The notes under the pieces are model-generated. The model worked only from the letters and a program-made list of their open reading frames with translations. It ran no database searches and was not told the DNA's origin. This document shows, one piece after another, positions 1 through 64,000 of a DNA stretch of 64,000 nt. The stretch lies in sequence record OZ196285.1; one strand, 5' to 3'. How positions within the stretch are numbered: position 1 is the stretch's first letter; every line of letters begins with the position of its first letter. The position numbers were made by a program, and so were the translations under genes.

Positions 1-1800
<1,800 letters not shown>

Positions 1801-1801
1801 T

Positions 1802-1809
1802 TATAAATA
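1802..1809 (+). promoter_or_regulatory. T4-type late promoter TATAAATA
   Basis: Exact consensus between genes 17 and 18. Confidence 0.85.
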
Positions 1810-1846
1810 TCGTATGAACACATAACTTAATGGTAAGGAAAATTAC

Positions 1847-3862
1847 ATGACTCTTTTATCTCCGGGTGTCGAAAGTAAAGAGATTAACCTTGCAAGTGCT
1901 ATTGGCAGAGCGGCTACAGGTCGTGCAGCTATGGTGGGGAAATTTGAGTGGGGTCCAGCCTATAAAATCACTCAAGTAACTTCAGAGTCGGACTTGGTTA
2001 CTATTTTTGGTCGTCCTAACGACTACACGGCAGCTTCATTTATGACTGCTAATAACTTCTTAAAATACGGTAATGATTTACGCCTAGTTCGTATCTGTGA
2101 TGAATCTACAGCACAGAACGCAACTGCACTATATCACGCTATTGATTACGCGCTTGGTGCGTCAAATGGCTGTGTTGTGGGCGATGAGATCACGATTAAC
2201 TACTCTGGTGTAGGTGAGTTAGTTGCAAAGGGTACCGTTTTAGAAGTTGACGCAGCAAACAACAACGCAGCAACTAAGATTTTCTTGCCTTCGGCTGAAA
2301 TTGTAGCGGCGGCAAAATCGGACGGCAACTACCCTGCTGTTGCTACATTAACACTAACACCAACGCAAGGTGACATCGCACTGACTGACGTTTCTATATT
2401 AGTCAATGGTGGTGTGTACTTCCCGAACATCGATACATCCGTTGACGCAATGACTGCAATTGATACTGAAGGCGTCGGTGCAACATATTCAGACTTGATT
2501 GAAAAGCAAGGTTTCAGCCGCTTCTCATCACGTTATGTTGGCGATTTCGGTGATGCAATCTCAGTTGAAGTTATCAACTACGCTGACTATCAGACATCAT
2601 TCGCGTTCGCGGCTGATCACACGTTAGGTGACGTTTCTCTACCAATCTACCCAGATGGTGGCACACGTGACATCAACCTAAACAGTTACTTTGAGTTCGG
2701 TCCGTCAAACAGCAATCAATACGCAATCGTTGTGCGTGTATCGGGTGTTGTTGAAGAGGCTTTCATCGTATCAACAGATCGCGGCGATAAAGATGTAAAT
2801 GGTCAGTCTATTTTCGTTGATGAATACTTCGAAAACGGTGGCTCTCAGTACATCACGGCAGTATCAGACGGGTGGAATTCAGCATCGGCAGCTTATAACT
2901 TCGGCGGTGGCTATGACAGCAACGCAGGGGCTGACGATTGGATGCTTGGTCTTGATATGCTGTCTGACAATGAAGTTCTTTACACAAACTTGGTAATTGC
3001 GGGTAATGCTGCTGCGGAAGAGTCGTCAATCGCTTCAACCGTACAGAAATACGCAATCGACAGTGTTGGTAACGTTCGTCAAGACTGTGTTGTTTTCGTC
3101 TCGCCTCCTGCTGCTCTTGTTATCAATAAACGTGCAGACGTTGCGGTGGCAAACATGCAAGGATGGAGAACGGGTGTCAATCCAACAAATGGTCAAACAG
3201 TTGAAGACAATCTGAACGTAAGTACGACATACGCAGTTATCGACGGTAACTACAAATATCAATACGACAAATATTCAGATCGCAAGCGTTGGGTTCCTCT
3301 AGCAGGTGACATCGCGGGTCTTTGTGCTTATACTGATCAAGTATCTCAACCTTGGATGTCACCGGCTGGTTTCAATCGTGGTCAAATCAAGGGTGTTGAG
3401 CGTCTAGCTATTGATTTGCGTAAAGCGCATCGCGATGCGCTGTATCAATTGGGTATCAACCCTGTTGTTGGATTCACTGGACAAGGCTTCGTGCTTTACG
3501 GTGATAAGACTGCCACTCAACAATCAAGCGCGTTCGACCGTATTAACGTACGTCGTCTGTTCAACTTGTTGAAAAAAGCAATCTCTGACTCAGCAAAATA
3601 CCGTCTGTTTGAATTGAATGACGAGTTCACTCGTTCTAGCTTCAAATCGGAGATTGATGCGTACTTGACTAACATTCAAGATCTTGGTGGCGTTTACGAC
3701 TTCCGCGTAGTGTGTGATGAGACGAATAACCCAGGTAGTATTGTAGACCGCAACGAGTTTGTGGCGAGCATATACGTTAAGCCTGCGCGTTCAATCAACT
3801 TTATCACTCTGAACTTCGTGGCAACGTCTACGGATGCTGATTTCGACGAGATTATCGGCTAA
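1847..3862 (+). CDS. 18: Tail sheath protein
   Basis: MTLLSPGVESKE N-terminus, WMSPAGFNRG, RINVRRL motifs. Confidence 0.97.
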   Translation: MTLLSPGVESKEINLASAIGRAATGRAAMVGKFEWGPAYKITQVTSESDLVTIFGRPNDYTAASFMTANNFLKYGNDLRLVRICDESTAQNATALYHAIDYALGASNGCVVGDEITINYSGVGELVAKGTVLEVDAANNNAATKIFLPSAEIVAAAKSDGNYPAVATLTLTPTQGDIALTDVSILVNGGVYFPNIDTSVDAMTAIDTEGVGATYSDLIEKQGFSRFSSRYVGDFGDAISVEVINYADYQTSFAFAADHTLGDVSLPIYPDGGTRDINLNSYFEFGPSNSNQYAIVVRVSGVVEEAFIVSTDRGDKDVNGQSIFVDEYFENGGSQYITAVSDGWNSASAAYNFGGGYDSNAGADDWMLGLDMLSDNEVLYTNLVIAGNAAAEESSIASTVQKYAIDSVGNVRQDCVVFVSPPAALVINKRADVAVANMQGWRTGVNPTNGQTVEDNLNVSTTYAVIDGNYKYQYDKYSDRKRWVPLAGDIAGLCAYTDQVSQPWMSPAGFNRGQIKGVERLAIDLRKAHRDALYQLGINPVVGFTGQGFVLYGDKTATQQSSAFDRINVRRLFNLLKKAISDSAKYRLFELNDEFTRSSFKSEIDAYLTNIQDLGGVYDFRVVCDETNNPGSIVDRNEFVASIYVKPARSINFITLNFVATSTDADFDEIIG

Positions 3863-3890
3863 GAGCAATCACGAGGGGTTTAACAGCCCC

Positions 3891-3898
3891 TCTAAATA
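3891..3898 (+). promoter_or_regulatory. Variant late promoter TCTAAATA
   Basis: One mismatch to consensus, directly upstream of gene 19; the same variant recurs upstream of other late genes. Confidence 0.65.
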
Positions 3899-3913
3899 AA
3901 AGGTATAAAGAAA

Positions 3914-4414
3914 ATGTCACTTAATGTAGATAACATTAAAAGAGCTTTCAGTAATGGTGATTTCGCTCGTCCGAACTTGTTCGAAGTTGAAATTCCATAT
4001 CTGGGACAAAACTTTAAGTTTCAATGTCGTGCTTCTGCAATGCCACCGGGTAGTGTCGAGAAGCTAGAAGTTTCTTATCAGAATCGTAAATACAACATCG
4101 CCGGCGATCGTACATTCGATGACTGGAACGTGACTGTTTACAACGATGAAAATCACGACATTCGTAGAGCTATTTTAGCATGGCAAGCACGTGCAGTTGG
4201 CTTAGGTAAAGAAGTAACAGGCGAGACGCCAGATCAGTACAAGCGTACTGGTACTATCACTCAGCTTGATCGTAACGGTGAGCCTACTACTAGCGCAACT
4301 GTTTTCGGTATATTCCCGACGGTAGTCGGCGAGGTTGCGCTTGATTGGGATTCAAACAACGAAATCCAAACGTTTGAAGTAACATTCAGCCTAGACTACT
4401 TCACAGTCGAATAA
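3914..4414 (+). CDS. 19: Tail tube protein
   Basis: ARPNLFEV, AGDRTFDDWNVT, WDSNNEI motifs; position after gene 18. Confidence 0.96.
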   Translation: MSLNVDNIKRAFSNGDFARPNLFEVEIPYLGQNFKFQCRASAMPPGSVEKLEVSYQNRKYNIAGDRTFDDWNVTVYNDENHDIRRAILAWQARAVGLGKEVTGETPDQYKRTGTITQLDRNGEPTTSATVFGIFPTVVGEVALDWDSNNEIQTFEVTFSLDYFTVE

Positions 4415-4461
4415 TTATGAAGAAGGGGGCTATAATACGCCCCCATTATTGAGGTAAACTA

Positions 4462-6009
4462 ATGTTAGAATTTATGAAATTCTGGACGAAAGAAGAAGAG
4501 CAAGATGTAACTGATATTCAGAAGAATCCGGTGCGCTCATTTTCAGCTCCTGATAACGTAGATGGCGCTAAGGATATTCATACTAACTTACTCGCGCCTC
4601 AGATGGGTAATCAGTTCATTCCTAGTGATATGAATCAAGAAGGGACGGTTCCGATTAAAGAACTGATCTCGGCATATCGCGGGCTGGCAGAATATCACGA
4701 AGTCGATGATGCAATTCAAGAAATCGTCGATGAAGCTATCGTTTACGAAAACGATAAAGAAGTTGTCTGGTTGAACCTAGACAACACTGATTTTTCAGAA
4801 AAAATCAAATCAAGAATAAACGAAGAATTTGACACTGTGGTATCACTTTTGCAAATGCGTAAGCACGGTTACAAGTGGTTCCGAAAATGGTATGTCGATT
4901 CGCGCATTTACTTTCACAAGATTCTTGACAAAGAAAACAACATTGTTGAACTGCGCCCACTAGACCCGATGAAAATGGAACTAGTTCGCGAAGTTCAGAA
5001 AGAAACTATTGATGGCGTAGAAGTGGTTAAAGGCACACTTGAGTATTACGTTTATCGACAGTCTGATTACAAAATGCCTAGTTGGATGGACACGAGTTCG
5101 CGATCGCAGACATCATTCAGGATCCCGAAAGAAGCGATTGTATTCGCTCATAGTGGTTTGATTCGTGGTTGTTCTGAGTCTCAGACAATTATTGGATATC
5201 TAGACCGAGCTATAAAGCCCGCTAACCAACTTAAAATGCTGGAAGATGCACTTGTCATCTATCGTCTAGCACGAGCGCCTGAGCGTCGCGTATTCTACGT
5301 CGATGTTGGTAACTTGCCTACTCAGAAAGCACAACAATATGTAAACGGTATCATGCAGAACGTCAAGAACCGTCTTGTATACGACACTAACACCGGTTCA
5401 GTGAAAAACACGACCAATGCTATGTCTATGCTAGAAGATTACTATCTGCCGCGTAGAGAGGGTTCTAAGGGTACTGAAGTAAGTACGCTACCAGGTGGTC
5501 AGTCACTAGGTGATATTGAAGATGTGATGTACTTCAACCGTAAATTGTACAAAGCGATGCGTATCCCGACTTCTCGTGCAGCGTCAGAAGATCAATCTGG
5601 TGGTATTAACTTCGGTGGTGGCGCAGAAATTTCGCGTGATGAATTGAAATTCACTAAATTCGTCAAGCGTTTGCAGACTCGTTTCGAAACTGTAATCACC
5701 GATCCGCTGAAACATCAGCTAATCGTAAACAATGTGATTACCGAAGAGGAGTGGGATGCGAATCACGAAAAACTGTACGTTGTGTTTAACCAAGACTCAT
5801 ACTTTGAAGAATCTAAGGAATTAGAGATTCTAAATAGTCGTATGAATGCAATGCGAGACGTGCAAGAATATGCCGGCAAATATTACAGTCATAAATACAT
5901 TCAGAAGAACATTTTGCGTTTGTCTGACGATCAAATCACTTCTATGCAAGAAGAGATCGACGAAGAAGACACTAACCCAAGATTTCAATCAGATGACCAC
6001 GGATTTTAG
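4462..6009 (+). CDS. 20: Portal protein
   Basis: YRLARAPERRVFYVDVGNLP, LEDYYLPRREG motifs. Confidence 0.97.
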   Translation: MLEFMKFWTKEEEQDVTDIQKNPVRSFSAPDNVDGAKDIHTNLLAPQMGNQFIPSDMNQEGTVPIKELISAYRGLAEYHEVDDAIQEIVDEAIVYENDKEVVWLNLDNTDFSEKIKSRINEEFDTVVSLLQMRKHGYKWFRKWYVDSRIYFHKILDKENNIVELRPLDPMKMELVREVQKETIDGVEVVKGTLEYYVYRQSDYKMPSWMDTSSRSQTSFRIPKEAIVFAHSGLIRGCSESQTIIGYLDRAIKPANQLKMLEDALVIYRLARAPERRVFYVDVGNLPTQKAQQYVNGIMQNVKNRLVYDTNTGSVKNTTNAMSMLEDYYLPRREGSKGTEVSTLPGGQSLGDIEDVMYFNRKLYKAMRIPTSRAASEDQSGGINFGGGAEISRDELKFTKFVKRLQTRFETVITDPLKHQLIVNNVITEEEWDANHEKLYVVFNQDSYFEESKELEILNSRMNAMRDVQEYAGKYYSHKYIQKNILRLSDDQITSMQEEIDEEDTNPRFQSDDHGF

Positions 6010-6027
6010 AGATAGAGGTAACATAGT

Positions 6028-6195
6028 ATGAGCTTAGAAACAATGGTAGCAGCATCACGCGAAGGCAAACTTGCAGATTTCGAACAACAGTTCACGCAAG
6101 AAATTGGCTCACGCGTTGCAGCACGCATTGAAGACATGAAGCAAGAGCTTGGTCGTTCAATTCGCGCAGATGGTGAAGTTCCTAAGGAGGACTAG
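6028..6195 (+). CDS. 67: Prohead core protein (55 aa, absent from the ORF track)
   Basis: ATG 6028 with GAGG RBS to TAG 6195, MSLETMVAASREG...; syntenic between genes 20 and 68. Confidence 0.8.
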   Translation: MSLETMVAASREGKLADFEQQFTQEIGSRVAARIEDMKQELGRSIRADGEVPKED

Positions 6196-6196
6196 C

Positions 6197-6703
6197 ATGT
6201 CGCTGACTTCAGAACAAAAACAAATAATCGATGAGCAAATTCAAGCTCACTTGAAAGATGGCGATACGCAGAGCGATGTGGCAAACATCATTAGCGTTGT
6301 TACCGGTGGTAAAGAGCTATCAGAAGACGAAACAGAGCTTTATGCATACATCATGCAGCAAGCGACGCTTCATCTTGACGAAGGTGTGTTTGAAGAGCTT
6401 GACTACGAACTAGACGAAGCAGAACTTGAATTAGCTGAAGAGTTTCAAATCAATGAAAAATTGGTTAAGAGCGTTTCGGTTGCTAATCGCAAGGCTGGTG
6501 GTAGCTTAGTTACTAAGAAAAAAGATCGAGCAACTCGTAAGCGCAGAGCGTCGCAAACTACGGGTCTAAGTAAATCAAAGAGACAAAAAACTGCACGTAA
6601 GGCGGCAAAAACTCGCAAACGTCAGAGAGGCACGAGCGTTGAGCGTAAAGCGAAAAAATCTCGCGCTAAGTCTATGAAGAAACGTAAACAAATGGGGCTT
6701 TGA
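6197..6703 (+). CDS. 68: Prohead core protein
   Basis: Acidic N-terminus and very basic C-terminus; AGGAGG RBS supports ATG 6197; synteny. Confidence 0.85.
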   Translation: MSLTSEQKQIIDEQIQAHLKDGDTQSDVANIISVVTGGKELSEDETELYAYIMQQATLHLDEGVFEELDYELDEAELELAEEFQINEKLVKSVSVANRKAGGSLVTKKKDRATRKRRASQTTGLSKSKRQKTARKAAKTRKRQRGTSVERKAKKSRAKSMKKRKQMGL

Positions 6704-6705
6704 TT

Positions 6706-7341
6706 ATGGAATTATTAATCGAAACTTGGGGTGTTTCTAGCGGTCTCGCTGAATCACTCGGAGAAAAGCCTCTTGTTGAAGCGAAGCTACCGCTAGAAAA
6801 GGGTGGCGACTTGTATATTGAGGGCATATTCATGCAATCGAATGTCGTAAACCGCAATGGTCGCAGATATCCGAAAAAAGTCATGGAGAATGCTGTATCT
6901 AAATACATGCAAGAACAAGTCAACACGAATCAAGCGTTGGGCGAATTGAATCACCCTAGCCGTTCGAATGTCGATCCTGCTGAAGCTGCAATTCGAATTA
7001 CTGAGTTGTGGTGGGATGGTGACAACGTAATGGGGAAAGCTATCGTACTAAATACACCGAAGGGACAAATTGTTCGAGGTCTAATCGAAGGTGGTTGGGT
7101 CCCGGGCGTGAGTTCAAGAGGTCTTGGTTCAGTTAAGCAAGTTGACGGCATTAACGAAGTCACAGATTTTCGTCTGACAGTCGGAGTTGATGTAGTATGG
7201 GGCCCGAGTGCTCCGAGTGCTTACGTTAAACCAGTAACTGAGTCAAATGAAGCTGCTAAATCAGCAAAAACAGTAGAAATTACCGAAAGTAATGACGCTG
7301 AATTCGCGAAACTAGCGGAAACGTTAAAAACTCTCTTATAA
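6706..7341 (+). CDS. 21: Prohead protease
   Basis: NRNGRRYP, GELNHP, GVSSRGLGS motifs. Confidence 0.96.
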   Translation: MELLIETWGVSSGLAESLGEKPLVEAKLPLEKGGDLYIEGIFMQSNVVNRNGRRYPKKVMENAVSKYMQEQVNTNQALGELNHPSRSNVDPAEAAIRITELWWDGDNVMGKAIVLNTPKGQIVRGLIEGGWVPGVSSRGLGSVKQVDGINEVTDFRLTVGVDVVWGPSAPSAYVKPVTESNEAAKSAKTVEITESNDAEFAKLAETLKTLL

Positions 7342-7344
7342 ATA
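7337..7344 (+). promoter_or_regulatory. Late promoter TATAAATA
   Basis: Exact consensus upstream of gene 22. Confidence 0.8.
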
Positions 7345-7373
7345 TTAAAAACATATTTAAGGAATTGAAGAAG

Positions 7374-8231
7374 ATGCAAATCAAAGAGCAACTACTTGAA
7401 GCCGTGTCTCACGATGACACTAAAATCACTACTGCACTTGACGGCATTTTTGAATCAGTTGAACTTTCCGAAGAGGTTCGTAATAAGTTCAGCACTGTTT
7501 TCGAAAGTGTAATCAAGACTAAAGCCGTTGAGCTTGCAGAAGCGCACATCGCTGACGCCGCAACAAAGGCTGAATCAGTAATCAACGAACACAAACAAGA
7601 GCTAAATGAAGCTGCTGAAAAATACGGCGATCATCTAGCAGAACAAATGTCAAACAAACTTGACTCTTACCTTGATCACGTAGTTGATGCATGGATGGCG
7701 GAGAACAAGTTGGCTGTTGAGAACGGCTTGAAAGTTTCGATGTTTGATGGTTTGATGGAAGGCATGAAAAATGTATTCATCGAAAACAACGTTCACTGCC
7801 CTGACGAAAAAATCGATATGATCGAATCGCTTGAAGAAAACATTCAAGATCTTGAGACTCGTCTTGACGGTGTAGTAGTTGAAAACCGTAAGCACAAAGA
7901 ATACGTTAACTACGTAGAGAAAAACATTGTTGTCGACCGCGTATCAAAAGGCATGACTGAATCTCAGAAAGAACAAGTTTCTGATTTGGCTGAGTCTATT
8001 CGCTTCGATGAGAACTTTGAAGACAATCTAAATAGTGTTATCAAGTTCGCTTCTGGTATCAAGCTTGCTGAAAAAGAAGATGATAAAGAAGACGACAAGC
8101 CAGTTCCGAAGAAGAAAGATTCTGAAGACGACGGCGAAGACGATGCTGACAAGAAAGACGACAAAGAAATTAAAGAATCTGTAGTGCCATCAATGGCTGC
8201 ATATTTAAACGCTGCTCGTTCTACTCGATAA
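7374..8231 (+). CDS. 22: Prohead scaffolding protein
   Basis: Coiled-coil, YLDHVVDAWMAEN motif, acidic/basic C-terminus; between genes 21 and 23. Confidence 0.92.
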   Translation: MQIKEQLLEAVSHDDTKITTALDGIFESVELSEEVRNKFSTVFESVIKTKAVELAEAHIADAATKAESVINEHKQELNEAAEKYGDHLAEQMSNKLDSYLDHVVDAWMAENKLAVENGLKVSMFDGLMEGMKNVFIENNVHCPDEKIDMIESLEENIQDLETRLDGVVVENRKHKEYVNYVEKNIVVDRVSKGMTESQKEQVSDLAESIRFDENFEDNLNSVIKFASGIKLAEKEDDKEDDKPVPKKKDSEDDGEDDADKKDDKEIKESVVPSMAAYLNAARSTR

Positions 8232-8256
8232 GCAAATAAAACGTTAAATTACGTTA

Positions 8257-8264
8257 TATAAATA
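8257..8264 (+). promoter_or_regulatory. Late promoter TATAAATA
   Basis: Exact consensus upstream of gene 23. Confidence 0.85.
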
Positions 8265-8303
8265 CTTTTGTAAATTTTAGAATAATTTAAAGGAATCATT
8301 CAA

Positions 8304-9845
8304 ATGAACCTAACTGAAAAATGGAAAGACTTGCTTGAAGCAGACGGTGCGGAAATGCCTGAGATTGCAACTGCAACTAAGCAAAAAATCATGTCGAAAA
8401 TCTTTGAAAACCAAGATCGCGACATCAACAAAGATCCAATGTACCGTGATCCACAACTTGTTGAAGCTTTCAACGCCGGTCTTAACGAAGCGGTAGTAGA
8501 TGGCGACCACGGTTCTGTTGCGAACATCGCAAGCGGTCAAACAACTGGTGCTGTAACAAACATCGGTCCTACTGTAATGGGTATGGTTCGTCGTGCTATT
8601 CCTCAGCTTATCGCTTTCGATATCGCTGGTGTTCAGCCAATGACTGGTCCAACGTCTCAAGTGTTCACTCTTCGTAGTGTTTACGGTAAAGACCCGCTAA
8701 CTGGTAAAGAAGCATTCCATCCTGTTCATCAGGCAGATGCATCATTCTCTGGTCAAGGCGCTGCTTCTGCAATTGCAGATCTACCAACAGATTCGACGGA
8801 AATTTCTACTCCGTACAAAGCGACTGTTACTACCGACGGTGGTACTGAAGACCTACGACACTTCCTAGCACTTACTACTGACGCTGTTGTAGCGACAACT
8901 GGTGTTGTGACTGCTGACGAATACAAATCTCTTGTAATCGGTGGCAAGCTAGTAGAAGTTGATGCAGGTATGGCAACAAGCCAAGCTGAACTACAACAAA
9001 ACTTCAACGGTTCTGCCGACAACGAATGGAACGAAATGTCATTCCGTATCGACAAGCAAGTAGTCGAAGCGAAATCTCGCCAATTGAAAGCTCAATACTC
9101 AATCGAGCTTGCGCAAGATTTACGTGCTGTACACGGTATCGATGCAGATGCTGAACTAAGCGGAATTCTAGCGAACGAAGTAATGGTTGAACTTAACCGT
9201 GAAATCGTTAACCTTGTTAACTCTCAAGCTCAAATCGGTAAGTCTGGCTGGACTAAAGGTGCGGGTTCTGCGGGTGTATTTGACTTCTCTGACGCAGTTG
9301 ATGTGAAAGGCGCACGTTGGGCTGGTGAAGCTTACAAAGCTCTATTGATCCAAATCGAAAAAGAAGCAAACGAAATCGGTCGTCAAACTGGTCGTGGTAA
9401 CGGTAACTTCATCATTGCATCACGCAACGTAGTTTCTGCACTTTCAATGACTGATACTCTAGTTGGCCCTGCTGCACAAGGTCTTCAAGATGGCTCTATG
9501 AATACTGAAACAAATCAAACTGTTTTTGCTGGTATTCTAGGCGGTCGCTTCAAAGTGTACATTGACCAGTACGCAGTGAATGACTACTTCACAGTAGGCT
9601 TCAAAGGCGGTACTGAAATGGACGCGGGTGTGTTCTACTCACCGTACGTACCTCTGACTCCACTACGTGGTTCAGACAGCAAAAACTTCCAACCTGTAAT
9701 TGGTTTCAAAACTCGTTACGGCGTTCAAGTTAACCCGTTTGCTGATCCAGATGCTTCAGTAGACAAAATTGGTTCAGGTGCTCCGGTAGCTGCATCAATG
9801 GGTAAAAACTCTTACTTCCGTCGCGTATTCGTAAGCGGCCTATAA
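8304..9845 (+). CDS. 23: Major capsid protein
   Basis: VRRAIPQLIAFDIAGVQPM, KSRQLKAQYSIELAQDL, FQPVIGFKTRYG. Confidence 0.98.
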   Translation: MNLTEKWKDLLEADGAEMPEIATATKQKIMSKIFENQDRDINKDPMYRDPQLVEAFNAGLNEAVVDGDHGSVANIASGQTTGAVTNIGPTVMGMVRRAIPQLIAFDIAGVQPMTGPTSQVFTLRSVYGKDPLTGKEAFHPVHQADASFSGQGAASAIADLPTDSTEISTPYKATVTTDGGTEDLRHFLALTTDAVVATTGVVTADEYKSLVIGGKLVEVDAGMATSQAELQQNFNGSADNEWNEMSFRIDKQVVEAKSRQLKAQYSIELAQDLRAVHGIDADAELSGILANEVMVELNREIVNLVNSQAQIGKSGWTKGAGSAGVFDFSDAVDVKGARWAGEAYKALLIQIEKEANEIGRQTGRGNGNFIIASRNVVSALSMTDTLVGPAAQGLQDGSMNTETNQTVFAGILGGRFKVYIDQYAVNDYFTVGFKGGTEMDAGVFYSPYVPLTPLRGSDSKNFQPVIGFKTRYGVQVNPFADPDASVDKIGSGAPVAASMGKNSYFRRVFVSGL

Positions 9846-9858
9846 GAGCTAAGACAAT

Positions 9859-9885
9859 AAAAAGGGACTCTTCGGAGTCCCTTTT
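9859..9885. terminator. Bidirectional intrinsic terminator
   Basis: AAAAGGGACTC-TTCG-GAGTCCCTTTT between convergent genes. Confidence 0.9.
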
Positions 9886-9890
9886 GTCGT

Positions 9891-10988
9891 TTATAGACTA
9901 TGAATAATGCGTTCAGCGATTTCAACACGTTTCGCGTATTGAGCAACCCCGTATTCAGGTCCCGGTTCAACATCGACTTTCACTTTCTTGGTGGCATTCA
10001 AGATGTCAGTGAGTAGTCGTCGCTTAGTCACGTTTTTTATTTGTGACATCGCGATTTCAAATTCATCCCCATTCTTGTACGCACCGAGAAAGTTCATTAG
10101 ACTCACGATAGACGAGTCGTACACATGAGCGACGTTCAATTGCATCAGAATCTCAGAACACTTGTTGAACTTCTTAGTCGCGCCATACGCAGCGGTCAAT
10201 CGATTACGGAAGTCAAACGAAACCCACTTATAGATCTTTTCATCATCTAAGCTGTATAGACTCAAATCGGTCTTGTAGTATTTCAACGCTAGAATTTCAT
10301 CAGGCGATAGGCTCGGTCCAAATCCCACTGAATTCAAAAACACAAAGTACATGTGAGCATCACGCTCAGTAAGTGCTTTTAGTGTTTCAGCCCAAATACG
10401 TTCTTTCGGAAGTGCATCAAGCATACCATCAGAAACCATCTTCTTACACAGCTCCCGCGTCTCGTCGGCAACCGTGAACCCGAGACTATGATAACGAGCA
10501 TAGAAACGCGCTACACGCAGCACACGAAGCGGATCTTCTGCAAATGCATCAGTCGTATGACGAAGCACGCGATCTTGTAGATCTTTCAGACCATTATACG
10601 GGTCAATTACAGGTTCAGTTGATGTAAACATGAAGAATGATTGTTCGTCAACTCGACGCACAGCCATTGCATTGATAGTCAAGTCGCGACGAGAAAGGTC
10701 GTCTTCGAGTGTAACCCCCTCAGTCGTGAACGTGAAATCAGTTGTCTTGTCACCGATGCTGCGTTCAACACGTGCAAGTGCGACTTCGTTGCCTTTGTCA
10801 TCAAGCCAAACGGGGAAGTCGGCACCGATGGGATCTCCGTACAATTCACACATTTCTTGTTCAGTTGTATCGATCATCAAGTAATCGATATCTTTAGGGA
10901 ATGTCGCGTAGGCGTCTTGCATATTCAATATTGTGTCGCGTACAGCCCCGCCAACAATAAATTGCTTCATAATGATATTTGATTTCAC
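9891..10988 (-). CDS. cca: tRNA nucleotidyltransferase (class II CCA-adding enzyme), no HD domain
   Basis: VGGAVRD..KDIDY, RRDLTINAM, EDPLRVLRVARF; GTG start at 10988 has an AAGGAG RBS (alternative ATG 10970). Confidence 0.92.
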   Translation of the reverse strand: MKSNIIMKQFIVGGAVRDTILNMQDAYATFPKDIDYLMIDTTEQEMCELYGDPIGADFPVWLDDKGNEVALARVERSIGDKTTDFTFTTEGVTLEDDLSRRDLTINAMAVRRVDEQSFFMFTSTEPVIDPYNGLKDLQDRVLRHTTDAFAEDPLRVLRVARFYARYHSLGFTVADETRELCKKMVSDGMLDALPKERIWAETLKALTERDAHMYFVFLNSVGFGPSLSPDEILALKYYKTDLSLYSLDDEKIYKWVSFDFRNRLTAAYGATKKFNKCSEILMQLNVAHVYDSSIVSLMNFLGAYKNGDEFEIAMSQIKNVTKRRLLTDILNATKKVKVDVEPGPEYGVAQYAKRVEIAERIIHSL

Positions 10989-11014
10989 TGTGTTCTCCTT
11001 TGTCATGAACCTGT

Positions 11015-11043
11015 ACAATACAATCATAAATAATAGAAGTCAA
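11015..11043 (-). promoter_or_regulatory. Sigma70-like early promoter for cca
   Basis: GG-TTGACT-17 nt-TATTGT; overlaps a plus-strand late-promoter variant CATAAATA at 11025-11032. Confidence 0.65.
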
Positions 11044-11065
11044 CCATATTTTCATGAGGAGAATT

Positions 11066-11407
11066 ATGGAATACACGAAATATGAGATTCTTAAATATCG
11101 CAGCCGTCGCAGTCACGGGATTAATCTCCCTGATTATAAAGGTGCGATATACATCGACCTAGTAAGCAGCCCGTGTGGGTCTGACAGTAATTATTTTGCC
11201 GTTCTGAACAGTGAAGAACAAATTGCAGTTGAGATTGCATTTGGAGGATATTATAACGACACTGAGGGTGATGCTGACCCGATACCACGCGATGATGATT
11301 TTCATTTGATTGGTTCTCAGGGTCATTATGAGGCTCAAGGAAGAATGTTTAATAGCAACTTGCGCGTATGGCTGCGTGGTGCAGGTAAGATAACTATAAT
11401 TTACTAA
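11066..11407 (+). CDS. Hypothetical late protein
   Basis: ORF with GAGGAG RBS, downstream of CATAAATA. Confidence 0.7.
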   Translation: MEYTKYEILKYRSRRSHGINLPDYKGAIYIDLVSSPCGSDSNYFAVLNSEEQIAVEIAFGGYYNDTEGDADPIPRDDDFHLIGSQGHYEAQGRMFNSNLRVWLRGAGKITIIY

Positions 11408-11416
11408 GGAATTACT

Positions 11417-12877
11417 ATGTCAAGTATTAATATACCCGGCTTTGGGTATTCCGCTGTACCTGAATCACCAAACGACGATCAGCTATACGGGAGACGAAAC
11501 GCCACATGGGAGCTGATTTCTCTATCAGATGGAGTGCTAGAAGCCCCTACTGACGGTAAGCAATATGTGCGTCAAGATTTGCAATGGGTCGAACCGACAT
11601 ACCCGACGATTTTTGCCGATGATGTTTCGTATGACACGACCACGATTGATCAGCCCGGTCCCATTAGCGTACAGTCGGCAATAGAGCAGGTATTCGATAA
11701 ATACCCACTAATGATGATTTTCGTCAAATCTGAAAATGATTTACCTACCCCTCAAGTAATTAACGGCGTATCGACTCATGTCTTAGGAGAGTTTGAGTAC
11801 ATCATTGATGGCGATGTTGAGATATCATCTGCGCTAGGATTCCCAGGCGCGGGTATTAGCGCAACTCTGCGTGCTGCAAATCGTTCAGTTCTGACGTATA
11901 CAGGAACAGATGCAATGTTTCATGATTTGAATGCTCAGGGAAACATTGAAATAGCAGGCCAGACTGAATTTCAGGCTCCGAATGGTGATATGTTTAACTT
12001 GATTTCAGGTGCAGGTGGGTTTTCATTTCAATCGGCAAAAGCTGATAGATTTACAAACTGTGACCGTTTAGGTGAAGTTTACTGTGGTGGGTTATCTACA
12101 TTCGTATTCAATAACGGAACGTTTAGAAACTTCAATCAGGGATTGATTGTTCATGACCCTGGTTTTTTCGAAGTCAATACGTTTTTTGTATTTGGTAATA
12201 ATCAGGTTGGTTGTACGTATTTCACGGTTGAAGGTACCTCATCGTCTGGGTCAGTCAACATGGACACGATCACATTCTCGCTCGGAACGAATGAGACTAT
12301 TTTTGACTTGAATCAGAACATACAAGACACGATTGATACGATAAATGTGAGGAGCTGTACTCTTCGAGGTCAATTAAACGGGACGATATTTGCACCGGGA
12401 AGTCTAACTCAGCGAGACCATAAGTTTGAGAGTTATGGTAACACTCTGATCGGAAATACTGTTCATGGTGGGTTGATATACCTGAGTTCAAACACTACTC
12501 CTACTGTAGGAGCAATAAACACGCCAGTTAAAGCGGAGGGTGTTTGGGCTACGGCTGAGAAATCTCATTTTGATGATAGTGTCAATGGTCGAATGTCGTC
12601 TCGTGTTATAAGAACAATATCATCGAGTGTTGATCTGTCTGTTACCGTTCGTCCACAAACAGGCAACGGGGTTGTTATTCGTTGCTATCTAGCCAAGAAT
12701 GGCGTGCCTATTGCCGGTAGTGGTAAAACTACAACTGCTGATAGCGGAAAGGGTGGCAACTTGTCTATATCATGGCACGTTTCTATTTCAGAAAATGACT
12801 ATTTTGAATTGTTCGTTGAAAATTTGAGTAGTTCGACACCTATCATTGTTTCGGATGCAGCGTTGCGCATTCAGTAA
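11417..12877 (+). CDS. Putative trimeric head/accessory fibre protein with two N-terminal foldon-like motifs
   Basis: EAPTDGKQYVRQDLQWV matches the fibritin foldon; beta-rich body; lies upstream of an inh-like gene, where T4 has hoc. Confidence 0.55.
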   Translation: MSSINIPGFGYSAVPESPNDDQLYGRRNATWELISLSDGVLEAPTDGKQYVRQDLQWVEPTYPTIFADDVSYDTTTIDQPGPISVQSAIEQVFDKYPLMMIFVKSENDLPTPQVINGVSTHVLGEFEYIIDGDVEISSALGFPGAGISATLRAANRSVLTYTGTDAMFHDLNAQGNIEIAGQTEFQAPNGDMFNLISGAGGFSFQSAKADRFTNCDRLGEVYCGGLSTFVFNNGTFRNFNQGLIVHDPGFFEVNTFFVFGNNQVGCTYFTVEGTSSSGSVNMDTITFSLGTNETIFDLNQNIQDTIDTINVRSCTLRGQLNGTIFAPGSLTQRDHKFESYGNTLIGNTVHGGLIYLSSNTTPTVGAINTPVKAEGVWATAEKSHFDDSVNGRMSSRVIRTISSSVDLSVTVRPQTGNGVVIRCYLAKNGVPIAGSGKTTTADSGKGGNLSISWHVSISENDYFELFVENLSSSTPIIVSDAALRIQ

Positions 12878-12913
12878 TAAATATACATGAATTAATAAAT
12901 TTGGAGATTCACA

Positions 12914-13435
12914 ATGGGACAATTGAAAACGCATGTAGACTCACTGACTAAATCTGATTTAGATGAGTTTGCGCGAGAATTTTACGGGATTGAACTTGAT
13001 CGTCGTAAATCAAAGGGGGCTATGACTAAAGCTCTTATCGACCAGGCAGAAACAACTATGCCTCTTAAACCTCTCCCATGGGAAGAGTTATTAGTTGAGA
13101 CTTCGACCGAAGATGAGATAGCCGCGGTAGTTGAAAATGAAACGCTAAAATCTACTGTAGAAGTCGAGACACCTAAAGCTGCTCGTGTCGAAGTTGAAGT
13201 TGAAGAGAATTTCGTTCCGCTTCGTACTCCGTTCAAGCGTGGAGGCGAGCCGTTTCTGACTATCACATTGAGCGCGGTAGAATTTTACCAAGCATTGAAA
13301 GCTGGCACTGTATCACTGAGTGACGTGCCAAAGGCTGACGAACGCGCTGTTAAAACGATTCTATACTACGTAGAGCGTGACGGCGAGTTGTTAGTCCGTG
13401 AAACACGTAACAGTCGCTTTATCGAACTTAAATAG
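12914..13435 (+). CDS. inh: Inhibitor of prohead protease (Inh-like)
   Basis: C-terminal YYVERDGELLVRETRNSRFIELK resembles the T4 Inh C-terminus. Confidence 0.8.
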   Translation: MGQLKTHVDSLTKSDLDEFAREFYGIELDRRKSKGAMTKALIDQAETTMPLKPLPWEELLVETSTEDEIAAVVENETLKSTVEVETPKAARVEVEVEENFVPLRTPFKRGGEPFLTITLSAVEFYQALKAGTVSLSDVPKADERAVKTILYYVERDGELLVRETRNSRFIELK

Positions 13436-13447
13436 GGGATTAAAACA

Positions 13448-13783
13448 ATGAGTGCACCAATCGGTGGGTTATACGGCATTCTTGATATCGACGTAACTGT
13501 TGATGACACTGTAGTTGCATTAGCAGACGCAGCGAAATCGAAATATGATGATATCAGCACAGCAGTATTGAATCATGGTGGTGAGTTATACGTACTCATC
13601 GAACAAACACACGCAGAACTAGATGCACAGTTACCAGACGGTCTGACTGATCTGACTGGCATGACTCAAGAGTCAATCGATGTTCTAGCAAATGCAGTTG
13701 ACGGCGAAACAACGCTTTGTCGCGAGACTGCAAACAGTCGTTTCTTCCGAATCAACTGGACAGTCACTGTAACTGGTGGCTAG
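13448..13783 (+). CDS. Inh C-terminal-domain paralogue
   Basis: DGETTLCRETANSRFF motif shared with the upstream gene. Confidence 0.55.
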   Translation: MSAPIGGLYGILDIDVTVDDTVVALADAAKSKYDDISTAVLNHGGELYVLIEQTHAELDAQLPDGLTDLTGMTQESIDVLANAVDGETTLCRETANSRFFRINWTVTVTGG

Positions 13784-13791
13784 TAGAAAAG

Positions 13792-13819
13792 AAAAAGCCC
13801 GCTATCAGCGGGCTTTTTT
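13792..13819. terminator. Bidirectional intrinsic terminator
   Basis: AAAAAGCCCGCT-AT-CAGCGGGCTTTTTT between convergent genes. Confidence 0.85.
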
Positions 13820-13835
13820 GTGTCTATAAGCGATT

Positions 13836-15005
13836 CTAAGCAACGAAAGCAACTCGCTGTACGTTTGTTTGTTTTTCGCCTTTAAACTCTTCGTGAGCTT
13901 TTACAGTAGCTTTTACAGCCACTGTCGCGCCCTCTTCTACGTATTCACGCTCTTTGTTCTCAAGACGCTTAGAACCAAACCACACAACAGTGTTGTTATT
14001 CTCGTCAGTGAAGCGATGAATGTACGTATCACCGTAGTAGCCTTCAACAACGATCACTTTGTTCAGAGTTAGTGTGAACTCTTCACGCTTTTTGATAGTA
14101 CCGATGTACTCAGACTCACCGTGAATCTTTTTCATTTTAGATTCAGCAGCTTTTTCTTGCTCTTGTTCAACAGCTTTGTTGTAAGCAACAACTGACGCAG
14201 CAAGAAAGCCCGCTTGCTTGTATTCGATGTAGTCTGGCTTGCATGATGCGATAACGTTGCTCATGAAGTCGTTAGACGCTTCTTGAGAAGCAACCCATGC
14301 ACGAATCATGTCAGCGCGTTCAGACATTGCTTCCATGTCGATTTTAGCTTCAAGCTCTTTAGCTTCGCGTTGAGCATCAGGAGAAAGTTGGTTAAGAAGA
14401 CGCATTGCGTTCATCTTAGTTTCGCCGCCTGCGATGTAACGACCGTCACGAGCTACAACAGCACAAACCCAAGTTAGAAGTTCAGAAGTTGTGTAACCAG
14501 TGTGACCCGAGCCACCGCCAACGAATTCGTCACCGAAAGACTCAACAGCCTCGAAGAAAGCAGCAAGTGAATTCACCGATTTGGTGGGGATGTAGTATTT
14601 CAGACAAGAACCACCAACGCGCATTTCTTTGTTTTCTTCGTTAGAGATAACGTAAGTAACGTTGCGGTCGCGGTTAGAGTTGCAGTGTTCACATGTGGTG
14701 TCACCGATAAGATGACGATGATTTGTCTCTTTGTTAGAGCGAACAAGACCAGTTGCGTGATCAAGTTGAGTAACAAAAGTCCAACCATTGAACTGTGGGT
14801 ATTCACCCGCGATTGTCACTTCGTTCCAAAACTCACGACGCTTACCAACAGTAGTTTGAACAACCGTGTAAGACTCTTTACCGATTTCAACAGTAAGTGC
14901 TTCAACACCAAGACGCTTTGCGATTTTGTTAGCAGCTTCAACACGTGCTTGAAGTTCTGTAATGTGACGCGCTTTGATTGTGAAAGTTGAGTTCAATGTA
15001 GTCAT
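13836..15005 (-). CDS. Early hypothetical protein with CxxC...C motif and probable C-terminal OB fold
   Basis: CEHC...VGGSC; C-terminal EYIGTIKKREEFTLT...KVAVKATVKAH pattern; has its own early promoter. Confidence 0.6.
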   Translation of the reverse strand: MTTLNSTFTIKARHITELQARVEAANKIAKRLGVEALTVEIGKESYTVVQTTVGKRREFWNEVTIAGEYPQFNGWTFVTQLDHATGLVRSNKETNHRHLIGDTTCEHCNSNRDRNVTYVISNEENKEMRVGGSCLKYYIPTKSVNSLAAFFEAVESFGDEFVGGGSGHTGYTTSELLTWVCAVVARDGRYIAGGETKMNAMRLLNQLSPDAQREAKELEAKIDMEAMSERADMIRAWVASQEASNDFMSNVIASCKPDYIEYKQAGFLAASVVAYNKAVEQEQEKAAESKMKKIHGESEYIGTIKKREEFTLTLNKVIVVEGYYGDTYIHRFTDENNNTVVWFGSKRLENKEREYVEEGATVAVKATVKAHEEFKGEKQTNVQRVAFVA

Positions 15006-15049
15006 AATATTCTCTCTTTTGTAATGGACGATTTGCTTCGTTGAGATAC

Positions 15050-15078
15050 ATATTACGGTGTTTTGGTGTAACCGTCAA
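15050..15078 (-). promoter_or_regulatory. Early promoter
   Basis: GG-TTGACG-17-TAATAT followed by CTCAACGAAGC and a GAGAGAATATTATG RBS. Confidence 0.8.
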
Positions 15079-15089
15079 CCACAAACCTA

Positions 15090-15115
15090 AAAAAGCGCAA
15101 ATTAATGCGCTTTTA
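15090..15115. terminator. Intrinsic terminator
   Basis: AAAAGCGC-AAATTAAT-GCGCTTTT. Confidence 0.7.
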
Positions 15116-15124
15116 TGATTAATG

Positions 15125-16099
15125 CTATTTCTCTAGTTCGTAGAACACTGTATCACCACTGCTCATCGATGTGACTGAAAGTTTGTAGCCCTCACGAGCC
15201 CCTAGTTTGCGCATAATGCGCGTGTAAAGCGATTTTCGCTTCTCATTCCCGTCCGCTGTCGCAGTAGCAACTTTTCTGCAATCGTATTGATGTGCGAACG
15301 TGATAGCTTCATTTGCGACTGTCGCAAACACAGTGAATGCATTCTCAGAATCGGTGATGTCATTTGTCCATTTTCCGTTCACTGACACGTGAAAGTGAAC
15401 CTCAACAATGTCAACTGTCATGCCCTCATCGAATCCGAAATCAAACTCATCATCATCGTAAACAATGCCATGTGGCACCAACGCTAGTCGATACATTTGA
15501 CCATTGATATCGAAGTGCCCGAAAACAGGCTGTCCATCTTTAACTGGCGAGTTTCCTTTGGGGTACACGACACGAGCGGGCTTGTCTAGCGATTCAGATA
15601 AGTTAACAGAATTCAGCCAATCTTGCCAGTTCTTACGACTACCGATTTTAGTAAACGGGATGTCGTCGTGAGCAAGCCATTGAATCGAACGTTCATATGC
15701 ACCAGTAACATCGAATCCTTGATAGTCATCACCTACCCATAGCCATTTGTGGTGCCAGATTTGAGAAACGTTTCGCGATTTAGCGACTTTCTTCTCAACA
15801 ACGTCAACTACAATCATCTTACCTGCGGCAGGTTCTTGCATGATGTCGAACTCATCAGACTCATAGAAAGCAACTGTGTGCTTCTTGTAGTCGATTCTAA
15901 CGGTGTTTGCGTTGAAGTTCGGGTGTTCACGAGCAAGCAGCGAACGAGCTTCTGCTACTTTCTCTTGGAACTCGCTAGGAACATACTGAACGTGAACGTA
16001 CAATGCACCACCGATGTCTTTACCAACGCCCCATTTGCTGCGCTTAACGGGCGACCCTTTGCGAGTTTTGATAGTTGCGCGTTCAAAAATTATGCTCAT
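15125..16099 (-). CDS. Two-domain hypothetical protein, probably capsid-packaged
   Basis: MSIIFE N-terminus; GKDIGGALYVH...QIWHHKWLWV domain; C-terminal domain shared with 59015-59884. Confidence 0.7.
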   Translation of the reverse strand: MSIIFERATIKTRKGSPVKRSKWGVGKDIGGALYVHVQYVPSEFQEKVAEARSLLAREHPNFNANTVRIDYKKHTVAFYESDEFDIMQEPAAGKMIVVDVVEKKVAKSRNVSQIWHHKWLWVGDDYQGFDVTGAYERSIQWLAHDDIPFTKIGSRKNWQDWLNSVNLSESLDKPARVVYPKGNSPVKDGQPVFGHFDINGQMYRLALVPHGIVYDDDEFDFGFDEGMTVDIVEVHFHVSVNGKWTNDITDSENAFTVFATVANEAITFAHQYDCRKVATATADGNEKRKSLYTRIMRKLGAREGYKLSVTSMSSGDTVFYELEK

Positions 16100-16692
16100 C
16101 GTCTGCCTTGATCGTTAATGATGTTTCTGATCATTCGAACCGCGTAATCAGTTTGACCAGTCATTGCAGCAGCAGCGGCTTTGTCAACGTAGTACGTGTT
16201 GTCTTCGATCATGTTCAAATGCTTGTACAGCTCTTTGAAGTCGTAGCGGTCGTATTCTTTATCGTTGAAACGAAGCGCACCTGCTTTTTTGTCTTCGTCA
16301 TGCACACGACGATATTCATCAATCACGCGAATCATTTCGCTTGACTGCTTTTTCATCATCATATTGTCCATTTTCAGACGTTTGGCAGAATCTTGAATTT
16401 CTTGATCGGGGCGGTCATGTTCAATCGCGCTCATCAGAATGTTCAAGCTGTGTAGAGTATCGATACCTGCCTTTTCCATAGCAAGTCGTTGCTGTTCAAG
16501 TTTGTTGTTGTGTTGACGTAACTCACCAGACGCAGTTGTTGCAGCAATAACACCAGAGAATACACTCCACCAACCGCCTTTGCGTTGGAAGTATTTCTTC
16601 ACATCGCCCTTCGAACCGGTTGTGCTACGCTTAAAATCGCGCCATATGCTTTTAGCTTTCGCCTTGTCAAATTCTGTTAAAAATTCAATCAT
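16096..16692 (-). CDS. Late hypothetical protein
   Basis: MIEFLTE N-terminus; TCTAAATA at 16719-16726 on the minus strand. Confidence 0.7.
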   Translation of the reverse strand: MIEFLTEFDKAKAKSIWRDFKRSTTGSKGDVKKYFQRKGGWWSVFSGVIAATTASGELRQHNNKLEQQRLAMEKAGIDTLHSLNILMSAIEHDRPDQEIQDSAKRLKMDNMMMKKQSSEMIRVIDEYRRVHDEDKKAGALRFNDKEYDRYDFKELYKHLNMIEDNTYYVDKAAAAAMTGQTDYAVRMIRNIINDQGRR

Positions 16693-16733
16693 ATGTTTGA
16701 CCTCTTATTTGTTTCTTGTATTTAGACGCAAAC

Positions 16734-16761
16734 AAAAAAAGGTAGCCGAAGCTACCTTTTG
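16734..16761. terminator. Intrinsic terminator
   Basis: GGTAGC-CGAA-GCTACC flanked by A and T tracts. Confidence 0.85.
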
Positions 16762-16776
16762 TAATTCAATTGAGTT

Positions 16777-17415
16777 TTAACCGTAGATGTCTTGAATGTC
16801 GCTGAAGAACGATTGAGTCTTATTGACTGTACGAACGACGTAGTGTGCATTCGACAGAACAACGTTGCGCAAGTTAATAGAATCAACTTCTAGGTCTGAT
16901 AGAGAAGACGCTCCGACCAACTCAACAACTTTCTTCGGGTATTTCGTCAAAGTCAGCGCCGCAATGTGATGAGCTTGTTGCTTTGCATCAAGGTCACGGA
17001 ACGCTTGAACCATATCGGGGCCACCACGTCGCACAGCTTCCCCTAGACCACCAGAAAGAACATCAGTCAACAGCTTTTCCATGCCTCGGATCGGCGCACG
17101 AGGTGAACCAACAATCGTCTTTTCGATAGGTGTTTTAGAGCGACCTTTCATCGAGTACAGACGAATAGGACGTTTAACGCCATCTTGCTTCACAATACCC
17201 GACGCTTCAAATACGTCTTCATTGTGAGTAAGAACATAGTGAACACGACGACGCAGCGTTTCATCGAACTCGCCACCGTTCAGGCTGTATACTAGGTCGT
17301 ACACAGAAAGATTATCGCGCTTGATTAATAGTTCGACTAGTGCAGCACGAAACATGTTTTTACCGACGAAAGTGTCAGTGATACGAGCTTTGCGAACAGC
17401 TTTTACATTTTGCAT
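16777..17415 (-). CDS. Early hypothetical protein, possible winged-helix DNA-binding N-terminus
   Basis: Helix-helix-helix plus RPIRLYSM beta-wing-like pattern read by eye. Confidence 0.5.
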   Translation of the reverse strand: MQNVKAVRKARITDTFVGKNMFRAALVELLIKRDNLSVYDLVYSLNGGEFDETLRRRVHYVLTHNEDVFEASGIVKQDGVKRPIRLYSMKGRSKTPIEKTIVGSPRAPIRGMEKLLTDVLSGGLGEAVRRGGPDMVQAFRDLDAKQQAHHIAALTLTKYPKKVVELVGASSLSDLEVDSINLRNVVLSNAHYVVRTVNKTQSFFSDIQDIYG

Positions 17416-17439
17416 AATATATTTCTCTCTAAGATTCAG

Positions 17440-17715
17440 TTATTGTACTTCGGTTTCAACGGGAACTTGAATTGACCAAAACTCTTTACCAGTGTATTGT
17501 AGATACGCATCGTGAAAGCTGTCAAGCCCACTATCGACGATTATCTTTTCACCAGTTGCGAATTCGTATAGCACACTGTCATACTTGTCTGTACCACAGT
17601 TGTACATAGGCTCGGTCGTGAAGCTCACACCACAAGGAGTGCTCAACTCGACTCGTACACTAGGAATATCGACTTGTTCAGCGTCGTGGACTGCGAATGC
17701 GTCTAAAATTTTCAT
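17440..17715 (-). CDS. Early hypothetical protein
   Basis: GAGAGCACATTATG RBS, first gene after an early promoter. Confidence 0.7.
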   Translation of the reverse strand: MKILDAFAVHDAEQVDIPSVRVELSTPCGVSFTTEPMYNCGTDKYDSVLYEFATGEKIIVDSGLDSFHDAYLQYTGKEFWSIQVPVETEVQ

Positions 17716-17755
17716 AATGTGCTCTCTTATTCAGTCGTGTTACTCAACGATGTCT

Positions 17756-17784
17756 ATATTACGATGAGATAACACTACCGTCAA
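17756..17784 (-). promoter_or_regulatory. Early promoter
   Basis: GG-TTGACG-17-TAATAT. Confidence 0.8.
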
Positions 17785-17787
17785 CCG

Positions 17788-18267
17788 TTATTTTCGCCAT
17801 TTTGCAAGTTTTTCATTATATTCGCTATGTTTCCACAGGTCAAATACGATTGTACCGCTCTGAAACCACCACACGAGTGAAATCGTATCGTTTAGTTTAG
17901 GGTCATTCGGATTCTTACCGATGTAAAGCTCAGTGCTCGGGTGCGAGTGGTAAATCGCTTTAGATACTTGGAACTTGTAACCTGATTCTGGCTTACCGAT
18001 TTCTTTAGGTGGGTGAATGTTGCCTTTAAACGCGACTTCGTAAACAGTGTTCTTAAACACGATACGACTTGAGTCGATGTTGAAAAGCAAGTTCTGATAC
18101 TTCGCTGCATTCGGATGAATGCGCCATGGGTATTTCGGTTTTGATTCGAGAAGACGGTCGATCTCTGGCTCCTGAATCATTTTGCTCATGTTGTGATTGC
18201 CCCACTCTTCGTCGAGAATGAGTTCAGCAGTGAACACAACATTTTCGTATTCTGCAAATTTAAACAT
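17788..18267 (-). CDS. Late hypothetical protein
   Basis: Last gene of the minus-strand operon 18959-17788. Confidence 0.7.
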   Translation of the reverse strand: MFKFAEYENVVFTAELILDEEWGNHNMSKMIQEPEIDRLLESKPKYPWRIHPNAAKYQNLLFNIDSSRIVFKNTVYEVAFKGNIHPPKEIGKPESGYKFQVSKAIYHSHPSTELYIGKNPNDPKLNDTISLVWWFQSGTIVFDLWKHSEYNEKLAKWRK

Positions 18268-18270
18268 CGT

Positions 18271-18717
18271 CTACCCCAAGTAAATAAAGCCGCTTGTTAG
18301 GCTATCACGCACAAGCAATTTGCCGTTACGCTCAACCCAGAAAGCCATTGTCTGCAATTCGTGTGTATCACGACGACCAATATTGTAGTCATGAATCGTA
18401 TCATGCGTGATCAATTGATATAATTCGTCGCCACGACGATATGAAGGTGACCATTTCGGTTTGAATGCCGGTACAACGCTCTCAGCCGCAACGTCAGCGA
18501 CTTCAATCACTTCAGCGACAGATTCACCGTCTTCTGTGATTTCTTCAACGTCAGCGTCATCTAGAGCGATTAACGAAACGTCGATATCGTCTTCGTGCTC
18601 AAGTATCTGAGCGATGATTTTGCCTTTGGTCGTGTGTTTGTCAACGTCGATGTAGTTCGCTTCTGCGAATTCGATCACGCCTCGTTTAGTCAACTCTTTT
18701 AAGTGTGTTTCGATCAT
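18271..18717 (-). CDS. Inh-like paralogue (syntenic with T4 inh next to uvsW)
   Basis: AFWVERNGKLLVRDSLTSGFIYL; N-terminus similar to 12914-13435. Confidence 0.65.
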   Translation of the reverse strand: MIETHLKELTKRGVIEFAEANYIDVDKHTTKGKIIAQILEHEDDIDVSLIALDDADVEEITEDGESVAEVIEVADVAAESVVPAFKPKWSPSYRRGDELYQLITHDTIHDYNIGRRDTHELQTMAFWVERNGKLLVRDSLTSGFIYLG

Positions 18718-18959
18718 TTCAATTCTCCATCATAAGGAACACTAACCCAAACGTTCTGATCGCAGTCGAAAAATGAAATCTGAGTTTTGTCAGTCTCGTT
18801 TAGTCTAAGCGCAGCACGATTCGCATCGAGTTTAGGGATGTAGTGCATGTCTAGTGTCGCGTTGTATGAGACATCATCGATTGATATTCGATGTAATCCC
18901 GTTTTAAGTTCGTCAAATAATGCCGTTTGCTTGACAAATCTCGTGGCTCGAAAACTCAT
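18714..18959 (-). CDS. Small hypothetical protein, possible WYL/SH3-like fold
   Basis: NATL...ISFFDCDQNVWVSV pattern. Confidence 0.45.
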   Translation of the reverse strand: MSFRATRFVKQTALFDELKTGLHRISIDDVSYNATLDMHYIPKLDANRAALRLNETDKTQISFFDCDQNVWVSVPYDGELK

Positions 18960-18972
18960 ATTTTCAACCTCT

Positions 18973-18999
18973 TATAAATACATGTATATCATATTTAGA
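18973..18999. promoter_or_regulatory. Face-to-face late promoters
   Basis: TATAAATA (+) at 18973-18980 and TCTAAATA (-) at 18992-18999. Confidence 0.65.
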
Positions 19000-19021
19000 C
19001 AATATTACATGAGAGAAATAC

Positions 19022-20551
19022 ATGACAACTGATATCAAAATTGAGTATTACGACGAAAGTTATGTCAGAGTCGTGGCGGACCCGAGTATAACACATGAAA
19101 TGATCGATTACTTCTCATTTCTGACAGACGGATACAAATTTAACCCTAAATTCAAAATGGGTATTTGGGACGGCAAGATTCGACTAATGACCTATCAGGG
19201 TCTATTGCCATACGGCTTGGTTGGACAAGCGCGTGCATTCGCATCGAACATGATGTACACAATCGAAACTGACGAGCAAATCGATCCGGTTGAGTTGATT
19301 TCACGTGAAGAATTCGACGTGTGGATTAAATCAATTGACATCTACGCAGGTTCGAATAAGATTGAGCCGTACTGGTATCAAGCTGATTCAATTTTTCATG
19401 GCATCAATAATCAACATAGTCTGTTGAATCTACCGACATCAGCCGGTAAGTCGCTTATTCAGTCCCTAATCACTAAGTGGTTCTTAGACAATCAAGAAGA
19501 ACAACAGAAAGTTCTAGTTATCGTTCCGACGACTGCATTAGTTCAGCAAATGCGCGATGACTTCTTGGACTATCGCTTGTTTGAACATGATGACATCTAT
19601 CAGATTCGCGGTGGCGTTGATCGTGATGCAATCGGTGATGCTCAAATCGTTGTATCGACTTGGCAGTCAGCAGTTAAGCAGCCTAAAGAATGGTTCGACC
19701 AGTTCGGTATGCTTCTAGTCGATGAGTGTCACTTGGCAACGGGTAAATCACTTGACGGCATTATCAAGAAAATGACGAACTGTGATTTCAAGATTGGCTT
19801 GACTGGCTCGTTACGTGACGGCAAAGCGAACATTCTTCAATACGTTGGCTCATTCGGTGACATCTTCAGACCTGTATCTACAGCTCAGTTGATGGAAGAA
19901 GGCGCAGTGACTGACTTGAAGATCAACTGCTTGATGCTTGAGTACCCTCAGCCGCTACGCGATGAAATGAAAGGTGCGTCGTATCAAGAAGAAATGAAGT
20001 TCATTCTTGAGAACAAGCATCGCAATCGATACTTGATTAAGCTTGCGTATCAATTGAGCGCGAAACGCGGTGAAAACACGCTGTTGCTGTTCAAGAACAT
20101 CAAGCACGGCAAGTTGCTTTACGAAGCCCTGAAAACGATTTACGACCCTGAGAAAGTGTTTTACGTATCAGGCGAGACGAAGACAGACGACAGAACAGCA
20201 GTTAAGAAAATCGCTGAAGACATTGACGGTGCGATCATCGTTGCGTCATACGGTGTATTCTCGACTGGTATCAGCATCAAGAAATTGCATAATGTAATCT
20301 TCGCGCATCCCACGAAGTCAAAAATTATCAATTTACAGAGTATTGGTCGTATTCTTCGTAAGCACGGTTCGAAAGTTACTGCGAAGCTGTTCGATATCAT
20401 CGACAACTTGGGTATCAAGCCGAAACGCAAGAACGCTAAGAAGCCTTATACGCACATTAACTATACTATGAAACATGGTATGGCACGTATTGAACTCTAC
20501 AATCAAGAAGAATTCAAATACGCGGTTAAGAAAGTTGACTTAGCCGGTTAG
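19022..20551 (+). CDS. uvsW: UvsW SF2 helicase
   Basis: LPTSAGKS, VDECH, QSIGRILR motifs. Confidence 0.96.
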   Translation: MTTDIKIEYYDESYVRVVADPSITHEMIDYFSFLTDGYKFNPKFKMGIWDGKIRLMTYQGLLPYGLVGQARAFASNMMYTIETDEQIDPVELISREEFDVWIKSIDIYAGSNKIEPYWYQADSIFHGINNQHSLLNLPTSAGKSLIQSLITKWFLDNQEEQQKVLVIVPTTALVQQMRDDFLDYRLFEHDDIYQIRGGVDRDAIGDAQIVVSTWQSAVKQPKEWFDQFGMLLVDECHLATGKSLDGIIKKMTNCDFKIGLTGSLRDGKANILQYVGSFGDIFRPVSTAQLMEEGAVTDLKINCLMLEYPQPLRDEMKGASYQEEMKFILENKHRNRYLIKLAYQLSAKRGENTLLLFKNIKHGKLLYEALKTIYDPEKVFYVSGETKTDDRTAVKKIAEDIDGAIIVASYGVFSTGISIKKLHNVIFAHPTKSKIINLQSIGRILRKHGSKVTAKLFDIIDNLGIKPKRKNAKKPYTHINYTMKHGMARIELYNQEEFKYAVKKVDLAG

Positions 20552-20556
20552 TGCAG

Positions 20557-20592
20557 ACCTGAAAAAGGGAGCATTTAGCTCCCTTTTTTATT
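20557..20592. terminator. Bidirectional terminator (identical inverted copy at 59880-59915)
   Basis: AAAAAGGGAGC-ATTTA-GCTCCCTTTTTT. Confidence 0.9.
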
Positions 20593-20698
20593 GGTCGAAT
20601 AATCCACCGAGAATAGCAAAAAGTATCTCGAATAGAACTTCAAACGGAAACCACAGCCACCCGAAGAAGCCGCGATCTTTCTTTCTGCTATCGCTCAT
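20588..20698 (-). CDS. 36-aa hydrophobic peptide (absent from the ORF track)
   Basis: MSDSRKKDRGFFGWLWFPFEVLFEILFAILGGLFDQ, abuts the upstream gene. Confidence 0.5.
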   Translation of the reverse strand: MSDSRKKDRGFFGWLWFPFEVLFEILFAILGGLFDQ

Positions 20699-20701
20699 AA
20701 A

Positions 20702-20872
20702 TTACCCGTTAAGTAGCTGCGTTTCTTGCAGTTGCTGTTCACCACCAGACTCAGTGACTGCCATTTCAGACAGATGAGTTTGGCATTGGCCGACATGAAC
20801 AACGCCTTGCGGTGTTGAAATTGTCACTTCGCCATCGTTAATCGGTTGCTTACATACTATACATTGTGCCAT
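20702..20872 (-). CDS. UvsY.-2-like conserved small protein (absent from the ORF track)
   Basis: MAQCIVCKQPI...VHVGQC...QLQETQLL resembles T4 UvsY.-2. Confidence 0.75.
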   Translation of the reverse strand: MAQCIVCKQPINDGEVTISTPQGVVHVGQCQTHLSEMAVTESGGEQQLQETQLLNG

Positions 20873-21057
20873 TACATTTCCAACGATTGTTTAGTTAACG
20901 CCTGAACGAGCACTTCACTTTCTTGTACGATTTGCATCGTGCCATGAAGTTCCCATCCGTCATTTAATAGTGTCTGAATCTTTCGCTCGAACTCATCGAG
21001 ACTAGCAAGAGGCTGAGTCACTACTGTGTATTTATTGTGCATATCTGCGAATGCCAT
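20872..21057 (-). CDS. Small hypothetical protein (DUF1737-like)
   Basis: KIQTLLNDGWELHG...LVQALTK; start uncertain. Confidence 0.5.
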   Translation of the reverse strand: MAFADMHNKYTVVTQPLASLDEFERKIQTLLNDGWELHGTMQIVQESEVLVQALTKQSLEM

Positions 21058-21469
21058 TACAACCCAACTCTTGTTTGAATAGTTTAGTAGCAAGACCACC
21101 ATTAATGACTTTGCCTGTTGCGTTGAGTGCTTCGATTAGACCACGCATACCGCTCATGTTATCAACACCAGAATCAGCGATATAATCAGTAACAAACGTT
21201 TTCATTTCAGCTTCTGGCATAACAACTGGTAGCAAGTCTTCAACGACTTTGATTTCAGTTTCAAGCTTAGTGATTTGATCAGCATCTTTGATGTAATCAA
21301 GCATACCGCGATTAGCTTCGACGATTGCAGTGATTGATTTGATACATGCCTTGTTGTCGTGATTTTGCTTGCGGTCGAGATCTGCGATTACAACAGACAG
21401 GACAGAAGACGCGATGTTGTCGCGTGCTTTACGTGCAGCCAAGTGAGCTGCTTTGATTTTAGTGATCAT
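21032..21469 (-). CDS. GatB/YqeY-like protein
   Basis: IKAAHLAARKARD...LETEIKVVEDLLP...MRGLIEAL pattern. Confidence 0.65.
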   Translation of the reverse strand: MITKIKAAHLAARKARDNIASSVLSVVIADLDRKQNHDNKACIKSITAIVEANRGMLDYIKDADQITKLETEIKVVEDLLPVVMPEAEMKTFVTDYIADSGVDNMSGMRGLIEALNATGKVINGGLATKLFKQELGCNGIRRYAQ

Positions 21470-21879
21470 ACTATTCCACTCTCAATTTTTCTATTATCAA
21501 TTACGTGTTTAATTGTGAAGCCCATTTGACTAACGCCTTTAAGAGCTTCTTCGATGAAAGACAAAACATCTTTCATGTGTTGAAACGTAGCAATCGCAAG
21601 TTGAAGTAATTCATCGCCTGCTAGAGCGTATTTCATTTCACTTTTCTCAACGATAAAGTCACAGACCTCATCATCGTGTTTGCCACTGTAAAACAGCCAA
21701 CGATCTTTACGACAGCGTTCCATTTTCAGTTCAGCTTTAAGTAACAGTTGTCGAGCATCAGCACGATAGCTAAGCCACTTCGAGTGAAGAACAGGAATGT
21801 TGATAGCCGCAAGTTCAATCGCAGTCGTATCGATCTTCACGTCTTCGTGATATTCAGATTTAAGTTGTTTAAGATTCAT
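21466..21879 (-). CDS. uvsY: Recombination mediator UvsY
   Basis: IPVLHSKWL, WLFYSGK, GFTIKHVIDNRK; synteny. Confidence 0.93.
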   Translation of the reverse strand: MNLKQLKSEYHEDVKIDTTAIELAAINIPVLHSKWLSYRADARQLLLKAELKMERCRKDRWLFYSGKHDDEVCDFIVEKSEMKYALAGDELLQLAIATFQHMKDVLSFIEEALKGVSQMGFTIKHVIDNRKIESGIV

Positions 21880-21899
21880 ATTTCCCCTCACGTATTTGA

Positions 21900-21928
21900 A
21901 TTATATATAAGCATCGGGTTTAGATCAA
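21900..21928 (-). promoter_or_regulatory. uvsY promoter
   Basis: TTGATC-17-TATAAT immediately downstream of the 9-nt repeat array. Confidence 0.7.
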
Positions 21929-21984
21929 CTAATATTTCTAACATTTCTAATATCACTAAGTATACTAATTCTACTAAGATGATG
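21929..21984 (-). repeat. Six TTAG direct repeats at an exact 9-nt period (copy A)
   Basis: CTAA on the + strand at 21929, 21938, 21947, 21956, 21965, 21974. Confidence 0.9.
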
Positions 21985-22010
21985 TGGAATTTTTCCGGTC
22001 CGCTAGAAAC

Positions 22011-22032
22011 AAAAAAAGCCCCGTAGGGCTTT
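22011..22032 (-). terminator. Intrinsic terminator after the tail fibre operon
   Basis: AAAGCCC-TACG-GGGC-T7 on the minus strand. Confidence 0.8.
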
Positions 22033-22034
22033 AA

Positions 22035-24713
22035 TTAAGACAAACTCATGTCCATTGCTGTGACTGTGTTCTCAAAGAAACTTGCGACTTTCACTTCAGT
22101 GACCATCGGCAAACACCATGCTGTTGTACTAGCAGATGTTGAACCCTCATCGCGATAACGTAATCTGAATTTATCAGAATCATTACGCCAACGATACACT
22201 TTAGGTGACGATGCACGATAAACTCCAACACCTTTCGATGCTAGTCTACTAGGAACATCTTCAGGGTTATGCACGCCAAAGTAATAGTTGAACTTGTCCA
22301 TAAACTCTTGGTGCTGCTCATTCGTGTACGTATAAGGCAAAATGAATCCATCTAACAAAATCCATTTATCAGTTCGTGAAGCATTATACGGTGCACCGTC
22401 AATCGAAATGTATGTGCTTGAAGCTGCTCCTGTGACTGTTACCAATGAGTCGAATATTCCATTAGTATCTCTGACACGCGAGCTTAAATCCAACGTGCCC
22501 GCGTCTTTGCTTGATGCATTCACCCATATCGACACGTAATACGCTCGTGTAGGGTCTATAGCGACCTCGTCTAGCTCGATCATCGATTCCCCTGAACCCT
22601 GAGAAGTCACAATCGCTTTCTCGGTTCCTGTGAACGTTTGATTCGCCCAATACACCGAGCCGCTATCTTGCTGTGGCATTTCGGTATCTGCATATAAGTT
22701 CGAATCTGACTTGTACGCTGATAGCCAACTAGTGTCGTCTGCTGGGTGTCCTGCATGAGGAGACATAACGATGTTATTTGCCGCTAGACCATTCAACGAC
22801 GATTGAATCGATTCATCACCCGTCGGTACTTCAAAACCAGCCTTGTACAATTGAACGTAATCAACTTCATCGTCTGTCATTGTTGCCCAAATTCCTATTG
22901 TTGTTGCACTTGGTGGCACTTGAACATAGAATTCTTGAGAACTCATCACTGCATAGTTGTATATTGCCACGTTTTGTCTACCAACTTCTTCATTGACGCT
23001 GTTGTAAAAACGAAGATTGCACGCTTTGCTGCTTTCACCTATATCACGCATAGCACGTACTTTGTAGAGTAGATATTGCCCTGCTACTACACTATTATCA
23101 GCAAGTGAAATTCGCGCATCTGTAGGCGGATTTGTTGTTTCGATAATTGGCCTACCGTAACCAGTTGCACCAATGGTCAGCCGCGATTCAAAGTTCACAT
23201 CGATTACGCTATCGCCATCAAGAACGTGGTCGAACATACATCGTTCAGACACAATCCCCAATTGCCCTGACCCGAACGCGCTGTAACTGTAGCTGTATCG
23301 ATTGAAATAATCAGCACCTCGCCATTCATATGCGTTGAATCTTGCCAACGCGTTGTCTACGTCTGCATTGCTATAGCATGAACCATTTGACACTAAGATG
23401 AAATATTCATTCGTAATCGCGCTCAGAGCAGCGACAAAGTTACCGCGTTCAGCCGATTGATTCAAACGATACGTGTTGTTAATTTCAGGTGTACCATCAG
23501 CATTGAACGTCATTAAATGCATCTTAGATGTTTCTTTTTCTGTCGTTTCGAAAATCGCCGTTTCATTTATCACACATTCTGCTGATTCGCTACTACCGTC
23601 AGCAACGCCGCGAGTGTATAAGCGAATATTGTTCGATGCACCTTCATTGAAGTGTCGAGATTCGAGTAGATTCTCATTCACGATGATTCCGACGGGCGCA
23701 TAAACCCATAGCTCAGTGACTTGAACATCTTGTCCTGGCCCTGGTTGCCCACTGCCGTTTGCACGATTTGCGCCTATAGCAAACCACCAACTCGACGAAC
23801 CGACTGACCCGTCACCTAGCGACTGATCACTAGTATTTCGCTCAATGCCCCCCCATGAACTATACGTCGAATCAATGCGAATCGCTTCGTATCCACGAAC
23901 GCCACGAACATCTGGCTCATAATCTCCCGGATAGTTCTTGATGATCGTTCTGTCAGTGATAATCGGGTTCGCAATGTATTGCTTGCCTGTTGGCGTAGGT
24001 GACGCGCTTCCGTACGTCATATACCAGTGCATTGTTGCTGCTGTGTTCAGCGTACTTGGTGTCGTGAATCGCGCATATCGACGAATCCAACGCTTGCCGT
24101 CAACAATGATGTCATTGCCAGTTTCTTCGAAAACCTCACCGGGAATTGCACCAAGTTGATGTGGGTTGTTGCTACCGTCATACCAACGCGAATGAAACAG
24201 AGGACATCCTAAATCATGATCTGATTCGTTTTCATACGCCACCCAGCAAGATAGCGTATACGTTGTATTCGCTCTCAGCCGGGTCTGTGGTGTATCGAAA
24301 CGATATTGGTCTGTCGATCCTGTGCTAGTGCGTTCAAGGATATAATTCGATGAACCGGGATTCGTCATTTCGACGATATCCCATGTTCCTACGATACTGC
24401 CGACGTTCTCTGGTTTCTCGCCGTTAGCAAAGTTAGTGCCACGAAGATATTGACCAGAGTCGTATTCTGCAAAGTTGTTTGATTGACGCCAGATGTTCGT
24501 AACGCCAACTTCAGGGTAATGTAATTTGAGCTGAAAGCGACCATCTTCACGTCTGAATTCTTCTAGCCCGTACAACGCGCTGAACTTAGCGTCAACGTCG
24601 GGATCGCTCCCTGCATTGCGTGCTTCAGCAACGGAAGCAAAGTAATTGCTTCCGGTTGAATCATGGCGAAATATCAGAAGATAATCGCCATCACGTTTAA
24701 GTCTATCGTACAT
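22035..24713 (-). CDS. 35: Long tail fibre hinge/connector-like multidomain protein
   Basis: Directly downstream of gene 34; central ILEI-like segment; N-terminal fibrinogen-like and carbohydrate-binding-like modules. Confidence 0.65.
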   Translation of the reverse strand: MYDRLKRDGDYLLIFRHDSTGSNYFASVAEARNAGSDPDVDAKFSALYGLEEFRREDGRFQLKLHYPEVGVTNIWRQSNNFAEYDSGQYLRGTNFANGEKPENVGSIVGTWDIVEMTNPGSSNYILERTSTGSTDQYRFDTPQTRLRANTTYTLSCWVAYENESDHDLGCPLFHSRWYDGSNNPHQLGAIPGEVFEETGNDIIVDGKRWIRRYARFTTPSTLNTAATMHWYMTYGSASPTPTGKQYIANPIITDRTIIKNYPGDYEPDVRGVRGYEAIRIDSTYSSWGGIERNTSDQSLGDGSVGSSSWWFAIGANRANGSGQPGPGQDVQVTELWVYAPVGIIVNENLLESRHFNEGASNNIRLYTRGVADGSSESAECVINETAIFETTEKETSKMHLMTFNADGTPEINNTYRLNQSAERGNFVAALSAITNEYFILVSNGSCYSNADVDNALARFNAYEWRGADYFNRYSYSYSAFGSGQLGIVSERCMFDHVLDGDSVIDVNFESRLTIGATGYGRPIIETTNPPTDARISLADNSVVAGQYLLYKVRAMRDIGESSKACNLRFYNSVNEEVGRQNVAIYNYAVMSSQEFYVQVPPSATTIGIWATMTDDEVDYVQLYKAGFEVPTGDESIQSSLNGLAANNIVMSPHAGHPADDTSWLSAYKSDSNLYADTEMPQQDSGSVYWANQTFTGTEKAIVTSQGSGESMIELDEVAIDPTRAYYVSIWVNASSKDAGTLDLSSRVRDTNGIFDSLVTVTGAASSTYISIDGAPYNASRTDKWILLDGFILPYTYTNEQHQEFMDKFNYYFGVHNPEDVPSRLASKGVGVYRASSPKVYRWRNDSDKFRLRYRDEGSTSASTTAWCLPMVTEVKVASFFENTVTAMDMSLS

Positions 24714-24721
24714 AAGTCACC

Positions 24722-27700
24722 TTAGATAGCGTGACCGAAAGTGAATTCAAGCACGCCTTGATTAGTTGTTGACATTCTTACAGAGCCAACTTGGATATAG
24801 TCTCTATATTTAATGTCATTACCAGTACCACCGTCTGGCGTATGTAAGTCAATACGTTCAGACAGTTCTTTACCCGCGCCAGCCGATAGTGCAGTATGCG
24901 TAGCAGAAGTTGAGCTTGGGTCTGCTGTGCGAACGTCGTCAGTTACTTGCACGATACCTGCATTCGAACGACTTGCTTTTCTCAAGCGGTCGTTGTTCAC
25001 AGTACCCGAAGTGATGTTCTCACCTGTATGCGCGTGACTGTTGTTGTTCACTTGTACGCTTGCAGTAACGTTGCTTGAACCGTCGAACGATACAGAGCCA
25101 GTCAAGTCGCCAGAGAATGTCACAGTACGTGCAGTTTCCCATTTAGCGGCTGTCGCTGCCATATTATCGATGCCCAGGTATTTCGTACGCAATGTACCTG
25201 TGCCAGGAGATCGCCCGTTTGCACTTGATTCATTTTCTTGAATTGATGAACCAAACGAACCTGCCCCGCTAACTTCGAGACCCCCATACACGTTAGTGTA
25301 ACCGTTTTCAGACACTTTCAACTGCCAGTTGTCAGTACCATCAGTGAAGCCGATGTCGCCTGATTGGAAGTACAATTCGCGTGTACTGTTGCCATCCGTT
25401 GTATCTTTAAATTCAATGCGCGGGTTAGCGCCCTGAATCTTGATTTCGTTGTCAGTGAACGTGTACGTTCCTGTGATGAAGTCATCCGCGTCTGAACGTG
25501 CAAACTGAGTGCTGTTCAAGCCGTCTAGCAATTCTGAATCATCAGCTTTTGCGTTTAGCGGCAAGTAGTTACGCAGTGCGTAATGCAATGCGTAAGGGCT
25601 CACCGAATATTGATGACGGTCGTATGCGGTGTAATCTTGCGACGAACCGCTGGTGCTATCACCCACGAAAGTTTCTAGCGCCGTTGCACTTCGGGCAGTA
25701 CCGTATCGTGTTTCACTTGAACGTGAGTTTGAGCTTGTACGAGTCCAACGAAGCAAGTCGCTCGGTGTAAGAACGATTTCGTTGCTTACTGTACCTGCGT
25801 CAACTTCAGAAGCAGTCGCTAGTCGAACAATACCAGCCAATGATTCTGTAGCTCGGCGAGCATTCAGTTTCTTCGGTGTTAGCATCACGTTATCGAGCGG
25901 GCTTGATTGTGAATTCGTTTCAGTTTGCGTTGCTACTTGCAGCGTACCGCGTTGAGTCTCAGTTGCAGGTGCGATTGATAACGTTACATCATCCCAAATC
26001 GTGCCGGTGTGTGAAAGACCGTCTGTACCTGCTGTAACGAAGTGATCGCGGTCAAGCCATGTCTTCAGTTTAAGCGGGGCGACTATGCGTGTATTATCAG
26101 TGCCTGCGTCAAATTCACTTTGAGTTGCAATTTCAGCGACACCACGACGTGTTTCTGTTGCTGTTCTGTCGTTCAACGTACTCGGCGTAATGAATGTTCT
26201 GTCCCATGCTTCACCGCTCCCGCTTGTTGCGCGGGCTTCTGCTAGAGTTGCAGTACGGACTATACCACGAATCGTTTCCGATGCTGTCCACGCAGCCAAT
26301 TTCTTAGGCGTGATGATTGCGTCATCGACATCTGAATCATTGATGCGAAGTTCAGTTGTCTTAGCAACCCACAATGTACCCGGTTGGTTCTCAGTGGCGC
26401 GGTACTCATCAAGCATCTTCGGTGTTACGAACCGTGTGTGATTGCTTTTATCGTACACTGAACCATTCGAACCATCAAGTGTTCTGTCAGAACGCATGTT
26501 CGTAGTTGAATCAAGTGTACCATCATTGTTGATGTTGTCCGACGCTAGAACAAGTTTACCGACACCCGTTAGATTTTCTTCAGCTTGAGCAGCGTGGAAT
26601 TTGCGTGGTGACAATACTTGTACATCGTTTGACGTGCTGCGCGTTTCGTTCTGAGTCGCAATTTCAACTACACCGCGACGTGTTTCAGTCGCTGTACGAG
26701 CATTTAAGCTACGAGGTGTAATGAAAATGTCATGACGGAACACACTTTCAGGGTAACGTGTACCTTCATTTCCGCTCAAAATTGTGCGCGAAAGCTCTAG
26801 TGCTTCATCCGATGTCAGTTTAGCCACACGAGCCATACCGACTTGATCTTCCGCTGCACGACGCGCATCTAGCGTTTCCACTGTGATTGCGTGATCTTTT
26901 AGCGGGTTTTGATTCGCCCACGCATCACCGGCATCTTCGCTGTGTGCATATTCAACGCCATGAGCAAGTGCTTCAGTCGGCGATGCTAGTGGCACCAGTC
27001 CCGGACGCTTTCTGTGATCTTCGTCTGCAATGTCGATTCGTGATGAAATATCAGCGAAATCCCACACTTTACGCGTCGCATCGTAGAACAGAATGAACGA
27101 GTACCCGCGGTCTTCGTCATTTACCGTGAACGAGTCGTTGAATGTATCAACAGTCGCTGCAAAGTCGCTGTACTTAACCATGCGATATTCGTCAAGCGAA
27201 CGCACGATTTTATATTCGTTTGCACCGTGACCTACATCGTCATCCCCAAAAGATGGATGAATTTGCACCGTGACTTCTTTGCCAGGGGTTTTGACGTTTG
27301 ACAACTCAACCCAATCCCCTTCAACAGGCGAAGCGGGAAGCGTAATTGTCATTGATGATATCGCGTCATTGATATCAATATCGTAACGACGATTCACGAT
27401 CAACTGAGCAGAACCGCTATCACCGATGTGATTCCACGGACTCGTATCGTTTGTGACCGTCATTACCCATGTTTTTTCATCTCCGCCAACATACAAGATC
27501 TCAATCAGACCTGCATTGTCAAGTGTTAGCTCTTCAACATACTGATAAGTACATGGATCTAATATTCGCTGATCTGAAATATTCGGGTGTGTGCCGATTT
27601 GGATTCTAGTTTGATCGTTCTGAAATGCCAAGTCTTGCAGGTGAACCATATCACCTGCGACTGGGTTTAGAGGCAACGATACTGCGATTTTCTTAGCGGC

Positions 27701-28393
27701 TGCTGAATACGTGATTGTTTCATCTACGTTTGCAATATACCCGCCATCCACAAGATAATTACCTTGCTGAGACGCATGCCCTGCATCGATAAACGTGTTG
27801 TACGAATCTTGGTCAGTTTGATACGTCCATGCAAGACCGTTATACACGAAGTACACAGTGCTCGATGGGCGATTCATTGTCATTGTTGTTTCTGATTCAA
27901 TTGATCCCGTGATTCCGTATGATTGAATCGTCAAGCCACTCGCGGCAGCCACGGTAGTCGGGTATGTTGACAGAACACCCTTACCGTCTTTAATTGTTAC
28001 TGTATCCCCTGTTCTCGGTGATTCAGGAAGCGTGATCGTTATAGGTGAACTCGCAGTCAGGAACAAAAAGTCACCTACATTAGAGCCGATAGATGAATCT
28101 ACTTCTTCCCACTCTGGGTCATTACGCATTTTTTTCCATTTCAATGGATTGAATGGTTCTGCTGTCGTAATTGGTGTAATGTTTTTGTATAGACGTTGAT
28201 TGAATTCAACGATGAAATCTTCTTTGTATGTGCTTCGCTCTGGGTCATACTCTTGCACCGTGTTTTCGTCGATGAAGTAACCCAAGTTCAATGCGTCAAG
28301 CATTTCGCCTAGTCGCGGGTTTGCAACGTTAAGTACGTTTTCACCCGACGCATCAAGGCCTGACGCACGAAATGCTTTGCGGAAATCTGACAT
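24722..28393 (-). CDS. 34: Long tail fibre proximal subunit
   Basis: Repeated ATETRRGVxEIATQ units, FRASGLDA N-terminus, divergent from rnh; TCTAAATA at 28434-28441 (-). Confidence 0.93.
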   Translation of the reverse strand: MSDFRKAFRASGLDASGENVLNVANPRLGEMLDALNLGYFIDENTVQEYDPERSTYKEDFIVEFNQRLYKNITPITTAEPFNPLKWKKMRNDPEWEEVDSSIGSNVGDFLFLTASSPITITLPESPRTGDTVTIKDGKGVLSTYPTTVAAASGLTIQSYGITGSIESETTMTMNRPSSTVYFVYNGLAWTYQTDQDSYNTFIDAGHASQQGNYLVDGGYIANVDETITYSAAAKKIAVSLPLNPVAGDMVHLQDLAFQNDQTRIQIGTHPNISDQRILDPCTYQYVEELTLDNAGLIEILYVGGDEKTWVMTVTNDTSPWNHIGDSGSAQLIVNRRYDIDINDAISSMTITLPASPVEGDWVELSNVKTPGKEVTVQIHPSFGDDDVGHGANEYKIVRSLDEYRMVKYSDFAATVDTFNDSFTVNDEDRGYSFILFYDATRKVWDFADISSRIDIADEDHRKRPGLVPLASPTEALAHGVEYAHSEDAGDAWANQNPLKDHAITVETLDARRAAEDQVGMARVAKLTSDEALELSRTILSGNEGTRYPESVFRHDIFITPRSLNARTATETRRGVVEIATQNETRSTSNDVQVLSPRKFHAAQAEENLTGVGKLVLASDNINNDGTLDSTTNMRSDRTLDGSNGSVYDKSNHTRFVTPKMLDEYRATENQPGTLWVAKTTELRINDSDVDDAIITPKKLAAWTASETIRGIVRTATLAEARATSGSGEAWDRTFITPSTLNDRTATETRRGVAEIATQSEFDAGTDNTRIVAPLKLKTWLDRDHFVTAGTDGLSHTGTIWDDVTLSIAPATETQRGTLQVATQTETNSQSSPLDNVMLTPKKLNARRATESLAGIVRLATASEVDAGTVSNEIVLTPSDLLRWTRTSSNSRSSETRYGTARSATALETFVGDSTSGSSQDYTAYDRHQYSVSPYALHYALRNYLPLNAKADDSELLDGLNSTQFARSDADDFITGTYTFTDNEIKIQGANPRIEFKDTTDGNSTRELYFQSGDIGFTDGTDNWQLKVSENGYTNVYGGLEVSGAGSFGSSIQENESSANGRSPGTGTLRTKYLGIDNMAATAAKWETARTVTFSGDLTGSVSFDGSSNVTASVQVNNNSHAHTGENITSGTVNNDRLRKASRSNAGIVQVTDDVRTADPSSTSATHTALSAGAGKELSERIDLHTPDGGTGNDIKYRDYIQVGSVRMSTTNQGVLEFTFGHAI

Positions 28394-28470
28394 TTCATTG
28401 CTCCTTTGTTTAGATATGCAATTCTCTCTGTTATATTTAGACTCGATTTAAACACAATAGGAATAGACAC

Positions 28471-29403
28471 ATGGGATTAGAGGGCTTCTTTAAGAGAAAA
28501 TCGAAGACGATTGAGGGCGAGCCAGATGGAGTGAATCTAGTTGACTTCAGTCAAATCGTACTGAGTTCAATTATGGCTACTTATAAGCCGACTGATTTAC
28601 TAACAACTGACTTGATTCGTCACATCGTTCTTAATACGCTTCGCAGTAACGTACTAAAGAACAAAATCAAGTATCCACGTATCATTTTATGTATCGATAA
28701 CGGCAACGGTGGTTATTGGCGTAAGAAGAAAGCTTGGTATTATAAGTTCAAGCGTAGTTCGCAACGTGACGAGAGTGGATGGGATTTCGATACAATATTC
28801 AATGCAATGGCTCTGATCCGTAAAGAGATTAGTGAAAACATGCCTTATTGGGTGATGGACATTCAGGGCGTTGAGGCCGATGACCATATTGGCGTGCTTA
28901 CTAAGTATTACGTCGCGAAAGGCGTTCCTGTATTGATTACGTCGTCAGACGGCGACTTTACTCAGTTGCATACAGACAAGCTTGTTCGACAGTGGTCGCC
29001 GATTCAGAAAAAATGGGTCAAGCCCAAACATGGTTCGCCAGAAATGGATATCATGTACAAGTGCATTAAAGGCGATAGGAAAGATGGCATTGCGCCAATG
29101 AAAACTACCAACTGTCACTACACACACGGTGATGGTCGTCGTGCTCCTCCGATGCGCGCCGAAGAGCTTCGAACTCTTATGACATCTAACGATGAAGAGC
29201 TTCAGGAGTTGCTCACTGAAGAACAATATGCACGTTATACTGAGAATCGCGAATTGCTTGATTTCGAGTTTATCCCTCAGGATATACGTGATAGCATTAT
29301 TACTCAGTTTGAAGAGCAGCGCCCTGCGCCACGCAGTAAGTTGATGATGTATTTTGCATCGCACAAACTCGATAAACTAGTTGCTTGTATGAGCGAATTT
29401 TAG
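28471..29403 (+). CDS. rnh: RNase H / 5'-3' exonuclease
   Basis: LVDFSQI, YWRK, VEADDHIG, SSDGDFTQL, GDRKDGI. Confidence 0.95.
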   Translation: MGLEGFFKRKSKTIEGEPDGVNLVDFSQIVLSSIMATYKPTDLLTTDLIRHIVLNTLRSNVLKNKIKYPRIILCIDNGNGGYWRKKKAWYYKFKRSSQRDESGWDFDTIFNAMALIRKEISENMPYWVMDIQGVEADDHIGVLTKYYVAKGVPVLITSSDGDFTQLHTDKLVRQWSPIQKKWVKPKHGSPEMDIMYKCIKGDRKDGIAPMKTTNCHYTHGDGRRAPPMRAEELRTLMTSNDEELQELLTEEQYARYTENRELLDFEFIPQDIRDSIITQFEEQRPAPRSKLMMYFASHKLDKLVACMSEF

Positions 29404-29415
29404 TTTAGAAAAAAG

Positions 29416-29458
29416 TTTAACATGCTTCGTGCTGCTGTATAATTGACAGCACGAAGCA
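29416..29458 (+). promoter_or_regulatory. Putative dsbA promoter inside a 12-bp inverted repeat
   Basis: TTTAAC-16-TATAAT; arms at 29423-29434 and 29447-29458. Confidence 0.55.
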
Positions 29459-29490
29459 AGACAATTGACTAAAACATAATTGAGGTAACA

Positions 29491-29763
29491 ATGGACATTC
29501 TGCAATACGAAACAATCTCTACTCCGCAAGACAAGAAAGAAGTTATCAACATGATTAAAGAAGCTGCTGCTTCAATGATGCGTGTTGACGGTGAATCTGA
29601 GCTGCGCAAAGAAATTGCCACGCGTGCCAAAGAAGAATTTGAAATTCCGACTGCTGACTTTAATAAAGTTGTTCGAATGTATCATAAGCAAAATCGTGCT
29701 GAAGAGCAAGCGAAACATGAAAAAGTAGACAGCCTTTACGAGAAGCTTTTTGACGATGAATAA
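29491..29763 (+). CDS. dsbA: Double-stranded DNA binding protein
   Basis: FNKVVRMYHKQNR motif; rnh-dsbA-33-59-32 synteny. Confidence 0.88.
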   Translation: MDILQYETISTPQDKKEVINMIKEAAASMMRVDGESELRKEIATRAKEEFEIPTADFNKVVRMYHKQNRAEEQAKHEKVDSLYEKLFDDE

Positions 29764-30049
29764 AGAAGACTACGTTTTAAAAGAAGAGTTCAGTGAATTG
29801 GTGCCGCCAATTAAAGGCAGTATCAGGCAACAAATTTCTCTTGACATTGAAGAGATTTACAATAGTTGCCCGGCCACGACTTATCTTGAAGCGTGTTTAT
29901 TCTTTATTGAACAATACGATTACGATATCAGTCGTTTTCCGTATCTGATTAATCAGACGTTGAAAGACAAAATCGAAACTGAGGCGATAAATGAAAAGAC
30001 TATTAGAAGTCGATTTGGTTCTGCCTCAGACTTGGGCAAGTGGGTTTAG
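29750..30049 (+). CDS. 33: Late transcription coactivator
   Basis: TYLEACLFFIE...LKDKIETEA; synteny. Confidence 0.85.
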   Translation: MTMNKEDYVLKEEFSELVPPIKGSIRQQISLDIEEIYNSCPATTYLEACLFFIEQYDYDISRFPYLINQTLKDKIETEAINEKTIRSRFGSASDLGKWV

Positions 30050-30644
30050 TATTTTTCGAGTCTATTGCGCTGTTAAAGCGCATATGGGTGGGAAGTACGA
30101 CATCTCCAAGTACAAACTCGGGATGAAAACACCGCAGTCAGCGTTTGAAAAGCGTAATGACAAAGTGTTTTTTGAACGGCTAGCCAAACGGCTATCATTG
30201 AACGATTGCTACAGATTACTGGTGAGTAATTTAGCAGCGAACCCAAACGCGATTTCTTATGAGATTGCGGGTGCTGACGCGCATGAATTTTGGTTGAAAC
30301 ATACCGGATTTATGGAAATTTACAGTCAACACTACAAAAATGAATTACTCACGATTTTTACTCTTATAAATAGAGAGAATAAGAAATTTAAAGACTTGTT
30401 TAGTGGTGAGGGGCACCCTGTTATAATGCAACTCGTGTTACGAAATACAATCTCAATTGAGACGTTCGTGGTACTAAACAGACTTTTAAACTTCGTCCCG
30501 GTAATCGATAAAGATTACGGTGATGACATCTTTTGGTATGAGTTTCGAACTCGCGTTTTAGCATACGATAAGTTGCTGAAAATCGATGAAAAACTTGCAA
30601 AGGAAATGTTTATTCAAGTTAAAAATCAAAGTAAAATACAATAA
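29991..30644 (+). CDS. 59: Helicase loader
   Basis: YDISKY, FEKRNDKVFFERLA, ISIETFVVL. Confidence 0.9.
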   Translation: MKRLLEVDLVLPQTWASGFSIFRVYCAVKAHMGGKYDISKYKLGMKTPQSAFEKRNDKVFFERLAKRLSLNDCYRLLVSNLAANPNAISYEIAGADAHEFWLKHTGFMEIYSQHYKNELLTIFTLINRENKKFKDLFSGEGHPVIMQLVLRNTISIETFVVLNRLLNFVPVIDKDYGDDIFWYEFRTRVLAYDKLLKIDEKLAKEMFIQVKNQSKIQ

Positions 30645-30695
30645 CACACTATACGATACTATATCACACTATAAAATACAATAGGTAATACAAAA

Positions 30696-31622
30696 ATGAC
30701 TATGTTCAAACGCAAATCTCCAGCAAAACTTCAAGAAAAACTAGAGCAAATGTCTGCTAAAAAGTCGTTCGACAATGCAGATGAGTGGAAACTTTCTACT
30801 GATAAGCTCGGTAATGGTTCTGCGGTGATTCGCTTCCTTCCTGCTAAGACAGACGAAGACCTACCATTCGTAAAAATCTTCACTCACGGTTTCAAAGAAA
30901 ATGGCAACTGGTTCATCGAAGCATGCCCTTCGACTATCGACCAGCCATGCCCTGTTTGTGCTGCAAACGGTGACCTTTGGAAGACTGAGAACGAAGACAA
31001 TCAAAACATTGCACGTAAACGCAAACGCACGCTTTCATACTGGGCAAACATCGTTGTTATCAAAGACGACAAAAACCCTGACAATGTTGGCAAAGTATTC
31101 AAATACCGCTTCGGTAAGAAAATTCTTGACAAAATCACTCAAGCAGCGCAGCCAGATGAAGATCTAGGTCTAGCGGGTATGGACGTGACTTGTGTGTTTG
31201 ACGGTGCAAACTTCAGCTTGAAATCTAAGAAAGTTTCTGGTTTCCCGAACTACGATGACTCGAAATTCGGTGCAGCTTCTGAGCTTTACGACGGTGACGA
31301 AGCGAAGCTTGGTGAAGTTTGGGAAGCAATGCACGATCTTAACAAGATCATCGCGCCATCAGCGTTCAAATCTGAAGGCGACCTGCAAAAACGTTTTCTT
31401 CAAGTAACTGGAGCTGCTGCGCCAAAAGCGTCTGCTGCACAAAATCTTGAAGCACAACTGAACACTTCGGCACCTACACAGCAAAACGCTCCGGCGAAAA
31501 AAGCTGCACCGACTGCTGACTTGTCAGAAGCAAAAGAAGCTGCGCCAGTAGCTGACACTGTGACTGATTCAGTTGATGACGAACTTGACGCGCTACTAGC
31601 TGATCTTGAGTTAGACGAGTAA
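30696..31622 (+). CDS. 32: Single-stranded DNA binding protein
   Basis: MFKRKSPA LAST motif, GSAVIRFLP, zinc-binding CPVC, acidic tail; internal late promoter TATAAATA at 30365-30372. Confidence 0.97.
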   Translation: MTMFKRKSPAKLQEKLEQMSAKKSFDNADEWKLSTDKLGNGSAVIRFLPAKTDEDLPFVKIFTHGFKENGNWFIEACPSTIDQPCPVCAANGDLWKTENEDNQNIARKRKRTLSYWANIVVIKDDKNPDNVGKVFKYRFGKKILDKITQAAQPDEDLGLAGMDVTCVFDGANFSLKSKKVSGFPNYDDSKFGAASELYDGDEAKLGEVWEAMHDLNKIIAPSAFKSEGDLQKRFLQVTGAAAPKASAAQNLEAQLNTSAPTQQNAPAKKAAPTADLSEAKEAAPVADTVTDSVDDELDALLADLELDE

Positions 31623-31629
31623 GAATGGT

Positions 31630-31650
31630 GAGGGGCGTTAATCGCCCCTT
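31630..31650 (+). terminator. Terminator after gene 32
   Basis: GGGGCG-TTAAT-CGCCCC-TTT. Confidence 0.7.
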
Positions 31651-31669
31651 TGTTCTCTTGGAGACGCGA

Positions 31670-32215
31670 ATGAAAGTTCAAATCGTTTTTGCTCATGCTA
31701 TGAGTAAATCCCATCACGCTCCGTTCGGCAATAATAACGCATTACCTTGGAAACACAACAAAGAAGACCTTGATTTTTTCAAGCATGTGACTTCAGACGG
31801 TGTTCTAGTAATGGGTTCTAAGACTTTCGAGTCATTGCCTTGCAAACTACCTAATCGCCCTCATATCGTTCTCAGTCGCACAAATACAGCGACGGCAAAA
31901 AACGGTGAACGAGCAGACTTCTATACCTCTCTTCCGATCAAAGAACTCATCGAACACATTACAGATGTGTATCAAGACGACTTTGACAAGATAAGTTTTA
32001 TAGGTGGTCCCGAAGTGATATATTCAGCATTGCCTTTTGCAAGCTGTCTATATAAAAGTACGATTGCTGAAAGAGATAGAGACGTTGAATACGACGTGAC
32101 TATCGATTTAATCGCAATCTTTTTAAAATTTCCGATTCGGGAAACTATTGACACAAAAGAGTGCAGAAATGGCTCTGTGCTATTCATTGAGAAGTTAACT
32201 AAAGGTGACTTATGA
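31670..32215 (+). CDS. frd: Dihydrofolate reductase
   Basis: LPW..KEDL..FK, VMGSKTFESLP..LPNR, IGGPEV. Confidence 0.93.
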   Translation: MKVQIVFAHAMSKSHHAPFGNNNALPWKHNKEDLDFFKHVTSDGVLVMGSKTFESLPCKLPNRPHIVLSRTNTATAKNGERADFYTSLPIKELIEHITDVYQDDFDKISFIGGPEVIYSALPFASCLYKSTIAERDRDVEYDVTIDLIAIFLKFPIRETIDTKECRNGSVLFIEKLTKGDL

Positions 32216-32952
32216 TTTTTAAAAATAATGTGGGATGGTACGCAGGCGCAGGTTCTGTTCGTCATGACTTTTACATCAACGGCCCTATCGAAGAGCCAAG
32301 TGATTATGACGAAATGTTGCAGATTTTAAATACTGCTTCAGAGACAGACGCGATCTACCTGCACATCAATACACCCGGTGGTAACTTCGCTGCGGCATGT
32401 CAAATCTGTGATGCAATTATGCAATCAAAAGCAGGTGCGATCATTGCGTGTGCAGAAGGGGAAGTATGCAGTGCGGGTACAATGATTTTCTTAGCTTGTA
32501 GTGGATGGCACGTAAGCCCGTTTGCTACATTCATGTTCCATACGTCAAGCGGCTATCACGGTGGTAAAATGCCGGATGGATTGAAACAAGCGAAAGCGCA
32601 CGAAGAGCACTTGAACCGCGTTGCGGGTCTGCTTTACACGCCTTTCTTTGATGACGACGAAGTTCATGACATCATCAACAACAACCAGGACGTTTGGCTA
32701 ACGCCTGAAGAAGTTACTGTTCGCTTACAAGCAATGGCAGAACGATTCGAGGCTGAGTTGAAAGAAGCTGAAGCAGCAATGCAAGCAGAAGCTCAGGCAG
32801 CACTTGACGAGCAGATTGCAGAGCGCGTAGCAGCCGGTGTTGAAGCAGCATTGGCGGCCCTTGAAGCTGACGACGATCTCGACGAGATTGAAGAAGTTGA
32901 AGAAGTTGAAGAAGTTGAAGAAGTTGAAGACGACAGCAACGACAAATCATAG
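32212..32952 (+). CDS. ClpP-like serine protease with an acidic C-terminal tail
   Basis: HINTPGG, CSAGTMIFLA, FMFH, DVWLTPEE; tail contains (GAAGAAGTT)x4 at 32890-32925. Confidence 0.85.
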   Translation: MIFKNNVGWYAGAGSVRHDFYINGPIEEPSDYDEMLQILNTASETDAIYLHINTPGGNFAAACQICDAIMQSKAGAIIACAEGEVCSAGTMIFLACSGWHVSPFATFMFHTSSGYHGGKMPDGLKQAKAHEEHLNRVAGLLYTPFFDDDEVHDIINNNQDVWLTPEEVTVRLQAMAERFEAELKEAEAAMQAEAQAALDEQIAERVAAGVEAALAALEADDDLDEIEEVEEVEEVEEVEDDSNDKS

Positions 32953-33015
32953 TAAAAACGGTTCGTGAAATAAATGGGTAGCTGCTGCTGCCCATTAACA
33001 GTTATAAGGTAAAAT

Positions 33016-34116
33016 ATGTCAGAATTATTAAAATCTTTGAAGAAGTCTAGCACTGCGGGTTACGCACATGTTCTTTCAGAGAGTGGTTTTATGTATGAGA
33101 AAGATCATACTCGTACACATGTTCCAGCGATCAATATCGCTTTTTCTGGTGAAGTAGACGGCGGTTTAACGTCTGGTCTTACTGTGCTTGCGGGCCCATC
33201 AAAACACTTCAAATCAAACTTAGGTCTTGTTGGCGTCGCTGCGTATCTCAAGAAGTATCCGAATGCAATGTGTGTGTTCATCGATACCGAGTTTGGTATC
33301 ACGCCAGCCTATCTAGAAGCTCAAGGCGTAAATCCCGATAGAGTGCTTCACATTCAGTGTGAATCGGTAGAGCGAATGAAATTCGAAATGGCGAATCAAC
33401 TAAAAGCATTGAACGAACGTAAGAAAGCGATGAAAAAAGGCGATGAGCCAGACCGCGTTGTGTTCTTCATTGACTCAGTTGGTAACGTTGCATCAGCTAA
33501 AGAAATCGACGATGCGCAGAACGAAAAATCTGTTGCAGATATGACGCGTGCTAAACAGTTGAAATCACTGTTCCGCATCATCACGCCGTATTTCACAATG
33601 CTTGACATCCCGTGTATTGCGATTAACCATACGTATGAGACGCAAGAAATGTACTCGAAGACAGTAATGTCGGGGGGTACTGGTATTATGTACTCTGCTG
33701 ATACGGTAATCATCTTGGGCAAGCAGCAAGAAAAAGACGGTAAAGAGATCGTCGGCTATCACTTCATCATGAACATCGAGAAGTCTCGTTTCGTTAAAGA
33801 GAAGCGTAAGATTCCTTTGAGTGTGACGTATGAGAAGGGCATCAACCCGTTCTCTGGTCTACTTGAGATTGCACTCGACACGGGTCATCTTGTCAAACCG
33901 TCAAACGGTTGGTATCAGCGTTCGTTCGTTGACATGGAGACGGGTGAACAGACTGTCGAAGAAAAGAAATGGCGTGCGAAGGAAACTGAAAATGTCGCTT
34001 TCTGGAAGCCTATAATTAATGATGAGTCTTTCAAAGAAGGAGTTCGTCGCAAATTCTGCCTTGGACAACTTAGTCTTGATGACTTGAATGAAGAAGTCGA
34101 AAGCTTATTTGATTAA
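33016..34116 (+). CDS. uvsX: RecA-like recombinase
   Basis: AGPSKHFKS, DTEFG, MSGGTGIMYSAD. Confidence 0.97.
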   Translation: MSELLKSLKKSSTAGYAHVLSESGFMYEKDHTRTHVPAINIAFSGEVDGGLTSGLTVLAGPSKHFKSNLGLVGVAAYLKKYPNAMCVFIDTEFGITPAYLEAQGVNPDRVLHIQCESVERMKFEMANQLKALNERKKAMKKGDEPDRVVFFIDSVGNVASAKEIDDAQNEKSVADMTRAKQLKSLFRIITPYFTMLDIPCIAINHTYETQEMYSKTVMSGGTGIMYSADTVIILGKQQEKDGKEIVGYHFIMNIEKSRFVKEKRKIPLSVTYEKGINPFSGLLEIALDTGHLVKPSNGWYQRSFVDMETGEQTVEEKKWRAKETENVAFWKPIINDESFKEGVRRKFCLGQLSLDDLNEEVESLFD

Positions 34117-34122
34117 TTAAAT

Positions 34123-34145
34123 AACCGCCTTCGGGCGGTTTTTTT
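34123..34145 (+). terminator. Intrinsic terminator
   Basis: AACCGCC-TTCG-GGCGGTT-T tract. Confidence 0.88.
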
Positions 34146-34159
34146 GTGGGAAATACTCT

Positions 34160-34459
34160 ATGACACCAAATGCAGTAAAAGAACTCGTTACTGAGATCAA
34201 CGAAAAAGTGAAATTTAGCATACTAATTGACGATGTGGAAGTTTATGTGACCGACATTATCGTTGATAATAACGATAGACTTAAAGTTGAGTTCGTTACT
34301 CAACACCCTGAGCGTGAAGACGAAATTCGTCCTCATGTAGAGGCATGCATTATGAAACTTATTAGTGAAGAACAGAAAAACGAGGAACAAACAACATGCA
34401 AATCGAACTCTCGATTTTCTCAAATCTGGTCGGTAATCAAGAATACTTTGCGACCGTAA
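34160..34459 (+). CDS. 40: Head vertex assembly chaperone
   Basis: IRPHVEACIMKLI motif; uvsX-40-41 synteny. Confidence 0.8.
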   Translation: MTPNAVKELVTEINEKVKFSILIDDVEVYVTDIIVDNNDRLKVEFVTQHPEREDEIRPHVEACIMKLISEEQKNEEQTTCKSNSRFSQIWSVIKNTLRP

Positions 34460-35799
34460 TTCAACATCTTAAAGTAGAGTATTTCCCGACAACAGCTCAA
34501 CAACACATATTCACGATGATCAAAGATCATGCCGATGAGTACAAGCGTAGAGCGACGCCAGAAGTGTTGAAAGTTAGTCTAGAGTCTATGACTGGTATTA
34601 GTGAATACGACTATGGCGAAATGCAGCAAATTGTCGAAGGACTCGACTTAAACCCTAATCAAGATTTACGTTGGTTAGTTGATGAGACGGAAAAATACTG
34701 TATTGAGCAAAGTACGTTCAATGCACTGACCGAAGCACTTGCGATTCAAGAGAACGCATCGAAGCCGTTTGATCAGCGAAACAAACGAATGAAGCCGATT
34801 GGGGCAATTCCCGATTTGATGCGTGAAGCACTTGCAGTCTGTTTCGATACGTCAGTTGGTCACGATTACTTTGAAGATTGGGAGCCGCGATACAAGTCGT
34901 ACATTGAAAAGGCAGCTAAATTGCCATTCAAGATGAACATTCTCAATAAGATTACTCAAGGTGGTATCGAGCGAAGCACTCTAAATCTTCTTCTAGCGGG
35001 TTCTAACGTAGGTAAATCACTTGCGTTGTGTCACTTAGCGACTGAATACTTACTACAGGGCTACAACGTTCTATACATCAGTATGGAAATGAGTGAAGCA
35101 GCCGTATCGAAGCGTATTGATGCCAACTTAATGGACATCAGTATGGATGACTTCGATACGATAACAGAAAAGTCGTACGGCACGAAAATTCAGAACCTGT
35201 CGAAGAAAACGCAAGGCAAGTTATTTGTCAAGCAATTCCCGACAGCAGGCGCGAACGTCACGCACTTCAATGCTCTTATGCATGAGCTACGAACGAAGAA
35301 AGACGTTGTACCTGACATCGTTATTATCGATTACCTGGGTATCTGTGCATCATCGCGTGTAGCAAGCTCAGAAAACACATATGTTCACGTTAAAGCGATT
35401 GCCGAAGAGATTCGTGGTTTCGCGGTTGAACACAACGTTGGCGTTTGGTCTGCTGCACAGACAACACGTTCAGCGTGGGATGCTTCAGACATGGGTATGG
35501 GAGACATTGCAGAATCTGCGGGTCTTGCTCATACAGCCGATTTGATTCTCGGTATCATGGAAACTGAAGAAACGGTTGCACTCGGACAGCAGCGTGTCAA
35601 ACAAATCAAGTCACGTTATGCAGATCGAAATCACGATCAAACGTTCATGATTGCAGTAAACAAAGGCAAACAAAGATGGGGTGATGTAGATGGCACAGCG
35701 AACTATGCAGCGCCTGCGACAGCACAAGCGAAATCAGCGTCTCCTTTCGGTCAAAAGAAAGAACAGACGCCTGAAAAGACAGAGGCGGTAAATTGGTAG
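34396..35799 (+). CDS. 41: Replicative DnaB-like helicase
   Basis: AGSNVGKS, IIDYLGI, AESAGL, KQIKSRY. Confidence 0.97.
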   Translation: MQIELSIFSNLVGNQEYFATVIQHLKVEYFPTTAQQHIFTMIKDHADEYKRRATPEVLKVSLESMTGISEYDYGEMQQIVEGLDLNPNQDLRWLVDETEKYCIEQSTFNALTEALAIQENASKPFDQRNKRMKPIGAIPDLMREALAVCFDTSVGHDYFEDWEPRYKSYIEKAAKLPFKMNILNKITQGGIERSTLNLLLAGSNVGKSLALCHLATEYLLQGYNVLYISMEMSEAAVSKRIDANLMDISMDDFDTITEKSYGTKIQNLSKKTQGKLFVKQFPTAGANVTHFNALMHELRTKKDVVPDIVIIDYLGICASSRVASSENTYVHVKAIAEEIRGFAVEHNVGVWSAAQTTRSAWDASDMGMGDIAESAGLAHTADLILGIMETEETVALGQQRVKQIKSRYADRNHDQTFMIAVNKGKQRWGDVDGTANYAAPATAQAKSASPFGQKKEQTPEKTEAVNW

Positions 35800-36044
35800 A
35801 GATCATTGGCTCTAAGTATTGTCTAGCTTGTGTGCGCGTGTACACAAAGCTAGACCGTGCGAATCGAGCGTATAAATTTTATGACGCATTCGCCGTCGGT
35901 GAAAACGAGCGATATCAGCAATTGTTGAAAATTGCAGAAGAAGATGGGTATACTCATCATCCGATTGGGTTTATTAATGGCGAGTGCATTGGCGACGGCG
36001 TAAGTATATTGAGTCGTTTTGAAACATTTTATGAAGAGAGTTAA
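35793..36044 (+). CDS. Glutaredoxin-like protein
   Basis: CLAC, HPIGFINGECIG; TTG start; upstream of nrdD. Confidence 0.7.
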   Translation: MVEIIGSKYCLACVRVYTKLDRANRAYKFYDAFAVGENERYQQLLKIAEEDGYTHHPIGFINGECIGDGVSILSRFETFYEES

Positions 36045-37880
36045 ATGAAAGACGAAATTTTAGACATTGTAAGTGGTTCCGGTAAAAACAAAGAGAACGC
36101 GAACAAGGATTCGAAAGTAATCCCGACTATGCGTGATCTTGTGGCTGGCACAGTGTCGAAGCAATATGCACTTGAATACTTATTGCCTGAGCACATTGCA
36201 TCAGCACACATCGACGGTGATATTCACTTTCACGACTTAGATTACAGCCCGCTGTTCCCGCAATTCAATTGCATGATCATCGACATCAAGGGTATGTTCG
36301 ACGGTGGCTTTAAAATGGGTAACGCTGAGATTGAAGAGCCGAACAGCATCGCTACAGCAGCGACAATCGTAACTCAAGTTATTCAGCAAGTATCGAGTCA
36401 CATCTATGGCGGCAATACAATCAATCGAATTGATGAAGTGCTTGCACCGTATGTTCGAAAATCGTACTACAAATGGCTAGAGGTTGGTCGAGAAGAACAT
36501 CCCGAATCAGACTCGAAAGCTGCTATCTTCGCCCGTAAGCGCGTTGAGAAAGAAACGTATGATGCGTTTCAGACGTTTGAGTATCAAGTCAACACTATGC
36601 AGACATCGAATGGTCAGACGCCGTTCACGACTGTTAACTTTGGTCTAGGCACATCATGGGAAGAAAAGCTAATTCAAAAAAGCATTCTTCAAAATCGCAT
36701 CGCGGGTCTTGGCAAAACTAAGAAAACAGCAATCTTCCCTAAGCTTGTGTTCAGCTTGAAAGATGGTGTCAACTTGAAAGAAGGCGACCCGTGTTACGGC
36801 ATTAAGAAACTCGCTCTTGAGTGTGCAAGCAAACGCATGTACCCTGACATTCTGAACTACGAACGCTTAGTCGAAACGACTGGCGGTTTCAAATCGCCAA
36901 TGGGTTGTCGCTCGTTCTTGAATGATTGGGAAAACGAAGATGGTGAAATCGTATACGATGGTCGTAACAATCTAGGTGTCGTGTCAATCAACGTTCCTCG
37001 AATCGCGATTGAAGCTTCAGGCAATCTTGAACGCTTCTTTGAAATTCTACATGAACGCTGTGAACTGGCATACGAAGCTCTCATGCTGCGTATAGCGCGT
37101 TTCGATGACGTTAAAGCATCAGTTGCACCGATTCTGTACTGCGAGGGCGCTATGGGCGTACGCTTGAAACCTGACGATAACGTAAGTGAGATCTTCAAAA
37201 ACGGTTTCTCAAGTATTTCGCTTGGTTACATCGGCTTGCATGAGGCAGTAACGCTTCTATCGCACGACAAGACGCAGCACACGTTTGAGTCACAGCACAA
37301 GCAGTTCTTGGCTGAAAAGATTGTTGAGACGCTTCGCAAGTACACTGACACGTGGAAAGAACTTACTGGCTACGGTTTCAGCTTGTACAGCACGCCAAGT
37401 GAATCGCTTTGTGATCGTTTCTGTCGTCTTGATCAAGACAAGTATGGTACTATCACAGGTATCAACGACAAAGACTATTACACGAACTCGTTCCATCTTG
37501 ACGTTTACAAGCAAGTGAATCCGTTCGAGAAGATTGACTTTGAAGCTCCGTTCCCTGCACATGCCAGTGGCGGCTTTATCTGTTACTCAGAGTTCCCGAA
37601 CATGCGAGACAACTTGAAAGGTCTTGAGCGCGTGTGGGATTATGCTCACAGCAAAGTTGCATATTTCGGCACTAACACGCCAATCGATGAATGTCATTGT
37701 GGTTGGAAAGGCGAAGCGAACACTGACTCAATCGGGTATTCATGTCCCGTGTGTGATGAACGCGACCCTGAGAAGCTTCACGTGACTCGTCGAGTCTGCG
37801 GCTATCTCGGTAACCCGGGTGCTCGTGGTTGGAATCACGGCAAGACAGTTGAAATGAATAATCGAGTGAAACACCAATAA
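36045..37880 (+). CDS. nrdD: Anaerobic (class III) ribonucleotide reductase, no ATP cone
   Basis: MGCRSFL, GRNNLGVVSIN, RRVCGYLG glycyl-radical motif. Confidence 0.96.
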   Translation: MKDEILDIVSGSGKNKENANKDSKVIPTMRDLVAGTVSKQYALEYLLPEHIASAHIDGDIHFHDLDYSPLFPQFNCMIIDIKGMFDGGFKMGNAEIEEPNSIATAATIVTQVIQQVSSHIYGGNTINRIDEVLAPYVRKSYYKWLEVGREEHPESDSKAAIFARKRVEKETYDAFQTFEYQVNTMQTSNGQTPFTTVNFGLGTSWEEKLIQKSILQNRIAGLGKTKKTAIFPKLVFSLKDGVNLKEGDPCYGIKKLALECASKRMYPDILNYERLVETTGGFKSPMGCRSFLNDWENEDGEIVYDGRNNLGVVSINVPRIAIEASGNLERFFEILHERCELAYEALMLRIARFDDVKASVAPILYCEGAMGVRLKPDDNVSEIFKNGFSSISLGYIGLHEAVTLLSHDKTQHTFESQHKQFLAEKIVETLRKYTDTWKELTGYGFSLYSTPSESLCDRFCRLDQDKYGTITGINDKDYYTNSFHLDVYKQVNPFEKIDFEAPFPAHASGGFICYSEFPNMRDNLKGLERVWDYAHSKVAYFGTNTPIDECHCGWKGEANTDSIGYSCPVCDERDPEKLHVTRRVCGYLGNPGARGWNHGKTVEMNNRVKHQ

Positions 37881-37881
37881 G

Positions 37882-37905
37882 AAAAGCGCCTTCGGGCGCT
37901 TTTTT
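37882..37905 (+). terminator. Intrinsic terminator
   Basis: AAAAGCGCC-TTCG-GGCGCTTTTTT. Confidence 0.9.
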
Positions 37906-37925
37906 CGTTTTAAATGAAAAAGTGG

Positions 37926-37954
37926 TTGCGCTGAATATCGAATACGCGTAGTAT
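37926..37954 (+). promoter_or_regulatory. Early promoter
   Basis: GG-TTGCGC-17-TAGTAT then ATCGCAACGAAGC and a GAGAGAATATTATG RBS. Confidence 0.75.
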
Positions 37955-37994
37955 TAACTCATCGCAACGAAGCGACCAACTAAGAGAGAATATT

Positions 37995-38408
37995 ATGAAC
38001 TACATCAACTTGACTACGCTATCTGTTCTAAACTTTGAAGACGCGCAAATCTCAATTGCAAACGGTCACGAAGTTGAATCACGATGGGATTGGAAAACAC
38101 TTGAGCGTGTTACTGAAGTTTGCAACATGCTTGACCAAGAGCTTTACATGGTTGAGGATTCTGGTGATGGCTGTTCACCGCGCTTCGATATCGTTCGTAA
38201 GCCTCGCGTTGGTGACAAAGTGAGCTACTGTTTCAACGGCGATTCTCGCCCTGACGGTGAAATCAAGAGCATTTCTAAGACAATGAAGCTAATCACAACG
38301 ACTACTGGTAGCAAATACTACCGTCGCGGTGAGTCTGCAACTTGGAAACGTCACGGTACATGGTCGCTTTCATTCGGTCACAATCACACGACTAACGAGG
38401 AATTCTAA
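37995..38408 (+). CDS. Early hypothetical protein
   Basis: Strong RBS, first gene after the promoter. Confidence 0.75.
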   Translation: MNYINLTTLSVLNFEDAQISIANGHEVESRWDWKTLERVTEVCNMLDQELYMVEDSGDGCSPRFDIVRKPRVGDKVSYCFNGDSRPDGEIKSISKTMKLITTTTGSKYYRRGESATWKRHGTWSLSFGHNHTTNEEF

Positions 38409-38665
38409 TGAGCAGACCACTATTTTTGTTCCCTGTAATCGCAGCAGTGTTATTTGGTGCTATTATTTTCATCGTGTATCAAGATGAGCAAGCATCGCGT
38501 GAAGCGCCTTTCGACTCAACGAAAACTGAAGTCATTCACCCTAGAAGCAACTTTCAGATCGATAAGATGTGTCTCGATGGTGTGCTGTATTGGGACGGGT
38601 ATCGAGTTCTAACGCCAGTGATTGACGCTGAAACACTAACATTTACTAGATGTGAGGCAGAATAA
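38408..38665 (+). CDS. Hypothetical membrane-anchored protein
   Basis: N-terminal hydrophobic helix, two Cys. Confidence 0.7.
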   Translation: MSRPLFLFPVIAAVLFGAIIFIVYQDEQASREAPFDSTKTEVIHPRSNFQIDKMCLDGVLYWDGYRVLTPVIDAETLTFTRCEAE

Positions 38666-39258
38666 TGCCAATATATTTCCCTGAAAATGTCAAAAAGTAC
38701 AAAGATGAGACTCGTCAAGTTGAAGCAGGTGATCAACTTGTTCTGCAATATAGCATTGGTACGTCACTAACGACTGCTGTTACTCTGAGAGTGGTCGAAG
38801 ACACCAAAGAACATGCGATATTTCTAGCGATAGACCACAAAAACGGTACGTCATTCTTTCATAACAAGACTGCAAACGAGTTCTATCGCAACGGTATGCG
38901 TGTAGATATTCACGGTGTTCATGTGTATGGTCACGACTGTGAAATCGAGTTCGATGAAAACTTCAACATGGTGACCACTGTTCAAGTCGCAGCCGACGAA
39001 GAAACAATGTATCGAAAAGTTCGAGCTGACGACGTGGTTAAGGTTCAACATCATGGTGATCCTGTGGTATGGGATGGTAAGTGTATTTTTGTAAGCTCTG
39101 ACTGTATTGTTGTGGTGAGTCAAAATATCCCATTCACGTTTTCTCGCCCTGCTTTACTGAAGAAATATTTCGTACACGACTCTAGTGGTAATAATGGTGC
39201 TCGTATTGCTCAAGATCTTTTTGTTGGTATCCCACGAGCAGGTTCGGTATTAGAATGA
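38665..39258 (+). CDS. Hypothetical protein
   Basis: Stop/start-coupled ORF. Confidence 0.7.
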   Translation: MPIYFPENVKKYKDETRQVEAGDQLVLQYSIGTSLTTAVTLRVVEDTKEHAIFLAIDHKNGTSFFHNKTANEFYRNGMRVDIHGVHVYGHDCEIEFDENFNMVTTVQVAADEETMYRKVRADDVVKVQHHGDPVVWDGKCIFVSSDCIVVVSQNIPFTFSRPALLKKYFVHDSSGNNGARIAQDLFVGIPRAGSVLE

Positions 39259-39722
39259 AGTATCAGAAAATAAACGAAGTTGACTTCGCAAACGGCGAGG
39301 GTGTTCGATTGAGCATCTTCGTTTCTGGCTGTGAGCATCGCTGTGCGGGCTGCTACAACGAATCGACGTGGGATGCGAACGATGGTATCGATTTCACGGA
39401 AGACACGCTCAGAGACATTCTGACGAGCTTAGAGAATCACGACGGTCTGAGTCTATCGGGTGGTGACCCTCTTCATCCGCAAAACCGCGACACCATTCTT
39501 GAGATCTGCAAAGCTGCAAAAGCACGCTACCCTGACAAAGATATTTGGCTTTGGAGTGGTTATAAGCTAAAAGCTGTTTATCATCTTGAAATTATGAATT
39601 ATATTGATGTCTTCATCGACGGGAAATATAAACGTCATCAGCCTACCATGAAAGCATGGCGAGGTTCTGAAAATCAAATCATGTATAGGAGAGTAGACGA
39701 TGAGTTGCGTCTGGATCACTAG
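39255..39722 (+). CDS. nrdG: Class III RNR activase (radical SAM)
   Basis: FVSGCEHRCAGCYN, SLSGGDPL, IDGKY. Confidence 0.95.
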   Translation: MKYQKINEVDFANGEGVRLSIFVSGCEHRCAGCYNESTWDANDGIDFTEDTLRDILTSLENHDGLSLSGGDPLHPQNRDTILEICKAAKARYPDKDIWLWSGYKLKAVYHLEIMNYIDVFIDGKYKRHQPTMKAWRGSENQIMYRRVDDELRLDH

Positions 39723-40224
39723 TGACTTGCACTTAGGTCACAAAAACATCGGGAAGTTTCGAGACGACATCGAAACGCCTGAAGACAACACAAAATGGAT
39801 TACCGACTTCTGGTTAGCAAACGTCAAAAAGCGCGACACTGTGATCATGCTTGGTGACACTGCGTTTACTGAAGACGCCATCGACATCATCGCAGATCTG
39901 CCGGGTTATAAGAAGCAGTTCGGTGGAAATCACGATGACTTGCCAGTCACAAGCTACATGCGTGCATTTGATGTCATTCGTGGCTGTGAGAAGTACAAGA
40001 AGCTTGGTTGGTTAAGTCACTTCCCGCTTCATCCAGACGAGCTGCGCGGTCACTTCAGCATTCACGGTCACGTGCATTATCAAACGATTGATGATTATCG
40101 TTACGTCAACGTGTGCTGCGACAACTTGCAACGTAACATTGGCCAGCCAATGATTCGACTCACTGATTTGCGTCAGTTGCTCGATATTCGTCGTGAAACA
40201 AAAGAAGTATCATACGACTTCTAA
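39700..40224 (+). CDS. Calcineurin-like metallophosphoesterase
   Basis: SDLHLGH, LGD, GNHD, HGHVH. Confidence 0.9.
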   Translation: MSCVWITSDLHLGHKNIGKFRDDIETPEDNTKWITDFWLANVKKRDTVIMLGDTAFTEDAIDIIADLPGYKKQFGGNHDDLPVTSYMRAFDVIRGCEKYKKLGWLSHFPLHPDELRGHFSIHGHVHYQTIDDYRYVNVCCDNLQRNIGQPMIRLTDLRQLLDIRRETKEVSYDF

Positions 40225-40234
40225 TGGGTCTATC

Positions 40235-40282
40235 TGCATGAACATCTAAATACAAGCATGTATTAAGGTTGGTGTTCATGCA
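40235..40282 (+). promoter_or_regulatory. RBS-sequestering hairpin containing a late promoter
   Basis: TGCATGAACA (40235-44) pairs with TGTTCATGCA (40273-82); TCTAAATA at 40245-52; ATG at 40285. Confidence 0.7.
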
Positions 40283-40284
40283 CT

Positions 40285-41130
40285 ATGATAGATGTTTTAC
40301 TGAGATATAATGTCAAGATCACGAATAGCCGAAAGCTCACTGTGTACACAGATGAAAATCGCTTGAATCTTATCGTTGAACTGGCAAACGAGCTAGAGGG
40401 CGAATACGTTAAGTGTGACCCTGGTAGTTCAATTGGTTGTATACAGATGGATAATTGCAGAGTATACGTCAAACCAATATCTAATCCCGGCATCGAGAAT
40501 GAACACAATTTCTTTTCTATTGTAAAGCAACATATTGATTCTGGTTGTAATCGGATTAAGATTGGTAGGCGCGTAATAAAGAATGTTCAGTCAATTGAAA
40601 TGACAGGGCATGATACGAAAAACAACAAAAAAGCCGATATGGTCATCAAGACTGCATCAGGCGATTTCCCGATTTCGATTAAAAAGTCAAACGCTGAACG
40701 TTGGGCAAGTACAGACGTGATTCATGGTACTGAAGCTTGCAAGCTGCTCGAACAAATGGTCTCTGATAAAACAGTTGAACTATCTGATTGGTCGGACGAC
40801 GGTAAAGTGAAGCGACTTAGCCAGCCAATAGCTCGTCGGCTGCGATTAGATGAAATAAATCAGGTCGTATTCGGTTCAGATATTCTTGGTGATGGTCTTG
40901 TGATCGTCAACAGCTTTACGTTAGATGATTTCGTGTTCAACAACGATACTTTACATATTAGCGGTGAAGTGCTGTATTCGTCGAAAGATGTTGCAAACAC
41001 AATTTACCACCCGTATATGATGATTAGAAATGACGCTTGTCGTCGTAGTAAGGCTTTGCCTTATGGCGTGCGAGTTGAAGTTGTATTCGAGTCACGAATT
41101 ACGAAAAACACGATTGTTTACGAGGAGTAA
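40285..41130 (+). CDS. Putative PD-(D/E)xK nuclease-fold protein
   Basis: KKADMVI...PISIKK motif. Confidence 0.5.
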   Translation: MIDVLLRYNVKITNSRKLTVYTDENRLNLIVELANELEGEYVKCDPGSSIGCIQMDNCRVYVKPISNPGIENEHNFFSIVKQHIDSGCNRIKIGRRVIKNVQSIEMTGHDTKNNKKADMVIKTASGDFPISIKKSNAERWASTDVIHGTEACKLLEQMVSDKTVELSDWSDDGKVKRLSQPIARRLRLDEINQVVFGSDILGDGLVIVNSFTLDDFVFNNDTLHISGEVLYSSKDVANTIYHPYMMIRNDACRRSKALPYGVRVEVVFESRITKNTIVYEE

Positions 41131-41133
41131 CCA

Positions 41134-41955
41134 TTGAATATTAAAGATAGAATCGAAGAGCTTATCGGGTCTATTCACAATTGCAGCACTAAAGATGGCG
41201 TTTGTGAGATCGAGAAGCTATACGGTCAGAAGAAAAAAGAGCTTGGCGCGAACATTACTCCGATGATGGATATTCGTGTTCGTGATGCTATTCGCGGCAA
41301 ATACGATATGTTCGACGCAGAAGCAGCCGAGAAGAAAGAAATGGCAGCACAGAAGAAAACTGAAACAGCCGCAGCAGCAATTGCCGGTAAATTCGACGAG
41401 GGTTTGCACGTTGTTGATGAAAAGTCGTTCTTCTTGCATGAGACTGTAGTCAATGAATCTGCAATCGACGCTATGTGTATCATGGACGTTGACGCAAGCA
41501 TTCCTACTATCGGTCACAAAGAGCTGTCAAAATCGCTTTCAGAAGCTTGTACGCACGTAGGTGCTCAGGGTCGAATCGTTGTTGGTGAAGTGGTCAACAA
41601 GCTATTGCCAATCGAAGAGCGCGTCGAAATTTTCGAATCGTTCTCTGACGTTGACGTTAAAGCCAAAGGCAACATGTTTGCTGAAGTTGAGACTCTAATT
41701 CAACGCGGTGTAACTCGCATGTTTGCGTTTGTTGAATCTGAACGAGTGGCAGAGTATCGTCGTCTAGGTCGTCACTTCTTACGTGTTGGTGGGCTACGCT
41801 TTGAAATCGTCGAAGTGAGCAACAAAGTACCATCTAGTGTTGTTGAGAATCTGATTCGCGACGACAATTTGGAAGAGTTTGTTGAGCATATGCCGATGCG
41901 CATGTACGAAGCTGAGAAGATCTTTGATCGTCAGCTTGAACGTTTGTTGGGGTAA
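41134..41955 (+). CDS. Cytidylyltransferase-like (HIGH-motif) nucleotidyltransferase, divergent
   Basis: PTIGH motif, C-terminal SSVVENLIRDDNLEEF; TTG start with GAGGAG RBS. Confidence 0.55.
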   Translation: MNIKDRIEELIGSIHNCSTKDGVCEIEKLYGQKKKELGANITPMMDIRVRDAIRGKYDMFDAEAAEKKEMAAQKKTETAAAAIAGKFDEGLHVVDEKSFFLHETVVNESAIDAMCIMDVDASIPTIGHKELSKSLSEACTHVGAQGRIVVGEVVNKLLPIEERVEIFESFSDVDVKAKGNMFAEVETLIQRGVTRMFAFVESERVAEYRRLGRHFLRVGGLRFEIVEVSNKVPSSVVENLIRDDNLEEFVEHMPMRMYEAEKIFDRQLERLLG

Positions 41956-41958
41956 TCT

Positions 41959-42450
41959 ATGAGCAATACTGCGAAACGAGGTGCTGACGGCTTCTATGCC
42001 TTGCGTCTGTCTACTCTGTTGCACATGCGATTCGACCGATGGGAAGCGTACAAGCTAGGTATCATCGATAAAGATGGTAAAAAGCTGCGCGATGCTGAAT
42101 CAGCGAAAGAGAAAGCAAACTGGACGCTGTTTCACGTTACAGTGTGTAACATCAAGAAAATGATTCACCTTTTACCGGGTGGCAAGACTGCACTCGATTA
42201 CGGTGCATCATATCTGTTGATGCTTGAGCTTCAGAAAGAGTACGACCTTGGTGACGAGTTCATCAATGAAGTGCGCAGACTTGAAGAAGCAGTAGTGGCA
42301 GGTGATGCGGGCGACGGAAGTGGCTCGCCAGAGTCAATTGCTACTGGTGAAACTACGGGCGCGGTGACTAACATCGGTGGCGCTGCAAAGCCAGATTCAG
42401 ACAAGAAAAAGAAAAAGAAGCGTTTGAAGAAATTCAGACACTTTGACTAA
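41959..42450 (+). CDS. gp61.1-like conserved protein with a gp23 N-arm-like segment
   Basis: AYKLGIIDKDG; EAVVAGD...TTGAVTNIG; upstream of the primase gene. Confidence 0.7.
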   Translation: MSNTAKRGADGFYALRLSTLLHMRFDRWEAYKLGIIDKDGKKLRDAESAKEKANWTLFHVTVCNIKKMIHLLPGGKTALDYGASYLLMLELQKEYDLGDEFINEVRRLEEAVVAGDAGDGSGSPESIATGETTGAVTNIGGAAKPDSDKKKKKKRLKKFRHFD

Positions 42451-42453
42451 CTA

Positions 42454-42479
42454 AATGCCTCGTTTTCGGGGCTTTTTTA
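42454..42479 (+). terminator. Probable terminator
   Basis: GCCTCG-TTTT-CGGGGC followed by a T tract. Confidence 0.6.
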
Positions 42480-42530
42480 TGTTTATTGTTCGTGAAACTC
42501 GTGTGATAATGCTATCACGGAGGTTATATT

Positions 42531-43589
42531 ATGCAAATTCTGATTGATATACAATACGCAAAGATGCTTCAGCATCGATTGCAGTTACCTAAGGTGCACA
42601 GTCACCGACCTTTCAAAATAAATGCTCGTTGTCCCGTATGCGGTGACTCAAAGAAGAACAAATACAAAACACGTTTCTGGATTAACGAAGTTAAGACGAA
42701 AGCGGGTGAAGTACATTTGCGCTGTTCATGTTGGAACTGCGACTTGAATGTGTCTTTGTTTCAGTTCTTAAAAGATCACGAGCCGTCTCTATTCTCACAA
42801 TATCGTGTAGACTTATTCAAAGAACGCAATTCACGCGAACGTAAAGAACGTGCACCTGAGCCAGTCGAAGAGAAAAAAGAAGCTGTAGCTATCGACAAAG
42901 AGCAAGAAGAGCAGTTGTTCTATAACATCAATGCGCTTAAAGAAGGGCATGTGATGCACAAGTACCTTGACTCGCGTCAAATCCCTCGTGACAAGTGGCA
43001 TTTGCTCGGCTTTACTCGTGGATGGACTCAAATGGCAAAGACTCTCAGACCTGATTTGTATGAGGGAGAGATTCGCCAAGATCACCCGCGTCTCGTAATA
43101 CCGATTTACAGCAAAGATGGCTTGCTTGCAGTACAAGGTCGAGCACTGACAAACAAGCACGCACAGCGTTACATGACGATTAAAATCGACGAAGATTTCA
43201 ACAAAATCTACGGCACTGAGCGCATCAACGAAGCCGACCCCGTAATTTACGTTGAGGGCCCAATTGATAGTTTATTCCTCTATAATTGCTGTGCTATAGT
43301 AGGTGGACAAGTTAGTCCGAAGAACGCGCCTTATGCAGGCAATCGCATTTGGGCTTTAGATAATGAGCCTCGCCACCCCGATGTTGTCAAGCGTCTTCAG
43401 ACGTTGATTAAAGCAGGTGAGCGAGTTGTAATATGGGATAAGCTCCCACCGGTAATCGCTAATAAGAAAGACATTAACGATTTCGTAAAAGCTGGTGTAT
43501 CTGCTGAGTACATTCAGCAATACATTTATGACAACGCAGTCAGTGGTCTGGTTGCGACAAATAGATTAAACAGATGGAAGAAAATTTAA
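42531..43589 (+). CDS. 61: DNA primase
   Basis: RCPVCGDS..CSCWNC zinc finger, RLVIP, YVEGPIDSLF, DINDF. Confidence 0.96.
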   Translation: MQILIDIQYAKMLQHRLQLPKVHSHRPFKINARCPVCGDSKKNKYKTRFWINEVKTKAGEVHLRCSCWNCDLNVSLFQFLKDHEPSLFSQYRVDLFKERNSRERKERAPEPVEEKKEAVAIDKEQEEQLFYNINALKEGHVMHKYLDSRQIPRDKWHLLGFTRGWTQMAKTLRPDLYEGEIRQDHPRLVIPIYSKDGLLAVQGRALTNKHAQRYMTIKIDEDFNKIYGTERINEADPVIYVEGPIDSLFLYNCCAIVGGQVSPKNAPYAGNRIWALDNEPRHPDVVKRLQTLIKAGERVVIWDKLPPVIANKKDINDFVKAGVSAEYIQQYIYDNAVSGLVATNRLNRWKKI

Positions 43590-44086
43590 TGCATATCATT
43601 TACCTACCGCACTACAAAGAAAACAAAGAACTTGGTCTTGACGCTATCGAGCCACTGAAAGTAACAGACCCTGATAATGCGGGCATTGATTTACGCGCTG
43701 CAATCGAAGAGTCAATAGAGCTACCACCGGGTGCTTCAGTTGTAATTCCGACTGGTGTCAAGATTGACATCACATCGCATTCACTACACAATCATTTCAC
43801 CGATGTTGGTGTTTACGGCATGGCAGCTCCTCGTTCAGGTATGGGCTTCAAACACTTTGTGCGTTTGGCAAACACGATTGGCATTATCGACGCGAACTAT
43901 CAAGGCGAGATCATGATCAAGCTTCGCAACGAAGGTGAAAACATCGTTACTATCGAGCGCGGTGATCGTTTCTGTCAGCTAATTTTCCAACTGTACGTAA
44001 AAGGCGTGACATTTGAAGAAGTCGACCGATTCGAAACTGAATCAGAACGAGGTGCAAGTGGCTTTGGCAATAGCGGGGTGAAATAA
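43574..44086 (+). CDS. dut: Trimeric dUTPase
   Basis: AGIDL, PRSGMG, GIIDANYQGEI, ERGASGFGNSG. Confidence 0.95.
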   Translation: MEENLMHIIYLPHYKENKELGLDAIEPLKVTDPDNAGIDLRAAIEESIELPPGASVVIPTGVKIDITSHSLHNHFTDVGVYGMAAPRSGMGFKHFVRLANTIGIIDANYQGEIMIKLRNEGENIVTIERGDRFCQLIFQLYVKGVTFEEVDRFETESERGASGFGNSGVK

Positions 44087-44322
44087 TGCACACACCTATT
44101 TCTAAAACCGGTGAGCTTCTAGGGTCGATGCGTGCAATCGTGATTGACGAGCGCATTGAAAGTGCGCTTCGTTTTGACCTTACAAACGATCAAGAAATCA
44201 AACAGCGAATGATCAATTCGCGCAAAGCTACTCTTGGTGAGATACAAGATCAGCAGAACAAAATCAACCTGAAGCTCAAGCTTCTACATCAATTACTTGA
44301 CTTGAAAGGGGCTATTTTATGA
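44086..44322 (+). CDS. Hypothetical protein
   Basis: Coupled ORF, coiled-coil. Confidence 0.65.
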   Translation: MHTPISKTGELLGSMRAIVIDERIESALRFDLTNDQEIKQRMINSRKATLGEIQDQQNKINLKLKLLHQLLDLKGAIL

Positions 44323-45005
44323 GTAAGCCAATATACGACATTTTAATCGATTACGAGGGCTTTGACGTTACGCCTGAAGCTGCTGTAATCGAACTGGGTG
44401 CAGTTGAATTCGAACACGATTTCACAAAAGTTCCTGACTATCAAGATCTGGTGAAGAACTCATTCCGATGTAAGTTCGAGATCAAGCATCAGAAAGGTGT
44501 TCGCAGCATCAACAAAGCAACGGTCAAGTGGTGGTCTGAACAATCGAAAGAAGCGAAAGAGATTCTTATCCCGTCTATCTACGATGTGTCAGTCGAAGAA
44601 GGGCACAAGATGTTCATCGATTGGATTGAGAACAACACGCGTTATGACGGTCGTTCGCACTTCTACTGTCGTGGTAATAACTACGATATCCCGTTGATGG
44701 CTGACTGTTTCCGTTCTGAGGGGCTGCGTCATGCAATCATCGAGCGATTCTGGAAGTTCAGAGACGTTCGTACGCGAATCGAAGCACTAATGCTGCAACG
44801 TGATATGTGTAAAGTGCCAATCAAGCGCGACATGATGCCTGGGTTCGTGCATCACAATGGCGTACACGATTGCGCGAAAGATGTCATGATGCTTATCATG
44901 GCTGCACGATACGCACTGGAGCTTGAAGAGCTGCCAGAGAAAATGGAATGTCACGAAGTCTCGGTAGACTTTACTGACGAAGAAAAAGAGGAACTTGGTC
45001 TATGA
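44319..45005 (+). CDS. dexA: DEDD-family exonuclease A
   Basis: IDYE, CRGNNYDIP, HNGVHDCAKD. Confidence 0.9.
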   Translation: MSKPIYDILIDYEGFDVTPEAAVIELGAVEFEHDFTKVPDYQDLVKNSFRCKFEIKHQKGVRSINKATVKWWSEQSKEAKEILIPSIYDVSVEEGHKMFIDWIENNTRYDGRSHFYCRGNNYDIPLMADCFRSEGLRHAIIERFWKFRDVRTRIEALMLQRDMCKVPIKRDMMPGFVHHNGVHDCAKDVMMLIMAARYALELEELPEKMECHEVSVDFTDEEKEELGL

Positions 45006-45163
45006 TCATTGCTGTACACTTACTATCACAGGCAAAGCCTGTGATTCACGAGAACATCAAGAACGCTTACACGAAAGACGGCTTGTATTGCCTCATGCAG
45101 AAAGATGGTACTGTTTACAAGTACCCGCTGATTAATATTTTCCGCGTTATCGAAAATATGTAA
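45002..45163 (+). CDS. 53-aa hypothetical protein (absent from the ORF track)
   Basis: ATGA overlap with dexA, GAGGA RBS, MIIAVHLLSQAKPV... Confidence 0.65.
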   Translation: MIIAVHLLSQAKPVIHENIKNAYTKDGLYCLMQKDGTVYKYPLINIFRVIENM

Positions 45164-45170
45164 AAAACGG

Positions 45171-45214
45171 TTGCGTTGTTGATGCTGATCACCTATGATT
45201 CTTGCATCAACAAC
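45171..45214 (+). promoter_or_regulatory. Early promoter inside an 11-bp inverted repeat
   Basis: GG-TTGCGT-17-TATGAT; arms at 45175-85 and 45204-14. Confidence 0.7.
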
Positions 45215-45231
45215 AAAACGAGAACATTATC

Positions 45232-45756
45232 ATGCAACATACACTGACTTTTCAGCACATTTGGTTCAATTTGACAATCAAAGAACGCAAGCTTGTAGCA
45301 TTTGAAGAGCACGACAACTACGCGGGTGGTAATCTGATTATTCCTGACAACGTTGTGCCTGAGCATTGGGCTTATGATAACATCGCAAATCGTATTGAAT
45401 CGACGCGTGATCGTGTAGTTGTTCAGCAATTCTTATCAATGCACACTGACAATGGTTGGCGTAGTGTTGAAAACTACAAACAGTTTGTTCAGCCTTATGA
45501 AGGCGCAGCATATTCGATTTTCATGTGCGACACGACTCTGATCGTTCGTTCACGCGCTCTTCAAATGGAGCCGCAAGTAGACAACTTCTTTGAAAACGAA
45601 GTATGCAATCTAAATCGCGAGAAAATTGCAACTGAACTGTTAATGATGGTTAATCAAGGTATCGTTGATATCGAGACGCTTGGTGATAAGTCGTTCAACG
45701 ACATCGTGAATGAAAGCTTCACGACAATTAATGATGAAAAACACGGAGAATCGTAG
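45232..45756 (+). CDS. Early hypothetical protein
   Basis: GAGAACATTATCATG RBS. Confidence 0.7.
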   Translation: MQHTLTFQHIWFNLTIKERKLVAFEEHDNYAGGNLIIPDNVVPEHWAYDNIANRIESTRDRVVVQQFLSMHTDNGWRSVENYKQFVQPYEGAAYSIFMCDTTLIVRSRALQMEPQVDNFFENEVCNLNREKIATELLMMVNQGIVDIETLGDKSFNDIVNESFTTINDEKHGES

Positions 45757-46196
45757 TGAAAGGTTATATTTTTGTAAATCGATACTGTAAAGGTATTCAA
45801 GCGGGTATTCAAGGCGCACATGCAATCTTGCGTTTAGCACGCAAGAACGGCGAAGAATTTCAAAAGTGGTTAGATTCACACGAAACTATCGTGATTCTAT
45901 CTGCTGCTAGTCACGACCATCTAGAAGCAATTAAAGCGCGTCTAGAAGAGATCGGTGGCATTGAAGACATTCAAACTTTCACAGAAGAAGGTTTACGTGA
46001 CTCGCTAACTGCGCTATCATTTATTGGTGACGAGCAGCTAATCTCTGTTCAAACAGAAATGTACGAATGGCGACAGCTTCGCAAAGTCGGTGAAGGTCTG
46101 AAACGACGTGAATTCGATAGCGACATGTACTTCAAGTATGGTCAAACGTACGAACTTGCACTTTATCTACAAGGATTTAGCAAACATGACGGTTAA
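45756..46196 (+). CDS. Peptidyl-tRNA hydrolase 2 (PTH2)-like fold protein
   Basis: YIFVN...GIQGAHA...W...TIVIL...FTEEGL...TAL pattern; GTG start. Confidence 0.5.
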   Translation: MKGYIFVNRYCKGIQAGIQGAHAILRLARKNGEEFQKWLDSHETIVILSAASHDHLEAIKARLEEIGGIEDIQTFTEEGLRDSLTALSFIGDEQLISVQTEMYEWRQLRKVGEGLKRREFDSDMYFKYGQTYELALYLQGFSKHDG

Positions 46197-46419
46197 TAAA
46201 TTACGAATGACAACTGCGTCTCGTTTCGACGAGCTAGTTTCTCTACCAGACGTGGTGGTTAAAAATACGACAATCGGTTCAGAATTCATCACTTCTGTTT
46301 ACAGAAACGAGAACATTCTTGCTGAACGTATCATCGAAATGAAGCAAGCTGAACACTTTGAAGTGGCTCTATCTGAGCCAGTCAAAGAAGCGCGTCGCAA
46401 CCCTAAACTACCGGGATAA
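46186..46419 (+). CDS. Hypothetical protein
   Basis: ATG 46186 with AAGGA RBS. Confidence 0.6.
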   Translation: MTVNKLRMTTASRFDELVSLPDVVVKNTTIGSEFITSVYRNENILAERIIEMKQAEHFEVALSEPVKEARRNPKLPG

Positions 46420-46423
46420 GAAC

Positions 46424-46609
46424 ATGAAAAAATCTAAAGGTTTTACTCTCATCGAAATGATTGTGACTGTTGTTATTCTCGGTATTCTCGCTTCGGTTGC
46501 TCTTGCCTTCTTATCTGGACAAGACTCGACGTATTACCCTACATCGTATCAAGAAAAGGTCATCGAGCTTGATGGTACTGAATATCAATGCACACCTACG
46601 GGACGATAA
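46424..46609 (+). CDS. Truncated type IV prepilin-like peptide (61 aa)
   Basis: MKKSKG|FTLIEMIVTVVILGILASVALAF class III signal peptide. Confidence 0.8.
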   Translation: MKKSKGFTLIEMIVTVVILGILASVALAFLSGQDSTYYPTSYQEKVIELDGTEYQCTPTGR

Positions 46610-47509
46610 ATGCAAAACTATTTGAACTTATGTCAAGACATCATCGATAATGGTGATGTTCTTGAGAATCGAACTGGCACGAAGACACTCAGTGTCATTT
46701 CACGCGAATTGCGTTGGGATTTAGCAGACGGTTTCCCGTTGCTAACGACTAAGAAAATGGCTTTGCGTGCTATCATCGGTGAGCTATTGTGGTTCATTAG
46801 CGGCTCTGGCAGCATTTCTCGACTTCGTAAATACTCGAATCTCGATGACGATGCGTTCTGTATCTGGCAGCAAAATCTTGATGAGTTGAATGAGCGTGCA
46901 AAAGAAGCAGGTATCGTTCGAAACGAAGACGATCTCGGCTACGTATACGGCAAAGTTTGGCGTAATCGTCTGAGCGTTGACCCTGACGGTAACGTAACTA
47001 CGTTCGACCAGTTTCATCAATTGCTGTGTGACATCATGGAAGTTAAAGCAGACCCTACAAAGGCAGCTCAACGTCGCATGATCGTAGATGCATGGGATCC
47101 GTACTTTCATACGCTTGAGAATTCGACTGACGTAGCACTACCGCCATGTCACTACGGTTATCAAGTGTTCGTACGCAACGGCAAAATCTCTCTCAAGTGG
47201 AATCAGCGTTCGGTTGATACATTCTTGGGCTTGCCTTTCAACATCGCGTCATACGCTGCTCTAGTGCATATTCTAGCAGAGCTGACAGGTCTTGAAGTAG
47301 GCGAACTGATTTTCTCTGGCGGTGATGTTCATCTTTACGAAGATCACTTGATTGGTGTAGCGCAACAAATGCAGCGTGAGCCACGTTCACTTGGACGCCT
47401 AGAGTTTCCACATTTCGAAACGCTAGGCGATTTATTGTCAATGACTGCGAAAGACTTTGCAGTGAGCGACTACGACCCACATCCCGCAATTAAAGGTAAG
47501 ATGTCATGA
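46610..47509 (+). CDS. td: Thymidylate synthase (ThyA), no intron
   Basis: FPLLTTKK, ALPPCH, QRSVDTFLGLPFNIASY, DVHLY. Confidence 0.97.
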   Translation: MQNYLNLCQDIIDNGDVLENRTGTKTLSVISRELRWDLADGFPLLTTKKMALRAIIGELLWFISGSGSISRLRKYSNLDDDAFCIWQQNLDELNERAKEAGIVRNEDDLGYVYGKVWRNRLSVDPDGNVTTFDQFHQLLCDIMEVKADPTKAAQRRMIVDAWDPYFHTLENSTDVALPPCHYGYQVFVRNGKISLKWNQRSVDTFLGLPFNIASYAALVHILAELTGLEVGELIFSGGDVHLYEDHLIGVAQQMQREPRSLGRLEFPHFETLGDLLSMTAKDFAVSDYDPHPAIKGKMS

Positions 47510-47718
47510 GCAACACATTAAAAACAAGCAAAGTGAATTACTTCGATTTCAAGCCAGGTACTAAAGTCATCGTGATTGAGCGTCATTCGACGTATCAAGG
47601 TGAACAACTGACTTTGCCATACAGTGAATGTGTAGCATTCAACGATCATCGAATCTCGTCTGGCGTACTGACTGACGGTAAGATTCACTACATGTATGAC
47701 TTTGAGTTAGAGGACTAA
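47506..47718 (+). CDS. Hypothetical protein
   Basis: Coupled ORF. Confidence 0.65.
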   Translation: MSNTLKTSKVNYFDFKPGTKVIVIERHSTYQGEQLTLPYSECVAFNDHRISSGVLTDGKIHYMYDFELED

Positions 47719-47721
47719 CAA

Positions 47722-47931
47722 ATGCACGGTGATTTTTTAGTTGCGATGATTAAGGCATGGATTACTATCGTGCTGATCATCGTGGGATTGAGCGCAGTGG
47801 TAATTGGTGGCATTGGCTACGGGATATATCTTGTCGCAACTGGCACACTAGTGGGTGGTGGTGTTTTAATCATCGGCTTAGTGCTGCTTCTTATTTTATT
47901 GATTAAGTTATGGGGTGATATATGTTACTAG
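47722..47931 (+). CDS. Hypothetical two-helix membrane protein
   Basis: Two long hydrophobic Gly-rich segments. Confidence 0.65.
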   Translation: MHGDFLVAMIKAWITIVLIIVGLSAVVIGGIGYGIYLVATGTLVGGGVLIIGLVLLLILLIKLWGDICY

Positions 47932-48212
47932 CTGTATATGCCGAAGTAGACACGAATGATGGTGATTACGTTGGCGATTTGAAGCCAATTACGAGTGAAG
48001 ATGTCGAGCGTCTTGAAGAGCTTGTTCAACGTTCTGGTGATAGTCTAGCATCGTGGTCAGATGGCGAATGTCAAACGCAAAGCAATCATTTGGTGTATCC
48101 GATGTTCAGTCAAGATGAACTAAGCTTCATTGATGATTACTTGCCATCGCCTGAATACGGCTTTCACACGATTGAAACCATCAAAATCGTGCAGGTGCTA
48201 AACACTTTGTGA
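47922..48212 (+). CDS. Hypothetical acidic protein
   Basis: Coupled ORF. Confidence 0.65.
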   Translation: MLLAVYAEVDTNDGDYVGDLKPITSEDVERLEELVQRSGDSLASWSDGECQTQSNHLVYPMFSQDELSFIDDYLPSPEYGFHTIETIKIVQVLNTL

Positions 48213-48223
48213 TCTAAATCACA
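48208..48223. promoter_or_regulatory. CRP-like box
   Basis: TGTGATCTAAATCACA, 15/16 match to consensus TGTGATCTAGATCACA. Confidence 0.6.
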
Positions 48224-48237
48224 CAAAATATCAATAA

Positions 48238-48271
48238 AAGGGTTGCTTCGGCAACCCTTTTTGCGTATTAT
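48238..48271 (+). promoter_or_regulatory. Early promoter overlapping an intrinsic terminator
   Basis: TTGCTT (48243)-17-TATTAT (48266); hairpin AAAGGGTTGC-TTCG-GCAACCCTTTTT. Confidence 0.75.
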
Positions 48272-48304
48272 AGCTCTATCGAAACGAAACACAGAGAGAA
48301 CATT

Positions 48305-48634
48305 ATGACTGACTTAACTCAATTCGACATTAAAAACGCGACGCTTAAAGTCGTTTACTCACAGCGTGCAGAGCATCAGAAAGTTGCAATGATGACTGAA
48401 GACGGTTACATTTTTCTTCATGAAGTTCTTTTTATTGACCAGAAAGGTTCTTACTGTGAGTCTCGCGAGTTGTTCAGCACAACAGTTGAAAAGAAATGCG
48501 ACTGGCCGGGTTACGAGTCTGCTAAACTTATCGACAAGATTAAAGAAGCGGGTCAAGTGAGCCTACGTCACTGGCGTGCACCATCAGAAGCTGACATGGA
48601 AGAGTTCTCAATCACACAATGTTTCGAGGGGTAA
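48305..48634 (+). CDS. Early hypothetical protein
   Basis: GAGAGAACATTATG RBS. Confidence 0.75.
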   Translation: MTDLTQFDIKNATLKVVYSQRAEHQKVAMMTEDGYIFLHEVLFIDQKGSYCESRELFSTTVEKKCDWPGYESAKLIDKIKEAGQVSLRHWRAPSEADMEEFSITQCFEG

Positions 48635-48636
48635 TC

Positions 48637-49035
48637 ATGGAACTTTATCAAATCTGGGAAAAGAAAATCGCTGCTCTTGATGTCCTCGCACAGCAATTGC
48701 ATGATATGAGTCAACTAGCGGCTGGGGATTCTGGTCGCTACATTCTGAAAACTGAAATGGAACGTGAACACTTAAGTCGTGAAATCACAAACGATGTTGA
48801 AACAGACAACGACTTATGCTTATCACACATCATGTACAAAGGCTTGTATGAACAAGCGCGTGAATACAAAGGTTTCATCATGGTATTCGCGAAGACTATG
48901 CCACTAGAGCAACGTCGTGAACTAATCGATCAACTGCGTAAAGTATTTCGCCAAGACGCGCAAACAGACAAAGATTGGCAACGTGTACTAACTCAATTTG
49001 CAAGCTCATTAAAATCACAAGGTTACGGAGAATAA
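48637..49035 (+). CDS. Hypothetical protein
   Basis: GAGGGG RBS. Confidence 0.7.
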   Translation: MELYQIWEKKIAALDVLAQQLHDMSQLAAGDSGRYILKTEMEREHLSREITNDVETDNDLCLSHIMYKGLYEQAREYKGFIMVFAKTMPLEQRRELIDQLRKVFRQDAQTDKDWQRVLTQFASSLKSQGYGE

Positions 49036-49037
49036 TT

Positions 49038-49754
49038 ATGTCATCATACAACACTAAGAAAACAGAATGCGAACAGCGCGGTATTGCTTTCAACTTTACA
49101 AAGCCGCAATGGGAAAAGCTTCAGTCAATGAAAGTTGATGGTCGATGTGCTTATACTGGTCAGCCGTTTCAATCGAAAGGTAAGCAACTCGCGACTGTAG
49201 AGCGCATAGACGAGAACAAGCCGTACGAGCCATCGAACTGTATTCTTGTTTCAAGTCTAGCGAATGGCGTTAAGTCTCGCTATATTGAGCAGAAGCAATC
49301 GCAATCGTCTATTACGCCAGAAGACAAGCACACGCTGAACGCAATCAAGAAGGCTCTTGGTGATACGAAGCGTATGAACAAGTTGATCCAAACATACTTG
49401 AACGCATACGGTGGCGAACTTGCTGCTACTGAAACTGGTCTATGTGACCTTGATGTTACTGAGCTGTATGTTGATTACGCTCGTAAATCAATGCGCAACG
49501 GTGTTTCATTTGACATCACTATCAACGATTTCAAGCGCACTCTGAGTCGCAAACGTTGTGAAGTGAGCAAGATTGAACTGCCGAGCATGAAGCAGCGTGT
49601 AATTCGAGTCATCGACAGCACAAAGCCGTTGACCAAAGACAACATTCAAGTAACATCACAGCAAGTGAGCGACATTATCGATTCAATCTTGCAATTGAAC
49701 ATGACGACAGCACAGAAGAAAGCAATGATCGCAAACATGGGAGCAGCAAAATAA
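49038..49754 (+). CDS. Srd-like protein with two tandem endonuclease-VII/HNH-like repeats
   Basis: RGIAFNF...RCAYTGQPF...ATVERID..KPY..NC, second degenerate copy GVSFDI...RCEVS...IRVID..KPL..NI. Confidence 0.55.
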   Translation: MSSYNTKKTECEQRGIAFNFTKPQWEKLQSMKVDGRCAYTGQPFQSKGKQLATVERIDENKPYEPSNCILVSSLANGVKSRYIEQKQSQSSITPEDKHTLNAIKKALGDTKRMNKLIQTYLNAYGGELAATETGLCDLDVTELYVDYARKSMRNGVSFDITINDFKRTLSRKRCEVSKIELPSMKQRVIRVIDSTKPLTKDNIQVTSQQVSDIIDSILQLNMTTAQKKAMIANMGAAK

Positions 49755-50011
49755 TGCCTACATTATTATCACTGAGCAAAGGTACGAGCGTCGTAGTTAA
49801 AGTCTGCGGCATTGAATTAGTCGTTGATCACGAAATCGAATACGTGACTGTTGATGGTAATGGCTACGTACACGGTTGGACTGAAGCACGTCCGTACTAC
49901 GACGAAGACGACCAAACATGGTCAACATTCGAACTGTATGGCGATAAGTATCATATTGCTACCATTTCAGACCCGATTGACACTCACGAACGAATCGAGA
50001 TTTACTCATGA
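49754..50011 (+). CDS. Hypothetical protein
   Basis: Coupled ORF. Confidence 0.65.
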   Translation: MPTLLSLSKGTSVVVKVCGIELVVDHEIEYVTVDGNGYVHGWTEARPYYDEDDQTWSTFELYGDKYHIATISDPIDTHERIEIYS

Positions 50012-50385
50012 AGAAATATAACCGATTAAATGAACTGGCGCGACTGTATCGACTGTCAGATAAGTATGTCGCTGATCTTCATGTTGACATCTTTCTAATC
50101 CCTCGCCACACTAGCGATGAAATTGAAGTGACAGGTGAAACATTCAAAGAGGTTCATCACGAAATCACCAAAGAAATCGTACGTTATACGAACATGTCGT
50201 ATGAAGAAGCTCGCTTGTTTCATGCGAACAATGATATCGAAGTTTGGTTTGGCGGAGATGAAATCATCGACACCGATGTTTATGCACCGTTTTATGTGCG
50301 TTATGATATCCCTAAGGACTTGTTACGCAAGTTCAACACTGAATACAAACAAGGGCCGAGTGCCACATTTGAGGAAGCAACTTGA
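50008..50385 (+). CDS. Hypothetical protein
   Basis: Coupled ORF. Confidence 0.65.
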   Translation: MKKYNRLNELARLYRLSDKYVADLHVDIFLIPRHTSDEIEVTGETFKEVHHEITKEIVRYTNMSYEEARLFHANNDIEVWFGGDEIIDTDVYAPFYVRYDIPKDLLRKFNTEYKQGPSATFEEAT

Positions 50386-51140
50386 GAATTTTTATTTTTA
50401 GCGGTGCGGGGCTTGATGCAGAGTCTGGCATTAGCACTTTCAGAGACGCAAATGGTCTCTGGGAGAATCACGACATCATGGAAGTTTGTAACTATCGAAC
50501 TTTCCCGAACAACTATGAGCTAGTGCATCGCTTTTACAACGCTCGTAGAAAGCAGCTTGCAGACGTTAGCCCCAATTCTGCTCACTTCAAGATTGCAGAG
50601 CTATGTGAGAAGCACACAGTGCTGAATTACACGGCAAACGTGTCTGATCTTCTTGAGCGGGCGGGATGTGAAGACGTTAAGCACATTCACGGTTATTTGC
50701 CCGAAGTAGTTATCGATTACAACAGCAAAGATTCGTACATCGAAGACATCGGCTACAACGACCATGACTACAGCAAATCTCGCAAAGACAAGCCAAATGT
50801 GGTGTTCTTTGGTGAAGGCGCACCTATGTATCAAGACTTTTGGGGTGATATCGACTCATTGACTCCACAAGACATCGCGATTGTTGTCGGTAGTACGCTT
50901 GAGATCAACCCTATTCATTGGGATATCCCGCCAACTGGTGCTAAATTCATTCTGATCAACCCGACTGGTATAGATACTGATAAAGCGACCTCACTCAACG
51001 AAGCGATTCGTATGTGTGATGTGTTTATTCAGAAACCTGCCACTGAGGCGTTCGATGAAATTGATCAGCACATTCAAGAACATATTGACTTGCATAGTCC
51101 ACACAATAGCATTGACCGTGCTAATCGTGGTAACTGGTAG
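50382..51140 (+). CDS. Sir2/CobB-family NAD-dependent enzyme
   Basis: FSGAGLDAESGISTFRD, HIHG, KPNVVFFGE, VVGSTL; TTG start. Confidence 0.92.
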   Translation: MRIFIFSGAGLDAESGISTFRDANGLWENHDIMEVCNYRTFPNNYELVHRFYNARRKQLADVSPNSAHFKIAELCEKHTVLNYTANVSDLLERAGCEDVKHIHGYLPEVVIDYNSKDSYIEDIGYNDHDYSKSRKDKPNVVFFGEGAPMYQDFWGDIDSLTPQDIAIVVGSTLEINPIHWDIPPTGAKFILINPTGIDTDKATSLNEAIRMCDVFIQKPATEAFDEIDQHIQEHIDLHSPHNSIDRANRGNW

Positions 51141-51269
51141 TGGATCTGCGTTCTTCGCAATAGCGGCATTTTTACTTCTTCTAGATAAAATGTACATAAT
51201 GAGCCTGTTCGCATGTATAATTGCTATCATGCTCATTTGCATATACGTGAAAATAAGTGAGGATTATTA

Positions 51270-53069
51270 ATGTCTAATAAAGACGACGATTTTAAAATTT
51301 TAACGAAGAAGCAGCACGTGTTGCTTCGTCCCGGGATGTACGTTGGTTCAATCGACAAAGAAGAGCACATGCGATTCGTTGGCGGTGAGTATCAAGCAAT
51401 ATCATTTGTACCGGGATTAGTGAAAATTGTGAACGAAGTTATCGATAACTGTATCGATGAAGCGATTCGCACGAAATACAAATTTGCAAATGTAATCGAC
51501 TTGAAAGTCGAAGGTAATCGAATCACTGTGACTGATAACGGTCGCGGTATTCCACAAGACATGGTCGCTGACCCTGTAACAGGTGAGAAGATCATTCGAC
51601 CTGAAGCTGCATGGACTCGCACAGAAGCGGGCAGTAACTTCGGTGATGAACGTACGACTGTTGGTATGAATGGCGTCGGTGCTGCTCTGACTAACTTTTT
51701 CAGCCATCAATTCACCGGTACAACATGTGACGGTAAGAACACAGTAATTGTTCGATGCTCGAATAACGCAGATCGCATATTCGTTCGCAAAGAGAAAGGT
51801 GGTAAACAAGGCACATCAGTTGAGTTTATCCCAGATTTCAATCGTTTTGGTGTATTCGGTATCTCGCCGCAAGATGAAATGATGATGAAAGAGCGTCTAT
51901 CAACGCTGTCAGTGACTCATCCCGAGATAACGTTCAGATACAACGGTAAGAAGTTTTCACCGACTCTGAAGCAGTACGCGAAGCAATTCAAGACTGAAGC
52001 AGTGTTCGAGTTCAAAGATGTGTTCTGTTTTGTAGCAGGTTCAGAAGAATACAGAACGAATAGTTTCGTGAATGGTGTTGAGACTGTCAATGGCGGTACG
52101 CACTGTGAATACTTCGTGAATAAGCTATGTGACGAACTGATTCCGATGATCAAGCGCAAGACGAAAGTCAATGTGCCAAAGCCGCAACTGAAGAACGGCT
52201 TGACGATTGGTCTGTTTGTTCGTAACTTCGTTGACCCTAAGTTTGATACTCAAACAAAAGAGCGTCTGACGAATGCACAAAGTGAAGTGTCACCGTATCT
52301 GAAAGATTTATCGTACGACAAGATTGCCAAGAAAGTATTAGCCGATGATGAGATCATCATGCCGATTATCGAAGCACTATTGGCGAAGCAGAACGCTGCT
52401 GAAGCGCGTGAACTTGCACGAAATCAGAAGAAAGCACAGAAAGCGAAAGTTGCTGATCACATCAAAGCAGCAGTTCCCGGTGGAACTCTGTTTTTGACAG
52501 AGGGTAAGTCTGCGATTGGTTACTTGTTGAAAGTGCGCGACAGTCGAAGACACGGCGGTTTACCGCTGCGTGGTAAAGTTCTGAGCACATGGGGTTTAAC
52601 TCCTGCCAAAATCATGGCGAATGCTGAATTGAGTGATATCATGTCAGTATTGAACATTCAAATTGGCAACCCTGACATTAGCGGCATGTACTACAAAGAT
52701 ATCGGTATTCTTGTTGATGCAGATGTCGATGGTAAAGGCAGTATATTCCCGCTGTTACTTGCGTTTTTCTACAACTGGCCCGAACTGTTCAAACAGCGTC
52801 GTATCAAGTTCGTACGTACACCCGTAGTTATCGCGAAGAAGGGTAAAGAGACGAAATGGTTTTACACGCTTGCTGAGTATCGCAAAGCTCGTCTCGGTAC
52901 AACGTGGAAGATTCGATACATCAAGGGGCTTGGTTCTTTAACTGAAAAAGAATACAGCCGTGTTATTAATGAGCCAGTGTATGACGAGATCGTAATCGAT
53001 GACCCTGCGGGATTCGACTTGCTATTCGGTAAAGACACTGATAAACGTAAGGAATGGATGACCGCATGA
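51270..53069 (+). CDS. 39: DNA topoisomerase II large subunit (gp39+gp60 fused)
   Basis: HVLLRPGMYVG, EVIDNCIDE, DNGRGIP, TEGKSA, PLRGK, DADVDG, YIKGLGS. Confidence 0.97.
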   Translation: MSNKDDDFKILTKKQHVLLRPGMYVGSIDKEEHMRFVGGEYQAISFVPGLVKIVNEVIDNCIDEAIRTKYKFANVIDLKVEGNRITVTDNGRGIPQDMVADPVTGEKIIRPEAAWTRTEAGSNFGDERTTVGMNGVGAALTNFFSHQFTGTTCDGKNTVIVRCSNNADRIFVRKEKGGKQGTSVEFIPDFNRFGVFGISPQDEMMMKERLSTLSVTHPEITFRYNGKKFSPTLKQYAKQFKTEAVFEFKDVFCFVAGSEEYRTNSFVNGVETVNGGTHCEYFVNKLCDELIPMIKRKTKVNVPKPQLKNGLTIGLFVRNFVDPKFDTQTKERLTNAQSEVSPYLKDLSYDKIAKKVLADDEIIMPIIEALLAKQNAAEARELARNQKKAQKAKVADHIKAAVPGGTLFLTEGKSAIGYLLKVRDSRRHGGLPLRGKVLSTWGLTPAKIMANAELSDIMSVLNIQIGNPDISGMYYKDIGILVDADVDGKGSIFPLLLAFFYNWPELFKQRRIKFVRTPVVIAKKGKETKWFYTLAEYRKARLGTTWKIRYIKGLGSLTEKEYSRVINEPVYDEIVIDDPAGFDLLFGKDTDKRKEWMTA

Positions 53070-53299
53070 TAACTGCGAAAGAAGCGAAGGCAAGACGTAA
53101 GAGATTGCCCGTTGCTGTCTTGACTGCGCTCGATGAGCTTGACCTGGCAGTACAAATAGCGTCTCAGACGAAAACGCGTGTTGATTATCGCGTAGAAAAA
53201 TTGACTGAGGCAGAGCGAACAATTCTACGGGACAAGTTAATTAGCTTGGGGTATGACGTGTTCATTGTTGAAGAAAAATTCGAGGTACTGTGGACATGA
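53066..53299 (+). CDS. Hypothetical protein (paralogue family LGY...W)
   Basis: MITAKEA...LISLGY...EVLW. Confidence 0.65.
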   Translation: MITAKEAKARRKRLPVAVLTALDELDLAVQIASQTKTRVDYRVEKLTEAERTILRDKLISLGYDVFIVEEKFEVLWT

Positions 53300-53514
53300 T
53301 TGATAATATCGTGATCAGCTTCAAAGACATTCATCGTGAATGGAAAGAAGAAATGACATTCATCGCGACTACACGAACTGATTACTACCTACAGCAAATC
53401 TTTGCGGGTTTGATGTGCGTTGAATTTGTTCTGCGTATGATCGTAATGACGTTGTTTACCGCGTTCGTTTATGTGCCAATTTCATTGGTTGGTATGTTGT
53501 TCGGGATTAAATAA
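53296..53514 (+). CDS. Hypothetical membrane protein
   Basis: C-terminal hydrophobic segments. Confidence 0.6.
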   Translation: MIDNIVISFKDIHREWKEEMTFIATTRTDYYLQQIFAGLMCVEFVLRMIVMTLFTAFVYVPISLVGMLFGIK

Positions 53515-53523
53515 AAGACGGAG

Positions 53524-53802
53524 GTGCCAACTATGCACAAGTCTTTTATAGAACACAACATCATTTGCGAAATGACGTATCAAGAGCTTCGTGATCTCAC
53601 GATAAATGAGATTCACGGGCTCGTCAAAAAGCTGAAGAAACAGCTACCGAAAAAATACAAAGACATTATCGACGAAATCGAAGTCGATATGTACGAAGAC
53701 CTGATAGCTGAAATCGCATATGATGGCGGTTTGAAAGGGAAGCGTTTTACTAACATGGCGATACCAAAGAAAATCCTTGATAGGTATGCCGATTACTACT
53801 GA
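53524..53802 (+). CDS. Hypothetical protein
   Basis: ORF with GGAGG RBS. Confidence 0.6.
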   Translation: MPTMHKSFIEHNIICEMTYQELRDLTINEIHGLVKKLKKQLPKKYKDIIDEIEVDMYEDLIAEIAYDGGLKGKRFTNMAIPKKILDRYADYY

Positions 53803-53812
53803 GAACTAGATT

Positions 53813-54196
53813 ATGTATGATGCAGCAAGTATGAGAGAACGATTTGTGTCAGATACTGCGATATCTGACGCACGCGCAGAGCTTCAAACGCTCTTGTATG
53901 ACACTCTAACGTCGATTGAGAAAATCGCACACAATGAACTGGATTCGAACTTCGTCATCCCTGCTGCGCTATATGACCCGTTTGTGAGCGACTTACGCAG
54001 TCTTGGCTACAAAGCTATCGCGATTAAAGACACATTCATGACAACTCCGTTCGGTGCTTCACCGTTCACGCCAGAAGAGTTTCGAATTATTGAATGTGCA
54101 GACGACGACGAAGCAAAACGCATCGTACGTGATCAGATTCGCAATAACCCTAAAGCATCAATTCAAGTCTATGTAAGCTGGAGACGCCAAAAATGA
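53813..54196 (+). CDS. Hypothetical protein (paralogue family LGY...W)
   Basis: LRSLGY...VYVSW. Confidence 0.65.
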   Translation: MYDAASMRERFVSDTAISDARAELQTLLYDTLTSIEKIAHNELDSNFVIPAALYDPFVSDLRSLGYKAIAIKDTFMTTPFGASPFTPEEFRIIECADDDEAKRIVRDQIRNNPKASIQVYVSWRRQK

Positions 54197-54471
54197 GAAA
54201 TTTATCAAACGTAATGACGGCTGAGAAAGCACGTTCCGTTGCAATTCGTACGCTGCAAGGTCAATTCGACAAAGATGACCTGCGTCACTTGTTCGAGAAA
54301 ATTGAAGAAAGCGCAGAACAAGGTCGTTTCTTTCTGAAAGTATCAATGGTAGATGAAATGCCAGAGACATCTACGGCAAAAATGCGTCGCCTGTTGATGG
54401 AATACATGCGCCTAATCGGTTACACAATTTTTTACTTTGGTGATGATATGGAGGTTCGATGGCAGATTTAA
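54193..54471 (+). CDS. Hypothetical protein (paralogue family LGY...W)
   Basis: MTAEKA...MRLIGY...EVRW. Confidence 0.65.
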   Translation: MRNLSNVMTAEKARSVAIRTLQGQFDKDDLRHLFEKIEESAEQGRFFLKVSMVDEMPETSTAKMRRLLMEYMRLIGYTIFYFGDDMEVRWQI

Positions 54472-55190
54472 AAGTTTATTACGTCAGTGACATTCATAAC
54501 GATTATCACGAAGAGAACGCGCTAGAACGCATTACAGGCGACGCAACGGCTGTATTGATAGTAGCGGGAGACATCAACAGCAAAGGGCGCACAGTGCGAG
54601 ATTTAGAAGCTGTTGCTGACCGATGGAGAGCTGTGATAGCTGTGCCTGGAAATCACGACTGGTGGGGTTTAGCTCTTCATGAGCGACATAAATTCGATTC
54701 GGCGGTTGACAATGTACACGTATTGCTAGAGAATACAGTTCAGGTAGACGATGTTACATTCTGTGGTACCACGCTATGGCACGCTATTCCAGATTGGTTT
54801 GCGGGTAATAAGTGGAAAGAATGCATGAATGATCGCAAGAAGATTCGCGGTCGCAACTATCACCGACTTTATGGTGAAGAGTTGCACGGCATTCACTTAG
54901 ATTGTGTCAAGTTTATCAGTGATTGTGCTAAAATCGAGGGCAAGAAAGTGTTGATTACTCATCACGCGATGTCTGAACAATCTGTCTCGACTTATTATCG
55001 AGGTAGCAGCACAAATCAATTTTACTTTACGCCACTAGAGCCTTTACTAGAACCGTTCTTGTTTCACGTTCATGGTCACATTCATCAAGAAAAAGACTAC
55101 ATGATCGGTGACTGTAACGTTCTTTGTAATCCTAGAGCATACACTGACGATGAAAACCCTGAATACGGGGTAAGGATTTTTGACATATGA
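54459..55190 (+). CDS. Metallophosphoesterase
   Basis: SDIH, AGDI, PGNHD, THH, HGHIH. Confidence 0.9.
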   Translation: MADLKVYYVSDIHNDYHEENALERITGDATAVLIVAGDINSKGRTVRDLEAVADRWRAVIAVPGNHDWWGLALHERHKFDSAVDNVHVLLENTVQVDDVTFCGTTLWHAIPDWFAGNKWKECMNDRKKIRGRNYHRLYGEELHGIHLDCVKFISDCAKIEGKKVLITHHAMSEQSVSTYYRGSSTNQFYFTPLEPLLEPFLFHVHGHIHQEKDYMIGDCNVLCNPRAYTDDENPEYGVRIFDI

Positions 55191-55396
55191 TGATTACAAT
55201 TTACTTACTAATTGGCGCGATTCTAACTGCACTTACTGGCAAAGTTGTTCGCAAACGCTATCTCGATGAAGTTGTAGTGCGCGATCGTGAGCCAATTCCA
55301 GTCGAATTCTTCGTTGTGACTTGTATTTTAGTGTTGCCTCTATGTGGTGCGGTGCTAATTGGCAAGCGAGTTCTCGAATTTCTGAGAATTTTGTAG
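55187..55396 (+). CDS. Hypothetical membrane protein
   Basis: Two hydrophobic segments. Confidence 0.6.
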   Translation: MMITIYLLIGAILTALTGKVVRKRYLDEVVVRDREPIPVEFFVVTCILVLPLCGAVLIGKRVLEFLRIL

Positions 55397-55438
55397 ATTA
55401 AATACGTGCGTCAAATAATAAAACTTAAAAGGTAAGAT

Positions 55439-55684
55439 ATGACGCACGATTTTAATATGCTTCTTGAGCAGTATAACCTCGCCAACTTCGAATGCGATGG
55501 TGATTTTGAAGATTATTACTGGTCAGTTGCTGAGTGGATAGGTCAGACTATGTTTAGTCACGGCGAGATTCACAAACATGACATTCTAGAGTTGCTTTGC
55601 GACTTACTAGAACTCACTGAAGACGATATCAACGTTGATGATGTTGATGAATTTCTAACTGAAGCGTACGCGCTAATTGAATAG
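55439..55684 (+). CDS. Hypothetical acidic protein
   Basis: AAGGT RBS. Confidence 0.65.
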   Translation: MTHDFNMLLEQYNLANFECDGDFEDYYWSVAEWIGQTMFSHGEIHKHDILELLCDLLELTEDDINVDDVDEFLTEAYALIE

Positions 55685-55747
55685 GTATACTATGAACAAA
55701 CATCAAAAGGCACTGTTTCACTGAGTAATTTAACTCGGAGAAACATA

Positions 55748-56260
55748 ATGACAGAACCAAGACTGTACAATGGCGTTAAAAAACGTGATCTACCTCGATA
55801 CGATGCAAAAATCATGGGCGGACATTATCTATTCAAAATAGATGAAATGGCATACCCAGAACACATGCGTGCGTATGTGATCTACGCGTCGTGGACTAAC
55901 ATGTTCGATAACGAAGTTCGTTACTACATTTCTGACGAAGCGTATAAGCGTATGCAAGCACGCAGACGTGGCAACTGGTTAGAGAAGTTCGGTGACGGTT
56001 ACATTTTTCGACGCACTCCCGTACCATGCGGTGGTGGTTGGAAAAACTCAATCTGGCCCGAGCGTGCTAAAGGCGCAATGGCTGAACACAATCATAATTT
56101 GATGTGCAAGAACGAACTTGAACGTGAATACGGCAAGCTTGTTCGCATGAAACGCGCTCAAATCAATGAACTTCATGCAACTGATTACGACTACCCATAC
56201 TGCCGTGGAAATCGCACGCGTGGTTGGAAACGTTCGAAAAAACGTAAGCAGTGGATGTAA
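55748..56260 (+). CDS. Hypothetical basic protein
   Basis: C-terminal FRRTPVP...RGWKRSKKRKQW. Confidence 0.7.
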   Translation: MTEPRLYNGVKKRDLPRYDAKIMGGHYLFKIDEMAYPEHMRAYVIYASWTNMFDNEVRYYISDEAYKRMQARRRGNWLEKFGDGYIFRRTPVPCGGGWKNSIWPERAKGAMAEHNHNLMCKNELEREYGKLVRMKRAQINELHATDYDYPYCRGNRTRGWKRSKKRKQWM

Positions 56261-56261
56261 A

Positions 56262-56297
56262 AAAAGGGTTGCACTGTGCAGCCCTTTTCTGTATCAT
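56262..56297 (+). promoter_or_regulatory. Early promoter overlapping an intrinsic terminator
   Basis: TTGCAC (56269)-17-TATCAT (56292); hairpin AAAAGGGTTGCA-CTG-TGCAGCCCTTTT. Confidence 0.7.
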
Positions 56298-56328
56298 GAT
56301 ATCTCATTCAAAAAAAGAGAATATTATC

Positions 56329-56520
56329 ATGTTTGAAATTGCATTTATCATGACACTCGGTATAATGGTCATGTTCGCGTTCGGGTTGCTGTTCGCATAT
56401 TCAGTAAAGCGACTGATTGATGATATCAACGTAATGAACGTGATTTTCGGCATCGTCGCTATTTTCCTATTCATCTTCTCGTGGCTAGTGCTAATATTCG
56501 GTGCAGCTTCGCTTCTATAA
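56329..56520 (+). CDS. Hypothetical membrane protein
   Basis: Two transmembrane-like segments; GAGAATATTATCATG RBS. Confidence 0.65.
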   Translation: MFEIAFIMTLGIMVMFAFGLLFAYSVKRLIDDINVMNVIFGIVAIFLFIFSWLVLIFGAASLL

Positions 56521-56535
56521 ACTTGTGAGAACTAT

Positions 56536-57126
56536 ATGAAATCAGAAAAACCAACTATCATTTTTGACGTAGATGGCGTACTTGTCGATTGGGCAAGCCA
56601 ACTACCGCTATTCTGCAAGCGTTGTGGTATCGATCCCGTGCTTGCACTGAAACACTTTACTGCAAAAGAACACGTTGACGTGCGCGACCTATTCGGCGTA
56701 GAGCAACGTTCTATTGCATTCGAACTACTAGACCGTTACAACTTAGAGCATGGCAAGTACATGACTGCGTTCCCGGACGCTGTAGATCACATTCACAAGC
56801 TTGCTAAAGAGTACAACTTGATTGCACTGACTAAGTTCGGTGATTCAACTGACCACTGGCTAGTTCGCAAGTACAATCTTGAGACGTTCTTCCCGGGCAT
56901 GTTCTCTCAGTTGATTACAATCAACGGTAATGAATCAAAGATTGGTTACGTTGCGAGTTTGCAAGCTGAACATGATGTCGTTGCGTTCGTCGATGATCAG
57001 TTAGAGAACATCGAAGCGATTAAACGCGCTACGTCGTTGCTGACGATTCACATGAATAGATACGATGAACGTGCCGACGTAAGTCACATGAGCACAATCG
57101 CTGAATACGTTAAAGAAAATGTTTAA
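56536..57126 (+). CDS. HAD-family phosphatase / 5'(3')-nucleotidase (T4 30.2-like)
   Basis: FDVDGVL, FVDD motifs; upstream of ligase. Confidence 0.85.
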   Translation: MKSEKPTIIFDVDGVLVDWASQLPLFCKRCGIDPVLALKHFTAKEHVDVRDLFGVEQRSIAFELLDRYNLEHGKYMTAFPDAVDHIHKLAKEYNLIALTKFGDSTDHWLVRKYNLETFFPGMFSQLITINGNESKIGYVASLQAEHDVVAFVDDQLENIEAIKRATSLLTIHMNRYDERADVSHMSTIAEYVKENV

Positions 57127-57149
57127 CAGACGCTAACATAGACATATAA

Positions 57150-57173
57150 TAAGCTCCTACGGGAGCTTTTTTT
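57150..57173 (+). terminator. Intrinsic terminator
   Basis: AAGCTCC-TACG-GGAGCTT-T tract. Confidence 0.85.
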
Positions 57174-57185
57174 ATAGGTGAATAA

Positions 57186-57485
57186 ATGATTAAAAGAGCA
57201 TACATGATTCACGCCGATAGCGCACTCGCGAAACGCGCAGTGGTGCTTGATAAGCGTGAGCGAAAAGGTAAGCCTCTATTTGAGAAAAAAGGCGAATGGG
57301 AAGCTGAAATGCTGACCGACTGGCAAGAGTGGAACAAGGAAATGTGCGATTACATCGTTCACATTTATGGTGATCATATTGCAGGTAAGCAGTTCAACGT
57401 GACGCTTATCAACGGCAGTGTATATTTTGAGGAAAATGATGTTTGCTATACTAATGAAAAGCAACCACGAAGTGGCGATTATTGA
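57186..57485 (+). CDS. Hypothetical protein
   Basis: AGGTG RBS. Confidence 0.6.
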   Translation: MIKRAYMIHADSALAKRAVVLDKRERKGKPLFEKKGEWEAEMLTDWQEWNKEMCDYIVHIYGDHIAGKQFNVTLINGSVYFEENDVCYTNEKQPRSGDY

Positions 57486-57660
57486 TCTCGGTGACGTGAC
57501 AATGCCAGCCTTATACATGAAAGAAGAACATGCCAATAAGGTGCTATACAAAAACGACTTGGATAAACAGTGCTACGTAGCACCTGTTAAGCCTGAAATT
57601 TACATAATGGGAAGTGAGAATGATTCTAACGATTCTAAATCAACTAGCAGCAACGACTAA
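57436..57660 (+). CDS. Hypothetical protein
   Basis: GAGGA RBS; overlaps both neighbours. Confidence 0.4.
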   Translation: MMFAILMKSNHEVAIIDLGDVTMPALYMKEEHANKVLYKNDLDKQCYVAPVKPEIYIMGSENDSNDSKSTSSND

Positions 57661-58954
57661 GCGTACTGAGAAAGAGAAAATCATCAAGAGCGAAGTTGAT
57701 AATGAACTATTGAAGCGCGTGTTTCAACTAGCATACACGCCAACGTATCAGTACAACATGAAGAAACTACCTGAAGTTGAGCCAACTACGATTCATGAAA
57801 ATTTCTTAACGCCTCTTGATGTAGCACTCGAACAAGTGTACGAAACGCTTGTCGTAAATCAAGTGCGCGGTGGGTCTGCACAAACATTCTTGTCTGAAGT
57901 TCTAATGAGCGTGTCGCAAGAAGACGCTGAAGTAATTAGACGTGTTGTTCTGAAAGATCTACGAACTGGTTGTACTGGCGGTACTGCAAACAAAGTGTGG
58001 AAAAAGCTGATTCCCGAACAGCCGCAAATGCTTGCATCATCTTACAAAGAAAATCTAGTTGATGCAATTTTGGAAGCTCTAGCGTATGCTGAACTGAAAG
58101 CCGATGGTGCTCGATGCTTCGCGCATGTAGATGCGGACAATAACGTGACAATGACATCGCGTAACGGTAAATCGTACACGGGTCTGTTGAAGATTGAGAA
58201 ATCTATCAAGTCAATGGAATGTCAGCGATTCGTGATTGATGGTGAACTTGTATACGCCCCGAATGGATTGCATTCAGTTGAAGACCGTTCGACAGGTAAC
58301 GGTATCGTCAATAAAGCAAGCAAAGGCACTATCTCACTACAAGAACAAGATCACATCGTTTTCCAAGTATGGGATATCATCCCAGAAGACGTGTACTTTG
58401 GCGTGAGCAATGAGCTGAACATGCCGTATCGTTTACGCAAGCAAGTGTTAGCCGATGCGGCTGCAAACGCTGTTGATATTGAGCCGATTCCGTGGACAAC
58501 TGTTTCGACAAAAGAACAAGCAAGTGAAGTCTACAATGAATACGTAGCGCAAGGTCTAGAAGGCATCATTCTGAAAGACCCTGAAGCACTATGGGAAAAC
58601 AAGCGAAGCAAGGCGCTTGTCAAGTACAAAGAAGTACATGATGGTGATTTAGAAGTCATTGGCGTAATTGAAGGTGACAAGAAGAACAAAGGCAGAATGG
58701 GAGCATTGTTGCTTCGTTCAGCATGTGGTCGTCTTATCACAAAAGTTGGTAGTGGCTTCAGTGACGCACAGCGCATCGAGTTCTGGGAACGTCGCGACGA
58801 GCTGATCGGCTGTATCGTTGAAATCAACTACAACGCGATCACGAAAGCTCGAAACAAAGAGACGTGGTCATGCTTCTTGCCAATCTTCGTTCAGATTCGC
58901 GACGACAAAGACGTTGCAAACACGCTTGAAGACATGAGCGGTTACAAAGGGTAA
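57614..58954 (+). CDS. 30: ATP-dependent DNA ligase
   Basis: ELKADGAR, IDGELV, EGIILK, KVGSG, FLPIF. Confidence 0.97.
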   Translation: MRMILTILNQLAATTKRTEKEKIIKSEVDNELLKRVFQLAYTPTYQYNMKKLPEVEPTTIHENFLTPLDVALEQVYETLVVNQVRGGSAQTFLSEVLMSVSQEDAEVIRRVVLKDLRTGCTGGTANKVWKKLIPEQPQMLASSYKENLVDAILEALAYAELKADGARCFAHVDADNNVTMTSRNGKSYTGLLKIEKSIKSMECQRFVIDGELVYAPNGLHSVEDRSTGNGIVNKASKGTISLQEQDHIVFQVWDIIPEDVYFGVSNELNMPYRLRKQVLADAAANAVDIEPIPWTTVSTKEQASEVYNEYVAQGLEGIILKDPEALWENKRSKALVKYKEVHDGDLEVIGVIEGDKKNKGRMGALLLRSACGRLITKVGSGFSDAQRIEFWERRDELIGCIVEINYNAITKARNKETWSCFLPIFVQIRDDKDVANTLEDMSGYKG

Positions 58955-58959
58955 AACAG

Positions 58960-58993
58960 AAAGGTAGCTTCGGCTACCTTTTTTGTATAAATA
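58960..58993 (+). terminator. Terminator followed by late promoter TATAAATA (58986-58993)
   Basis: GGTAGC-TTCG-GCTACC-T6, then exact late consensus. Confidence 0.85.
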
Positions 58994-59014
58994 CTTTCAT
59001 TTAGAGAGAACGCA

Positions 59015-59884
59015 ATGATTATTTTCGAAGAGACGCTATTACCCGAAGCGTTCACCCGCCCAGCCAAATACGATTGGATAACAGACGACGAGATTTTCTT
59101 CGAAGTTGGTGACACTCAGTATCGCGCTGTTCTAAGAACATCAACTGACTCAATGGGCTTGGGCATGGACTTGTCATTTCAGTATCGCGATGAATCAGGT
59201 CAATGGTCGTACAAGCTGAAGAAAGGTGGTGATGGTAAAGATGCAATGACCGTACTTGCTACTATATTGACTGCAAGTGAAGAGCGCGTGAAGCTAATGC
59301 AACCAGACGTGATTACGTTCAGTGCATTTTCAGACGAAGACGATGCTGACGCTAGAAAGCGTTTTAAACTATACAAGCGCATGGCTGAACGTTACGCTAA
59401 GAAAGTCGATTATACGCTGATAGTGAATCATAGAAGCTTCATTTTACGCAATAACAACCCGAATATTGTTCGCAGACTGCCGAATGACGGTATCAAGCGT
59501 GACGAAGAGCTGCAATACGTTGTGTTTCCGAAGTCAAACCAATTTACCTGGGCTACGCTATTCGGTGCTGAACGCGATGGTGATTTCGTTATGCCGCGCT
59601 TCACGAATGGCTTTGCTATGATTAAGCGTGTGAACAATGACCTAGTTGAGATACAAGTATCGAACAAGAAGTCACTTGATCAATCGGACACGTGGAAAGA
59701 GATTTTAGGCTCGCTATACGTGACAGCATCATATAAGCCAGAACCATTTGAAATGTTAGAAAGGGCATCGATGTTAGAAGATGGTCGAATGATTATTTTA
59801 GACGGAACGACGCTGTTCATCGTTGAGAACGTCAATGATTTCGAGAACATCTGGGGTTATACGTTCGTAGAGATTAAGAAATAA
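59015..59884 (+). CDS. Late hypothetical protein, probably capsid-packaged
   Basis: Late promoter; MIIFEE N-terminus; domain shared with 15125-16099. Confidence 0.7.
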   Translation: MIIFEETLLPEAFTRPAKYDWITDDEIFFEVGDTQYRAVLRTSTDSMGLGMDLSFQYRDESGQWSYKLKKGGDGKDAMTVLATILTASEERVKLMQPDVITFSAFSDEDDADARKRFKLYKRMAERYAKKVDYTLIVNHRSFILRNNNPNIVRRLPNDGIKRDEELQYVVFPKSNQFTWATLFGAERDGDFVMPRFTNGFAMIKRVNNDLVEIQVSNKKSLDQSDTWKEILGSLYVTASYKPEPFEMLERASMLEDGRMIILDGTTLFIVENVNDFENIWGYTFVEIKK

Positions 59885-59915
59885 AAAAGGGAGCTAAATG
59901 CTCCCTTTTTCAGGT
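59880..59915. terminator. Bidirectional terminator (inverted copy of 20557-20592)
   Basis: 36/36 nt identical to the reverse complement of 20557-20592. Confidence 0.9.
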
Positions 59916-61604
59916 TTACGGTTTCAGTGACTTGCTGAACTTAACACGCGAACTCTCAGGCATCTTGTTGTCACCTGCTAGGAGAACAGTTGCTAGTGAT
60001 TCAAGCTCTTGTAAGCGTTCTTGTTTACGTTGAACCCCCACAATACTTTCACTGTAAGCTCCGCTATCACGTACACTCAGTCGGATGATTGCGTGCGACG
60101 CGTCTTCGTCCATTTGAATCACGTCTGCTTCGAATACCGTATTACGATTGACGATGAATTCGTTCTCACCCATTTGACCATTACGACCCGGAACGTAAAC
60201 CGGTAGACCGTCAGGCTCAATGATGAATACTACGCTCATTTTAGCACCATCAATGATTGCGTCTGACATCACTTGTTTGTTGTCAGTGCGCCCTTTGAAT
60301 AAAAGTCTATGACTAGAACATTCAGCAAATTCAATCGCAATCAGTGGGTCAATAGACGTACTCATGAACGCTGTTGATGCGAATAAGCCAGTTTGTAGAA
60401 TGCTACGAACATCACTGCCGCGCATTTCTAAGCCGCGATATAGAGTCGGTGCAGGTTGAATGTTGTGAGCTAGTACGCCCGCTTGTTCAAACGCCTCATC
60501 AATATCGGTGATGATTTTGTGTGTCTTATCGTCGCCTTTACCAGTCAGTAGATGTTGATTTACATTCCAGTCTTGTGCGCCAGTGTATCGAGCAACTGAG
60601 CCTTGAACTTCAGGTGTTACGTCAGCCCATGCAGGTGTTTGTTGTAACTGAACTGATAGACGATTGTACACGTTTTCATATTCGAGTGACTTCACTTGCA
60701 GTGTAGCCGTGATAATGCGCTTAACTGCGTCTTCGTGCTTTTCTGGTACAGCGTCAATCGACGGTGCAAGACGTTCAGAGATTGTCATCAAGTCAACTGG
60801 CAAGTCGATAGTACCAAGAGCTACACGAGCAAGTGCCGCAGCTTCAGGTGACATAAGGCTAGTCGCTTCGTCTTCTAGACGTCGACGATACACACGAGCA
60901 TTAACCGGCTCATTCGTTGGCATGATCATTGGGTCATTGGTAACGCGACGTGCCGGCGTTTCTTCGATCCATTCAGCTTTCACTTCGTCATGAAACTCTT
61001 CGAATCCCGGTACCATATCAGCAGTCACAATGATTGCTTTCTTAGTTGAGATATCGCCTTCTTTTGTCATCTTAGCTGCAATCTGGTTGATTGTGTCTGT
61101 TGACTCAAGAAGCTTGTCAGTGTTGTACCCTGGCTTATTGATAACGAAGAAGCTGTAATCTTCAGCCATTTCAGCGTCACCAACGTTCAAGATTTTAGTC
61201 GTTTCGCAGCCGTAACGCAGTTTGCGGAACAACGTTTTAACGCGCATGTCGAAAATCTTACCACTGCCTTTCTTTTGCACGCGCATCGACACAGCGTTAG
61301 CACGTACTTTCAGCATGAATTCCTGAACGAGTTTAACAAGAGTTTCTTGGAACTTTTGTTGATCGCCCATATCGCGAATAGTCAGCCCGCCTTTCTTACC
61401 GCGCATTGCAGTAACAGTACAGAACCACGTACGCTTAGTGCGGTCACCTAGACCTGTTTTTGTTTTTGTAGTAAACGTCACCACAACATCTTTAGTTTCA
61501 CCTTGCATGTCGATCACAAAGTATCTGTCAACTTTAGTAGAACGAGCAGGGTAATAATTGTATGTTGAGGCAGTCGTTTCGTTTAATTCTTGAAATCCAA
61601 TCAT
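59916..61604 (-). CDS. alt: Alt-like ADP-ribosyltransferase
   Basis: YTG, LYRG, FMSTS, ENE R-S-E motifs; start MIGFQELNE at 61604; CATAAATA at 61636-43 (-); next to gene 30. Confidence 0.85.
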   Translation of the reverse strand: MIGFQELNETTASTYNYYPARSTKVDRYFVIDMQGETKDVVVTFTTKTKTGLGDRTKRTWFCTVTAMRGKKGGLTIRDMGDQQKFQETLVKLVQEFMLKVRANAVSMRVQKKGSGKIFDMRVKTLFRKLRYGCETTKILNVGDAEMAEDYSFFVINKPGYNTDKLLESTDTINQIAAKMTKEGDISTKKAIIVTADMVPGFEEFHDEVKAEWIEETPARRVTNDPMIMPTNEPVNARVYRRRLEDEATSLMSPEAAALARVALGTIDLPVDLMTISERLAPSIDAVPEKHEDAVKRIITATLQVKSLEYENVYNRLSVQLQQTPAWADVTPEVQGSVARYTGAQDWNVNQHLLTGKGDDKTHKIITDIDEAFEQAGVLAHNIQPAPTLYRGLEMRGSDVRSILQTGLFASTAFMSTSIDPLIAIEFAECSSHRLLFKGRTDNKQVMSDAIIDGAKMSVVFIIEPDGLPVYVPGRNGQMGENEFIVNRNTVFEADVIQMDEDASHAIIRLSVRDSGAYSESIVGVQRKQERLQELESLATVLLAGDNKMPESSRVKFSKSLKP

Positions 61605-61695
61605 TTTTAAACTCGCCTTTAGAGAAATATACCTGTATTTATGAGGGTGCATAACACCCGTATTTAACTATTTAAACATTTTTTGTAGAAAGTGG

Positions 61696-61724
61696 TTGCA
61701 CGATAGTTCGAATTTGCCTAATAT
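61696..61724 (+). promoter_or_regulatory. Early promoter
   Basis: GG-TTGCAC-17-TAATAT then CTCAACGAAAC and a GAGAGAATATTATG RBS. Confidence 0.8.
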
Positions 61725-61766
61725 CTTTCTCAACGAAACAAAACAACTTCACACAGAGAGAATATT

Positions 61767-62273
61767 ATGAACGCACAGAACATGACTAACGAACAAATCG
61801 CTGCTCACTTCGACATGACCGTAGATACAACTGGTATGCCTTACGCATACGATGCAAAAGGTCGTCGTCATTTCATCACTGATTTGCGTACTCGTGTTCG
61901 TAAAGAAGCAACTAAGAAGAAAGCACGCAAAGTTGCAGCAGAAAAAGCTCCAAAGGTGAGTGCTGAAGAGCTTCTAGCTGAACTGCAAGTATCGTCAGAC
62001 GATGCATGGGCAATTCGCGAGTCTCAACCTGGGTTTGACGTTGAATCGCTTGGCATGAACGTGTACATCACTGCGGGTTACGAAGACAAACATCGCCTTA
62101 TGATTCGCTCAAGTGTTGTTACACTGAAGGAAATCGAGCGCGAATTCGGTCATATGCGTATCAACTCTCAAAAAGAAGCTGTTCATCGCAACAAAGCAAC
62201 AATGATTGTTTCTGGTCTTTCTGTGAAAGAAATCGTCGATACAATTGAACAATTCAAAGTTCTTAGCAATTAA
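61767..62273 (+). CDS. Early hypothetical basic protein
   Basis: Strong RBS, Lys/Ala-rich linker. Confidence 0.75.
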   Translation: MNAQNMTNEQIAAHFDMTVDTTGMPYAYDAKGRRHFITDLRTRVRKEATKKKARKVAAEKAPKVSAEELLAELQVSSDDAWAIRESQPGFDVESLGMNVYITAGYEDKHRLMIRSSVVTLKEIEREFGHMRINSQKEAVHRNKATMIVSGLSVKEIVDTIEQFKVLSN

Positions 62274-62289
62274 TGTGAACTAAATCACA
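62274..62289. promoter_or_regulatory. CRP-like box
   Basis: TGTGA-ACTAAA-TCACA with AT-rich flanks. Confidence 0.6.
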
Positions 62290-62301
62290 AAAAAGTAGCT
62301 T

Positions 62302-62337
62302 TCGGGTATTGACTCTAACACAGTAATACCCGATAAT
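62302..62337 (+). promoter_or_regulatory. Early promoter with a 9-bp inverted repeat
   Basis: TTGACT (62309)-17-GATAAT (62332); arms at 62302-10 and 62325-33. Confidence 0.75.
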
Positions 62338-62383
62338 AGACACATCAAAACGAAACACACAAACTACTTAAAGCGAGAACATT

Positions 62384-63190
62384 ATGACAATCACTAAACA
62401 AGAAATGACAGCAATCGCACTTGACCTTATGTCTGGTAACAACTTAATGCAACGTGACCTACTTGCTGAAGGTTGGGTATTTGGTTGGTCAACTCGCACT
62501 GCTGCACTAGGTGATTGTTCATACCGCGATAAAGAGATTCGTCTTTCTTCAAAGTTTCTGAATGCACGTACTAAAGAAGAGCAAATCAACACAATCACTC
62601 ACGAAATGGCTCACGCAATCGCATGGACTGATTTCAACGAACGTGGTCACGGTGCTATCTGGAAACGTGTTCATCGTCAACTTGGTGGTAATGCCGAGCG
62701 TTGTTCAACAGTTAGCAACCCTGAAGCAGTTGAAAGCAAATACACGGTGTTCTTCATCAACGCTAACGACGAAATCGAAGTGATTCAAACAACTGAGCGT
62801 ATGACTCGTAAGTTTCGCCCACAAAACATCAAAACACTATACTTGGGCCGCCGTAAAGCTGAAACTCAAGGTAAGATTCGCTGTGTAGCTACATCGACTT
62901 TCAAATCAATCAAAGCTGATCATGAAGCATCTAAAGCATCTAAAGCTGCTCCCGTTGCTGCACCTGCTCCTAAGAAAGTAGAAAAGAAAGCTGCACCTGC
63001 TAAGAAAACAACTGCACGTGGTGAAGCTGCACGACGCGAAATCGAAGCACATGTAACAGCAACAATGGGCTTCTCAAACGTATCATTCGAACAGCGTGGC
63101 AAGTACAAAGACTGGTACATCACTGCAACAGTAAACGGTAACATGTTTGAGCAACGTCTAGACGCATTCAAAAAGAAAAACGGTTTATAA
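62384..63190 (+). CDS. SprT-like zinc metalloprotease
   Basis: THEMAHA HExxH, HGAIWK; Ala/Lys/Pro-rich linker and small C-terminal domain. Confidence 0.85.
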   Translation: MTITKQEMTAIALDLMSGNNLMQRDLLAEGWVFGWSTRTAALGDCSYRDKEIRLSSKFLNARTKEEQINTITHEMAHAIAWTDFNERGHGAIWKRVHRQLGGNAERCSTVSNPEAVESKYTVFFINANDEIEVIQTTERMTRKFRPQNIKTLYLGRRKAETQGKIRCVATSTFKSIKADHEASKASKAAPVAAPAPKKVEKKAAPAKKTTARGEAARREIEAHVTATMGFSNVSFEQRGKYKDWYITATVNGNMFEQRLDAFKKKNGL

Positions 63191-63208
63191 GATTTACGAG
63201 TAGAGCAT

Positions 63209-63229
63209 AGCCCCGAAAGGGGCTTTTTT
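63209..63229 (+). terminator. Intrinsic terminator
   Basis: AGCCCC-GAAA-GGGGCT-T tract. Confidence 0.88.
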
Positions 63230-63252
63230 AGGTTTGAGGCTCGAAAATTGGG

Positions 63253-63308
63253 CATCATCTTAGTAGAATTAGTGCTCTTAGTGATATTAGAGTAATTAGG
63301 AGTATTAG
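63253..63308 (+). repeat. Six TTAG direct repeats at an exact 9-nt period (copy B)
   Basis: TTAG at 63260, 63269, 63278, 63287, 63296, 63305. Confidence 0.9.
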
Positions 63309-63337
63309 TTTAACGCACCCCGTATCTGTCATATAAT
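63309..63337 (+). promoter_or_regulatory. Promoter downstream of repeat array B
   Basis: TTTAAC-17-TATAAT. Confidence 0.65.
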
Positions 63338-63357
63338 AGATGTCGAGGTGATGAACA

Positions 63358-63597
63358 ATGATAACAATCTATACAATTCCTAACTGTGACGGCTGCCGTC
63401 ACGCCATTTCCCTCTGTAAGTTCAAGAAAATTCCATTCGAAGAAATCGTCATACAGTCTCAAGCTGACATCGACAAGCTTCATATTAAACTAGGTGGAGT
63501 GCGCAACGTTCGCGTACCATTAGCGATGCATGGCGACGTTTACATCGGGCATCTGCCAGAGCTTAAACGTTACGTTGATAGCAAGCTGTATAAATAA
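63358..63597 (+). CDS. Glutaredoxin (NrdH/NrdC-like)
   Basis: IYTIPNCDGC, VP, YIG. Confidence 0.85.
   Translation: MITIYTIPNCDGCRHAISLCKFKKIPFEEIVIQSQADIDKLHIKLGGVRNVRVPLAMHGDVYIGHLPELKRYVDSKLYK
63589..63596 (+). promoter_or_regulatory. Late promoter TATAAATA
   Basis: Exact consensus upstream of gene 24. Confidence 0.8.
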
Positions 63598-63654
63598 AGT
63601 AAATCAAGTACATTCTTCCGCTGAAATGCGGCAATAAATTAAAGGAACGAACAA

Positions 63655-64000
63655 ATGACTGTATCTATCGGTAACGGTTTACCAGACATTGTGGCAGTTC
63701 AGAAAAAGCTTTATCCGTTGATTTTTACGGACATCGTTTCAGAACAACCAACAAAACAACCAATCGCAACTGCATATGGATTCAAAGCGTCTGAAGACAC
63801 TGACGATTCAAGTGATTGGAAAGCATTCAAGTTTACACTAGACCGCTGGGCAGCTAAAGTCGAATCGACAAAGCTAAAAACTGAAATTTCATTAGAAACT
63901 ATTCAAGACCTTGAAGCTCTTGGGTTGAGTGTCGACCTAATCACTGAGTCACTTGCTGATCAAGTCGCTGATGACATCAACACAACAATCGTAGAATCGT
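63655..64000 (+). CDS. 24: Capsid vertex protein, 5' part (runs off the window; absent from the ORF track)
   Basis: LIFTDIVSEQPTKQPIATAYGFK, KLKTEISLETIQDLEA, LADQVADDIN resemble T4 gp24. Confidence 0.85.
   Translation, partial: MTVSIGNGLPDIVAVQKKLYPLIFTDIVSEQPTKQPIATAYGFKASEDTDDSSDWKAFKFTLDRWAAKVESTKLKTEISLETIQDLEALGLSVDLITESLADQVADDINTTIVES

Follow-up and report, generated by a model that had tools for sequence, protein, structure and literature searches.

Vibriophages of the KVP40 group carry, at five or six evenly dispersed intergenic sites, copies of a ~100-bp element in which a hairpin precedes six TTAG cores repeated with a 9-nt period. We propose that the element works on separated strands, as a site of unwinding and assembly, and is most likely a candidate replication-origin module, a reading to which we assign a probability of about 0.35. 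The window analyzed here, bases 1-64000 of Vibrio phage F86 (OZ196285.1, 228,383 bp), contains two copies, A and B. This T4-like phage belongs to the KVP40 group and is closest to the D482/6E35.1a group (~80% identity), followed by the KVP40, VH7D, and ValKK3 groups (~75%). UvsY is 80-95% identical inside the KVP40 group and less than 40% identical outside it, which marks the group as isolated. We found no prior description of the element, which is of the repeat-plus-hairpin cis kind and of origin or operator type: it is not described in the paper on the PeSL cassettes of nt-1 and KVP40 (PMC4122927), the phi-pp2 genome paper, the reviews of T4 replication (PMC3016281) and T4 transcription (PMC2988021), or a five-genome comparison (PMC1524935), nor is it annotated at locus E in the RefSeq record of KVP40; the paper that first reported the KVP40 genome (PMC180978) may mention the repeat.

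How is the element built? At copy B, a SprT-like gene (62384-63190) ends in an intrinsic terminator (63209-63229, +; a stem at 63209-63224, then a T-run) that is unchanged in the orthologous copies of seven phages. Next come the leader hairpin, or palindrome (63236-63256, +; a 9-pair stem and an AAA loop), in a leader that ends in CATCATC; an ATC and six 9-nt units (63257-63308, +) with TTAG cores at 63260, 63269, 63278, 63287, 63296, and 63305, the 9-nt period spanning 63260-63308; and, abutting the array, a sigma-70-type promoter (63309-63337, +), in which TTTAAC (63309-63314) and TATAAT (63332-63337) are 17 nt apart and keep their positions in orthologs. The terminator, the cores, and TTTAAC-17-TATAAT all lie where the initial annotation had placed them. 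The downstream operon opens with an NrdH-like glutaredoxin gene (63358-63597, +), which encodes a 79-aa thioredoxin-fold protein whose KVP40 counterpart is annotated as NrdH glutaredoxin; the gp24 vertex protein starts at 63655, and gp55 and the replisome genes follow beyond the window. Across seven phages, the whole copy B intergenic region is 83% identical, exceeding its coding flanks. Copy A lies on the minus strand: an intrinsic terminator after the gp35-like tail-fibre gene (22005-22032, -), a leader hairpin weakened to four central and two terminal pairs (21981-22001, -), the ATC and six TTAG units (21929-21980, -; cores within 21929-21977), and an abutting sigma-70-type promoter (21900-21928, -; TTGATC-17-TATAAT), with uvsY (21466-21879) downstream.

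The two arrays differ at 9 of 49 positions, all of them in spacers, with the six cores identical (hypergeometric P ~0.001), just as had been noted from the pair. Three in-phase TTAG cores occur nine times in the 64-kb window, eight of these inside arrays A and B; shuffled sequences yield 0.29 ± 0.52 such triplets, and none of 100 shuffles reached nine. A one-mismatch, three-unit TTAG-like match in the DNA ligase gene (57626-57647, -), with neither leader nor further units, is considered a chance hit. A generic repeat detector also reports a near-perfect 9-nt tandem repeat, TTGAAGAAG x5, at 32888-32932 of the window; it probably encodes protein and has no connection with the TTAG element.

Although the initial annotation described a two-copy system, A and B belong to a larger family that extends throughout the genus, with five or six copies at matching sites in about 50 KVP40-like genomes. 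A scan for six in-phase TTAG cores finds five perfect arrays in F86, at 21977 (-) and 63260 (+) and, outside the window, at 106431 (+), 195994 (-), and 221954 (+) of OZ196285.1 (C, D, and E). KVP40 has six copies (35.9, 79.2, 129.7, 184.0, 210.0, and 238.3 kb), and the copies of the two phages occupy orthologous sites. A 111-nt copy E query returns five or six matches in each of ~50 KVP40-like records and no other match among 50,697 phage records. The arrays also stand alone within a genome: a detector blind to the motif (any 4-mer, period 6-13, at least five units) finds no phased arrays other than the six TTAG arrays in the whole of KVP40. In Aeromonas phage Aeh1, which has AsiA without MotA, no comparable array is present in 100 kb that include the uvsY and gene 24 regions. 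Leader or unit 1-2 patterns match KVP40, VH7D, and a few uncultured relatives only, and in metagenomes and IMG/VR the element is confined to KVP40-like contigs; a generic five-unit TTAG-N5 scan of IMG/VR gives, among the matches listed, unrelated perfect tandem repeats, mostly from coding or giant-virus sequence. Bacterial genomes contain only chance three-unit TTAG matches, and on that ground a host origin or host regulon is rejected. Copy number varies by lineage: F86 has no copy at locus F, where in KVP40 and VH7D a sixth copy (KVP40 129652-129733) fills an 80-nt gap between two early ORFs, and three uncultured relatives known from metagenomes carry an extra copy at another locus, x.

Could the arrays be coding sequence? 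Three small hypothetical CDSs span them: VPHF86_0317 (OZ196285.1 195891-196028, -), VPHF86_0343 (221851-222054, +), and VPHK566_0095 (K566 64513-64614). All three look spurious because the invariant bases would fall on wobble sites, a noncoding pattern, and a coding role for the array is rejected for the same reason. An 18-nt TTAG-containing repeat inside VPHF86_0173 (OZ196285.1 ~112369-112378, -) is, by contrast, coding (Lys/Pro/Ala-rich) and does not belong to the family.

Selection on the cores, first suggested by the A-B pair, is upheld by the relatives. Across 23 distinct instances, information content is 1.95 bits in the cores, 1.26 in the spacers, and 1.60 in the leader, so that the cores, far from varying as freely as the spacers among relatives, are much the more constrained. 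Their invariance between A and B is not absolute in the family: 133 of 138 cores read TTAG, and the remaining five deviate by one base each, unit 6 accounting for three and K566 copy B for two. The spacers are unit-specific (unit 1 is always TTAGTAG[A/T][A/T]), and unit conservation declines from 5' to 3'. Read along the strand of the flanking genes, the element reaches ~25-45 nt upstream of the first TTAG and consists of an optional GCGAAGC box, the hairpin, ATC, and six TTAG-N5 units, the array making up its 3' two-thirds. The oligonucleotide d(GCGAAGC) folds into a DNA mini-hairpin of exceptional stability that has been reported close to certain replication origins. The box lies ~12 nt upstream of the hairpin in many KVP40-type copies and is decayed or absent in those of F86. 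In KVP40 and VH7D copies it appears, at that same distance, as a conserved [A/G]GCGAAGCG box (e.g., L262 29640-29650).

The hairpin consensus, GAGGCGGAA-AAA-TTCCG[C/T][A/C]TC, folds into nine pairs around an AAA loop. Over an alignment of 22 instances, pairing holds in 84% of cells, as compared to 33-53% in slid registers; two pairs change from GG/CC to CC/GG in four sequences, and the covariation score was reached by none of 500 shuffles. Independent compensatory events are few because the copies convert one another. The stems of F86 copies A and D are weakened, and that of copy B is held only via G-T wobbles, so that it folds on the sense strand but not on its complement. The leader was never found without the array.

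Strand composition is equally asymmetric. The spacer bases comprise 240 A, 183 T, 136 G, and 16 C: C amounts to 2.8% of the spacers, as opposed to 20.8% of the genome (a 7.5-fold depletion), whereas G, at 23.7%, matches the genomic 22.7%, and the sense strand of the element is almost free of C. The low GC content of the array thus reflects loss of C from one strand, which leaves no intrastrand G-C pairs on either; with one strand nearly devoid of C and the other of G, neither can fold upon itself, and folding predictions show no structure in either one beyond the hairpin. The duplex is weak as well. By nearest-neighbour free energy, the five F86 arrays fall among the least stable 0.01-0.4% of 50-bp windows (copy A in the lowest 0.01% and copy B in the lowest 0.32% of F86 windows), 3-4 SD below the genome mean stability; the ~50-bp, A+T-rich, helically unstable unwinding element expected of an origin of the T4 oriF/oriG type is present in the arrays.

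What would such a site be for? Its polarity, the loss of C from one strand, a wobble-tolerant hairpin, meltability, phased cores, and even dispersal together argue for a site that functions either after opening or in transcribed form, and among roles of these two kinds a replication-origin module explains most of the features. We infer that the array, among the easiest places in the genome to melt, opens in vivo and acts after duplex opening, with help either from the early promoter that fires outward next to it or from transcripts passing through it. Once open, it would display six phased TTAG (or CTAA) motifs beside a hairpin, which together may form a loading platform for a phage-encoded oligomer; the elements would then be phage origins, with a logic analogous to that of T4 ori(uvsY) and ori(34).

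The T4 parallel is architectural only. T4 has about five dispersed origins, with most early synthesis starting in late-gene regions, and its minimal oriF and oriG are ~100 bp, a promoter plus an A+T-rich unwinding element or DUE (PMC3016281). The element described here likewise spans ~100 bp, joins a promoter to ~50 bp of easily unwound A+T-rich DNA, is co-oriented with genes, and recurs around the genome, with one copy at uvsY, where T4 annotation places oriF; early-type promoters adjoin copies A, D, and E, which are found in regions of late genes. The differences are as plain: T4 origins share no common motif, and their DUE, which has no sequence requirement, lies downstream of a MotA-dependent promoter, whereas here all copies share the hairpin and the TTAG cores, the array precedes the clear promoter, and MotA was not found. 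No TTAG array precedes T4 uvsY. By analogy with oriF and oriG, the order of array and sigma-70 promoter would count against an origin; by contrast with the T4 DUEs, which need no specific sequence, invariant TTAG would require an extra reader.

Regular direct repeats in or near an unwinding region, in strand-asymmetric AT-rich DNA, are familiar from other origins: the 12-nt iterons of T4 oriE, plasmid and lambda iterons, the 13-mers of the oriC DUE, and DnaA-trios. In such systems an initiator can read short repeats as single-stranded DNA, as DnaA does on the ssDUE or the trios. Classical iterons are 17-22 bp and helically phased, unlike the TTAG units, which have a 4-nt core and a 9-nt period (as compared to 12 or 17-22 bp) and form five or six dispersed copies instead of one. 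Iteron origins also adjoin an initiator gene; here none is found among the flanking genes, which differ at every locus. The cis-acting, origin-type function proposed in the initial annotation therefore keeps its appeal, in that it fits the even spacing, the duplex instability, the lack of internal G-C pairs, and the copy at the uvsY position of T4 oriF. The family, though, comprises five or six copies and not two, its anatomy is unlike that of T4 and iteron origins, and its role in replication is a proposal. The stronger proposition, that all origins of a T4-like phage share a sequence-specific module of hairpin and six TTAG cores read in single-stranded form by a phage oligomer, is tentative and somewhat doubtful.

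The gene context limits what else the element could be. Every copy is intergenic and has the orientation of both flanking genes: A lies between gp35 and uvsY; B between the SprT-like gene and nrdH-24-55-47-46-45-44-62-regA-43; C between an ORF and ORF-dam-rIIA-rIIB; D between gene 3 and gene 1-57A-57B; E between 12-2 and wac-13-14-15; and F (in KVP40 and VH7D, not in F86) between an ORF and a lipoprotein-like ORF. The downstream genes of A and B had been called unrelated, and this extends to the uvsY, nrdH-24-55-replisome, dam-rII, gene 1-57A, wac, and lipoprotein-like operons, making a gene-specific regulon unlikely. Downstream of copy C, VPHF86_0165 (L003 42662-43174) encodes a 170-aa protein with a sub-threshold match to the ArdA antirestriction family (E=0.05, 14.6 bits, cutoff 27); the homologous KVP40 slot (0136) has no CDS in RefSeq.

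An intrinsic terminator lies 10-60 nt upstream of the array at four of six loci (A, B, D, and E) and is absent at C, F, and x; a sigma-70-like promoter lies 0-27 bp downstream in five of seven locus types, abutting the array in A and B, and none is recognisable at F or the metagenomic x. From the last core to the -35 hexamer the distance is 0-2 nt in A, 0-1 nt in B, 10-13 nt in E, 16 nt in F86 C but 27 nt in its KVP40 and VH7D orthologs, and 27, 24, and 23 nt among D orthologs, steps that are not helical. This variable spacing, together with the promoterless loci F and x, argues against a role in promoter geometry: a fixed-geometry class I/II activator site is rejected, as is an UP element, which is further disfavoured by the lack of A-tracts. 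Since the leader is never present apart from the array, a general promoter class is rejected too. The element may itself contain a promoter, though this is weakly supported: the palindrome is centred at about -30 of the invariant TAG[A/T]AT in unit 1, where a middle-mode promoter of the oriF/oriG type would have its factor site; in copy B it scores 9/12 as a sigma-70 promoter, a weak consensus match, and its -35-like hexamer is not conserved.

If promoters so often follow the array, might a protein simply read it as duplex DNA? A phage regulator, either of the ribbon-helix-helix type or a missing MotA analogue working with AsiA, would bind the six 9-bp units and the palindrome cooperatively and, as a temporal class, turn the neighbouring early-type promoters on or off. 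The operators of omega (pSM19035), MetJ, and ParG offer a precedent: contiguous 7-8 bp repeats of sub-helical period, arranged in tandem upstream of promoters, on which the protein assembles cooperatively as a helix around DNA, one regulator controlling several dispersed promoters. The TTAG arrays resemble them in their contiguous short repeats, sub-helical period, and proximity to promoters, and the promoters at five of seven locus types and the palindrome near -30 speak for such an operator. So does the AsiA anomaly: KVP40 carries AsiA and no motA, noted as an open point (PMC2988021, PMC1524935), which leads one to expect a partner, and a class of sites, of another kind. Yet the period is 9 bp, the distance to -35 varies among loci and orthologs (16 vs 27; 27, 24, and 23), no promoter is recognisable at F or x, the operon behind copy E is a late one, the confinement of the leader to arrays precludes a general promoter class, and neither the one-strand depletion of C nor wobble-only pairing is expected of a duplex reader; no cognate regulator was identified among the handful of neighbouring proteins scanned. 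We regard a duplex operator as less likely than an origin, though a serious rival to it. At copy E, the late gene wac has its own TATAAATA promoter, and the early-type promoter sits just upstream of it. The ~70 nt upstream of wac, comprising the TATAAATA late promoter and the 5' leader, are almost identical in F86 (within OZ196285.1 222005-222130) and KVP40 (within 210080-210204), while the coding flanks are 75-80% identical.

A site that is read single-stranded could also be read as RNA. Here the hairpin and six UUAG repeats would act in polycistronic or terminator read-through transcripts, as a processing site or as a site that an oligomeric RNA-binding protein wraps in the manner of TRAP or HutP on NAG repeats, to control translation, stability, or termination at operon junctions. 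TRAP and HutP sites comprise 6-11 U/G-AG triplets, regularly spaced in unstructured RNA of ~50-55 nt that wraps on a ring oligomer, and the ~54 nt of the array come near the length of TRAP-wrapped RNA. Every copy is in the sense orientation, the sense strand is almost C-free and unstructured, copy B pairs by wobbles on that strand only, and conservation declines from 5' to 3', as it would if binding nucleated at the hairpin and then spread cooperatively. With no terminator ahead of them, the arrays of loci C, F, and x must be transcribed, and they form part of a leader that precedes the RBS at F and probably at C and x; in KVP40 locus F, unit 5 doubles as the Shine-Dalgarno sequence and unit 6 abuts the start codon. 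An array that runs into an RBS counts against an origin and suits an RNA role equally well. On the other side, the arrays of A, B, D, and E are flanked by a terminator upstream and a promoter downstream, so that at these four of the six loci the majority of downstream-gene transcripts would lack the element; the spacers are 5 nt, as opposed to 2-4 in TRAP/HutP sites; copy B matches none of the Rfam covariance models and copy A matches at chance level (E=0.42); and even spacing and extreme duplex instability would go unexplained. We know of no TRAP- or HutP-like gene in KVP40-like phages and found no candidate protein; one annotated "RNA-binding protein" has the domains DUF2828/DUF7788. An RNA element is, on balance, less likely than an origin and ranks level with the duplex operator as a serious rival to it.

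The polarity and composition also invite a reading from the opposite strand, whose transcript would be C-rich, G-free, and unstructured. The element could then be a polar barrier, either a Rho-loading site for antisense RNA or a roadblock to forks or transcription, that protects the upstream operon. Strand composition, strict polarity, and the position at operon boundaries would all agree, but Rho does not require an invariant CUAA, promoters for antisense transcription are not evident, and the idea is purely inferential; we consider it very improbable.

The replication-origin reading draws further weight from the way the copies are placed. In KVP40, the gaps between copies are 43, 50, 54, 26, 28, and 42 kb, and the copies are over-dispersed on the circular map (minimum gap 26 kb; P=0.006 for six random points); the five-copy spacing in F86 gives P=0.035, a test that is not independent of the first. 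Even spacing could also reflect the boundaries of gene modules, which would weaken the case for origins. Copy order and orientation on the circular maps are identical in F86 and KVP40. The suggestion that the inverted copies A and B might recombine is therefore half right: the segment between them is not inverted, since order and orientation match in the two phages, and an A-B inversion is rejected, but the copies do exchange sequence by gene conversion. Paralogous copies within a genome are 81-86% identical, while F86 copies are 76-80% identical to their KVP40 and VH7D orthologs and 78-79% to non-orthologs; in VH7D, copy C is 99% identical to copy D of the same phage and 90% identical to copy C of KVP40, which indicates gene conversion.

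Do the copies persist merely because they recombine? In T4-like phages, PeSL promoter-terminator cassettes combine a stem-loop, an AT-rich stretch, a sigma-70 early promoter, and a Shine-Dalgarno sequence, are repeated genome-wide, and recombine with one another (Arbiol 2010; Comeau 2014, PMC4122927). If the element were a module of this type (terminator, AT-rich stretch, early promoter), its repeats would be maintained mainly by recombination and shuffling, with no trans-acting reader. Copies A, B, D, and E do share the layout described for nt-1 and KVP40 (PMC4122927), a stem-loop followed by a sigma-70 early promoter and a Shine-Dalgarno sequence; within-genome paralogs are as alike as orthologs, with gene conversion indicated, and copy number differs among lineages (F86 has no locus F, metagenome relatives have x). 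The layout does not hold for C, which has no terminator, or for F and x, two locus types that lack both terminator and promoter. PeSLs are numerous and lie in hyperplastic regions, with no phased TTAG or leader hairpin described (PMC4122927), whereas here five or six copies sit mostly at conserved core-gene junctions, and KVP40 has no phased arrays besides them. Near-invariant cores, fixed phase, five or six units, and core-genome sites kept over ~25% divergence of the flanks imply sequence-specific selection. We consider a PeSL-type cassette quite improbable.

If the element is a replication-origin module, where might its reader be encoded? F86 has an AsiA homologue (Pfam E=1e-34), and with AsiA present and MotA missing, the element is also a candidate site for the partner of AsiA. 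Pfam finds no MotA domain in the protein next to asiA. At the AsiA locus (OZ196285.1 166309-166940), asiA is followed by a gene for a Tad2-like Thoeris anti-defence domain protein (PF11195, E=6e-24); directly upstream, with overlapping stop and start codons, lies a gene for a 243-aa protein with no Pfam or PDB match, which is one place to look for a MotA analogue.

The element also shows concerted evolution cleanly, among cis elements scattered through the genome of a lytic phage. The KVP40-like phages serve widely as models for vibriophages and are candidates for biocontrol; in them the element presents a small, defined, mutable target (~100 bp, six copies) for finding either the origins or the missing regulator. 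Should all origins of these phages indeed share this one module, read in single-stranded form by a phage oligomer, that would define a new type of origin and initiator for T4-like phages without MotA and provide the first handle on how their replication starts.
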